This document shows positions 1 to 64,000 of a stretch of 64,000 nucleotides of DNA, one piece after another. This stretch comes from Eledone cirrhosa. Lineage: Eukaryota. The notes beneath the pieces are model-generated. The model searched no databases, was not told the DNA's origin, and saw only the letters and a program-made list of their open reading frames with translations. The translations under genes were made by a program, and so were the position numbers. Where the stretch lies: the NCBI GenBank assembly GCA_964016885.1, contig OZ024745.1, positions 130,634,001 through 130,698,000 on the forward strand, read 5' to 3'. Each line of letters starts with the position of its first letter. Positions within the stretch are counted from its first letter, which is position 1.

Positions 1-234
1 CAGACAGATATTATAAGGGCGCGACGTTCGGAGCCTAATGCGGTCCCTAGGACATGGAAAATTTGAAATATGTTTTGCTCAAAACACTCACAGGACCATA
101 AATATTACATGTGTAAAGTTTGAAAACAATCGGTTGGGTGGCTCTAGAGTTTTATGAGTGACACAGATAAATAGATATGGAGTTGTTGAATGTGTGTGTA
201 GATAAATATATATATATACATTTATATATATATA

Positions 235-299
235 TTTCGTTTCTGAATTTGTTTAGCAAGATTCTTTATTGGCAACATGACCCTCCCAAAGTATAACAA

Positions 300-302
<3 letters not shown>
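235..302. mobile_element. Mini-copy of TA-embedded family E (two pieces in opposite orientation)
   Basis: 235-270 matches 54714-54746 (TTCGTTTCTGAATTTGTTTAGCAAGATTCTTTAT); 266-302 matches 55381-55417 (TTATTGGCAACATGACCCTC..AAAGTATAACAATAT); TA tracts on both sides. Confidence 0.75.
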
Positions 303-351
<49 letters not shown>

Positions 352-567
352 GTGTGGGAGGCTTAAAGCAGTGGAACCTCTGCTTCATAGAATCGAGACG
401 TATCTGAGGATGTTGCGATTTCAGAGTATGGTTCGATCATTACATCAATCATGCTTCGAGCTGGTCGTCAGAGAAACGATTGTAATATGTCTAATAAATG
501 TTATTCGTCGCAACACTAATTCTCCGTTTCTTATGGCCTCAGCCGGATGGCTGAAACAGGTAAAAGA

Positions 568-611
<44 letters not shown>

Positions 612-942
612 CTATATACTAAAGCTGGTCACAATATATATATCTATATACTAAAGCTGGTCATAATGAAGAGATATAGTGCTGGTATTCTGTTGAAATT
701 ACTACTTTCCATATAAGGAATATATTCGTTATCTCCTACGAGTGCAGCAGTCTGATGTTTTATGCATTGCCCTGGAACTACGCGTTCATTATGTACAGTA
801 TTTTGTATACTTTGATTATGTAACGACTTAAGACCCGGGGTTAAATGACAGTCGGAATAGTTTTATGTCAGTTGAAATTATTATTAAACATAATATTTAT
901 AATATTCTATATTTTCTTCTTAACATTCTTCAATTTTTTAAA

Positions 943-1129
943 TAATTGTTTCTACTTTTGGCACAAGGCCAGCAATTATTCCCGTGCATTACTGGTACTT
1001 TATTTTATCGACCCCGTAAGGATGAAAGGCAAAGTTAACCACGGCGGGATTTGAACTCAGATCATAAAGGGCCGTAACTCTATCCTACAAAGCATGGTGT
1101 CCGACTCTCTGCCAATACGGCCAATTCAC
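943..1129 (-). mobile_element. tRNA-derived SINE (SINE-M, Meta-domain-like)
   Basis: Reverse complement of the consensus seen about 20 times: A-box TGGCAGTATCGG, B-box GAGTTCAAATCCC, body GCCTTTCATCCTTACGGGGTCGATAAAATAAAGTACCAG, tail GTAGAAACAATTATT. Confidence 0.85.
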
Positions 1130-1489
1130 TTTTAAATAATATTTTGTGTTACCTAGATTTCTGGCAAAGTAATGAAAATAAAATCCATTTTCCTGACGGC
1201 AGAATATACATTCTTCTAAATATTGTATAAGAGTAACCTAGAAAGATGGGACATTGTTTTCTGTTTTCATTGCTTAATGTTCCATGGTACATAGGAGAGT
1301 AACTGAGGGGGACAATAGTGCATTTGCAAAGGGATCATATTACCTGAGCTGGACAAGTGTCGACGGCCTTGTACCCCTTGGATGATGTGTTATGAGCTGC
1401 AGTTGCTGACATAGAAGTAACACGGTTCGTGGACTTCAAAACGGTAAACAAGCCGGTGAAGGAAGGTATATGTTTAATGAATCTAAAGT

Positions 1490-1870
1490 CTAATGTCTGT
1501 CTCAAGCCAGGAGACTCGTCAGGCCGGTACTTATCCCTGTTTCGTGCCGTGGAGCGACTGAGAGTACAAGTCTCCCACCTGGATAGGACGCCAGTCTATC
1601 ACAGCGTTAAAGTCTGCCAAGAGCCAGGCGGCACGTCAGGCCGTTGCTTATCCCTGTTTCGTGGCGTGAAGCGACTGAGAGTACAAGTCTCCTCACACAA
1701 GAAGCCAATCCGTCGTAATTGCTGCTACTCATTTTCAGCTGAGTATACGGGAGCAACATAAAATGAAGTGTTTTGCTCGAGAACAAAACACACAACCCTA
1801 TCCATGAATTGAACCCACGACATTGTGTTCGTATGTCAAACAGCCTTACCACTAGGCCACATGCCTCCAC
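1490..1870 (-). mobile_element. tRNA-derived CORE-type SINE with duplicated 3' tail
   Basis: Minus strand begins TGGAGGCATGTGGCCTAGTGGTAAG (A-box), has a B-box-like GGTTCAATTC and CORE-like TTGTTCTCGAGCAAAACACTTCA; segment 1503-1575 is repeated at 1620-1692; homologous to 47690-47972. Confidence 0.75.
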
Positions 1871-1949
1871 ATTTAATGAATAGGAAAGTTAAAATGTGTT
1901 CTGTTATTAATTCTGGCAATATTACACAAATATAACCCTCTCCAAATAT

Positions 1950-2101
<152 letters not shown>

Positions 2102-2682
2102 GGAGAGAGAGAGAGAGAGAATGGGGAAAAGAGGGGGAGGGGGAAGAGAGACAGAGACAAAGAGAAAACGTAAAAGTGGGTATGATGAAGTCTACTGTTA
2201 TAGCGATTGTGTTGGTTTCTGGTGTTGGCAATGGCGACGCTGTTGACAATGGCGACGATGTCGTCATCACTTCGTTATATTTCTCGTATTTACAAGACCA
2301 CACGTGACCTATTGGGTCACGTTTACTACGAAATATTTTTTAAAAATCATGTTCACTTAAAAATAATGTTTAAATAATTAAAATATATAGATATGTATAT
2401 AAATGAAACTGGAAGACCCATATATATAGGTGTGTGTATGTATATATATAAATGTGTGAGTTTGTATACGTATATATATGTATGTGTGTGTATATATATA
2501 TATGTCATTGTCTGTGATCTATATACACTGATCATAGACACACACACACACATATACACACACACATATATATACTGTATATATATATATATATATATAC
2601 ACAACAACACCAACAGCTCTCTCTCTCTTCCATTCTCATTCTCTGTCTCCTCTCCTTCTCTCGATGTCTCTCTTTCAATCTA

Positions 2683-2763
<81 letters not shown>

Positions 2764-3387
2764 TCTCTCTGTTTATGAAGATACCTGGAAAAACCACGTA
2801 TCTCGGGAACCTGTGCTTCGATTTATGCGAAACTTGTTTTATTTCATTTGTATTCATTTTAGGGGCAACTTCCTTTCAAAGTATTTTCCAATTATGCGCC
2901 ATTTTGGCTGTATTACATTACAGACAAGCAAACAAGGAAGCAATCACACAATTTTAGTAATATAAATATTGAAGATGTGTAAAATTTGGCCAAAATACTT
3001 AAATGTATACAACATATCAATGCTTCCCCACCATAAATATGAGAATTTATCATGCTTACTAGTATCTTACTTAAATAAGTTTAGATGTTTTCTTCGTGGA
3101 TATCTTTACTTTTTACTGTATATTATTCTGTCAATTACTAAAAGCTTTGAAACGTTAGCTGATATTCAAATTGAAAAATGGTAATCTCAGTATGTTGCAG
3201 TAACTTTTTTAATCTATCCCCGTATTTTATATATATTTCATATTGTAGAGAATCATTTCTGCGTGGACAACTAGTAATTTTTTTTATTTTCCTATTATTG
3301 TTAAGTTCGGAAGTGTTTCTTAGACTTTCGTTCGAAAAAATTCAGTTCATCATCTATCGATTTCACATACAGCCACCCAGGATCTAT

Positions 3388-3545
<158 letters not shown>

Positions 3546-4972
3546 CATGTGTGCTGTGTGCATGTGTGCATGTGTGGGGGGTGATAGCGTGTGTATGTAT
3601 GTATGCATGTATATATATATATATAAAGCTAAGTATGTATATATATATTTATATATATACCTATATATATATATACCTATATATATATATATACCTATTC
3701 GCGTGTGTGCTTGTGTGTGTTTTGTACGGTTTGCATGTTTGCATGAACCCCTGTGTGCATACAAAGATGCTTAATCTGCGCAAAACTCTCTGGTGGACCT
3801 GAAAGAAAAACTGCACACAGTGAACCTATCTTACGTTTTCCTTTGCACTTGAAAATTTTCCTAGTGGTGTATCTATACAAAAGTTCTCTGGTAGCTTTCA
3901 CAGAACATATCGAAGGTCAGTTCTGTTTTAATATGTTTTTTATCTCAAAATATATTGTTTAACAAACATGGTTCTGTGCTTGCTGTGCTAAATCAGACTA
4001 GCCACCATCCTGAGAAACATTGAATTAAGTTCTCTTTTATTCATCTGCATTGAAGAAGCATGTTTTCTTCATTGCTTAAGGGTCTAACGAGAAGAGATCA
4101 TGTTGTATGTTCTATGATCTGATACTGAATTGGTTTTGTTTCGTTTGACCGTTTCTTTAATAGTTCCTGGTAGATATGAAAATAAACAAGAGAACATTCA
4201 ACGGCAACAGGATTAAACAACATACGCACAACTTTTTTATAGTGAGATATTGCTGCACACATTGTGGAGTAGAGATTTGGTGCCGAACATTAAAGATGAA
4301 TAAGAAATCGGGCAAATGAATGTACGAAGACTGACAATGCATATATATATCTTCTATTCGCCACAAATGTCCATTTTTAATCGATTTCATTCCTAACACA
4401 ATGCTATTACTAATCATTTGATTCATACAAATCATGCTTTATGCAGCTTCATGAGAGAGAACATTTATATATGTATGTGTGTGACTATTTGAGTGTCTGT
4501 GTGTCTGTGTGTATACATGCATGTGTGTGTGTGTGTATGCGTGCATGTATGCGTGCATGTATGCGTGCATGTTTTGTGCGTTTTTGTACGTGTGTGTGTG
4601 GTAATAGTGTGTTTTGATGAATTGGAAACGGCGTATGTTTAAGGCATTCTGGCACGAAAGGGATTAAATTAGTGAGAACCCTGTTTCACCAAGAAACAAG
4701 ACAAACCCAGCCGATACCTCTGATTAAGAGGGAAGGGTCTAATCTAGGCTATAGCTTTACCGGGTTTTCATGTACTCCCAACTATGTCTACTTTTTGTAT
4801 AAATACGTTTATTTTAGTATGGAAATATAAAAAGGCATTAGCCTTTTATTCTTAGTTTAGCGAATAATAAATGTAAGTTAACTTGATGAACAAACAAATC
4901 ATAAAGTAAACTGCAAATGTCTCGCACAAAGTGTATATATGTTGTAACTCACCAGTATTATATAATACAGGT

Positions 4973-5101
4973 GGTAGATTGGTAGTATCGGTAGAGCGTC
5001 AGACACTATGCTTTGCAGCATAGTTACGGCCCTTTACGTTCTGAGTTCAAATCCCACCGAGGTTAACTTTGTCTTTCATCTTTACAGGGTTGATAAAATA
5101 C
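4973..5101 (+). mobile_element. SINE-M, 3'-truncated
   Basis: A-box, B-box and start of body present. Confidence 0.8.
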
Positions 5102-5304
5102 CAATTTAACTGTATTTACAGTAAATTGGTATAACTTATACCGTATAAGTGCCTGTTACTTGTTGAGATTTACTATGTACCGTATATGTTTATAATGAAT
5201 ACATATTCATTTTGAAGAAAATGGCTGATGTTTCTAAAATATTTGTTTGCATTGCTTTGAAATTGAAACATTTACGTCTTGTAAAAGTTTTGTAAGCTTC
5301 TTAT

Positions 5305-5545
5305 TTCTTCTGCTTCCTCGCCTACCTACGAGAGGGTCGTGGGGAGCAGAGTCCTCAAACACAGTGGTTTCTGTCTGACTGAAGCAACCGTCTCCAACTG
5401 ATCCAGATGGATACCCAAGTGAGACCAGCCAAGTTCATGGATTTTATCTAACCATCTTGCCCGGAGTATCCCTCTTGGTCTCCTGTTGGTTGGTTTTGCC
5501 CGTAAAATCTGTCCAATGATCTTGTAAGCTATTCTAGAAATACAC
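5305..5545 (-). mobile_element. RTE-clade LINE 3' fragment
   Basis: Translation ILRAKPTNRRPRGILRARWLDKIHELGWSHLGI; homologous to 22270-22712. Confidence 0.75.
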
Positions 5546-5736
5546 AAAAACTTTTAAATTCTCTTTACATTTATCATTTATTGTTATGCGGTGACAAAAT
5601 TCTTGTTGTATTCTTTGAGACGTGGTCAATGACAACATTCCACGGTGTAATTTCTAGATGTATCCCCCTCTGAAGAAAAGTACAAGAAGAAAAACTACGA
5701 TATAGACATTCTCAGTTCCATTATTTATCTTATTGT

Positions 5737-5840
5737 GCCGAGGTTGACTTTGCCTTTCATCCTTACGGGGTCGATAAAATAAAGTACCAGTAATGCACTG
5801 GGTATTTGCTGGCCTTGTGCCTAAAGTAGAAACAATTATT
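5737..5840 (+). mobile_element. SINE-M, 5'-truncated
   Basis: Body and tail match consensus. Confidence 0.8.
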
Positions 5841-6473
5841 TATCTTATTGTTAAGTAACATTAAAAACAATCTCCCTCTCCCAATTCTTCTAAAAATGTT
5901 ACTAATTTCATTCATAATAAAATCAAATTAGTTCCTTTGCTTTATAACTTTAATTCATTTATTTAGTTACTTACCTATCTTATTCTTATGTTCACCTCAC
6001 AGTTATATTCCATTTTCAACATATTTTATTGAATTTTATTAATATTTTTTTCATTATTTATTAGAGAAGTCTACAACGTAATGTAATTAAATATAATATT
6101 TAACAGCTGACTCGAAATTATCAAATTTTAATTATTTTAACAAGGTTCAAGACGTATTCAAATATTTGATGTGTCTATGTACATATATGTATTGAGAGTC
6201 AAGTGGTTTTTACATATATATTTTTACAAATGAAATAATGGTAAATCAAAAAGGAAACATTTATTTTCTGTTAGATTTCGTCAGATTGTTTTGTTTGTTT
6301 TTGTTTTTTTTTGCTTGTGTGCTTTTTTTTTTTGGTTATCATATTACTAAAATAAAAGGAAAACATGGAGTGTGATCTCCTGTTGAGATGTAAGTATGTT
6401 TGTGTATGTAACTATGTATATGTGTGTCTGAAAATACAAAAATACTCGCAAACACGCACACACACACACAGAC

Positions 6474-6511
<38 letters not shown>

Positions 6512-6732
6512 TTATATTTCTATGTATATGTTTGCATATATAGAGAAATAGATAGATTGATAAAAATATATATATATTTAGAGAGAATGAGAGATGGAGA
6601 GAGAGAGATCTATAGATAGATAGATAGATAGATAGATACATACATACATACATACATACATACATACATACATACATACATACATACATACATACATACA
6701 TACATACATACATACATACATACATACATACA

Positions 6733-7290
6733 TGGTGGCTTGTAACTCATTTTCGAGTACGGCCACTACTTTATATCCATGTAGGAGAACCCCTACCGAT
6801 GCGCTGAACGAGTGTAACTTTTTAGTCCAGCCAGCGACTTGAAAACTCTGGTACAAACACTACACTTGTGACAATTATTGACACATAGTGCTGGGCCCAT
6901 GGTACCATGTGACGATAAGTGCAGAGAGATCTCCAGATATAAAGCAATGCCTGTGCCGTGAAGCTTTTATAATGAGCAAAGGCACTGCACAAAGCCTGTC
7001 CCACTCTCTTAACCAAGATGATATGTACCAAAAAGAAGAACAAGTCAACATCATTGGGTACCATCAGGGCTGCAGGTGTTATATCAGAGTTTTCCTTCTC
7101 CTAGAATTCTGCCTTGACAAAGGCTAAGGGGTCATCTCTCCCGGTGATTTTGGATGGCCATTGACTCTTAAGAGCTCCTTTGCCCTTTGACAGGTTTTGT
7201 TTTTAGTCCTGTGGGATGTCCAAAGTCACCCTCCTCACCAAGAAAACTTGGTGGGGCTGCCAGTTTAGTCGCCAACGACCCGACCATGAG
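6733..7290 (-). mobile_element. Non-autonomous ~555-bp RTE-associated element, copy 1
   Basis: Near-identical to 61380-61928; flanked by (TACA)n; its 3' terminus resembles that of the RTE at 62096. Confidence 0.75.
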
Positions 7291-7366
7291 ACATACATAC
7301 ATACATACATACATACATACATACATACATACATACATACATACATACATACATACATACATACAT

Positions 7367-9300
7367 CTATTTTCACTGATAAAATAAAATATTGCAGGGG
7401 TATATTTCAGGGGGACAGACTCTCTGTGATATTATTCATCTTGTCATTAAACCCCTTGTCCTTTCTGATCAAGAAATGTGAGGGATACATCATTGGCTCA
7501 CAGGAGGAGAGAAATATGAACCTAACCCATAATTTCTTTGTGGACGATCTGAAACTCTATGCCAAGAACATGGATGGGATGAAGAAAAATCTTGACCTGG
7601 TTACATCGTTCTCAAAGGATATAGGAATGGAGTTTGGCCAAGATAAATACTCATACATGACTGTAAAGCGGGGGAAAACAACAACCCAATCTAGCAACAT
7701 TATCATCAATGGCCTAACTGTTTCACCGATATCTGATGAGAACTGCTACAGATACCTGGGGATAGATGAGAACATATCCTATAATGGTATCTGTAATAAG
7801 GAACGCGTAACCAGGAAATGCTACACCCGATTAGAAAAGATCTGGTCATCGGAACTCTCTGCGCAAAACAAAACAGTGGCTCACAATGTGTTTGCTGTGC
7901 CTGTCCTAACACCAACGTTTGGAATACTCAATTGGACGATAGACGAAATCCGAGCAGTTGATGTTGGAACTCGAAAAATACTGAACAACACCGGAAATTC
8001 CACATCAACAGTGACATAGACCGCCTTTACTTGAAACGTAAGCAGGGAGGCAGAGGCCTAACATGAGTCCAGACAACATTTGAATGTCGCATCATATCTC
8101 TCCGACAACATCTACGAACCTCGAAGCGTAGGAGCCCGTTTCTTCAGCAAGTCTAAGTGCATGAAACAGATAAGATCATGAGAGTTGGGAAGGAACTACT
8201 TGAGAGATATTCCCTTTGTGATAATCAAAAACTCACACCCAGGAATGTCGCTCAGCAGTATCGCAGTGAATCCATGGATGAAAAACTGCATGCCTATCAT
8301 CAAAAAATCATGCATGGATATGTTGCCAGGAAGCTCCAGAGTGAGAGTAATATAGATAAGGAAAGTAGTCTTGGACCAACAACCGCTATATTGGCTCCCA
8401 CTTTGAAGGATACCCTTTTGCAATCAAGGAACATGAAATATCTGATTCACAAAAGAGATAGGGATGCAGGCAAAACACCTAGATGTGATAACAAGTGCAG
8501 ACTCTGCAGAACTACCATCGAGGATATCACCCATGTCATCAGTAGCTATCCAAAGATGTCATCGCGGTACTATCTACCTATGAGGCATAATGTAGTGGCC
8601 AAAACACTGTACAATGCAGTGCGTAAAAAAGATAGCCCCGATAATAAACACATTAAAAGCTAGAACAATGTGGAAGACATCCATGTACATAATATGAAAG
8701 AGTACTGGTGGAATGTTCCAGTAAAAACCCCAATAAAATGCAGGCATGACAGACCAGATATTATGATATGGGACAGGGAGAAGAAAACATGCACAGTAGT
8801 GGAAATTAGCTGCCCAGAAGATGCCAATATAATATCAAAGATTAGCGAAAAGGAGAATATTTATGCAGAACTGATGAGAAATCTGCAGATACTCAACCCT
8901 GATTACACCTTCAGATTTATGTCTGTGATTATTGGGGCACTGGGATATGTTAGTAACTGTCTCAATACAAATCTTGAGAAGCTAGGCTTCACAGGAACAG
9001 AAAGAACACAACTAGTTAGGAAATTACAAGTACAATCCATTAATGGAACAGTAAAAATATGTAAAACATTCCAAATATTTTGCATCTAATAACTGCATAT
9101 ACACATGTACAGATACAAAGCATATACACATGCACACATACACATGCACACATACAATAACATCCATATCTACACATGCATGCATACATACATATCTACC
9201 TAGTTGATGTTGTGTAAATTCCAATGAGAGAGTCTTGTGTCTATGTTAGAAACCGACTCTCTCTCTATTGGTAAAACTTTGTGAAATTATAAAACCAGAA
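7367..9300 (+). mobile_element. 5'-truncated, decayed R4/Dong-like non-LTR retrotransposon (RT, zinc knuckle, restriction-like endonuclease)
   Basis: RT motifs [38 protein letters not shown]; CRLC..EDITHVISSYP..RHN (last Cys mutated); RPDIMIWD..VVEISCP..K..Y endonuclease; frameshifts near 8000 and 8375-8430, in-frame stops; ORF ends 9089; (ACAT)n on both flanks. Confidence 0.9.
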
Positions 9301-10162
9301 CATACATACATATAAATATGTGTGTGCTGTATGGGAGTGTGTGTACATGTTTCAATTTAGGTACTTATATACATAAATTTCTTGTATTGCGATTCTATTA
9401 TCAACTTTCACGTACTTTAACCTATTTAATTTATTCGTTTATTATACTGTTAATGTTGTTCATTTAAATTTGTTCTCTTTCGTGACAGAAATTATGAAAA
9501 TACAATTTGCTGAATGTCAATAAAAATTCAACTTTGTCATTAAAAAATATCTAGATAATAATCAAATTTAATATTCATTGGGTTAATTGTATTTTAGGTG
9601 ATAATTAGAAATATAACTTAATTAACAAGTCCAAAAGAACCCCGTCATCGACAGCGATATACTTTTCCAATAAATGTAATATTTTACATCATCTTGCTAT
9701 AAAATAAAACAAATTATGAGAAAATGTTGTAAGTAAATTAGAATGTGTAATTTATATTATATAATTAAATTTAAAATTATCGATTTTTAAACAGACAAAA
9801 GGACACAATAATTATGGAAAAGGGGAAGGAAGTGTATTCAGTAGTAATCTTGATTTTGTCGAGGGCACTAATTTCCCATGCAAACCGATGAAATGTCGGT
9901 AACTACGAATCGAAAACATATCTAGCTACTAACGAAATTTCATTTGGATTTGAGAGCGCTTGCTTTGAACATTAACGATTTTGATAATATCAATTTATAA
10001 CTTGGCAGGAGGTCGTACAATAATTTTGTTTTGCACGAAAGAACAATTGTTTAAATACTCCTTACTAGATCTCAGAAGGTTAAAAGGAAAACTAATCCTT
10101 ATCTAGATTTCAACTGAGAATAATGAGGAACGGAATTAAATTTTTTCAAGTCTATAATCAAG

Positions 10163-10278
10163 CACTCGATAGTGCGTAGCTCGGAGATCTGTGCGTGACT
10201 CGAGGTTGAGCCACTACTTCTCCAAACTGAGAGATTACAGCTCCGATACTATGGCACGTGGTTAGAATGTCTCAGGAA
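10163..10278 (+). mobile_element. RTE LINE internal fragment
   Basis: Reverse-complement match to 22505-22620 (GTAGCTCGGAGATC...GAGCCACTACTTCTCCAAA...GGTTAGAATGTC). Confidence 0.7.
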
Positions 10279-10813
10279 TGACAGCGAGATATTAGCACTG
10301 AATGCAAAGGATGTGCGAAAGCTAGAAAGAAATGAAATGTTAGTGGATGAGAGTGTATATCAAAAACAAGGAAACATTGAGTTGAGAGAAGAACAACTGA
10401 CAAAGAAAGATCAGATATGATGTGCAGGAGAGAGGGTTGCACTGGTATCGACATGTAATGATGGCAGCTGGGTAAATTCGTAGGGTATCGGCAAAATTGT
10501 TGGAAGCTGACGGAACGAGGTGAATCTTACAAACGAGATGACAAAGGAACGTGAAAAACGGTGAAACACGATATTGGATAGAATGCCGCATGGAATAACA
10601 AGATGGTAATGAAGATGATGGAGGTAGTAGAGGTATTGATGTTAGAGGTGGTAGTCGTGGTAGTCGTCATCGTGATGGTACTGGTGTTGGTGCGGCTGAT
10701 GGTGCTGGTATATGATCATGACAAGAATGTGTATTTACCTGAGGTTAAAATGTCTGGTTCATACATATATATGTGTGTGTGTACTATTCTCCCCCCCCCC
10801 CCCATCTCTCTCA

Positions 10814-10929
<116 letters not shown>

Positions 10930-11109
10930 AAGTTTATCCCAGGTTCAATCAGGGGTAACCACAGTAAGTAAGGTACTCAATACATTCTCCAGAATGAAAC
11001 AGTTCCAGTCCTGTTGAAGCCATTTCTATATTAAATATATATATATATGTATGTGTGTGTGTGTGTATGTGCGTGTGTGTGTGTGTGTGTATTTATATAT
11101 GTTTGTATG

Positions 11110-11159
<50 letters not shown>

Positions 11160-11181
11160 CACATATATATATCTACACACC

Positions 11182-11264
<83 letters not shown>

Positions 11265-11763
11265 TTGTGTGTGTGTCTGTGTATGTATAACTACTCATAT
11301 AAGTACCTCTTCGTTGTTTCCCCTCATACACAATGTACCGACCAACTAGAGAAAATGTACGACTGAATACAGTTAAATAGATGCTACTAAAAGATCTTAA
11401 TGTCATTTTTAAGAAATCATCAATACAATGTAGGTCTCTAGGGCTCTGTGGGAGATTTGCCCCCACGTAAAGTAAAGATGTTTGGAAATTGCAACATCAA
11501 AGGTATCAGCGGTTTTCTTGATCCCTGTTCTGATATTTCGGATAGAGATGCATTTGGAAGAGAAAATGATGTAATCATCCATTCTGTCCTTATACAATAG
11601 AACTCATCAGAATGTTCCATTCGTTCATTGGCTGTCGGGTAAGCATAGGAGAACAGCATACACATACGTATTCATAAAGGCAATTGCACAAATCCTTTCA
11701 AACATCTACACTCATACAGAAATATATTAAACATGCATACACTGGTCCAGTTCGTTGTGTGAG

Positions 11764-11890
<127 letters not shown>

Positions 11891-11907
11891 GTGTGTATAT
11901 ATGTGTG

Positions 11908-11938
<31 letters not shown>

Positions 11939-12279
11939 TGAGATACGTATATATGTATGTAAATATATATGTATATATGTATGTACGTATGTATCATTGT
12001 ATGTACCTATGTATGTATGTACGTATGCATGTATGTATATACGTATGTATGTATGTACGTATGATGTACGTATGCATGTATGTATGTATGTACGTATGTA
12101 TATGTCTGTCTGTTTGTATGTATGTATGTATGTATGTATGTATGTACGTATGTATGTATGTATGTATGTACGTATGCATGTATGTATGCATGTATGTAAT
12201 TGCTTGTGTATGTATCATCAGTTATGCTGCATGCTCGAAGACATAGCATATTAGTCGTGCGCAGACATACACCTTCATC

Positions 12280-13925
<1,646 letters not shown>

Positions 13926-13926
13926 A

Positions 13927-14530
13927 GAATAGAATAAAACGTAATTTCATTTCTCACTCTTAGTACGGCACTTACTTAAATGTAAGTATGTATGTATGTA
14001 TACGTACATACATATATGTATACAGACGTACAGTAGTATGTATATATATACATACATGCACACATATATATATGCACGTATCGGTGTACCGAACATTTAT
14101 TATAATGCTAGGTTTGTTTGTTTGTAAACAAACAAACAGCCCGAATTACGCCGTACAGTGTTTAAGCAACCACGTCACCTTTTTGTTCAACACTGACACA
14201 GGAACGATGTACTGGTTTCAAGCTTATTAGCTATCGTCAGCTTCGTATACCTTCCTGCCAGATGGTTGAACGTCTGAAAGTATATACTTTCCTTATGCAT
14301 AATAACGGCTGAGCAGCCTAATTTGCATATCGAGTGAGTTCAGTCGGTCGGACACACCGAAAACGATAAATGGAATAGAATGAAACGAAATTTCATTTCT
14401 CACTCTTAGTACGGTAAACCGATACGTGCATATATATATATATATATATGTGTGTCTGCATGTATGTATATATATATATACATACTACTGTACGTCTGTA
14501 TACATATATGTATGTACGTATAGATACATA
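13927..14530 (-). mobile_element. Family A hammerhead-bearing element: ~446-bp unit with terminal redundancy plus an inverted piece
   Basis: 13927-13968 is repeated directly at 14373-14414; 14412-14522 is the reverse complement of about 13998-14091; homologous to 56461-56783 and 35298-35395; TA tracts on both sides. Confidence 0.8.
14193..14261 (-). ncRNA. Minimal type-I hammerhead ribozyme motif (family A)
   Basis: Minus strand ACGAAG-CTGACGA-T-AGCT-AATA-AGCT-T-GAAA-CCAG-TA/CATCGT; stem I has one mismatch. Confidence 0.7.
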
Positions 14531-14558
14531 CATATTCATATATATATATATATATCTA

Positions 14559-14603
<45 letters not shown>

Positions 14604-14670
14604 TATATATAAGATATATATATATTATATATTCATTTATATATAATATATATATATATATTATATATTC

Positions 14671-14760
<90 letters not shown>

Positions 14761-14805
14761 TATATAATATATATATATAATATATATATATAATATATAT
14801 TCATT

Positions 14806-14837
<32 letters not shown>

Positions 14838-14843
<6 letters not shown>

Positions 14844-15646
14844 TCAGGTTATCAATAATGTAGTGATAATATATCGTTACATTAGAGATGAACAGCGTAC
14901 GTGCAGGTTTGCTCAACGAGTATAAATTATATTCCGGAGAAAATGTAGAAAGGATGAATATAAAATGAAAGTGCTTTTTTTAAAAAAGGAATCTATTAGG
15001 TATTGACATATGTTTCTGTAACAGACGGAATACCTATGTATCGCTGCTTGCGTAATCATATAATGTTAGCAAGTATTCGATAGCAAATGTATAATCAGTT
15101 GTCACTTCTTCGGAGATTTTGGATAAATTGGATAAAATCAGAAAAAATGAAGTATTTATATTAGTAATAGAGGGGATAGTGTATGACAAATGTTAATTCA
15201 ATTTACTGCTAAACAAGTATATTAATACTACTACACCAAATGACCAGCTCTGTCCACTGTCCAATTGGTCAAGTAGAGATTCAAATTGGCACCCCCAAAA
15301 ATTCTTATTTAGATAAAATGAACCATTTACTCATGGTATTCTCATTAGAAACCCATTATATACTTGTTTAGCAGTAAATTGAATTAACATCTGTCATACA
15401 CTATCCCCTCTTTTTCTTCCTCTATTACTAATATAAATACTTCAATTTTTCTGATTTTATCCAATTTATCCAAAATCTCTGAAGAAGTGACAACTGATTA
15501 TACATTTGCTATCGAATACTTCCTAACATTATATGATTACGCAAGCAGCGATACATAGGTATTCCGTCTGTTACAGAAACATATGTCAATACCTAATAGA
15601 TTCCTTTTTTAAAAAAAGCACTTTCATTTTATATTCATCCTTTCTA
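14838..15646. repeat. Long inverted repeat element between TA tracts
   Basis: 14946-15221 is the reverse complement of 15358-15646 (few substitutions, one ~12-nt indel); spacer ~135 bp. Confidence 0.92.
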
Positions 15647-15708
15647 TATATATATATATATATATATATGAATAGATATATAGATATATGAATATATATA
15701 TAAATGAA

Positions 15709-15775
<67 letters not shown>

Positions 15776-16797
15776 GTGTTCGTGTGTGTGTGCATGTGTG
15801 AAACGTGGGTATGTATGTATCTCTTTACCTATGGTTGTACATATATATATATATATATGTGTGTGTGTATGTGTGTGTGTGTGTGTGTGAGAGAGAGTGT
15901 GTAAAAGCACGGACCTTTTTTTATTGGTTTCGTATAATTAATTGGATTGGAATCGCAAAGTTTATCACCTTCGTAACCACTTTTTTCCACTGTTAAGGAA
16001 GACTAATGTATTTTTAGTTCCAGTTGAACTCCAAATGCATAAAATACGATTCTTAATGTATGAGAGCTAAAAAAATAATGGTATGAAGAATATAAAAAAT
16101 ATCTATATCACGAATTTCATGAAATATATGATTTTATGTTCGTCGTTTTGAATGCATCCAGAACTACCTAATTATATAGAGAATTTCACAGCTCGGTAAT
16201 TCTACAAAGGACTATTCTGGGTTAAACTGTTTAAATCTGAGTCGTTAGTGATACACAATAAGAGAAGTAAAATGGGAATGGGTAGTGGAATCTCTCTTAC
16301 GCAGCTTAATAAGTCTGACTATTTGTGGTAAAATTGGTGTAAATGTTGGTAGTTTTTTGTTTAGTCGTAAATTATTGTATGCTAATTAAAATTGTCTTTG
16401 GTGTATTAGAAGAATAGTTTGTGGGAAAGTTCTATGCATTCAAATACCACGAGGAGTGGAGAAATTAACGTTTTGTTCGGGCTTATGATCTTCATCGGAA
16501 AATCAGGAAGTCTGAGAAACGGTAGAATGAAAAAACGGTGTTACTGGCTTGAACATAAGCTAGTAAATGTATGGAATGACGCGATTGACGTATTGTCTCA
16601 TGCAAGAATGATGCAAGACAGAATGTGGGTACTGTGAGACAATATGGGTGAGGAAAGGAGTGAGCGGCTAAAGGTAGGCACACGATGTAAATTGTGTACG
16701 AAATGAACGGGGAAGTAACAACATCTACGGGTAAAAGTCGAGAGAGTTATAGGAAGTACTCAGTCAAAAGTCTATATAAACGATTAGGTGTTTACAG

Positions 16798-17106
16798 CAG
16801 GGGTATGCCACATATTCCATTGGCGGGCCACTTTTGAACATTGGAACATCTATTAGGGCCATTAATATTTATTAAGCACTATTCCAAAGATTCAGCACAA
16901 CTTCTTTCCATAACATGGAACTGGGAAATTATAACACACGTAACCCTATCAGTGAAACTCTTTAGTATAGGTCAACTGACAGAAAATTGTGTTATGGTTA
17001 CGAAAATAATTCTAAATAAGGTAAAATTGAAAACGGTCATCGTGGGGCACTCTGACTGATCTGGCGTGTCGGACTTTGGCCCGCGAGCCGCCTGTTGCAC
17101 GCCCTG
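16798..17106. mobile_element. hAT (Charlie-like) MITE, copy 1
   Basis: Termini CAGGGGTATGC...GCACGCCCTG; 8-bp TSD GTTTACAG/GTTCACAG; second copy at 38136-38455. Confidence 0.85.
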
Positions 17107-17702
17107 GTTCACAGTATTTACTGTATAAAATAAAGTGTTTGATAGACATAATCGAAGTTTAGTGTACACGAGATAAGATATGATATTAGCTAGATAGAAA
17201 TTTGTCACCACACGTTGAAAAGGAACAAAGGATTTTGACACTTTTTGCCACACTTTTCCCAATTGGTGAAAGAATCTGTAGTCTAAGTTGCTTGCACTGA
17301 AAGAGGTCAAAACTGACTTGACCAAATCTCCAGTAACGGAAAGCTCAACTATAGTTTTTGATGCTATTGATCTTTCAACATTTACAAATAGAGAGTGGCC
17401 ATAGAATTCAGTTTATAGTCACACTAAAGAAAAAAAACCTGTGGGTATATACTTTAGTTTATTACGATTAAAATTTTCCTTTAGTCCTTCACTCAATCCT
17501 TATTCTAATTGTAAAATTCTCTCTATTGCTCAAAAAAAGTACTTTCAATACATAACGTTATATATTTAGAAAACACTATTGAAGTAAAATAGTTAAATAA
17601 CATTATATACTATGTTTAGTTTTCATTCGCGAAGCTAGAATAAATATTAGCTTAGTCTCCAATCTAAACGTGGAAAATTTGATCTGAAATTTAATATATG
17701 TT

Positions 17703-17888
17703 TTGGATGGACAGTATCGGTAAAGGGTCAGGCACCATGCCTTCCAGCATAGTTACGTCCCTTTACAGTCTGAGTTCAAATCCCGTCGAGGTTAACTTTG
17801 CCTTTCATCCTTACGGGGTCGATAAAATAAAGCATCAGTAATGCACTGTAGTAATTACTGGCCTTGTGCCAAAAGTAGAAACAATTAT
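17703..17888 (+). mobile_element. SINE-M
   Basis: Full consensus match. Confidence 0.85.
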
Positions 17889-18557
17889 GTATATATATAT
17901 TAAGCGGATGTTAACATGTTAAGAATCTAAACTAGAAATGCAGGGAGGAAAATTATATATTAGTCAATGACACTTTTGTATTTCTGCTTAGTAAGAGAGA
18001 CAACTTTAAATATTTTCTGATTTTAGCTTATGTTAGATTCCTCGGCAAAATATGCCCCCTCTCCAACTTATGGCGAGTTATTGAATTAATAGTAAATGAA
18101 GTAGTAATTTAATATTCAGAAATATATATGTCTGCTTTGCTAAAATAGAATTGTATATTAAGTCATAATTTTCTTGATACTATATTCAGTTTTTTTTTTA
18201 TTAAACTTGAATATAGATGATTAGCTTGTAGAACCAGTGATGGTTATAACCAAGATATTGCACTTCAACAGTATATATAGAATCAGACAAACCGTCCCGA
18301 TGTCCATGCCCCCCATACACTGTACTAGATCACTGACAATAATTACCTTACAGGAATTCATATATGTAACTGGTGTGAATATCTAAACATTTAAATCTAT
18401 ATAAAGTCTCGTTATATAGTCACATCAACGAACTAAAAGTATTTATTATGTTCATCATATGATGTTTATTGATTTTTAAAAGTTTATTTCATTCCTTTGT
18501 TTTGTTTTGTTTTTTTCTTGTTTTAGTTTTTCTCATATTTCACGATGTTATAACTTA

Positions 18558-18940
18558 ATCTCAAGGCTCCAATAATCCCCCCTCCCCCATTTTTTTATTT
18601 TTTAGATTTTTTCCAATGCCTCCACTCTTATTCCAGCACCCTCGCTCATTAAATTGTGCTAATCTATCTCCTCCAACTAAATTTTATTTTAAGTGGTAGC
18701 ATTCCTGAAACAATTAATTCTCTTTAGACATTCAAAAGCATTATGCACGTAAAAAAAGTACATTACTATAAATCCCATATACTATAGAATAAATAGGATG
18801 GGATGGGGTTTCAATATGTAAACTAAACGACTAATTCTGGTTTTTTTAAAAAATCAACGGATACATCCTAGAAATATTACCGATTTTCCAACTCCCCTGT
18901 CCCTTCCCGATTATCACTTCTATTATTTGGCAGCCGAGAG
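18558..18940. mobile_element. Tc1/mariner-like MITE (degenerate)
   Basis: Right end ATTATTTGGCAGCCGAGAG followed by TA; degenerate left TIR; interior homologous to 37780-38055. Confidence 0.6.
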
Positions 18941-19002
18941 TACATAGTTTACTGAGAAATATAAAAAAAAATTAAAGACAATAAGTATCTAAAAAATATA
19001 TA

Positions 19003-19830
19003 CAAGGGGGTGCTGAAAAGATTCTAGCTTTGGGTAAAAGAAAGCAATTAAATTGGGTAAAAGGACCAATTAAAAGAAAATACAGGATGATCAGTTAATA
19101 GAAAATACAGGAGGATCAGTTAATAGAAAATACAGGAGGATCAATTAATAGAAAATACAGGAGGAACTGTTAAAAGAAAATACAGGGGGATCAGTTAATA
19201 GAAAATACAGGAGGATCAGTTAATAGAAAATACAGGAGGATCAGTTAATAGAAAATACAGGAGGATCAGTTAAAATAAAATATAGGAGGATCAGTTAAAA
19301 GAAAATATAGGAGGATCAGTTAAAAGAAAATACAGGAGAATCAGTTAATAGAAAATACAGGAGGATCAGTTAAAATAAAATATAGGAGGATCAGTTAAGA
19401 GAAAATACAGGAGGATCAGTTAATAGAAAATACAGGAGGATCAGTTAAGAGAAAATACAGGAGGATCAGTTAAGAGAAAATACAGGAGGATCAGTTAAGA
19501 GAAAATACAGGAGGATCAGTTAAGAGAAAATACAGGAGGATCAGTTAAGAGAAAATACAGGAGGATCAGTTAAAAGAAAATACAGGAGGATCAGTTAAGA
19601 GAAAATACAGGAGGATCAGTTAAAAGAAAATACAGGAGGATCAGTTAAGAGAAAATACAGGAGGATCAGTTAATAGAAAATACAGGAGGATCAGTTAATT
19701 ATGATTTTATTCAACATATTCCCCTCTCAGATTCACACACTTATTGCAGCGGTCCTACCTCCCCTGTAAAGGTAACAGTTTTACTCATTCATGGTACCCT
19801 TAAAGCCATGAACTTTTCTGCCCAACCTCG
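19003..19830 (+). mobile_element. Internally deleted mariner-like element containing a minisatellite
   Basis: TA|CAAGGGGGTGCTGAAAAGATTCTAGCTTT ... AAAGCCATGAACTTTTCTGCCCAACCTCG|TA: imperfect TIRs with TA TSD. Confidence 0.8.
19076..19698 (+). repeat. 25-bp minisatellite, about 25 copies
   Basis: Unit GAAAATACAGGAGGATCAGTTAA(T/G/A)A. Confidence 0.97.
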
Positions 19831-21089
19831 TATATATTACCTTAAAAGAAGGCCAGCATCCCGAAGAATACGAAATTTATTAGATTCGTTCGGTTATGTA
19901 TTTGGTATTATCTCCTATCTGGAGGCAAGATTATCCTGATACACATCAGAACATACAGATAGAAAATTAATTACTATTCCAGTGCCATCTTCTATCTTCT
20001 TGTTTTTCAATATACAATTGAAACATTTCAATACTTACAGGCAAATAGAAAACTAGGTAACAGTATTAATATCTAGTTCAGCTTGCCGTATATTTTCAAA
20101 AGGAATGAAAGTAACACGGAGAATTAGCCATCAGCGATCAAGGAACACGTCTTGTTAGAGACATAAACTATTGATATATGAGGATATAATATATAAATGA
20201 TTAAATGTTAAAGAGATATTACCGAATTCAGCTAAAGTATTCAAAGATCCCGACACGTTTCTAGCGGCAAAATTTTCACAGCCATAGATATGTGTTATAC
20301 AAAAACTATTGCTCTATAAATATTCACATTTTCTATCAAATAATCACCTACTGTTCTAATGTGGTGACAACAGCTGCGGCTAATGGAGGTGATATAGATC
20401 AGCCATAAAATACATTTAAGATTCGTCAGTTGCAAAATAAAACTCCTTTGAGAAAATGCATAGACCCAATTCCACTTAGATTTAATAATAAAAAAAAATA
20501 ACACCTGGAAGTTAAATGTATGTCGTACCAATAAGAAACAGTCAATTAGTTAAGAATCAATACTGTCACACATAATTTCAGCAGTTCAAAACGATAAAAG
20601 GTTTACCTGGCGGGAAAATATAACAGCTAAATTTACTATTTGGAAATGCTAAACACTACATAGGCATTGTGGTAATATTCTGAAACGAACTACCAGATAT
20701 TACAAGCACCTAATATATAAACTACCGATCAAACAATCAACAAAATCAAATAAGGCGTTACATTGCCATCTGATCTATTAAATAGGACAACTTATTAATG
20801 TTGTTGAAAATATTGATAGGACTTACGTTTAACCCAGATGAGTCAGAGGGTTTGCAGAACAACTTGAGAGGAAAGTTCATGCTGCCGGATATTTACATAT
20901 GGAGCGCGTCGGGAGGACAGTTTAAGTTGCTCGGGTTCTGGTTTGGTCCGGAACTCCATCCAGATGGATAGAAAATGAATCGAGCAAATGAGCATGGTAG
21001 TATGTCTTACATAAAAATGGACAAAGAGGAAGCTATCACTGAAATTTAGGCCGGAGGGGCCGAACGCATGCATTGCTTCCGTCATATAT

Positions 21090-21215
21090 TCATCATTATC
21101 CTTCGACTCCTCTATGGGCAGTCAGATCTCTCTTGACAATCCCTTATCACACTGTTCGGTCCTGCATTGCTGTCTGCAGATCCCTTATGTCCAGCCCTGA
21201 GTCCCGAGCTATTGT
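21090..21215 (-). mobile_element. RTE/RTEX-like LINE 3' tip
   Basis: Minus translation ARDSGLDIRDLQTAMQDRTV resembles RTE C-termini; short TGA-repeat tail. Confidence 0.5.
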
Positions 21216-21242
21216 GTGTGGGAAAGTCAGTTTTGTGTATGT

Positions 21243-21274
<32 letters not shown>

Positions 21275-21468
21275 TTGTGTCTGTGTGTGTGTCTGTGTGT
21301 GTGTCCGTGTGTGTGTCTGTCTGTGTGTGTGTTTGTGGGAATACGTGTGTGTGTGTTTGAGTGTGTGGAGTGTGTCAGTCTGTGTGGAATTAGGAGTAAT
21401 AACTCGAAGGAACAATATCATGAATTTACATACCGCAGTCAACATGGTTGCGCTAAATATATATAAGT

Positions 21469-21578
21469 ATAATTGTTTCTACTTTTGGCACAAGGCCAGC
21501 AATTATACCAGTGTATTACTGGTACTGTATTTTCTCGACCCCGTAAGGATGAAAGAGAAAGTTAACCTCGGCGGGATT
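21469..21578 (-). mobile_element. SINE-M, partial
   Basis: Body and tail. Confidence 0.8.
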
Positions 21579-22269
21579 ATAATGTAACTTCTTAACTTAC
21601 CAGATTTGCTCTCACTTACAAAGAAAAAAATACAAATAACTTAACGGTAACTGAAAGCGAACAGTTGATCATTTCAAGAAATTAAACATAAATTTACGGT
21701 TGTATTAAAATATTATGAGATACTTTATGAGATAGTAAACGAGAATAAGGAATTTTAGTTTTCATTTGAATCAGTAAAATATAATCAGTATCGTTTTCTA
21801 AAATTCCTGTTTGAATCGTCAAAATATATTAATGTCAACTATATTTTACAAGTTATACAATGATGAAAATATTGAAAAAAAAAGATACAAACAAAATTAT
21901 AATTAAAAAATGGAGGGGAGGGTGAAGTATTAAAGAAGGGTGGATTTGGCTGTATGTGAAAATAGAGGTGAGGACTATAAATGTCACAAGGAAGAGGAAA
22001 ATTAAGGGGGCAGAGGATGACAGACTCTGTGCCTAGGTTGGGTGGTGTTTTGGCTGCAGACGGAGGACAAAACTACAAAGGTATTTCGGCGGACAGTGGT
22101 TAGCGACACCCATTACAACAGTCACCCCACTTCGCTGAGCTCCTTTCTCAAACGGAGCTGACGTTCCGATTTTACGGAGAAGCAAGGTTGTACGAGGTCC
22201 AAGGATGCCTGAGGCCTAGCCGGCGACCGGTGCATAGAGTAAGCCGCCCGAAAGCCCCATTATTTGCTT

Positions 22270-22712
22270 GTCTTCTTCTTCTTCTTCTTCTTTGCCCACT
22301 TATTTCTGAGAGGGTCGTGGGGGCAAGGGCCTCAAAGACTCCTTCCAGCCAGTCCTGTCAGAAGCAACTGTCTCCAAATGATCCGGCTGGATTCCCAAGC
22401 AAGACCAGCCAAGCTCATCGATGTTATCCAAATATATTGCTCGCGGTCTACCCCTATACCTCTTGCCGGTTTGTTTTGCCCGTAAAACCTGACCAGCGAT
22501 TCTTTCCTGGGACATTCTAACCACATACCTATATTATCGGAGTTGTGATCTCTCAATTTGGAGAAGTAGCGGCTCTACCTGGAGTGACTCTCTGATCTCC
22601 GAGCTACACACTCTATCGAGTAACGTTACTCCCAAGACCCTTCGAAGGAACCTAATTTTGGCCGCTTGTATTCGCGATCGTATTCTTTCGGTTATTACCC
22701 AAGATTCGAGTA
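22270..22712 (-). mobile_element. RTE-clade LINE 3' fragment with (AAG)n tail
   Basis: SWVITERIRSRIQAAKIRFLRRVLGVTLLDRVCSSEIRESLQVEPLLLQIERSQLR*..GKRYRGRPRAIYLDNI. Confidence 0.85.
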
Positions 22713-23174
22713 AAATATGAAATATATTCTTATATACTTTTCCTTGTGATATAATGAAACCAATACTATAAATAATGTGATATTGGATTCTTGTAATTAT
22801 TGGCATTTGTTCTGATTTGGGCTTTATTATTGGAGAAATCGTTACCAATTTTAATGACACTTTTGTCTAATTAAAATTGTACTTTTTATTTATTTATATT
22901 TACAATATTGATGCTCAATTTCAATATTCCTAATGCATGGGAAAAACTTTGAAAACTCAATAGAATTTTTAAAATCTTGATATACTTTTTTATATGAAAT
23001 TCCTATATATCATACATTGATCAAACAAAAGATTTCGAAGACATGTAGATGCCGTCTCTTTCGCAAGACCTTTAAAATAAAGCAACAGCAACAAATAATT
23101 ACATATATAAATTCTTTGACGCTACACTTCGCCAGTTGCAGACTGTGCATCAAGATGAGATATTTTTCTCCACA

Positions 23175-23470
23175 AAGTTCGATCACCAACAGCAAGGTTT
23201 AAAGAGCAAAGATCAAATTGTCAATAGGCTGACATCATCAAGCCATCGTTTTGGCTGCCGGCCTTTGCTTCTCTTAGCAGCCAACATTCCTTCCAGGCAC
23301 AACCTACTCACACCACGAGGTTTTATATGGCCGTATATTTTGAGTACTCATGACTTCATAATCGATGTAATTGGTCTATGTCTGGTAATGTTGAGCAGCT
23401 CACTGATATAGATATGGACGCTGAGCCGCTTACCAGTCATAAATCTATCTTATGATGTGGTTCTGGAATG
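23175..23470 (-). mobile_element. RTE LINE fragment
   Basis: Minus translation LKIYGHIKPRGVSRLCLEGMLAAKRSKGRQPKRWLDDV. Confidence 0.7.
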
Positions 23471-24310
23471 TAGAGCTTCTAAAGTGACCTTGTCATCCAA
23501 TTAACACAACCAACTGTGTGTGTGTCTGTGTGTATGTGTGTGTATGTGTGTGAATGTGTCTGTGTGTGTGTGTATCTGGCTGTGTGTGTCTGTGTGTGTC
23601 TGTGTGTGTGTCTGCCTGTGTGTGTGTCTGTGTGTGTGTCTGTGTGTGTGTATGTGTCTTTGTGTATAAGTATGTGCGTGTTGCATGTAACGTATTCACA
23701 GATTTATATTCGTCTACATTGTATGTAGATATTTATGAAAGACATGTTCAGAATGTAAATATTTTAGATGAAAGCAACTGACTGATTCACAAAGTTGTAT
23801 GTTCTTCTGTTTGTATGTTTATGTGGGGACTCGGATATATTGATTTTACACGCAGTCTTTATCTCTCATTTACTCTCTCCCTCATCGATTCTTTTATTAC
23901 ACACTTTAACTTTCAACTTGAGAACTGAATCACACACACTATCGTGCTCGTTTTTTCTTTGTTTCAACAATGATGGAGGGTTATACAAACATACATTTAA
24001 GGGGGTTTTTTTAACTTCTACTCCAATGTTTTAGTTTTAAATTATTTCAATGAATATAAGGAGTTTACACACATGAAACAATATATTTGCTTTTCGTAGA
24101 AAGATGGCATCTTAATATATGGTGTTGGGTATATTGTATATATTATTAATCAGAATTTTGAAATATGTTAGTTTGTCGCGTTTCTCCTTCCATGAATCAA
24201 AATATTCATCCAACTAACTTTAACCAAGGATTTCTTTTTTAATCTGTTGCCCCAGCATGGCCTCAGACGGATAGCTGGAACAAGTAAAAGAAAATGTGTT
24301 TCCAAGCATT

Positions 24311-24502
24311 AATAATTGTTTCTATTTTTGGTACAAGGCCAGCAATTATCCCAGTGGATTACAGGTACTTTATTTTATCGACCCCTTAAGGATGAAAGGC
24401 AAAATTAACCTCGACGGGATTTGAACTTAGATCGTAAAGGGGCGTAACTCTATGCTGCAAAGCATGGCGTCCGGCCCTCTACCAATTCTGCCAATCCACC
24501 GC
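24311..24502 (-). mobile_element. SINE-M
   Basis: Full consensus match. Confidence 0.85.
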
Positions 24503-24869
24503 CTTTTCTACCAATTCTGCCAATCGTTTCCAAACATTAATAATGTTTTACTATAAATCTTTTCATGATATTGCATTACTAAATTGGCGGATGTGGTGGC
24601 TACTTTCGTTCCAATTAGAGTCCCTGACCGGTACGTGGATTTACCGAATATTAAGGTTTTGTAATATGAATCTAAGTCTATCAAGGAAGAAATCGTTTTA
24701 ATGCGAACTGCTAATTCAAATTGGTATTTATCTAACCAGCATTTAATTCTATATATCCCATAGTCGTAGGGATATATGTGTATAGTTTTACAACATCACA
24801 GTAAACAAGAAGTTTAATTTAAAATTCTGGTGTAGGTAGGTGTTTCAAGGTCCTCTCGTTTATAGAAAC

Positions 24870-25152
24870 TACCCTAAACTTAACCCTAATCATAGCTCTA
24901 ACCCTAAACCTAACCCTAAACTAACCCTAACACTAACCCTAACCTTAACCTTAACACTAACCCTAACACTAACCCTAACCTTAACCCTAACCCTTATCCT
25001 AACCCTAACCATAACACTAAATCTAACCCTAACACTAACACTAAGCCTAACCTTAAACCTAACCCTAATCCTAACCCTAACACTAACACTAACACTAAGC
25101 CTAAACTTAACCCTAAAACTAACCCTAACCATATCACTAACATTAACCCTAA
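24870..25152. repeat. Degenerate interstitial telomere-like (TAACCC)n tract
   Basis: Hexamers TAACCC, TAACAC, TAACCT; second short tract at 25321-25350. Confidence 0.9.
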
Positions 25153-25610
25153 ACGCTAATTCAAATTGGTAATTATCTAGCCAACATTATATTCCATATA
25201 TCACATAGTCGTGGCTATATTTGTCTTTGTATTTACATCACTGTAAACAAGAATCATAATTTAACCTCCTCCATTAGGTAGATGTTTACACATTTCAAGA
25301 TCTCTTTTATAAAAAGTATTCTAACCTTAACTATAACCTTAACCCTAAACCACCTCACTAAATGTGTTTCAGTTGCAAAACGTCTGAGGTCGCTTACGTA
25401 GTCATATATTTCGTTGCCATTTCTAATTAGTAATGTTAGCAAGTTTTCCATTATTTTTTGTATTATTATTTCCTCTCTTTGTATATATGTATATAACTCT
25501 ACGTCACTCCATCTCAAAATTATTTTGAAATTTAGGAAATTGTGAATCCATTTAATTTAATGTAAAGAAATCTTTAAAATTTCAAAATTTCAAGTGCATT
25601 TTCAATTTCT

Positions 25611-25708
<98 letters not shown>

Positions 25709-25737
25709 AACATATGCATATATAAATATATGCATAT

Positions 25738-25817
<80 letters not shown>

Positions 25818-25873
25818 GTATATATAAACATGTATTATGTATATAAACATATTATATTTATATATGATATATG

Positions 25874-25939
<66 letters not shown>

Positions 25940-26050
25940 TATATACGTAAATACATATATATATATATAATGTATATATATATATACATACATAAATATA
26001 TATATGTACATACCACATTTGCAACAACACAGCACGCCATTTTTCATACC

Positions 26051-26099
<49 letters not shown>

Positions 26100-26386
26100 T
26101 ATATGTACATATATACATAGATAGATATACATAAATACATTTATATATATATGAGTGTATGTGTGTGTATGTATACGTATATACACATGTGTGTGTGTGT
26201 GAATCGGTTCGTTTTCCTGTTAGTATGAGTTGAGATATTTTGAACAATTTGATTGCCTTCTAATGCATCTTTTCGTTCCGTTTCTTTTACTTCTTATTCT
26301 TTACATACTTATTTCGATCTGATTTTAACTTTTTCCATAATTCATAATACTCGCTTTTTCTTAATCGTTCCTTCGAGATCATATTC

Positions 26387-26448
<62 letters not shown>

Positions 26449-26480
26449 TCTCTCTCTCTCTCTATCTCTCTCTATCTCCT

Positions 26481-26513
<33 letters not shown>

Positions 26514-26637
26514 ATCTCTTCTCTTTCACTCTTTCTGTCTCTCTCTCACTATATATATACATATATATACATATATATATATATACATAACATATATATA
26601 TATATATATATATTTATATACATAACATATATATATA

Positions 26638-26716
<79 letters not shown>

Positions 26717-26767
26717 ATATATGTGTGTGTGTGTGTTTGTGTGTGAATGTGTATATATATATATATG

Positions 26768-26798
<31 letters not shown>

Positions 26799-26815
26799 GT
26801 GTGTGTGTGAATGTG

Positions 26816-26875
<60 letters not shown>

Positions 26876-27769
26876 TCACTCATTCTCGCTCTCGTTCTCG
26901 TATTTTTTCTATTACCTTTAACTTTTCCTCCTATTTTCACCTTCCTCATCAGTCAACAAGTCGCTAATTAGCGTCTCTATGATTAGCATCGTTTTCTAAA
27001 TATGTGGTAATAGCATTTCTGTAAAATGCCAGATGTATCAAACAGTGTAATTAAAACACAACACATATGACCAAGAAACATTCTTTCATGTGAGAATAGG
27101 TGATAAATACCTACGCAATGCGTACAATACCTTTTGCTTTGTATTCCCATAAGTACAATATACCTGTTATATATTTTTTAATGTTTGCTTGTGTATGTCA
27201 AATCCCCATAGTCCTCTTTCTTTCCTCTTGCAGCCTGTTAATTTTACCCACTAGTCCTTAGAGATTTCTTTAATTTTTTTTTTTTATTTTATCTGTTTCA
27301 ATTAAAATTGCGTTTTAACTATTTCTTACTGAAGAAATTTGTGTTCTCAGTTCAAACCACCATACATCACCTAATTCGACAGAAAACGCAATCCCTTTGA
27401 CGGTTTAAAACTACCACATATCTTTTTGGTGCAACAGAAACAAGAATCTTGACATAATAATAGAGGTGAAATTTTGATTTTAAATTCTCCTCCAAAATGA
27501 AATCATTCAAATATAAGCTATTTTGAAACGGGACATTCATTAGTAATGCATTCTTTACTGACACTGTTGCAATTGAAATAAATCACATCAATATCACAAT
27601 CTTAATATGTTCAGATTTTCAGTCGTATAATAAAACGTACGAGTTCAGAAGTTATTGTCTTTTTAAACATTTCTACAGTCTTATAAATAAAGCATTTGAA
27701 GATATTAAGCGTGAAATAAACTTAAGAATGGGATGGGATCAGAAATCAGAAAAAGTAACATAACTAAAT

Positions 27770-28090
27770 ACGGTGTGGTAAATAAATATATACATATATA
27801 TTAGGTCTGAACATAATGGAATCAAATTCCCATTGTCACTGCCTCCGTCACTCTCGCGCTCTCCATCTCTCGCTATTATAAGCAAATGGGGGCATATTCG
27901 CTGGCCGCCCCACGACCACGTCGGACAGAATGGAGAAGGTGTTTCACCGGAGGATGTTGAGGGAGACGCGTTGGAAAACCATTCCAGCTCGCGAGGCTCA
28001 CACCCGTGTGTAGCCAACTACCTGACGATGATGGTGAGTAGGGAGGTGGTCCTAGGGCCAAAAACACCAGAAGTTTCCACTGCTACGGTC
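27770..28090. repeat. Unclassified ~320-bp GC-rich interspersed repeat, copy 1
   Basis: Reverse-complement homology to 49068-49378. Confidence 0.8.
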
Positions 28091-28249
28091 TTGACCGCAA
28101 ATAGGATTAGAGTTCTTCGTGATAACAGTTTACATGGCTTTATAGCTGCTATGATAATCTCTACAGTTGTATGTGATATCCCTTTAATTATTATGTTAAA
28201 GGATATGTTTTAAGTGAACCTCATTTCCCTATTCAATATGAAATAGTTA

Positions 28250-28419
28250 CCGTATTTTCCGGCGCCGAAGATGCTTCGTCGTTGAGGACACACCCTATTT
28301 TGACAACCAAAAATGTTAAATAAAATAATAAACAACCTTCAGCCTCCAGGACGCATGGTAGATTTTTGAGATTTATTTTAGGAAAAAAGTAGCGTCTTCG
28401 AAGGCATGGTAAAATATGG
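28250..28419. mobile_element. Tc1/mariner-superfamily MITE
   Basis: TA|CCGTATTTTCCGGCGCCGAAGATGC ... GCGTCTTCGAAGGCATGGTAAAATATGG imperfect TIRs. Confidence 0.65.
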
Positions 28420-28591
28420 CACTTTTTCGTATCCATTTATTCTGCGTCTTTACAATTCATAAAATAGTTGTTTTGTGTATCTGAGGGTGTCATCAAAAGA
28501 TCGTTTCAGATCTTAGAAGGCTACATTTTATCATTTCCAAAAGATTTTTCACATGACAAAAACACAAGAATTGTCTCACTAATGATCAAAA

Positions 28592-28735
28592 TAATGGTTT
28601 CTTATATAGGCACAAGGCCAGCAATTTAGGGGGAAGGGAAACTCGATTAAATTGACTCCATTGCGTGACTGGTACTTTATTTTATCGACTCCGTAAGGAT
28701 GAAAGGCAAAGGGAACCCGGAGGGATTTGAACTAA
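28592..28735 (-). mobile_element. SINE-M long-tail variant
   Basis: Same body plus an extra TCGATTAAATTGACTCC/GGGGAAGGG segment, as at 36027-36150 and 37385-37593. Confidence 0.75.
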
Positions 28736-29110
28736 TGATCAAAATAATGAAATCAAATTTCGAATATTTTTCTGAATGTCGTCAACATGTTTCCAATATT
28801 TGGACGTGTGGGTTGGCTCTGTTCCCACTAGGCTCCACATATTGCAACTCACCATGCTGTTTGATAACAGCCGGGTTCGTATACTATATATTGAATATTT
28901 TTCTATTACCAAAGAATCTCTCCAATGATAGAATTATGTCCAAAATTGCTTGTCTTAATTTATTGGTATAATTAATATTGTTTCTAATTCCAGAAACTAC
29001 AGTCAAGGGGAAGATACGAGCGAAACTTTTAAATACTAGTTTTTCTAGCTTGTATTTCCCAAATGGATGTTTCGGCATTAGATAAACTATGTTTATATAT
29101 ATATATATAG

Positions 29111-29161
<51 letters not shown>

Positions 29162-29292
29162 CATATATGTATATACACATAAATATATATACATATACAT
29201 ACATATATATTTATATATATATATATATCAAAATGAAAATCCGAAGGCATTGTAAAATTTCCAATCATACACCTTACTATATATATATATAT

Positions 29293-29380
<88 letters not shown>

Positions 29381-29391
29381 AGAGACAGAGA

Positions 29392-29439
<48 letters not shown>

Positions 29440-29779
29440 ATAAATGTTGAAATATTTCAAAATATACCCAGGATGAACATATCATCTTTACCTGATTATA
29501 AAATACCATATCTTGGATACTATTTAAGATTTTACTTTTCTATTGTTTTAATTTATAAATTTTAAGCGGAAAATTTTTCTGAACATGTTTTATATTTTCT
29601 CTTCTACAGGGACTAGTTGTAATGGCGTTTCTGAAACACAAAGACATACTTGATGCTCACTCTGTATATGATCATTCGAAGCATTCACTAAAATATCATT
29701 ATCAGAAGATACATTTTGGGGTCACTTGTGTTTTGTGGTTTATAATCAGAGAAAGACTTTATGCTCACCCTATACATAT

Positions 29780-29867
<88 letters not shown>

Positions 29868-29872
<5 letters not shown>

Positions 29873-30069
29873 AGCGAGTAGGACCCCGACGGCTGAGCTC
29901 AAGCCGTTTCGACGGCTAATTCTGGACTATTTAGTCCAGAATTAGCCGTCGAAACGGCTTGAGCTCAGCCGTCGGGGTCCTACTCGTTCCTATTACCCAC
30001 TCTACTACCCTAAGTGTTGAGTACTTTGGTGCGTTATGGTCCATCTGGTTCCTTACCACATTTCCTTCG

Positions 30070-30120
<51 letters not shown>

Positions 30121-30322
30121 TATGACCCCGACGGCAGAGCTCAAGCCGTTTCGACGGCTATTTCTGGATTAAAAAAGAAATACCCGTCGAAATAGCTGTC
30201 AAAACGGCTTGATCTCTGCGGTCGGGGTCATACTTTTTCCTATTTTCCACTCTACCACCCTAAGTATTGAGTACTCTGGTGCGTTATGGTCCATCTGGTT
30301 CCTTACCACAATTCCTTTGTTA
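29868..30322 (+). mobile_element. Family F: two tandem TA-embedded fold-back elements carrying the 3' half of a hammerhead
   Basis: 126-bp near-perfect palindrome 29868-29993; second copy 30118-30322; shared tail TGGTGCGTTATGGTCCATCTGGTTCCTTACCACA; GAAA-CGGCT-TGAGCTC-AGCCG-TC at 29951-29973. Confidence 0.8.
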
Positions 30323-30554
30323 TATCTATCTATATATATATATATATAGTCAAGGAGATTGAAGAGAAAGTGACAGGATATGTTAGATTAATGTATGTAC
30401 GTTTTAAGCAAGGTGCAATAAATATCAGAGGCTGTTATGTATAGTTGCCTTCACTCGAACATAAAGCATTTGCTTTCTTAGAGAAAATTGTAAGAATAAA
30501 CATGGATATTATGATTTATCACCAAACTGATACAATTAGCTTCTTTTTACATAT

Positions 30555-30654
30555 TTCTTCTTCTTCTTCTTCTTCTTCTTCTTCTTCTTCTCATTATTAT
30601 TAATGATATTATTATTGTTATTATTATTGTTATTATTATTATCATCATCATCAT

Positions 30655-30728
<74 letters not shown>

Positions 30729-30730
30729 AT
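30555..30730. repeat. Compound (TTC)(ATT)(ATC)(AGT) microsatellite
   Basis: Direct observation. Confidence 0.95.
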
Positions 30731-31199
30731 ACGCTTATCCATGTTTTTCTTATTAAAATATGCCCAATGGGTTTTTTCATTACTTCAGTTCAAAATTTAG
30801 GAGCATTGTCAAAAGAGTTGAATATTATATAAATAAAATGTACGTAACATATAAGTATATACATGCATATATGAAAATAAAGTAATAAATATAAAATCTA
30901 ATTCCTTCATTAATTTCACATTTTATCATAATTTCTTCGTGGACTGCCAATTCCAGTTTCAGAATAATACAAATGAATTACTGTAAAAAAGTGAAATTTA
31001 TACAGTCTCAAAATAAGTACGTATCTTAGAAATACCATTACTTAGCAGATTTATGTTGAAATATTCTTTATTTATATTCTTTGCCTTCTTAATTTCCTTT
31101 TTTCTTTCTTTCAAATTTAATTATTTTTTAGCGTTTTATGTTAAGCGCTTTCCGTTTTTTATTAATGTTTCTTCCCCCCCTCCCCTCCCTCTCTCACTC

Positions 31200-31421
<222 letters not shown>

Positions 31422-31633
31422 TATTCTCCCCAACGGTAGAGAAACCTTTGGTCGTTTGAACGGCTGCTATTTTTTAGCAGCACGGGATTGGCCTGTCCAC
31501 CTTGCTTTCTGTCTTTGCACACGGTACAAGACAAAATTGTTTCATCATTCATTTACTCTCATTCTGAGGCAGTTTTGTATGGCGCCAATTTGTAATTTGA
31601 TCTCGGGAATTTTATATTCTCCAAGAGAGAAAA

Positions 31634-31714
31634 GCCTTCTGACGATGATCTCTTTCTCAATGGGCATCCGTATGAATTATCTATTTGTTTGGGATCTGAA
31701 ACCGAGGTAAGGGC
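31634..31714 (+). ncRNA. Type-I hammerhead motif with long loop 2 (family C)
   Basis: GCCTT-CTGACGA-T-GATCTC-(~38 nt)-GGGATC-T-GAAA-CCGAGG-TA/AGGGC: stems I, II and III all pair, GUA cleavage triplet. Confidence 0.6.
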
Positions 31715-31974
31715 ACATATAGTAAGTACAGTGAATTTTTTGGAATCTATATTTTAGGCGAAACCTTAAAATCACTTTTAGCTGCATACCCAACTTCAAA
31801 AGCATAACCACTTATAAATCCCAACTAGATACCTACCTTATCTCCTTGCTCTTGTAGGAACAGAGATACATAGCTGTTACGCGATGAAGAAATGACCTCG
31901 TGCCAATATGTAGTTGAATCGTCCTTTGTGCTTCGAATCTCATGGCCAATAAAGAAAAAATTGGAATAATAATA

Positions 31975-32034
<60 letters not shown>

Positions 32035-32750
32035 GGTGGATTAGCAGTATCAGTAGAGGGTCTGACGCCATGATTTGCAGCATAGAGTTATGCCCCTTTA
32101 TGGTCTGAGTTCAAATCCCGCCGAGCTTGACTTTGCCTTTCATCCTTACGGAGATCGATAAAATAAAGTACCAGTAATTAACTGGTGTAATTGCTGGCCT
32201 TGTGCCTAAAGTAGAAACAATTAGTGGATTGGCTGTATCAGTAGAGGGTCGGACGCCATGCTTTGCAGCATAGAGTTACGGCCCATTTCCATTCTGAGTT
32301 CAAATCCCGCCGAGGTTAACTTTTCCTTTCATCCTTACGGGTTCGATAAAATAAAGTACCAGTAATGCACTGAGTAATTGCTGGCCTTGTGCCAAAAGTA
32401 GAAACAATTATTATTGGCAGTATCGATAGAGCGTCGTACAACATGCTTAGCGGCATAGAGTTAGAACTCTTTACGTCGTTAAAATAAAGTACCAGTAATG
32501 CACTGAGGTTTGATTTAATCGATTTTTTCTTCACCCAAAATTGTTGATCTTGTGCCTAGGTGGATTGGCTGTATCGGGAGAGGGTCGGACGCCATGCTTT
32601 GACGTATAGAGTTACGGCCCTTGCCATTCTGAGTTCAAATCCCGCCGAGGTTAACTTTGCTTTCATCCTTACGGGGTCGATAAAATAAAGTACCAGTAAT
32701 ACACTGGGTAATTTGCTGGCCTTGTGGCAAAAGTAGAAACAATTATTATT
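32035..32750 (+). mobile_element. Head-to-tail array of four SINE-M copies after an (ATT)n tract
   Basis: Copies at about 32035-32222, 32224-32412, 32415-32555 (degenerate) and 32559-32750. Confidence 0.85.
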
Positions 32751-33702
32751 ATTAAACTTAGTCACATGGACATAAAATTTGTTGAAGGTTGAGAGTCTAT
32801 TAACTCAAGCTACTGTAGTTGTATATTTCTTTATGTTATTGGTGCTGAAAAGGATATGATAGCTCACGTCAAACTCGACCGTAACAAACTACACCTTGTA
32901 GGACTTCCGCTTCCTTTACCAAGCAAAATCAATTACCCTCATTTGTGACGCAGTCTACCTTTATATATTTAGTTCGCTCTTTACACATGAGCAATTTTGG
33001 TTTCTCAAAACTGAAGAAGGTTACACGTGTGTCCAAAATTAATTTTTTACCCTTTTCAACTAAATAAGTTTCGGATATTATTCATATAAAGATAACAACT
33101 CAATATTAGATTAGTTATGTTTTTCAAATTCATACAAACAGTTTATACACATGCAGATACGCAATATGAAATTTAATATTAAGGTATGAGAACATTGATA
33201 ATACGGATTTGTAAAAAAATATCAATGCGAAGCGACAAATAATTCCCAACTTAATACAAAATTAGCATCAATTCAAAGATATATTTTCTGATGAAAGTTC
33301 TTCAAAAGATATATATGGAATAATGTATTTAAAACCTGCAATTCACACAATAAACAAACATAATAGTTTTACATAATAGTTTTAGGAAGAATGGTAAAAA
33401 AGAGAATTGAATTGTTATTTGAGAGTATATAGAATACTATCTATATATGCAGATAAATTACCAAGTATATCTATGCGCATGCGTGTTAATACGTACAGAA
33501 GTTGTTAATAGGTTGCTTAGAGCTAATCAAACATATCATCGTGTCGTGAAAGAAAATCTCAAGTATAGCATTCCATAGTATTTTGACATTAATACAGCTT
33601 CTATGATTTCCGTAGCACTGGCGAAATTTAATGACTACAAAAGGAAATATATTTGTCATGTATATTGTATCTTCAATAGGAGCAATATTTGAATACGTCT
33701 GT

Positions 33703-33833
<131 letters not shown>

Positions 33834-33918
33834 TTGTGTATATGTATATATAAATATATATATATATATATATACATATATGTATGTATGTATATATATA
33901 TATGTATATATATGTATG

Positions 33919-33983
<65 letters not shown>

Positions 33984-34101
33984 CCCTTACTGGTGAAATA
34001 AGAAACTACTGACCTTTCCTGTTTATAGTATATACATGAAAATTTTAGTAAGTAAGTTAATTTTTTAAATTCTTTTTAAAATTTTCTTATTTTACGTCTT
34101 T

Positions 34102-34156
<55 letters not shown>

Positions 34157-34158
<2 letters not shown>

Positions 34159-34412
34159 GATATTAAATAAATGGAAACTATATTTATAAAACCATATCTA
34201 TTTCATTATATATATTTCAGGGATATCATATTAATATCATATGATATCCCTGAAATATATATAATGAAATATATATAATGAAATAGATATGGTTTTATAA
34301 ATATAGTTTCCATTTATTTAATATCGTAAATATACTCCAAATACTTGTCGAGTGCTTTTATATCAGTTATAAATATTTACTAGTTGTAACCCAACAATTT
34401 AAATATAACTTT

Positions 34413-34414
<2 letters not shown>
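34157..34414 (+). mobile_element. Family B fold-back copy (palindrome centred in hammerhead stem II)
   Basis: 34157-34230 is inverted at 34240-34327; GAAATATATATAATGAAATAGATATGGTTTTATAAATATAGTTTCCATTTATT is shared with 35401-35476 and 57347-57410. Confidence 0.8.
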
Positions 34415-34458
<44 letters not shown>

Positions 34459-34459
34459 A

Positions 34460-34690
34460 TAATAATAGATTTGAAGACTAAAATCCAAAGAGGGCTCGAT
34501 AAAGATAAATATATATCAAATATATAAGAACCGTAGAGCAAATATTTATTAAAATAACAGATTAAAGTTTAAGCAAAGAATCGCTGCTTTCACCCTTAAC
34601 GGGATCTTCTGAAACTGTTTCAGAAGATCCCGCTAAGGGTGAAAACACCGATTCTTTGCTTAAACTTTAATCTGTTATTTTAATAAATAT
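34460..34690. mobile_element. Family D element with 149-bp palindrome
   Basis: Palindrome 34542-34690 centred at 34616; arms and 34468-34492 are homologous to 59003-59078. Confidence 0.8.
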
Positions 34691-34801
34691 ATATATATAT
34701 ATATACATATATATATAAAAGAATTTTCGCTCTACATGGCTGAATACTATAAATATAGTCTGAGTATTTCGAATATTAATAATAACATTCGATTCGCAAA
34801 G

Positions 34802-34953
34802 AAGCCTCAATTTTATAGCCATGTCAGTAGAATGAACCCTTCATTCCTGCCCTTGTGTTGGCATGTAAACAGAACTGCAAAACTGTTCACATGCCAACAC
34901 AAGAGCAAGAATGAAGGGTTCATTCTACTGACATGGCTATAAAATTGAGGCTT
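34802..34953. repeat. Hairpin with 71-bp arms and 10-nt loop
   Basis: 34802-34872 versus 34883-34953, three mismatches. Confidence 0.92.
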
Positions 34954-34979
34954 GTTTGTATAATTGCAAACGAATCAAA

Positions 34980-35154
34980 TTGGCAGTATCGGTAGAGGGG
35001 CGGACGCCATGCTTTGACGCATGCCCCTTGCCATTCTGAGTTCAAATCCCGCCGAGGTTAACTTTGCCTTTCATCCTTACGGGGTCGATAAAATAAAGTA
35101 TCAGTAATGCACTGGGATATTTACTGGCCTTGTGCCAAATGTAGAAACAATTAT
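34980..35154 (+). mobile_element. SINE-M
   Basis: Consensus match with small internal deletion. Confidence 0.85.
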
Positions 35155-35178
35155 TAATATTCAAAATACTCAGATTAC

Positions 35179-35395
<217 letters not shown>

Positions 35396-35456
35396 TTTTC
35401 TGGAGTATAATATCAATGATATTAATAAATGGAAACTATATTTATAAAACCATATT

Positions 35457-35517
35457 TATTCTATTATATATATTTCAAGGGTACCGAAACTTTGGTACGC
35501 CCTCATCAGATAAAATA
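35457..35517 (-). ncRNA. Minimal type-I hammerhead motif (family B)
   Basis: Minus strand TATTTTAT-CTGATGA-GGGCGTACC-AAAGTTTC-GGTACCCTT-GAAA-TATATA-TA/ATAGAATA. Confidence 0.65.
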
Positions 35518-36026
35518 CAAAATTTGTTTTATACATAGTGACATACCAAGGAATCAGACCTTGGATATCCAAACGGAACTTGAACCGTTATAAAGAGAGA
35601 GAGAGGTAGAGAGAGATAGAGAGAGAGAAAAGCGAGAGAAATTTTTAAAAAGTAAAGAATTCCAATTGTTGATGAAGTGGTAAGGCACCAAAGTTGGTAC
35701 TTGTAAGAAAGGGCAACAATGAATTGATGGTCCTCATAATACAATGCAAAGAGATTGCAAGAAAGGAGGAGATATTGCCACCAGCACCTTCAAGGTGCCA
35801 CAAACACTTATGAGGGTGCGAATGGTACTACAGACCAGCGAAGACATTAGGGAGAGTTACTGCCTTGATGTGGAGACCCCTAATTTGAAAGCCATTGGTA
35901 GGATTTTAAAGGGGTTCCTAAAAGGAGCCCTACGCGTCATGCTAGCAGCTAGAATGGCATTACGCTATTTATTGTGTATTGATCTACTTGTTTGGGCCCT
36001 TGAGGTCAATAAAAAAATTATTAAAG

Positions 36027-36150
36027 GTTAGTTTTGCATTCCATCCTTACGAGGTCGATAAAATAAAGTAGCAGTAATGCACTGGAGTCGACTTCATCGA
36101 CTTTCCCCTCCACAAAAATTACTGGCCTTGTGCCTATATCAGAAACTATT
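36027..36150 (+). mobile_element. SINE-M long-tail variant, partial
   Basis: Body plus long tail. Confidence 0.7.
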
Positions 36151-37002
36151 CTTAGGTAAGTCGGTGTTGAGTGACATATTGGTCAGAGGACTCAATACAA
36201 TCATCCTATTTCTCCTAGCCTAGGCTTTTTTCTGCAAAAATGAACCCGCATACATTCAGGTTGGGCATGAGCCGCATCAATCTCACTAATCTAAAACTAT
36301 TTGAAGTGGTCAGAGACCTGCCAAACTCTAAAAACCCAAATAGCAGTACCATGAAAAATAGGGCCCGAAAATGGGAAGAAATGAGGCAAAATTGGGAGAT
36401 TTTGCATAATGAAAGCTATACCCATTTTCGCAAATGAAGACATCTTTCATCCACCCCAAAATGGTTGGGAGATATCCCCGTCGGATGGGGAGAGTTGACA
36501 GGTCTGTGATCATGAAGATCTCCAATTCATTTAGTGCTGAATCACTTATAAATAAAAACAGTAGACTGCGATAATTAATTATTTCCATTCATTTTTTATA
36601 GTTTAAATTTAACTGAAGTCAATTTCGCTAAAGTTTAATCAACCAAGTACATTACTGATTAAAAATATCTGTGGTCTCGTGCTGAGTTTAGAAAATATTA
36701 TTTTAAGGATTGGTATTTTCAAGAATTATTTTAGATCACCCACAACTATACCTGCTTGTGTAAATACATGAAAATTTAAATATCTCATTTCTTTTCCCCT
36801 GAAGTAGAGCCACTATTTGGCCACGCGACCTGCTAAAGCTAGCGGCCAAATGTTATAAATTCGCGCTAATGATTTCCACTTCACAACAGGTGTAGTTTTA
36901 ATTAATTAAATCTGTTTTATTACTAATTTAAGTACGGTTCTCCACATAATTAAAATTTTGCTTTGCTGGTGCCACCACAAATTTATTTTTCAATGTTACA
37001 TA

Positions 37003-37656
37003 CAGGGTGATCCGAAAGTCTTGTCACCCCCTACCACGTCTTTTGCCCATGTCGTTATCGCTTAGTTCGTTGACGAATGTTGCCTTAAACGATTAACATT
37101 ATTATATATTATAATTAATAGCATAGTTAATGATACTATAATTAATGATATTATATATTATATTATTAAAACAAAAAGTAACTGTTTCTACTTTTGGCAC
37201 AAGGCCAGCAAATATTCCAGTGTATTACTGGTATTTTATTTTATCAACGCCGTAAGAATGAAAAGCAAATTTAACCTCGGCTAGATTTGAACTCAGACCA
37301 TAAAGAGCTGTAAATCTATGCTGCAAAGCATGGCCTCCGACCCTCTACCGATACTGCAAATCCACCGCCCATTAGAACAAAAAATAATTATTTCTAGTAC
37401 AGGGACAAGGCCAGTAATTTGGGGGAAGGGGAAAGTCGATTAAATCGCCCCCAGTGGTACTTTATTTTATCGACCACGTAAGGATGAAAGGCAAAGTTAA
37501 CCTCGGCGGAATTTGAACTCATATCATAAAGGGCCGTAACTCTGTGCAGCAAAGCATGGCGTCCGACCCTCTACCGATACTGCCAATCCACCGCAAACAA
37601 AGTTAAAGCAAAGTTAAAACATCATGTAGGGGTGACAAGACTTTCAGATCAGCCTG
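37003..37656. mobile_element. Tc1-like MITE with two nested SINEs
   Basis: TA|CAGGGTGATCCGAAAGTCTTGTCACCCCCTAC ... GTAGGGGTGACAAGACTTTCAGATCAGCCTG|TA; minus-strand SINE-M copies at 37178-37368 and 37385-37593. Confidence 0.85.
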
Positions 37657-37779
37657 TACGTACCAACATATATTCCACACCGCCTCTTTCATTTTCATAC
37701 ATTTCGATGTTCAGTCAAACATTAATTTGTGTTGCTCACATCCCCCACTTAACATCATGATTTACTCATATCATTAATC

Positions 37780-38055
37780 TTGGGTCTCGAATAATTTCCC
37801 CCACCACATTAATTTTTCAGATTTTTTCCATCCCCGACCCCGCTCTTATTCTACGTACCCACCCACCCCGCTTATTAAATGCTGCTAATCTATCTCCGAG
37901 GAAATTTTATTTCAATTTTCTTTAGACATTAAAAGAAACATTAAAAATGACAAAAAAAATTACATTACTAGAAATCCCATATATTATAAAATAAATAGGA
38001 TGGGTTGGGGTCTCGATATGTAAACTAAAGTACTAATTCTGGTGTTTTTTAAAAT
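37780..38055. mobile_element. Truncated second copy of the 18558-18940 MITE
   Basis: Shared blocks such as CATTACTAGAAATCCCATAT and AAATAGGATGGG..ATGTAAACTAAA. Confidence 0.65.
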
Positions 38056-38135
38056 TCGTACTAGGGTCGATTTAATCGATTTTAAATGTGTTGGCTTTGT
38101 GCCTAAATCAGAAACAAATATGTATGGTTCTATAC

Positions 38136-38455
38136 CAGGGGTGTGCAGCATATTCCATTGGCGGGCCACTTTTGAACATTGGAACAACTATTATGGCCAT
38201 TAATATTTATTAAGCACTATTCCAAAGATTCACCACAATGTCTTTCCATAACATGGAACTGGGAAATTATAACACACATAACCCTATCAGTGAAGCCCTT
38301 CAGTATAGTTCAACTAACATAAAAATTGTATTACAGTTACGAAAAAAATTCTAAATAAGCCTACAAGGTAAAAATTTAAAACGGTCATCGCAGGCCACTC
38401 TGAATGGTGTGGCTGGCCGAATTGTGGCCCGCGGGTCGCCTGTTGCACGCCCTTG
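38136..38455. mobile_element. hAT (Charlie-like) MITE, copy 2
   Basis: CAGGGGTGTGCA...TGCACGCCCTTG; TSD TTCTATAC/TTCTATGC. Confidence 0.85.
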
Positions 38456-39334
38456 TTCTATGCTACGCGTAAGACTATAACGTTTTAATTTGAGTTTTAC
38501 TTCAAATTTATTGTTTGGTGTTGTTTGGATTTAGTTTAACCTTGCGTATCTTTGGTTTCAATACCTGTCTTTAATTTAAATGTGCAACAATAGTTTATCG
38601 TATTGGCGAGTTATTTCGTATTGTTGAATAAATGTTTATACTTAGCATTAATTTGATTATACCATTGTTGAGTTTGTAGAATTATTTCGTTCCTGTTTTC
38701 GGTTGGTGAATTTAATGGCTATTTCTGCTGCGGGGAGGAGTATATTTAGAAGGTTTGTCGGAATCGTGGTTTCATGCCATTTAATTTGTTCGGGTTTATT
38801 GGTATTAAGCGAAATATGGTTTACATTAAATTATGGATGATTGCAATGTTTCGCCTTGATCGGTTCTGGTTCTGCTTGTTAATCGTGGCGTATCTTTATA
38901 TCGGTTCAGGCTTATTGAAGGTATATGGACGTAGATTATTTCTGATAGTTGTACTTATTATATGTGATTGCAATGCCAAATACGTTATGGGGTAGTTAGT
39001 GTCCGCTATAGAATAATATAGAGTTCAAGAACTACGACGACTGCAGCCTGATGACCTCTGTCTACCATGCACCACTAATTGTTGCGAGTTGATTCTCATG
39101 ATTAGAGCATTTGGGTTTGGTTTCGAAGAGGGTATATGGTTTTTTTATTATATGTGTTGAGCAACATGCGTATAGTGCATGTGATTCTGAGCAGATTTAT
39201 GGAATGTGTTGGCATGTGTGTGTGTGTGCGTATGTATTTGTGTGTGTTGTATGTGTGTGCGTCCATAGAAGATGGATCTGTGCACAGTTTCCGTATAGCA
39301 AATCCCACTCACAAGGCATTGATTTGTAGTAAAA

Positions 39335-39428
39335 TTCAGTTACCCAACGTTTCACGTAGTGAGACTAATTCTAAAACGAGTTGGTTGCAAAGCGAACTCC
39401 TTCACCACACAGCCATGGCTGTACCCAT
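39335..39428 (-). mobile_element. Degenerate tRNA-derived SINE head
   Basis: Minus strand ATGGCTGTGTGGTGAAGGAGTTCGCTTTGCAACCA: A-box-like start, decayed B-box. Confidence 0.5.
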
Positions 39429-39535
39429 ATAAATGTATATATATATATATATATATATATAAATACAGATATATGTATATATATATGTGTATATATATGT
39501 ATATATATATATACATATATATGTATATATATATT

Positions 39536-39612
<77 letters not shown>

Positions 39613-41561
39613 TCTTATGCAAAGAGCCACAATATTTGATGAGTATATTATGCAATTTGTGTGATCTCCATGGCTTTCCAAAATGTATTTACCACGTAAA
39701 TGAACCGAAATAACTATACTACATGGCACTCCACACCTAAGATATGCAAAATACGATTGAATCCACCAAGAAAACCATGACGTTCTCATACAATTAACCT
39801 GTTCTCCATCTATCTTTTGAAAAAAAGTTTACTAGCTTCCAAGTACCTAAAATTAATCATGGTGCGCTAGCTTTACTTAATAATCTCGACAGTGCGTGAG
39901 ATATTAATGTTATTTTCATGTGCAAGCGACGTGTGCTATATAAAATGGCTGCATAGAAAGCTACAGAATAAATAGTTGATTTGATTTCAGACCAGCGCAA
40001 AAGTACATCTTTTCAAGTTTACATTAACAACACGGTTTCGTGAATTAATTTTATAGCCATCTAATGTTGTAATACTGCTACATTACATTGAAATGAAAGC
40101 TTCACCTGTTGTGACTAAAGTCATAAATCTGTGGGAGTCAGTACCTTGCTAGAATAGTTAATGTTATGACAGAAAGGGAGAGAGAAAAAAGCAGAATATT
40201 TGAATCGGTTTGAAATCAAGTAAGTGGCAATACAAGTGCAAAGACTTCATAAATATATTTACCATGTACTGAGTTAAAGCACTTCATAAACATAATCAAC
40301 AACTAATGGTCGTTGATTTCGTTGTTGCTCAGTGCTGATCGACCAGACATATGATCAAAGACCTTCCAGCTGTGACCATCCTATTTTTCATTATCTAATG
40401 TGTCTTCTTTTGTTTAAGACAGTGGGATTTCAGAAAAATACTCTAGCTGCAATTTGTAGCAGTTTAGTGACTATGTAGTGGTGTTCGTGACAATGAGATT
40501 TTGTCTGATGTGAAACAAAGTATTTGAATTACATTTATAAATCAGAACAATCGGATAACTGACCTGTCCATTGGCCTCAACAATCACGTGTTGGCGTGCT
40601 TTTGTACCACGGCAGACTTTATGACATGACGTTATTTAAAATATTTTCTCTAAACCTTTTGATCGATTCAATGGAACCATTCTCACGAGTATGTTTCATT
40701 TATTATATTCATAAAAAATTAATTTTAATATCTTTGTGTGGTGTCAACGGCTTCAGCATTACATTCTTAGTTACCCTAGATTTAGTCAGTGTTAAAATAC
40801 TTTAATTGTCACCAAACTTCTTATTCTGTGAATAAACACACCTTATTTGGTAAGAAAAAATTAAAAAAGGGGAAACAAAAGGAAAGAAAGAAGAAAAAGA
40901 ACAGGAAAGGGAGGGGATGGCAAGAGCTCTGGTGTCGCAGAAGAGAGAGAGGGTTAAAGGATGGGTGATTGGGCTTTGGGCCTAAGGCGAGGGGGAAGGA
41001 GTGCTGCACCCCGTGGACAAGACGGCAAAAGCATTCCCCCGGTTATGGCCAGTGACACCTACTGCAACAGCAACCCAACATCGCAGGGCTCACTCCTCAG
41101 ACGAGCCGCCGACGCTCCAATCTTGCGGGTGAGCTCGGCAGTACGGGGTCCACTCTGTATATTTCTGTGGATATTGTGTACATCACCAACGTTACATGTT
41201 AACCAGTGGGCGTTAAATGCCTCTTAGGTGACACTATGATGGTTTCTAGTTTTGGCACAAGGCCAAATATATTTATAATAGTTATATATACATAATAGTT
41301 ATACATATATAATAGTTGTTATTCTCCAGGAAATATCTTTAGTATCTAATGAGCCAATGTAGTCGTTCAGCCACCGCGAAATAACAATATACTGCCGTTA
41401 AAATTCATAAAATGCGCTCTTTAAATATGAACATTTAAGAAACGTTGTTCTAGACCCATTATGTAAGAAGGGTGGAGGACTTATCTTGGATGTATTACCT
41501 CGTTTAAAACATGTACTGACAGTGACTTCGAGTCTTCAGCGTAGATTCTTGTTCTAAGTCG

Positions 41562-41637
<76 letters not shown>

Positions 41638-41783
41638 CTATGTGTACAGAAATAGAAAGTGCAATGCCAAAAACAAACACGTAGAGAGAATTATTAGAAA
41701 ACTATTGCGTTAACACGTAGGTCAACTGGAAAGGGGTGTTTATTGACGTTTCGGGCGTTAGGATTTCATCAAGAAAGAAGCGA

Positions 41784-42346
<563 letters not shown>

Positions 42347-42759
42347 CTTTCCCACCCACGTTCTAACACTTTATTCATACACGTATAGTCAGACACCACG
42401 AGACAACTGAATTCTAAAAAAAACTAGAAACTAAAAGGAAGTCTGTATTAAACCCCTTAACTCCTTATTCATAAACAGTTCGAAAAATATCCTTCTTCTG
42501 TATATACAGTTTGTTTTGGCTATTTTCCTTGTTTAAAACATTTTCTTTTTCTCCCTATTATTTTTACTGCTTTTGTTGTTTCTTTCGTTTACAAGTCTTG
42601 ATGCTTAAAGTTGTTATTGTTGCTTTCACGTTTTTTTGTTTTAGGGGTTTTTTTGTGTGTTTTCTGTTTAGTGTTTCTTCGATATTTTCTGGTATGTTTA
42701 TTTCCTATCTCAATTTCTCACTTAGTTATCATATTGCTTTTCACCATATCTATACTTTA

Positions 42760-44885
<2,126 letters not shown>

Positions 44886-45057
44886 TGTAATAAATATTCG
44901 CGTGATTTACTTTATCCAATTCTTATGTTATTTGTATTAGCTTGGTTTTTTTTCTTTTTGATTTGTTGTTAGTTTTTGTGTTGTTTTGTTTGTTGTCTCG
45001 TTGTTTCTCCTGCCTAATCTGCTCAGCAAACATGGTTGACTATCTTAAGCAGACAAC

Positions 45058-45167
<110 letters not shown>

Positions 45168-45168
45168 C

Positions 45169-45221
<53 letters not shown>

Positions 45222-45281
45222 TATATATATACATATATACATATATATATACATATAAATATGTGTATATATATTTATATA

Positions 45282-45356
<75 letters not shown>

Positions 45357-46232
45357 CCTATGTATTTAACTATTTCCCTCGTTTCAAATTGTTCACTGTC
45401 TTTCAACAATATTTGTTATATAGTTTTTGGTGTTTTTCTTATTTTTATTGGGGTTTTTTTTCCTATTTTCGTTTGTCTATGTCTTAGCTTTCGTTTATTA
45501 AATTCTTTTTTCTATTTTCTTTTCAACTGGACTAAAATTGCGACATTGTATTATAAGGTAACTGAAAGTTATTGATGCGTTATAAGTCCAAAGCTGGAAT
45601 AGAACATAAACTAAAATATACATATAATGAAAAATTAAATAAAATTTCTGACTGCTAGTTTTAAAAAATATTGTAAAATTTAAATTAAAAGTAACAAAAG
45701 TCACAGAAAACGAAAGAAACATAATAATAATTTTATGACAGGAACTGAAAAAAAGACGATGAAAGTTAAGGAAATACCAAAACTAAAAATCCAGAGGAAA
45801 ACATAAGGTTTAAATTAAAGAAATATAAATTCAAAAATAAGACACTTAAAAGGGAGAAGAAGCTACTGAAATGAAAAAAAGGAAAGAAGAAATGAATGCC
45901 AAGAGAACAAGATGGGAAAAAAAGGAATAGAACCGGAAGGTAAGAAGAAGGAATTAAATTATGAGTAAGAATAAGAATGAAAAAAATACATGAATGAAGT
46001 AAAACAAAAACCAAAATGAAAGAAAAGAAGAAGAGATGATAATACTTTTATATATTGAAAAGAATGAAAGAATGAGAAACTGAATGAAGATAACAAGAGA
46101 AATAACAGAGTGAAGGAAGATAGAAGTTTGAATAAACAGAAGGAGTAAAAAATGACAAATGGTAAGAATTTTAGAATGAATAAAATGATAGTTTAAATTA
46201 TGAAGAATAAAGATAAGAAAGAAGGAATATTG

Positions 46233-46313
<81 letters not shown>

Positions 46314-47689
46314 TTCTTTATTTGCCACAAGGGCGCACAAGAAAGGGGGACAATACAAAGACATGCCGGGGCTTTTACATACAGTCGTGTAAAAAAATAT
46401 AAAAACAAACAATTACAACAATCGATAGATAGATAGATAGTTAGATAGATAGATAGATACATATATATCAATGTTAATAGACAAAAAGATTGGTAGATAG
46501 ACAGATAGAGAGATTGAAAACAAGAGAAAGAAAGAGACAAAAGGAAAGAGAAAGAGACAAATAATATATTTAAAGAAAAGAATGAAGGAATGAAAGAATG
46601 AAGGAAAAATGAATAAACGAATAAATGAATGGAATGGAATATAAGAAGTAATAATAAGAAGAAACGAACATTCTATGACCATAAAAACGAACGTTGAATA
46701 GAAAGAACAAATTGTGTACATAAATATAATTAAATCAAGAAAAATAACAAAACATGTCAGCTGGTAACAATGGGAAGTTATGATTTAAGAGGGGTTTGAA
46801 AGAATAAAGATTGGACGATCAATAAGACGGAAGGAAGAAAGGAAATGGATAAGAAATGGGTGAAGAAGAGAGAAAAGTATCAGATGAAAAATTAAATTAT
46901 TTAAATAAAAAATCAAAACATGAAAAATTCTACAGATATGTTGTTTCACTAGATTGTTTCTTTATTGCTGAGGAAATGGTTTAAAGATTTTAAAATGGCA
47001 ATAGAACATCATCTGTGTAATATACCGAGTCATAAGACATTGATTAACTGGGATGGGATTATACCAGCGATTAGGAGAGAAATTTTGCATCTAAGGCTAT
47101 TTAAAATCTAAAGACAGGAATTACACCAGCTAAACAAAATTCCGTGTAAATAAAAACGAAGCATTTAGGAGCGGTTCGTGTCTTTAAGCCCAATTTAGAA
47201 AGTGGTGTACAAGTTCCAGAATATAGCAACGCTGTTGGCAAGATTTGCTTGCGTCTGTGTCTTTTTATTTCATTTACAGAACGCTCTACTTATTTTCCTC
47301 AACCCTATATATGCTTATCACTTGCCAACTGTCTTGAATATGCTTCGCTGAGAAAATCGAATATCTAAATAAGTCCATTGCTTTCGTCTGTTGATTTTAA
47401 AAGCAAGAAACTCTTAACAAATCTATAGTTTCCACACCTAGAACTGGGGTTGATGTCATCTACTGTACTTTCTCTTTAAATATGGGGCCTTGCACCCATA
47501 TAAAAAATCACATAATTTTTTATAATGCTATCGTTGATGTAGATATTGTTAAACACATACAGGCATATAGTCTGTCATTTTTTAATGAGTTGTATATTTA
47601 TTTAATAAGAATGGAATATTTTCCAAAGACGTTTTCTGCAGGAAGTATGGGCTAACATTTACTGTAGTGAGACAAAATGATAACCTAAA

Positions 47690-47972
47690 TCTAAGTCTAA
47701 AGTCCGCCTCAAGCCACAAGTCTCGTCAGGCCGAAGCCTATTTCGGTTTTGTGGCGTTAAGCTACTGAGAGTACAAGACTTCCCCTGACATCAGTCCATC
47801 GCAGGGTTAAACCCACAACTATTGCTGGTACTCATTTTCAGCTGAGTATACTGGAGAACAATAAATGAAGTTATTTTGCTCAGGAACACAACACACAACC
47901 CAGTCCAGGAATCTAACCCACGACATTATGATCGTAAGTCCAACACCCTTACCTACTGGCCACACGCCTCCA
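47690..47972 (-). mobile_element. tRNA-derived CORE-type SINE
   Basis: Minus strand TGGAGGCGTGTGGCCAGTAGGTAAG...TTGTGTTCCTGAGCAAAATAACTTCA; homologous to 1610-1870. Confidence 0.78.
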
Positions 47973-48476
47973 CAAACTGATTATAATCAATTAAAACTGA
48001 AACCTGTACAGAATATAAAATAGATTACCATTAATGATGGAGGAAACAAGAGGTGAAATCCGAAATTTTATTTGATTAAATTTAAATGGAGTTATACAGT
48101 GATTGATTCTGATTTTTGGTAACTGATGTATCAATCTTAAGATACCCCTTTATTGAAGTATAATGTAATTCTGTTTCCTGGAACGCGTTGTAGGATAGAG
48201 ATTTTAGTAAATATTATTGACTGATTAAGTCAATATAAACTAATGATATATGAATCTTGTGTGTGTCTGCAAATACACCCAGTACTAAGTCGTGAAGATT
48301 AGGTCAGGTTGCTCTCGATTGTTACTGGTAACATATAACCCAGTATATCTTGTCACAAGCTTTCTTGGTGATGTGGGAATTTTTCAAAATGGCATGAAAA
48401 CAAAATGTTTCGGGACCCACTGACAACATTACTTTACCGATGAGAATCATGAACATAGAGCATCTAATAGATGATT

Positions 48477-48599
<123 letters not shown>

Positions 48600-48603
48600 C
48601 TCG

Positions 48604-48643
<40 letters not shown>

Positions 48644-49067
48644 CTCTTTCTCTTTCTCTCTCTCTCTCTCTCTATCTCTATCTCAGAACGAATACAGCTG
48701 AATAATATGTACTCGGTAAAGCATGGATATATTCTAAACAATGTACAGTATTGCATATAAAATGCATTTTTTCCTTATAAGAATGTAAGATATTAATTAT
48801 ACATTATACTACACAGCATGTGGCATAATCTGATTGTAATCGTGGAATTGGTGTGCATGTATTCTAATTAACTTGGGTTGTAACCAAAAAGAAGCTTGAC
48901 AAATTATATTATCATATGCAAAATGGATTGTCACATGTTGTATGCTGCAATATATATAATTATTCTTACTCGTCTTTTTATTTTATTCTCTATCTTCGTA
49001 AGGAAAAATCAGTATTTTACTACGAAATAAGTAATTCACTTATATTTGGACTATAGAGTTACAATCT

Positions 49068-49378
49068 ACAGTGGAGCCTTCTGGCGCCCTTGGCCCTAGG
49101 ACCACCTCCCTAGGCACCACCATCGGCACACAGTTGGCTATCCGTAGGTGTGAGCCTCGCGAGCTGGAATGACTCTCCAAACTCGTATTCCTCAAAGTCC
49201 TCCGGGGAAACGCCTTCTCTATTCTCTCCACAGGGGCCGTGAGGCGGCCAATGCATGGGCCCCCATATGTTTATAATAGTGAGAGATGGGGAGAGCAGGA
49301 GAGACGGAGGCAGTGACAATGGGAGTTTGGTTCCTTTGTGTTCGGACCTGGTGTATATGAATATATTTATTTACTACA
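49068..49378. repeat. Unclassified ~320-bp interspersed repeat, copy 2 (inverted)
   Basis: Homology to 27770-28090. Confidence 0.8.
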
Positions 49379-49559
49379 ACAAAATACAGACTCCAGTTTC
49401 CCGGAAGAAGTTTATTTGTCCATCTACAGTTTTGAAGATGATTTGTCATTTGTTTTACTGCTTGGGTTACAGGCGGAATTTGCAAACCTCGCGTCAAGTG
49501 TTTTACTTTGCTCCATTCTCTAGATATATAATCTTCTTGAGATACATGTATAATCTTTA

Positions 49560-49780
49560 GAGATCAGTGCCGGAATAAAAATAACACAGAGATGAGAGCC
49601 GGATTAGAGACTCTAGAGATGAGTGCCGGATTGCAGACTCTAGAGATGAGTGCCGGATTTAGAAAATACCAGAGCTGGATTAAAAATAATTGGGATGTGT
49701 ACCGGATTAAAAATAATAAATATCGGTGCAGGATCGAAAATAATATGGATCAGTGCCGGATTAAAAATAATAGGGATGTT
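49560..49780 (+). repeat. Degenerate 27-bp minisatellite, about 8 units
   Basis: Unit approximately GAGATGAGTGCCGGATTAGAGACTCTA / GGATCAGTGCCGGATTAAAAATAATA. Confidence 0.85.
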
Positions 49781-50706
49781 TGCTGTATTTAATGTTTAGG
49801 GGTTCTTGAAAGACAGAATATTTTCACATTCGAGAACCATTGCAGAGCTGATAACACTAGAAAATAAAATACAGTATATGATAAAGTGTCTGGTACAACT
49901 TGTGACCGTATTGTAGAGACGAGAGATAAATAAAACCTGATGTAATCCAGAAAGGATTGTTTGATAAAACTGACATTTATTTGAAATGGCCAGTCAAGAT
50001 ACATAAACTGATACATTTCCTTGAACAGAGATTTTAAAAAACACCATTACCTTAGAATTTGTGTGCTAGCATTTGTTATACAAGATAACCATTGTGGAAA
50101 TCTGCAGGACGTCTTCTGTGAGGAATCTTTTTCAAAATTACCAGCATTCTTTTCTGGGGGCTACTGTCAAACTCCAGCCTACACATTAAGCCACATTTTT
50201 TTTAAAATCCCTTTGGCAACTATTCTAACCATTAACATAACTGGAGATGCGAAGTTTTCGCACGTGTTACTTAGTTCGTTATCATCTCTGAATTACACAC
50301 TACCAGGAACAACGGTTCTCCGGGGAAATCTTGTGCTGAATATTTTATGAAAATTATATCGAAGGATTCAGCATGATTGCAAAAGGGCAGCAAAAGATTC
50401 ATTATCACACATTAATACTTAAATGTGACACAAGGGAAAAACGGTAAAACGGTACAAGGAAATATAATGGTTAGTGACGTAACGTTTTAGAAAATGGAGC
50501 TAATAAGCAAAATTGCATCGATAACTTTCAACAAAAATGTTCGTAGTTTTCATACCTTTCAAAAAAATGTTAGTGATTATTTTTATATATTTTAATAAAA
50601 AATATTGGTGATTTGTTTGAGGACAAGTTGTGGGTTTATAATGAATATAAGCTAGACATCAACAGAGATGATGAGGTCTACCTGTTATATTGGCATTATA
50701 CTTGTA

Positions 50707-50878
50707 CGGTAGAGGGTCGGACGCCATGCTTTGACGCATAGAGTTACGGCCCTTGCCATTCTAAGTTCACATCCCGCCGAGGTTAACTTTACCTTTCATC
50801 CTTACGGGGTTGATACAATAAAGTACCAGTAATACACTGGGTAATTTCTGGCCTTGTGCCAAAAGTAGAAACAATTAT
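50707..50878 (+). mobile_element. SINE-M
   Basis: Consensus match. Confidence 0.85.
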
Positions 50879-50954
50879 ACTTGTACACCACTTTTTTCTA
50901 CCATATATATTTGCAATAGTTTTCAAAATATCCATACCCTGAAAAGCTAAAGTG

Positions 50955-51482
<528 letters not shown>

Positions 51483-52493
51483 TATATATATATATAAATA
51501 TATTCTTTTTTTATTCTTTTTCATCATTGGACTGTGGCCTTGATATGCACTCACTAGAGTTTGACATATTTTAGTAGTAACTAAAAGATACAGTTGTCTC
51601 TTAATCAGTTTTTTGTATAAAGTAATTTTACGTTAATTTCTTTTTTAAATATAGTTCTGAAAGGGAAGCAAACTTAAAATATAACAATAAATTATTGCTT
51701 TCAATAAATTTTCCATATCTTAGATATTTTAATATATTGCTTCGGGGAAGATGAGATTAGACATTTAAAATTCAGGAGAATATTATGGATGCAATCGAAA
51801 TTTAATAAAATTATAGAAAATAGCAGCCATTTTGTAGGATCGGCTTAACGTGAGTTTATGATAAATTTTGAGTATCTAAAATAATTTTGTTTTATTTTTC
51901 CGTTATGTCATGGCTTTAGATGTCATACTCGTACATATAATCAAATACAAATTTGCGTATACATTTGATAGTACGTATTTATATGCTTGTGTGTGTGTGC
52001 GTGTGTGTGCCTGTGTGTATGAGTATGTGTGCCTGTGTGTGTGTGTATGTGTGTGTGCCTGTGTCTGTGATTGTGCGTGTGTCTGTGCCTGTATCTGTGT
52101 GTGTGGGGGGGGTAGATGCATTTGCGTCATTGATCAGAGAGAAATAATAAAACAAAAACAAGGTTTTACATATGAAAATAAAGATATAAATTTAACTGGA
52201 TATTTTTATTTACCCTACAAGAATGTTCACAGAATCAGAATTTGTCAGCATTTTGCAAATTAAGTGCTTTAAAAATTATGTTTATTTATACGAATGTATT
52301 GTTTTCATTCTTCGCTTGCATTTACGTTGTGTATATTACTTTGTGTGTAAAGTGTATGTTGGTTATTTTAACACGTCATTCTTCCCTACCTCTCACCTAC
52401 CTTCTATCCTTGCACATCTTCGCCCACTGCACACCCTATTTTGTTTTAAGCATACTCTATCTCTTTTTCATTACATCTCATTTGTTGTTGCAT

Positions 52494-52534
<41 letters not shown>

Positions 52535-52563
52535 ATATATATATATATATATATTTATGTGTA

Positions 52564-52608
<45 letters not shown>

Positions 52609-52643
52609 GTGTGTGTGTGTGTGTATATATATGTGTATATATA

Positions 52644-52696
<53 letters not shown>

Positions 52697-52697
52697 A

Positions 52698-52736
<39 letters not shown>

Positions 52737-52759
52737 TACATATATATATACAAACATAT

Positions 52760-52831
<72 letters not shown>

Positions 52832-52927
52832 GTATGTATATATATTTATCTTTGTGTCCGTCATATTTTCTTTCATTTCTTTCATTTAACTCCTTGCTAT
52901 ATTGTTGTGTTATATTTCTGTGTCCTT

Positions 52928-52958
<31 letters not shown>

Positions 52959-53442
52959 CTCTTTCTCCCTACGTTGACTCTCCCCGCTTCTTTAATTATC
53001 ACTAACTCTATATTTATCAGACTGAGCATCATTCCAACCAAAACTGATATATATATATTTTTTTTTTTACAAACCTTTTAATATTTACTGTTTTGAAGTT
53101 TTGAAAATCAATTTATTTTTCAGATGTTATTGTCATATGTGTTTTCGTTTTATTATACTCATTGCGCTTCTGTTAGTTTTCTTCTTTGTCTCATTTCCAG
53201 TATTATTCAATATTATGCATTACTATTTTCTTTCTTTCTTATCTCTGCCACTCTCTCGCATCCCTGCGCCATTTTGATGTAATTGTGTAATGATGGTTTA
53301 TTTTTTTCCTCATTTTGAACGCAATATTCAGTTCGCTCGTAGACTGACAATATTTGTTTGTTATTTAGATAAACCAAATGTTCGTACTATCCTAATAATT
53401 TTCAATATCTGGTTTTATATATATATACATACATACATATGT

Positions 53443-53640
<198 letters not shown>

Positions 53641-53971
53641 AAGATTGAAAATTTTTGTTTAATGCATTTAATAGCTAACAGTCGTTTCTTCCATACAAAT
53701 GTTTGGATTCATCGGAGCATAGACGATGTTAAAACAAATAAATTCGTAATCCTTAGGACATTTATTATGATACATTATATTTGAGAAAACTAATTATAAT
53801 TATTAGTAACACTTACAATATACTGAAGAATAAGAGCGAAATAATATCACAATGAAAAGACAGCAAAATATTGAAAAGTATTATAAAAAGAAGGTGTTTT
53901 GAAGATATATGATACATGCAAGGAATATTACCTAAAAGTGAATATATCAAGAGTATCAGACCAAGAATATA

Positions 53972-54162
53972 AATAATTGTTTCTACTTTTAGCACAAGGC
54001 CAGCAATTATCCCAGTACATTACCGGTACTTTATTTTATCGACCCCGTAAGGATGAAAGGCAAAGTTAACCTCGGCAGGATTTGAACTCAGAATGGCAAG
54101 GGCCGAAACTCTATGCGTCATAGCATGGCGTCCGACCCTCTACCGATACTGCCAATCCACCG
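53972..54162 (-). mobile_element. SINE-M
   Basis: Full consensus match. Confidence 0.87.
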
Positions 54163-54241
54163 CAAACAAATGGTATGGATATTAAGGTCCTTCTTTAATG
54201 ATGTGATGACATTTGTAGTACTAATTCGATGTCTTTGTTTC

Positions 54242-54322
<81 letters not shown>

Positions 54323-54391
54323 TTATATATTTATATATATATATAAATATATTTATATATTTATATATATATATATATATATGTGTGGGGG

Positions 54392-54431
<40 letters not shown>

Positions 54432-54652
54432 TTTATTTGCTGACAATTGTTTCTTCCAGAGAGAAGTCTGGTTTCATCGGAGTATAGGGAATGTTAAAAC
54501 ATGTGACTAAAATCCTAATCATTCAGAACATTTATGGTACATAATAGTTGTTAGTGTCATAGACATCATGTGGAAAGTGAGGAGTTTAAAAGATGTTATG
54601 CTTGAGAGAACCCAATTACAGGCAGCACTGGTTGAAATTGTAAGAGGTATAA

Positions 54653-55491
54653 TGTACTGTTATTATGGGTGGCATATGAAAAGACTTCAATATATATATA
54701 TATATATATATATTTCGTTTCTGAATTTGTTTAGCAAGATTCTTTATCTGAAAACGTGTGTTGAAACCGATATTGTTATACTTTGTGAGGGTCATGTTGC
54801 CAATAAGAAACACACGCACCAGCTGCTTTCACTTCAATTTATTATAAATTAAATTTATAAATTTAGGAATTTATAAATTTCCGGTTGGTTGGTTCCACAA
54901 CCAGACGATTGTTCATATATTGTCAAAGTTCTTTCGTCACACATTCTGTGACCTCTTCAGTGACTGGGGATTCTTTTCTTTTCTTTGTTTTTGTGCCTCT
55001 CCTTTGTTCTGTCCTACGCCATCTTGTTTTTGTGTGTGTTGTGTGCTTAGTTTGCGCATGTGTTACATCCGGGTGTCTGTGTGTGTTTATATTTGTTTAT
55101 TTATTTATCTGTTTATTTACATGTTACTGGTTGGTTGTTTGTTCTATGTGTGTATGTGTTTTCATTTTGTCCTTAATTGTAAGTTGTGATATTGCTATTC
55201 CATTCATGCTTTCTATTTAATTTTGAAGTGGTCACAGAATGTGTGACGAAAGAACTTTGACAATATATGAACAATCGTCTGGTTGTGGAACCAACCAACC
55301 AACCGGAAATTTATAAATTCCTAAATTTATAAATTTAATTTATAATAAATTGAAGTGAAAGCAACTGGTGCGTGTGTTTCTTATTGGCAACATGACCCTC
55401 ACAAAGTATAACAATATATATATATATATATATTGAACATTCTCGGAAGTCTTTTCATATGCCACCTATAATAACAGTACACCGCCATAAA
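54653..55491. mobile_element. Family E nested inverted-repeat element
   Basis: Inner arms 54770-54959 versus 55224-55417; outer arms 54653-54688 versus 55456-55491, beyond the TA tracts. Confidence 0.85.
54922..54964 (-). ncRNA. Minimal type-I hammerhead motif (family E)
   Basis: Minus strand GTCA-CTGAAGA-G-GTCACA-GAATG-TGTGAC-GAAA-GAAC-TT/TGAC; the copy in the opposite arm (55223-55261) has a mutated core TTGAAGT. Confidence 0.6.
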
Positions 55492-56388
55492 CGGTGTCTA
55501 GTCTAATACCGCTGTTAAGCTGTATTTGAAGACATACGTTGCACATTGAAATGAACGCACTATGGCGTGTTAGCATTTTGTAAGTACATCATACTTGTGT
55601 TTGCATACATGAACAATAATTACAGCATGTAGACATATCCTCTACACATTAGAAACTTTTGCGGCTTAAATCACGTTACATAATGCTAAAGATTAATAAC
55701 ATTAATTCCCTTCACTGCCTTGCTTTTGTATCTCTCCTATTTGGCTTTAAAACCGGTATATATATATATATATGTATGTATATATATAATATAAATATAT
55801 ATATGAATATATATTATATTATATTATATATATATATATTATATATATATGTCTTTCTATTTTTACTCCCTTCACGCTTTTCCTGTATCTCTCAGTATTT
55901 CTCTCAGTTTATTTATGTCATTCCTCTTCCATCGCCATTTCACATTTGTCCTGCAAATAGATTGATCATTGTTTTCCTTGATCTTTCATCTAAGAATATC
56001 CTGCATATATATAAAAACCGCTGTTCGCAAAATACTACGTCACTCGATTTTAATTACAATTGAAACACGACCAAATCTTCAGAATACTGATTTGTGTATA
56101 TGAAACACTGTGCTAGTATTTATAAATATATGAAAAATAACAAGAATAAAATCAAGAATAATAATAGACACACCAGACTAATGAAATATGTGTTAATACT
56201 TTGAATAAACCCTATTGTACAACCGATCCATGTTATTCTTCTATTATTACTCCAAGAACCGCCTACCTAGAAACTGTCTTGAATCGGCCACCCGAACACC
56301 ACAACTAAGGAAACTTCTTGTTAAAAGCTATCCTCGATACAGAGTACTCATAACTTCTTGAATTGCCTTAAACGATACCTCGTTAACT

Positions 56389-56460
<72 letters not shown>

Positions 56461-56462
<2 letters not shown>

Positions 56463-56783
56463 CTGGCAGGAAGGTATACGTTGCTGACGATAGCTAATAA
56501 GCTTGAAACTAGTACAGCGTTCCTTTGCCAGTGTTGAACAAACGAGCAACGATGGTTGCTGGACACTACGGCTTAATACGGGATGTTTGTTTACAAACAC
56601 ACCGAGCATTATAATAAATGTTCGGTGAATCCATACGTACATATATATATGTGTGCATGTATGTATATATATATACATACTACTGTACGTCTGTATACAT
56701 ATATGTATGTACGTGTACATACTTATATTTAAGTAACAGCCGTACTAAGAGTGGGAAATGAAATTTCGTTTCTTTTTTTCCGT
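56461..56783 (+). mobile_element. Family A hammerhead-bearing element
   Basis: Reverse-complement homology to 13927-14263; TA tracts on both sides. Confidence 0.82.
56463..56531 (+). ncRNA. Minimal type-I hammerhead ribozyme motif (family A, best preserved)
   Basis: CTGGCAGGAAGG-TAT-ACGTTG-CTGACGA-T-AGCT-AATA-AGCT-T-GAAA-CTAG-TA/CAGCGT-T-CCTTTGCCAG: complete core, palindromic stem III (ACTAGT), extended stem I. Confidence 0.8.
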
Positions 56784-57110
56784 TTATATATATATATATA
56801 AATCCCATCATATATCAAAAACAAATAAAAACCAAATGTTACATCTGTCTGAAGAGAACATGTCAAATTGTTATTATGCAATCGCTTTAACGTTTTCGAA
56901 ATGGGTATAACAATATTATATAATAAACAGAGGATGTACATTTAAAACGGTCTCACTTCTTTATAATATTGACACTCCGGTTGATACCTTATTGATAATA
57001 CTTTGAGGAATACAAATCGGAAAGTAATTTACGTCTGTTTGCGACCAAAGTCGGTGGATTATCTGATCAACCAACTTTCTTAAATTGAATAATGTATATA
57101 TACATATATA

Positions 57111-57212
<102 letters not shown>

Positions 57213-57283
57213 TGCATGTTTCGAGAACTAGCTGTTGAAACGAAAAGAGCTCAGCCGTTGTGTACCGACGCTTTATAATATGT

Positions 57284-57351
<68 letters not shown>

Positions 57352-57390
57352 ATATTAAATAAATGGAAACTATATTTATAAAACCATATT

Positions 57391-57455
57391 TATTTTATTA
57401 TATATATTTCAAGGGCAACCGAGACAACATTGGTGCGCTTTCATCAGATAAAATA
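57391..57455 (-). ncRNA. Minimal type-I hammerhead motif (family B; element spans 57347-57492)
   Basis: Minus strand TATTTTAT-CTGATGA-AAGCGCACC-AATGTTGTCTC-GGTTGCCCTT-GAAA-TATATA-TA/ATAAAATA; perfect 8-bp stem I. Confidence 0.7.
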
Positions 57456-57502
57456 CAAAGTTTGTTTTATAAATAGAGACGTACCCATGAAATATATTTA
57501 AT

Positions 57503-57550
<48 letters not shown>

Positions 57551-58443
57551 ATTTAACATGTAGTTAAAGATAAAGGGGAAGTCATTATAGTGTATTTTTA
57601 ATCCCGCAGGTTGTGATTTAATATAATTGGAAAAGAAAAAAAATTCAAATCATGCATTATATAATGATTCATCAGAATATTAAAAGTTGAAAAAAAAGAT
57701 GTGATGTAGTAAATGTGTTTGCTTGCTTGTTTCTCTATCGTTAGTCACATCGTTTTTTTATTATTATCTTATTACTATTATTATTATTACCATTAGAATT
57801 ATTATTATTATTATTATTATTTTTACTGTTTTATTACTATTATTGTTGTTGTTGCTGTTGTTGTTGTTGTTGTTATTGTTATTATTGTTGTTGTTATCAT
57901 TTGTTTTTAGGGTGGTTGTTTTGATAATATTATTTCTGCTTTCATGTTTGTTGTGGCATTGCTTAGTTTTGACAGCAATATTTTTGTCTTTGTATATTGT
58001 GGTTTTTCTAGTATATATTTTCAGTATTATTTCTTTTCCTACTAATTATTTGTTTGTTTTGAGCGTTTCACTCGTTCTGTGTACTGTAATATATGCTGTA
58101 TGTGTTATTTCGTAATATTTAAAATATATTCTGGCTGCTGTTGTTTTTGTTTTTGCTGCACTGGTAGACATGTTTTAGTATGATACGTTTTGTTTGTATT
58201 GCTTTGCGGCCTATCGGGTTATTTGTACGGATGTATGTATGTCTGTATGATCTCTGTATGAATTGTCACACATACGCAAGTACACATGCAAGCGCATATA
58301 TACACACACACAAGCACACATACAAGCACATATATAACTACACACACAAGCACACATACAGGCATAGAAGCACATATATAGACACACATGAGCACACATG
58401 AAAGCACATATATATATACACACACGCACATACACACAAAAAC

Positions 58444-58513
<70 letters not shown>

Positions 58514-59002
58514 ATATGGTAAATTTCTTTAAGTCGTTTGGAAGCCTCGACAATGCAGATGGGTAAATCTCCGGGTAACAAGATCCGGTGGTAGAGAGAG
58601 ATGTAAGTGGGTGTACATTGAGATGCGTGGCGTGTATAAGACTGTAACGTGTAGAGGAATGAAGGAAAGAGCGTAAAGGATAAAAATAAAAATAACAACA
58701 CAAGAAAGAGTTACCTTGGGAGAGATTTACTTGTCCTTATATATTTCGGATTCACATCCATCAACTGGGTTTTTTTCCGGGCGGGGAGGGAGGTTGTCTG
58801 TCGGAAAGGTGCGAAACGTGTCCTCCGCTGTTCGTTGTTTTGAATATCTGAGGTATTAGGCAGAGCGCGCGTGCGTGTGAAATGGGGTCGGTCAGGCAGA
58901 GATCAGCGGCCGAAATAGTTTATTCAATTGTGGGTGTGGGGTGGCGCTAGCTGTCAGTCCATTCTCTGCTTGTTTGGTGAATGTTACTGTGTGTGTGCAT
59001 GT

Positions 59003-59085
59003 ATTTAAGCAAAGAATCGCTGCTTTCACCCTTAACGGGATCTTCTGAAATCCTCTTGGGATTTTAGTTTTCAAATTTATTAATA
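59003..59085 (-). mobile_element. Family D copy
   Basis: TTTAAGCAAAGAATCGCTGCTTTCACCCTTAACGGGATCTTCTGAAA is identical to 34568-34614. Confidence 0.8.
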
Positions 59086-59097
59086 TATATATATATA

Positions 59098-59248
59098 TTT
59101 AAAACTAAAACTGAATGCTAACTAATACTTATTACTAATTTATACTTATTCCTAATTAAACTATTTTTCACTGGGAAAAATGTGTCCCCAATTTCTTTTC
59201 CTTTTTACTAATATATATTACTAATATATATTAGTAAAAAGGAATTTA

Positions 59249-59310
<62 letters not shown>

Positions 59311-59420
59311 TAAAAAGGAAAAGAAAATCGGGACACATTTTTCCCAGTGAAAAATAGTTTAATTAGGAATAAGTATAAATTAGTAATAAGTATTAGTTAG
59401 CATTCAGTTTTAGTTTTAAA
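59098..59420. repeat. ~117-bp inverted arms enclosing a TA tract
   Basis: 59098-59215 versus 59303-59420 with a few mismatches; extra mini-inversion at 59216-59250. Confidence 0.92.
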
Positions 59421-60270
59421 TTTTTACCGGTTGCGCATTTCTAATGCTTTTCAAAAATAATTTTGAGATAGAGCGCTCGTGATGTTTGCATATATATATA
59501 TATAGGAGGTAAATAAATAGATCGGTGCGAGGGTTCCAATACGAAAGAGGGAAGGGAAGGGTAAAATAAGAAACAAAACAAGAAACAGTGAGGGGGACAG
59601 GGTGATAAAGTCAGCTGTGGAATAAAAGCTGGGTGTTAAATTATAAAGAAATAAATCGAACAATCACATGATAGACACAAAGAAATAAATGAGGCTGACA
59701 GAGTAAGAGTAAAAGGGAGTTTGAATAGATTTTATAGACAGAATCAATAAATAAGAATAAAAATAAAAATAAAAATAAAATAAAGTAGAACAAGGCGAAG
59801 GTCGGGGGTGGAGGTGTTAAGACACAAAGTAAATCGCAAACAATCTATTTTAGAAGTCTAACTGGAGGCCAAATGCTATTATTACATGTCAGTGATTGTC
59901 TCCAGAAATATACGCTCTCTGTCATGTTTCATTGGAATTGGCACGTGACGGTAGATGGAATTCTTAAGCAAACCCACTTTTCTTTACTCGTTCCCATAAA
60001 CACGACCACCACCCACCAAACTTCATCACCGCCCACACACCACCAACAACTACATACCATCACCACCCACACACCACCACCTGCTACACACCATCACCTC
60101 CCACACACCACCACCATCGACACTCGCTGTATCACAAACATAAAATAAAAAAAGGCCAAGAGTAACAACGAGAAATTCAATAACATTGCCATAAGATTAC
60201 AACAACTGCAATTACAACAACAATAATCAGCAAAAATAACATAACTTCGTAGTTCCAATAATACTTCCAT

Positions 60271-60645
60271 GGTTTGGCAGTATCGGTAGAGCGTCAGACA
60301 CCATGTTTTGCAGCATAGTTATGGCCCTTTGCGTTCTGAGTTCAAATCCGCCGAGGTTAACTTTGCATTTCATCCTTACGAGGTCGATGAAATAGAGTAC
60401 CAGTAATGCACTGGGGTAATCGCTGGCCTTGTGCGAAAAGTAGAAACTCATAGGGCGGTGGATTGGCAGTATCGGTAGAGGTTCAAATGTCATGCTTTGC
60501 ATCAAAGAGTTACGGCCCTTTATGGTCTGAGTTCAAATCCCGCTGAGGTTAACTTTGCCTTTCATCCTTACGGGGTCGATAAAATAAAGTATCAGTAATG
60601 CACTGGGGTAATTGCTGGCCTTGTGCCAAAAGTAGAAACAATTAT
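60271..60645 (+). mobile_element. Two tandem SINE-M copies
   Basis: About 60271-60447 and 60454-60645. Confidence 0.85.
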
Positions 60646-60909
60646 TTTCTCTTCTCTTACATTTTGTCTATCTAGCAAATAAGATGTTAAAGAGTTGCTT
60701 GCCTTGCTTAATGTAGCAGGGAAAAATACATCATACAAAGATAAAGAATTTGACCTGTTTCGAAGTATCTTCCAGATATATATTTATACATAAATACATA
60801 CATACATGTATACATGGATACATACATACATACATACATACATACATACATACATACATACATACATACATACATACATACATACATACATACATACATA
60901 CATACATAC

Positions 60910-60992
60910 AACGCCTTCTCGATTCTGTCAGCCGGGGCTGTGAGTGAGCCCCACCGCCAACAGTTGTAGTTGCTGTATACAGATATTAACTC
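60910..60992 (-). mobile_element. Probable retroelement 3' tip with hairpin and (TATG)n tail
   Basis: Minus strand GGGGCT-CACTCAC-AGCCCC hairpin about 25 nt before a pure (TATG)n tract. Confidence 0.45.
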
Positions 60993-61379
60993 ATCAATTA
61001 CAAACATATGTACATACACATACATCCATCCTTTTTTGTAAATAGGTGTTTTGCTGTCATACATGCATATATACATGAATATATACATGCTTTCATGGAT
61101 GTGTACATACATACATACATGTATACATATATATACTTAAATAAATAAATACATGCATATATATACATGCATAAATACATATATACGTGCATACATAGTT
61201 GAATGCATGATTACATATATACATGCATACATACATGGATGCATGTATACATAAATACATACATGTATACATATATACATGCTTGTATACACACATAGAT
61301 GCATGGATACTTACATGCATACATAAATGCATACACACATACATGCATACATACATAAATAAATATATACATACATATA

Positions 61380-61928
61380 TGGTGGCTGCCAACTCGTTTT
61401 CGAGTACGGCCACTACTTTATATCTATGTAAGGGAACCCCTACCGATGCGCTGAACAAGTGTGACTTTTTAGTCCAGCCAACGACTTGAAAACTCTGGTA
61501 CAAACACTACACCTGTGACAATTATTGACACATAGTACTGGGCCCATGGTACCATGTGACGACAAGTTCAGAGGGAGCTCCAGATATAAAGCAATGCCTG
61601 TACCGTGAAGCTTTTATAGTGATCAAAGGCACTGCACAAAGCCAGTCCCACTCTCTTAACCAAGATGATATTTACCAAAAAGAAGAACAAGTCAACATCA
61701 TTGGATACCATCAAGGTTGCAGGTGTTATATCAGAGTTTTCCTTCTAGAATTCTGCCTTGACAAAGGCTAAGGGGTCATCTCTCCCGGTGATTTTGGATG
61801 GCCATTGACTCTTAAGAGCTCCTTTGACCTTTGACAGGTTTTGTTTTTAGTCCTGCAGGATGTCCAAAGTCACCCTCCTCACCAAGAAACCTTGGTGGGG
61901 TTGCCAGTTTAGTCGCCAACGACTAAAC
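61380..61928 (-). mobile_element. Non-autonomous RTE-associated element, copy 2
   Basis: Near-identical to 6733-7290. Confidence 0.78.
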
Positions 61929-62095
61929 TGTATGTATGTACGTATACATGCATGTAAACGTACATACATACAAACACATATACATACATACGTACATACA
62001 TACCTACATACTGATGCATATATACACACATATATACATGCAATCACATACGAACATACATACATAAACACCTACATACATACACACATACATAC

Positions 62096-63010
62096 ATGAT
62101 GGCTGCAAACTCGTATTTGAGCATTTCCATCACCCGATGAAATCTTTTAAAATGTAAGGCACGAATGTGGCTCTTTAAACCAGCCCAAAACTTGCACCCT
62201 CTGACACACACATGGCAACTGCAGGCTCTTCTGGGACTTTCCATTACTTTTTCAGACTGTGTTCTCATGTGTCTTTTAAGACCTCCCATGCTAGCACATT
62301 CCTTGCCACATTCCTTACACCTTTTCAGATCATAACCTCCATGTGGTCTACTGATATGACTTTGTTCGTGCCTAGTCAAACCAGCTTTACTCAGGCAGAC
62401 TCGATCACAGTGCTGGCAAACCAGATGTCGCTCAAAAGTAGGCAGTTCAGAACAGTCCCTTTTTCTCACCTTCCTTTTCAGTGTTTGGTGCTCTCTTTGA
62501 CGAGTTTCAAAGTGTTCACTACCTGACTTGATCAAACGTCTTCTCTTCACACGCTCCTCAGCCATTTTGTCCCATTCATCAGATGAATTCCAGCACAAGC
62601 CAAGGTGCCCCTGACACAGTCCCGGTACCGCATTTTTGGTTTGTGTGGTAGCCGCCTTCCTTCACACAGTTCACCGCTGCCGAAAGATTATGCTGTCTAT
62701 AGTCATGCTCCTGAACCGTTTAGGAACTTCCAGATCTCTGATGAACATTTTCCATCGCACCCCAAGTATCTTATGAAGAGATCGTTGGTCCTCTCCAGTT
62801 CCTTGAGGTGCTTTCTGAAAGGTATTTTTTGTCACTCTGTCGTTAGTAAAATACGTTTTATTAAGGTCAGCTTATATCTGTATAAGGTTATAAGGCCAAA
62901 CATTTATGACAGAAGGGACTATTCCGTTAATCGCTTTCATGGCATCCTTGTTGCATATTCTATAAAATCTGAAAGAATAGCTTGCAAAGTCCACCTCTCA
63001 TAACTGAGAA
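62096..63010 (-). mobile_element. Decayed RTE (BovB-like) LINE 3' part with C-terminal C2H2 zinc fingers
   Basis: Minus translations RKHLKELER, GELCEGRRLPHKPKMRYRDCVRGTL, then CQHCDRVCLSKAGLTRHEQSH, CKECGKECASMGGLKRHMRT, CHVCVRGCKFWAGLKSHIRALH; (TATG)n tail. Confidence 0.82.
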
Positions 63011-63744
63011 CATAAAAGAGAGAAACAATGTATTGATAATTCTTTAGTTTAGCAATCTACTCTTTATTTCATTCTATTGACCTCAATGCCCTAATAATAA
63101 TTAGGATTATAACACCTATGATGATGATGATGGTGATGATGGTGATGGTGGTGGTGGTTATTATTATTATTATTATTCTTTTATATCGGTATAGAGAGGA
63201 GGATAAAAGGAAATTTCGGTTTTTATAGTTTTTCTTACGATTATATAAACGTAAGTGAAGTGGCATTCCCAATTAGGAATAGAAATATGAATAATTCCCA
63301 ATTATGACAAGTAATTTGGTCCGCCAAAATCTTTTATTCGCAAGAAGTCACACAGAATGCACCAATAATTAGTTTTCAATTGGGCAACAAGCCAAATGGT
63401 TTTGAGAGATGTATAAAGAAAGCAATGGTTTCAATTCAGTATGTGTGGAATCAAGCGTACAGATGGTCAAGGAGTTAGGGCACCAGATAACCTAGCGAAT
63501 AGTTGGTAGTTCGTATTTTGTCACTGTCAGTAAACGTAGCTGTCAACCTTCGTCTTCATAATTAACAAATACTTCATATTAGCAGCAACTGCTGTGGAAA
63601 TAACCAATGATCTGGTAGCTTCGAAGAAAACTTGACAAACGCTAATATGCAGAGAAGGAGAAAGATATACAGGCAAAATGGGGAGAATAAGCAAAGAAAG
63701 AGAAACCATTATTACATGCTAAATAAGAGTGGTTGATTGGAAGT

Positions 63745-64000
63745 ACATTCTGAATTCAAATCCCGCCGAGGTTAGCTTTGCCGTTCATCCTTACGAGGTC
63801 GATAAAATAAAGTACCAGTAATGCACTGTGGTAGATTTAATCGACTGTCCCCCTAAAATAGTTGGTCTTCTGCCTAAATCAGAAATCGTGAATTGCCAGT
63901 ATCGGTAGAGGGCCGGACGCAATGCGTTGCAGCATCGATTTGCGCCCCTTTACGGTCTGAGTTCAAATCCCGCCGAGCTAAACTTTGCCTTTCATCCTTA
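63745..64000 (+). mobile_element. Two tandem SINE-M copies (second cut by window end)
   Basis: About 63745-63885 (long-tail variant) and 63890-64000. Confidence 0.82.

Follow-up and report, generated by a model that had tools for sequence, protein, structure and literature searches.

Structure of the locus

The window, a stretch of 64,000 nucleotides from Eledone cirrhosa, is dominated by (TA)n in a repeat search, and the feature considered here is an inverted insertion in (TA)n-rich target DNA (left flank 13190..13926, right flank 14543..14840). Its main arm (13927..14414) comprises 1.09 units of a 446-nt repeat, Family A, whose RNA sense is the minus strand. The 3' end of this arm, at about 13920-13927 on the minus strand, is the putative priming site E1 at the edge of (TA)n. 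The interval from E1 to a second site, E2 (13927..13976, minus strand; ~57 nt from the full E1 end), forms a tail of the kind seen in Penelope-like elements (PLEs) and is found on the main arm only. At 14412..14414 lies a 5'-to-5' inversion junction with a CGG microhomology that matches 14091-14089 on the minus strand. The second arm (14412..14542, plus strand) copies 13977-14094 and ends at E2, again at (TA)n and without the tail. The insertion thus consists of an E1 arm (488 nt) and an E2 arm (about 125 nt) in inverted orientation.

A first-pass annotation had described the CGG switch into an inverted copy of the interior, correctly as to the switch itself; the end that it gave for the copy, 14522, is too short, as the arm reaches about 14534-14542. 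It was also right that a 42-nt block recurs at a spacing of ~446 around a single hammerhead: 13927-13968 and 14373-14414 are identical at 40 of 42 bases with an offset of 446, and one hammerhead lies between them on the minus strand. Both mismatches are private changes of the first copy relative to the family majority. The block was taken for a terminal redundancy, a view that we do not share. The second-round overlap (14373..14414, minus strand) stops at the chance 5' truncation of the arm. Since an E1 arm is here joined to an E2 arm, the overlap merely marks where the first arm stopped; its length is incidental, and other copies have the equivalent boundary at many different places.

The type I hammerhead (14193..14261, minus strand) has a stem I with an internal loop, a stem II, the GAAA motif and a 2-bp stem III. 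Its core CUGACGA occupies 14240-14234, and cleavage is predicted after GUA, at 14210/14209. The Rfam model HH9 matches it weakly (13.3 bits, E 2.1), so that support for the motif comes from Family A as a whole and from a sister family, Family C. In a scan of the whole window with Rfam, the 150 matches listed of 274 were sub-threshold, nearly all of them miRNA models on microsatellites. An octamer, ATGCAAAT, lies on the ribozyme (minus) strand at 14328-14321, where it had been placed before, and belongs to the 5' side of a predicted hairpin that is conserved. It is exact in 173 of 197 monomers, many of which come from shared arrays. A promoter role for the octamer is conjectural: by our estimate, chance would produce about 0.5 identical 12-nt blocks per unit where identity is 62%, and Family C does not retain the candidate TATA.

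Of its 446 positions, the window unit has 10 at which it departs from the majority sequence of the remaining young loci. Two of these private changes concern the ribozyme. The change at 14242 breaks a stem I pair, and that at 14214 turns the stem III palindrome ACUAGU, found in 51 of 51 other copies, into ACCAGU, with which the predicted intermolecular duplex weakens from -6.8 to -0.2 kcal/mol. Contigs X1 and X4 (from one study, of unspecified kind), aligned to the unit, confirm the majority alleles at both positions. An X4 contig that stops at 14209 was disregarded as a cleavage end; X1 contigs stop at 14208. Carrying two ribozyme-weakening changes, the window copy likely has an inactive ribozyme. 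With a single and weakened ribozyme, it could not itself give a unit RNA running from cut to cut, and it is an ordinary, aged and decayed insertion.

Family A in the genome

The genome searched (G000, 3.0 Gb) includes the window on its contig C5. A DNA search returned 1,710 candidates, and the 40 that were scored have 97-100% identity. A 31-nt Family A core has 10,046 exact matches, against 0 for the reversed control, and related cores with CUGAUGA have 23,560 more, again with 0 in the control. Unit lengths range from 426 to 538 nt across the repeats measured, loci hold up to 4.3 units, and a search of the unit for open reading frames found no non-repetitive ORF. Among loci taken in chromosome order, an arm exceeds one unit in 20 of 25, which bears out the expectation of head-to-tail multimers of a non-coding hammerhead unit. 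The hammerhead core is nearly invariant among about 50 copies. The copies have variable 5' ends, inverted arms and no fixed terminal direct repeat, as in an architecture without LTRs. By sequence criteria, the locus is a member of the non-LTR retrozymes. In the titles and opening lines covered by our literature search, which left most subscription journals outside, no description of Family A was found and, within the same limits, none of the E1+E2 footprint on a retrozyme.

Fixed 3' ends, inverted arms and (TA)n targets

The ends were examined in 28 distinct young loci, which were picked by a query spanning most of the unit, so that arm lengths and 5' ends are biased. Duplicates (L025, L029, L039, L048, L049, L053, L060, L131, L137, L139, L141, L143 and L187) were excluded before all counts, and L142 additionally from the end count; an alignment with two wrongly placed rows (L005 and L008) entered into none of the counts. 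Of 51 arms at these loci, 45 terminate on the 3' side at E1 (20) or E2 (25), about 290 and 230 nt downstream of the cut, respectively, and ~57 nt apart, and the 5' ends are scattered. Circularly permuted ends, as anticipated by the first-pass annotation, are therefore not what is seen: the 3' ends are fixed at two internal sites and the 5' ends alone vary. The annotation had regarded fixed ends shared by all copies as contrary to a circular template; this is the state of the 3' ends, at two sites, and not of the 5' ends. Fixed 3' ends do not count against a circle, because they match the internal initiation described for PLEs (PMC11167929).

Tail-out inverted pairs number 18 in the 28 loci (13 E1+E2, one E2+E2 and four with another end). 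When Family A and Family C are taken together, 29 of the 30 pairs with both ends at E sites are E1+E2. Junction overlaps between the 5' ends are 0-15 nt in 17 of 18 Family A pairs other than that of the window. In 53 loci, 25 of them taken in chromosome order, (TA)n adjoins 60 of 74 E1 or E2 ends, compared with 3 of 17 other ends and a background of 10%. In six of the 29 E1+E2 pairs the arms are not nested, so fold-back alone is insufficient to make the second arm, and both arms were likely primed on RNA. The 5' ends are not enriched at the ribozyme cut (Family A 5 of 51 vs 3.5 expected; Family C 4 of 43 vs 2.8).

A partial tandem with an inverted truncated copy, a tail at one end and a microsatellite target is a described PLE structure (PMC8557442), and in vitro the PLE tail arises from two adjacent internal start sites of reverse transcription (PMC11167929). 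The dual fixed ends, the tail on one arm and the (TA)n targets of Family A have the form of this Penelope-like tail signature. The first-pass annotation overlooked it, that is, the inverted arm, the tail and the (TA)n target taken together.

A sister family

Family C has a 471-nt unit, 1,463 exact cores and copies up to 99-100% identical. Its alignment to Family A, at 59-64% identity, extends all the way round the unit; doubled units score 344, shuffled ones 33 +/- 5. Its hammerhead is canonical (HH9 E 1.5e-6, below the gathering score). The 3' ends fall at sites homologous to E1 and E2 of Family A in 42 of 43 arms, and 16 of the 17 tail-out pairs in 24 loci are E1+E2.

Long arrays also occur in Family C (31 units at L175-L176, about 15 at L177 and >50 at L178-L180). 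Those of 31 and about 15 units retain an inverted arm and E1 and E2 ends, and all three show higher-order blocks, which suggests retroinsertions turning into satellite. The block duplications indicate that some multimer growth took place at the DNA level, and arrays of 15 to >50 units were for this reason rejected as proof of rolling circle. Two period-2 arrays of about five units, with two alternating unit types (L140:196-2618 and L181:1339-3273), are compatible with a dimer template or with later block duplication. At L113:4485-4998 an F4 PLE with an intact 780-residue frame carries, in a (TA)n tract of its 3' UTR, a young Family C palindrome; this was considered as the 3' end of F4 and proved to be a separate Family C insertion.

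Hammerhead fold and conservation

Over 12 hammerheads, 10 of 18 pairs are altered on both sides, compared with 0 of 500 shuffles and 1-3 pairs in slid controls, in a set that amounts to about three lineages and with a structure that we drew from those very sequences. Five representative units folded as circles have a common domain order and z values of -8 to -12, and the window copy has -5.4. The majority unit is predicted to form a strongly self-paired circle (z -12). Stem I is predicted to hold both cut ends together. A short palindromic helix III has been described as making cleavage dimer-dependent (PMC4209133).

Coding Penelope-like elements

Judged by motif codons, the genome has at least six Neptune-type PLE families among the first 100 of 2,740 matches listed. 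It also has a family of Poseidon type. We presume these clade labels in part. In part they were assigned via the linker motif in PMC8557442. No obviously new family appeared among the first 100 of 2,706 matches listed from a second motif scan. The Neptune-type family F1 has many intact 775-residue frames with RVT_1 and GIY-YIG matches. It has two ends 62 nt apart at (TA)n, to which 21 of 22 ends in 12 loci belong, and an identical head-to-tail junction in 3 loci. The two ends of F3 are 38 nt apart.

When the ends of about six Neptune-type families and of a Poseidon-type family were compared with Family A, no homology was found. An end of F3 and E1 have 13 of 14 bases in common; the match is weak, with P 0.02 obtained in a single one of four tests made post hoc. 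On this similarity and on a chimeric locus, F3 is a weak candidate partner. Two short matches at L109 lie outside the PLE and were dismissed as chance. At L055:1069-1758 (G000:C1:13810511-13813541) a Family A arm is joined 5'-to-5' to an F3-like PLE 3' end, with (TA)n on both sides. Both arms of this chimera end at E2, against the usual E1+E2 rule, and this may reflect a later deletion.

Minimal hammerhead-like motifs, recognised by eye, occur in F1 (L093:2250-2310), F3 (L109:4655-4700), F4 (L113:5455-5500) and F6 (L119:4420-4455), with U for the first core C and an ACCGGU palindrome. They recall the U3-A8 variant of PMC4209133. Hammerheads of the U3-A8 type with ACUAGU are not in excess in the genome (207 matches vs 192 in the control).

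Nature of the template

Private changes in young Family A amount to 28.7 per kb among tandem units of one arm, 22.3 among inverted arms and 24.5 among unrelated loci. Because tandem units diverge about as much as unrelated loci do, the short multimers date from the insertion itself. Alleles known from at least four loci were followed in 25 Family C loci. Of 115 cases, counted where a locus has three or more copies, 108 have the allele in all copies, and 86 cases of lineage alleles carried by all copies span both arms. Concordance is 0.96 within loci vs 0.18 between them. The 111 locus-private alleles of Family C occur in all copies (18), in one copy (83) or in some (10). These patterns imply that new alleles go through a one-unit bottleneck. 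Young Family A is star-like and none of its 58 locus-private alleles is fixed across copies, so that the evidence for a bottleneck rests on Family C. Rare alleles in Family A are shared within loci 10-18 times as often as between loci (8 and 3 events). At the cut site, no indel was found in about 49 Family A and 70 Family C copies.

The proposal that the copies derive from a circular or concatemeric RNA is thus upheld in part: the allele patterns favour a re-copied monomer as template, which would most simply be a circle, and the circle itself is predicted.

Mobilisation and alternative explanations

We put at roughly 0.6 the probability that Family A is a non-coding hammerhead repeat mobilised in trans by PLE proteins, probably from a circular monomer RNA. 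PLE-type mobilisation taken by itself is, from the insertion footprint, very probable. In the proposed mechanism, loci with at least two intact ribozymes would be transcribed into multimeric RNA, which would be cut once per unit by the hammerhead, as predicted from fold and covariation and probably with the aid of ACUAGU dimer pairing. The monomer would then be ligated to a circle, by analogy with the retrozymes of coral, mussel and axolotl. A Neptune-type RT/GIY-YIG complex may cut (TA)n, and the two DNA ends would prime where the footprint is seen, at the fixed positions E1 and E2 within the unit, which are separated by about 57 nt. Extension of each cDNA round the template would vary in length and often exceed one unit, and the arms would join 5'-to-5' at short microhomologies, as found at the junctions, into a tail-out palindrome in which a single arm carries the tail. 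The window copy would be one such product that has since decayed.

What speaks against this explanation stems from the literature and from limits of the data. The one PLE tested in vitro, that of an anole, did not need cleavage and used mainly uncut RNA (PMC11167929); of 9 Xenopus dimers, 8 failed to cleave when assayed in vitro (10.64898/2026.07.22.740005); a linear RNA with terminal redundancy would, through seamless strand transfer, yield identical DNA; and the sampled PLE families include no homologous autonomous partner. The preference of the anole enzyme favours PLE-driven insertion from an uncut linear RNA longer than one unit, in which homologous strand transfer regenerates the multimers and the ribozyme does something else, or nothing, at the insertion step. 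Such a template would likewise be expected to give a seamless cut site and unclustered 5' ends, and the autonomous F1, too, has its identical head-to-tail junction in three loci. We consider it unlikely, if by no means far-fetched: repeated error-free jumps would be required to fix lineage alleles in all units (the 108 of 115 cases), and the conservation of the core, palindrome and long stem I across families that are 59-64% identical would be left unexplained. A linear template could also consist of monomers cut by the ribozyme at both ends, with the reverse transcriptase jumping from the 5' end of one to the 3' end of another. Linear monomers do co-occur with circles in other retrozymes (PMC7229834), and stem I is predicted to hold two cut ends together; jumps of this kind fit poorly with a cut site that shows neither nearby indels nor a pile-up of 5' ends, and we regard them as improbable.

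It is equally hard to see in the unit merely the pseudo-LTR of a long coding PLE, with the copies as its 5'-truncated ends. Family A ends do behave like PLE ends, and among 57 retrozyme families of Xenopus, 24 have homology to annotated transposable elements, nearly all of them PLEs (10.64898/2026.07.22.740005). Against this, Family A arms run into further units or into an inverted arm, a search of about 1.5 kb to either side of 53 loci gave no match to PLE coding sequence, and the ends of the Neptune- and Poseidon-type families sampled have no homology to it. The first-pass annotation had named termini of a long coding PLE as the contrary case, and its own preference is sustained here. Least probable of all is DNA-level spread of the unit as a satellite or foldback repeat, in which the ribozyme would be a relic. 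The inverted repeats formed by the arms and the arrays of 15, 31 and >50 units with higher-order blocks are what it would lead one to expect, and for the short insertions it is already largely refuted by dispersed copies that are variably truncated on the 5' side and stop at two fixed sites on the 3' side, by units of short arrays that are as old as the insertion and by the covariation of the hammerhead.

Mobilisation in trans from a circular monomer may extend to the whole ribozyme superfamily of >33,000 copies. These would then be circular monomers, occasionally dimers, that parasitise the Penelope machinery without having terminal sequence in common with it, the PLE complex priming both cut (TA)n ends at two fixed sites of the circle and rolling round it. 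We advance this wider proposal tentatively, at slightly less than an even chance.

Comparison with known systems

The repeat resembles the metazoan non-LTR retrozymes of PMC7229834: its tandem units are non-coding and low in GC, each has a single type I hammerhead, copies run to thousands and the predicted circle is strongly self-paired. The unit is longer here (426-538 nt vs RNAs of 170-400 nt), and circular RNA was demonstrated there, whereas our circle is a predicted one. Inverted arms, the tail and (TA)n targeting are found here and are undescribed in the available text of that paper, in which 'inverted' and 'microsatellite' occur 0 times; mobilisation of retrozymes by PLEs is proposed in it. 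Retrozymes have also been treated as non-autonomous PLE derivatives (10.64898/2026.07.22.740005), with co-occurring Neptune- and Poseidon-type PLEs and with monomers, dimers and multimers as here. The link drawn there is co-occurrence together with pLTR homology in vertebrates, whereas here it is an insertion footprint, with no pLTR homology found.

EN+ Neptune-type PLEs (PMC8557442; PMC11167929; PMC4209133) are similar in their partial tandems, inverted 5'-truncated arm, tail at one end, microsatellite target, hammerhead with a palindromic stem III upstream of the 3' end and two adjacent internal start sites. They differ from Families A and C in that our repeat is without an ORF and has a tail of 57-74 nt, compared with 30-40 nt in theirs. 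The hammerhead of the repeat is canonical with an extended stem I, whereas the coding PLEs of this genome have minimal variants. Non-autonomous Chlamys elements such as MRC1 are likewise non-coding PLE passengers with multicopy head-to-tail insertions (PMC8557442); as described there, the Chlamys clade is without canonical hammerheads, and its elements generally have the 3' sequence of their partner.

In the available text of the literature compared, the link between retrozymes and PLEs consists of co-occurrence and terminal homology only. In this genome the retrozyme itself bears the dual-start footprint of a PLE, in two families of about 62% identity and at sites that are homologous between them, and the allele patterns call for a one-unit template; as genomic evidence for PLE mobilisation this is unusually clear. 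The genome holds many intact Neptune-type ORFs together with 99%-identical passenger copies, and PLE reverse transcription of a ribozyme-made circle is therefore testable with an existing in vitro assay. It is Family A as a whole, rather than the window copy, that makes this mechanistic step testable. If the circle reading is true, these copies would be direct genomic evidence for the proposed step from retrozyme circles to PLE reverse transcriptase, and a reconstitution could draw on young substrates matched with intact enzymes.

Other elements in the window

An older Family A copy of about 0.75 unit, 86% identical to the majority, lies at 56461-56787, with a plus-strand hammerhead at 56484, an intact palindrome and an E1 end at (TA)n. 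At 35293-35396 a Family A E1 fragment of about 100 nt at a (TA)n edge directly adjoins the end of another hammerhead family. This second abundant family, B, is present at 35400-35560 and 57345-57500, with minus-strand cores at 35509 and 57447. It ends at (TA)n too, is frequently found as inverted pairs in the retrieved loci and has a 10-nt motif in common with the end region of Family A. A third type of hammerhead-like motif, on the minus strand at 54960, occurs also in L079, L103 and L118. Three successive frames at 7207-9089 have the appearance of a broken RT with a C-terminal cysteine-rich and nuclease region, which we take to be that of a non-LTR retrotransposon. The interval 24496-24771 is what is left of a Neptune-type PLE reverse transcriptase, a decayed fragment with 35-40% identity to F1 and F4.

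Follow-up and report, generated by a model that had tools for sequence, protein, structure and literature searches.

Type I hammerhead carried by a 5'-truncated member of a likely non-LTR retrozyme family in Eledone cirrhosa

Close to the end of a 64,000-nucleotide stretch of the Eledone cirrhosa genome (hereafter the window), a run of (TA)n is followed by some seventy bases that can be drawn as a hammerhead ribozyme. The locus raises the question of whether these bases are a hammerhead maintained as a structure, what kind of element carries them and whether that element begins where the helix begins. In the reading we favour, to which we give a probability of roughly 0.85, the bases are a type I hammerhead and lie in a member of a non-coding tandem repeat (unit 410-540 bp) that has lost its 5' part; the repeat is likely a non-LTR retrozyme, which a Penelope-like enzyme likely copies into (TA)n. 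The features are collected in Table 1.

Table 1. Features of the hammerhead, of the copy that carries it and of related copies in the window
Feature	Position	Strand	Remarks
Type I hammerhead	56478-56520	+	core bases all present; weak Rfam HH9 alignment
Helix I	56478-56483 (ACGTTG) / 56515-56520 (CAGCGT)	+	
Core CTGACGA	56484-56490	+	
U·U (10.1-11.1)	56491/56504	+	stacked on three standard pairs of helix II
Helix II	56492-56494 / 56501-56503	+	loop 2 is TAATAA
GAAA	56505-56508	+	
Two-pair helix III within palindrome ACTAGT	56508-56513	+	A17 is 56514
Predicted self-cleavage site	56514..56515	+	after GUA triplet; predicted from core consensus in the available part of PMC3088659
Helix I extension past internal loop 1	56463-56474 with 56522-56531	+	fold z -2.0; pair states, 108 insertions
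Outer helix, 3' strand	56533-56539	+	partner strand lost in window copy by truncation
Fixed 3'-end site 1	56728	+	read through in window copy; 29/74 3' ends
Fixed 3'-end site 2	56787	+	59 bases past site 1; 26/74 3' ends; then (AT)n
(TA)n run, likely insertion target	56392..56460	.	
5'-truncated single-arm copy, subfamily A, ~422-bp unit	56461..56787	+	~95 unit bases absent
Two-armed subfamily B insertion	13920..14534	-	minus arm ~14414-13920, plus arm ~14409-14534
Hammerhead of subfamily B insertion	14246-14204	-	two private mutations: helix I and helix III palindrome
Short 3' fragment of hammerhead unit	35280..35391	-	ends near site 2, before (AT)n

The motif was compared with the core consensus given in the available part of PMC3088659, which also served for predicting the cut site. 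C3 U4 G5 A6 N7 G8 A9, G12 A13 A14 A15.1, U16.1 and H17 are all present between 56484 and 56514, and helices I, II and III surround this core with helix I open-ended, as in the type I layout. The first-pass annotation had correctly read both strands of helix I, its extension, the (TA)n run directly 5' of the copy and the U·U that closes helix II, and its second helix, ACGAAG/CATCGT at 14.2 kb, was recovered on the minus strand. Pairing is kept in 96.9% of cells (28 pairs in 38 distinct rows), compared with 32-41% in slid controls. The one feature in which the motif departs from the consensus is the standard pair at 10.1-11.1, replaced by U·U in 119 of 122 copies. In a search with 166 bases, the Rfam model Hammerhead_HH9 (RF02275, clan CL00010) aligned end to end over the helices and core with 22 bits (E 0.0017); this is below its gathering score of 52, so the motif is not assigned to RF02275. 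Over the whole window, the Rfam matches listed (150 of 377) were microsatellite-driven, miRNA-type and all below threshold. The core pattern with U·U has 27,973 exact matches in the genome (3.0 Gb, 1,796 contigs) and its reversed control has none, which places the flagged motif beyond chance. On these grounds we regard it as a real type I hammerhead, with cleavage as a prediction.

The single flagged copy is largely ordinary, being one of about 28,000 in a known kind of non-coding repeat, and 39 other places in the genome match it with 96-99% identity over 180 bases. Among 60 loci picked by similarity, 47 pairs of same-strand neighbours are spaced 410-466 bases apart; once a position-ordered sample is included (66 loci in the first 21 Mb of contig C1), monomer length ranges from 410 to 538 bases (n=81). 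Up to seven units follow each other head to tail in one arm with no reading frame in between, and no credible reading frame was found in the repeat unit, whose GC content is 0.35-0.38. Monomers of three subfamilies (one each), folded as circles, are 67-71% paired with z-scores of -5.8 to -10.4, values inflated by self-complementary TA-rich stretches. Tandem units, lack of coding capacity, low GC and a highly self-paired monomer are the marks of non-LTR retrozymes; the window copy itself is a solo fragment, not tandem. All 17 pairs of opposite-strand neighbours are joined 5' to 5'. Units within one insertion differ by a median of 0.4%, also between its arms, and the nearest other insertion by 1.3%. 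Among four contig sets compared, contigs of three organisms carry the same subfamily variants. The repeat is likely a large and young non-LTR retrozyme family, for which we infer circularity and expression. A further copy of the hammerhead unit lies about 3.4 kb before the window (L127:6585-6673). Another locus (L117, ~2000-3800) holds an array alternating two unit types 4.3% apart, as would arise from a dimeric template or from a later two-unit duplication.

The metazoan non-LTR retrozymes (Cervera and de la Pena, 2020, PMC7229834; Li, Clavereau and Pollet, 2026, 10.64898/2026.07.22.740005; both available in part) resemble this family in their short tandem units with GC below 45% (here 35-38%), one type I hammerhead each, no protein, a highly paired predicted circle, thousands of copies and Penelope-like elements in the same genome. 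Unlike here, where the family is known from its sequence, expression, cleavage and circles have been shown for them. The unit of 410-540 bp is at or above the 150-450 bp given there, and the available parts of these papers contain no mention of two fixed 3' ends or of arms joined 5' to 5'. The closest single parallel is the axolotl HHR_Amex2 (PMC7229834, in part), which also combines a two-pair helix III with U·U at the base of helix II and coexists with a second retrozyme family; its host and sequence are different, and its helix III carries a tetraloop in place of the 2-base loop in a 6-base palindrome found here. According to the same source, the HHR_Amex2 monomer was cleaved to 22% in one hour and the dimer much better. 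No published cephalopod retrozyme was found among the matches listed, and the supplements of PMC7229834 and PMC4209133 may list related elements.

The U·U at 10.1-11.1 is an already published, tolerated variant and is not new. Natural U10.1-U11.1 was reported to support more cleavage than other mismatches (Perreault et al., PMC3088659, in part), and HHR_Amex2 still cleaves with it (PMC7229834, in part). Two relatives of the repeat differ at this position. A further subfamily with 1,293 matches and ~88-90% identity to subfamilies A-C has mostly C·A there and U at position 17 (L182-L201, contig C1). A sister family with a 466-469-bp unit has G-C and 9,621 pattern matches (L164-L181, contig C1); it shares 65-70% identity over 120-250 bases, the same order of helices and ends at matching sites, forms arrays of ~30 units, has its own covariation in helix II and ends ~72-74 bases apart. 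As U·U is fixed and the further subfamily is mostly C·A, constraint on the pair appears to be relaxed here; together the U·U and C·A copies number some 29,000, about three times as many as those of the G-C sister.

The first-pass annotation had also described the U·U as common to its families C and D. One other U·U-closed family did appear in our scan of the window, but the labels C and D are undefined, and of the other two hammerhead families there, one has an extra base followed by a closing G-C (54960) and the other starts with G or A (35509, 57447). Hammerhead-like motifs that combine a long helix III with U·U at 10.1-11.1 and with CAGAAGA (U4-to-A) lie at 34611, 34621 and 59047, where fragments (34453-34690 and 59004-59050) of the terminal repeat of a young Penelope-type element, with a 713-codon frame elsewhere and ends 88 bases apart, are found. 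The motif at 54960 (-) is a minimal hammerhead in a two-armed terminal-repeat insertion of a Neptune-like element (54705-55417) with ends ~60 bases apart; further such ends are at 227-302 and 1895-1957. Those at 35509 and 57447 (-), also met at L160 and L163, belong to a third family, for which no parent element was found; its helix II is long and its helix III palindromic (ATATAT). At 29827-30348 lies an inverted-arm repeat, very common in the sampled loci, whose 3' half resembles a hammerhead (GAAA, long helix III); one of its ends is fixed and precedes (TA)n.

Covariation had originally been proposed from two copies, which cannot show it; two-sided subfamily states do exist at the pair concerned, 56481:56517. 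Among 108 insertions it is U·G in 53, A-U in 36, G·U in 20 and U·U in two, with three single cases (states can coexist in one insertion, 21 truncated copies out of 234 were left out, and the sample is weighted to subfamilies A and B). The two-sided change from U·G to A-U is upheld; the states are those of subfamilies and reflect few events. At 14.2 kb the broken pair is present as described but is no family trait. The usual helix I of subfamily B is ACGATG/CATCGT, and among 122 copies from the first 60 loci ACGATG occurs 38 times and ACGAAG twice; judging from these sequences, the mutations that break the pair and the palindrome at 14.2 kb are private to that copy.

The deeper alignment within the family shows 56481:56517 as the only stem I pair varying on both sides. 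Altogether three pairs changed on both sides, compared with 2.3 in shuffles (178/500), which is not significant (53 rows, 38 distinct). Leaving aside the U·U pair and 29 intermediate states, pairing is preserved in 9 of 13 pair states that at least four insertions share and in 10 of 61 found in a single insertion (Fisher p 3e-4). For the whole unit (32 monomers, 14 intermediate states left out), pairing is kept in 31/43 shared and 27/113 private states, figures biased upward because the structure was derived from the same alignment. An alignment that includes the sister family (26 rows, 15 distinct) has two-sided changes in 6 of 14 pairs, three of them in helix I and three in helix II; the core, loop 2 and helix III are unchanged. 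Slid controls gave 0-3 such pairs and shuffles 4.7 (62/500), so the count of pairs alone does not exceed shuffles. Compensatory change is indicated by the two-sided changes relative to the sister family together with the shared states that keep pairing. One common subfamily state, A·G at 56471:56525, breaks a pair of the extension in 41 insertions. Changes of C3 and of G8, in five insertions each, look like decay. Overall, covariation appears real at the family level but thin within the family; the hammerhead has apparently been under selection as a structure, and its reading as a conserved type I hammerhead is supported.

The 3' ends of the copies are much better defined. In the position-ordered sample, 55 of 74 lie within 6 bases of one of two sites spaced 59-61 bases apart, and (TA)n follows 49 of these 55 (59 of 73 in the similarity-picked set). 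Out of 32 two-armed pairs, 14 have at least one end off the fixed sites; in the remaining 18 both ends are at fixed sites and each pair uses one of each, two of these 18 being neighbouring similar insertions in L122. Two alternative 3' ends and an inverted, 5'-truncated arm are the end anatomy of Penelope-type insertions, and two 3' ends, one per arm, before (TA)n correspond to the "tail" signature of Penelope-like elements (PMC8557442, in part). Purified Penelope-type protein cleaves and extends both DNA strands, and two internal RNA start sites define the tail in vitro (PMC11167929, in part). As described in the available parts of these two papers, Penelope-like elements also share microsatellite targets with our repeat; they differ in that the unit here has no reading frame, its tail is 59-61 bases versus the 30-40 quoted, and its hammerhead is of canonical size, not the minimal form. 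The two fixed 3' ends offer genomic support for the proposed Penelope-like mobilisation of animal retrozymes, and exact start sites are now named for testing with purified enzyme.

Several features can be read directly from the genome: each tandem unit has one hammerhead and no protein gene, the pairing is conserved, 3' ends are fixed at two sites, 5' ends are scattered and arms are joined 5' to 5'. The following course of events would connect them. Tandem arrays would be transcribed, and neighbouring hammerheads would cut after A17, probably as dimers formed via the palindromic helix III; the monomer would probably be closed to a circle by ligation. With (TA)n cut by a Penelope-type endonuclease, the enzyme's reverse transcriptase would begin at two internal sites, using a different one at each DNA end, pass the ribozyme's cut site without stopping and then fall off at random. 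The window copy would have started at site 2 and stopped after ~327 bases, just past the helix base by chance. Since it has one hammerhead and lacks part of the unit, it is probably a dead-end copy.

Passage through the cut site is suggested by the 5' ends. By eye, among the first 100 matches listed in each case, no peak of copy starts was seen within 12 bases before (647 matches) or after (828 matches) the predicted cut, although a mild excess just downstream, up to about twofold, would be compatible with the two lists, whose filters differ. It seems, then, that copying is not halted at the site, as would be expected with a ligated circle or an uncut multimer for template; the lists of 5' ends around the cut give no sign that a linear cut monomer is the main template. 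Rare variants common to both arms (2 of 32) are too sparse to tell circle from multimer.

The same missing mark at the cut site, among the matches listed, is what would be expected if the hammerhead were a weakened passenger and the repeat moved as uncut multimeric transcripts with no need for the ribozyme. The most abundant subfamilies do carry a mismatch at 10.1-11.1 (U·U, C·A), and an anole element inserts in vitro without needing hammerhead cleavage (PMC11167929, in part). Against this, subfamily-level changes in the core are limited to N7 (across families also N17, 10.1 and 11.1), helices I and II have been rebuilt by paired changes between the sister families, and the axolotl retrozyme cleaves despite its U·U. 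We consider a dispensable ribozyme very improbable and retain the retrozyme reading, with a hammerhead that is kept as a structure.

Candidates for the copying enzyme are present in the flanks of unit copies, which carry frames that we take to be Penelope-type from motifs of such proteins (a GIY-YIG-like end, a YRDD-type centre and a cysteine linker) as well as from the anatomy of their ends; scanning these frames against Pfam and PDB gave nothing useful. In one family, of which there are many young copies, the frame has 713 codons and the ends lie 88 bases apart; two further families have the cysteine linker and ends 58-60 apart. All three end before (TA)n and have the same two-end pattern as the retrozyme. 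The linker fits the description of Neptune in the available part of PMC8557442. End spacing is a weak guide to the partner, because it is ~72-74 in the sister retrozyme and so follows the RNA. Given this shared end anatomy, and since Penelope-like elements carry type I hammerheads in their terminal repeats, the pLTRs (PMC4209133, in part), the unit might itself be the pLTR of an autonomous Penelope-like element and the copies its truncated ends. The arrays of head-to-tail units described above, with no reading frame between them, speak against this, as do the three families of flanking Penelope-type elements, which have their own, different terminal repeats and hammerheads; no sequence common to the unit and these three families was found beyond separate neighbouring insertions. 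We therefore judge the pLTR origin very improbable and continue to view the unit as a likely non-coding retrozyme that would borrow its enzyme.

We tentatively suggest, while thinking it rather unlikely to be right, that the lineage gave up the most conserved hammerhead pair to slow its own cutting, so that RNA circles last for Neptune-type Penelope copying from the two fixed start sites. If true, the genome would hold a natural series tying ribozyme speed to mobility. The matched natural hammerheads with G-C, C·A and U·U, which have the same helix III and loop 2, would permit a direct test of slower cleavage versus spread.

It remains to consider the 5' start of the window copy, which the first-pass annotation had placed exactly at the element boundary. 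Homology already begins at 56460/56461, 2-3 bases upstream of the helix base; intact units extend further in that direction, where they form seven further pairs with the outer 3' strand, each kept in 96-100% of distinct rows. The fold energy is -32.2 kcal/mol (z -4.3) for an intact copy and -21.9 (z -1.4) for the window copy. In the position-ordered sample with an intact core required, 5' ends are scattered from -440 to -30 relative to the cut (n=75); three fall at -55 to -51, all at inversion junctions, and 72 elsewhere. A pattern for copies whose homology breaks off no more than 7 bases upstream of the flagged start had 382 matches in the genome; among the first 100 listed, the counts by position, taken by eye, were about 8, 15, 6, 4 and 3, with no excess at the helix base. 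The idea that RNA structure sets the 5' boundary of the element, at the base of the extended stem I, is scarcely credible: one copy picked by similarity (L013) does start at the same base after (TA)n, and ~15 of those 100 start within one base of the boundary of the window copy, but neighbouring positions are similarly frequent, the upstream sequence of intact units pairs further and nearly all sampled 5' ends lie elsewhere. Since 5' ends are scattered and intact units run on upstream, the start at the helix base is best seen as a chance truncation in a (TA)n target with no special boundary, and the defined boundary of the window copy appears to be its 3' end at site 2.

A generic repeat search of the window was dominated by microsatellites. 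Two further repeats are present: a 25-bp minisatellite at 19062-19699 (25.5 copies, 94% matches), and a tandem ~190-bp SINE-like repeat at 32032-32464 and 60270-60639, which is also inserted at another locus (L126).
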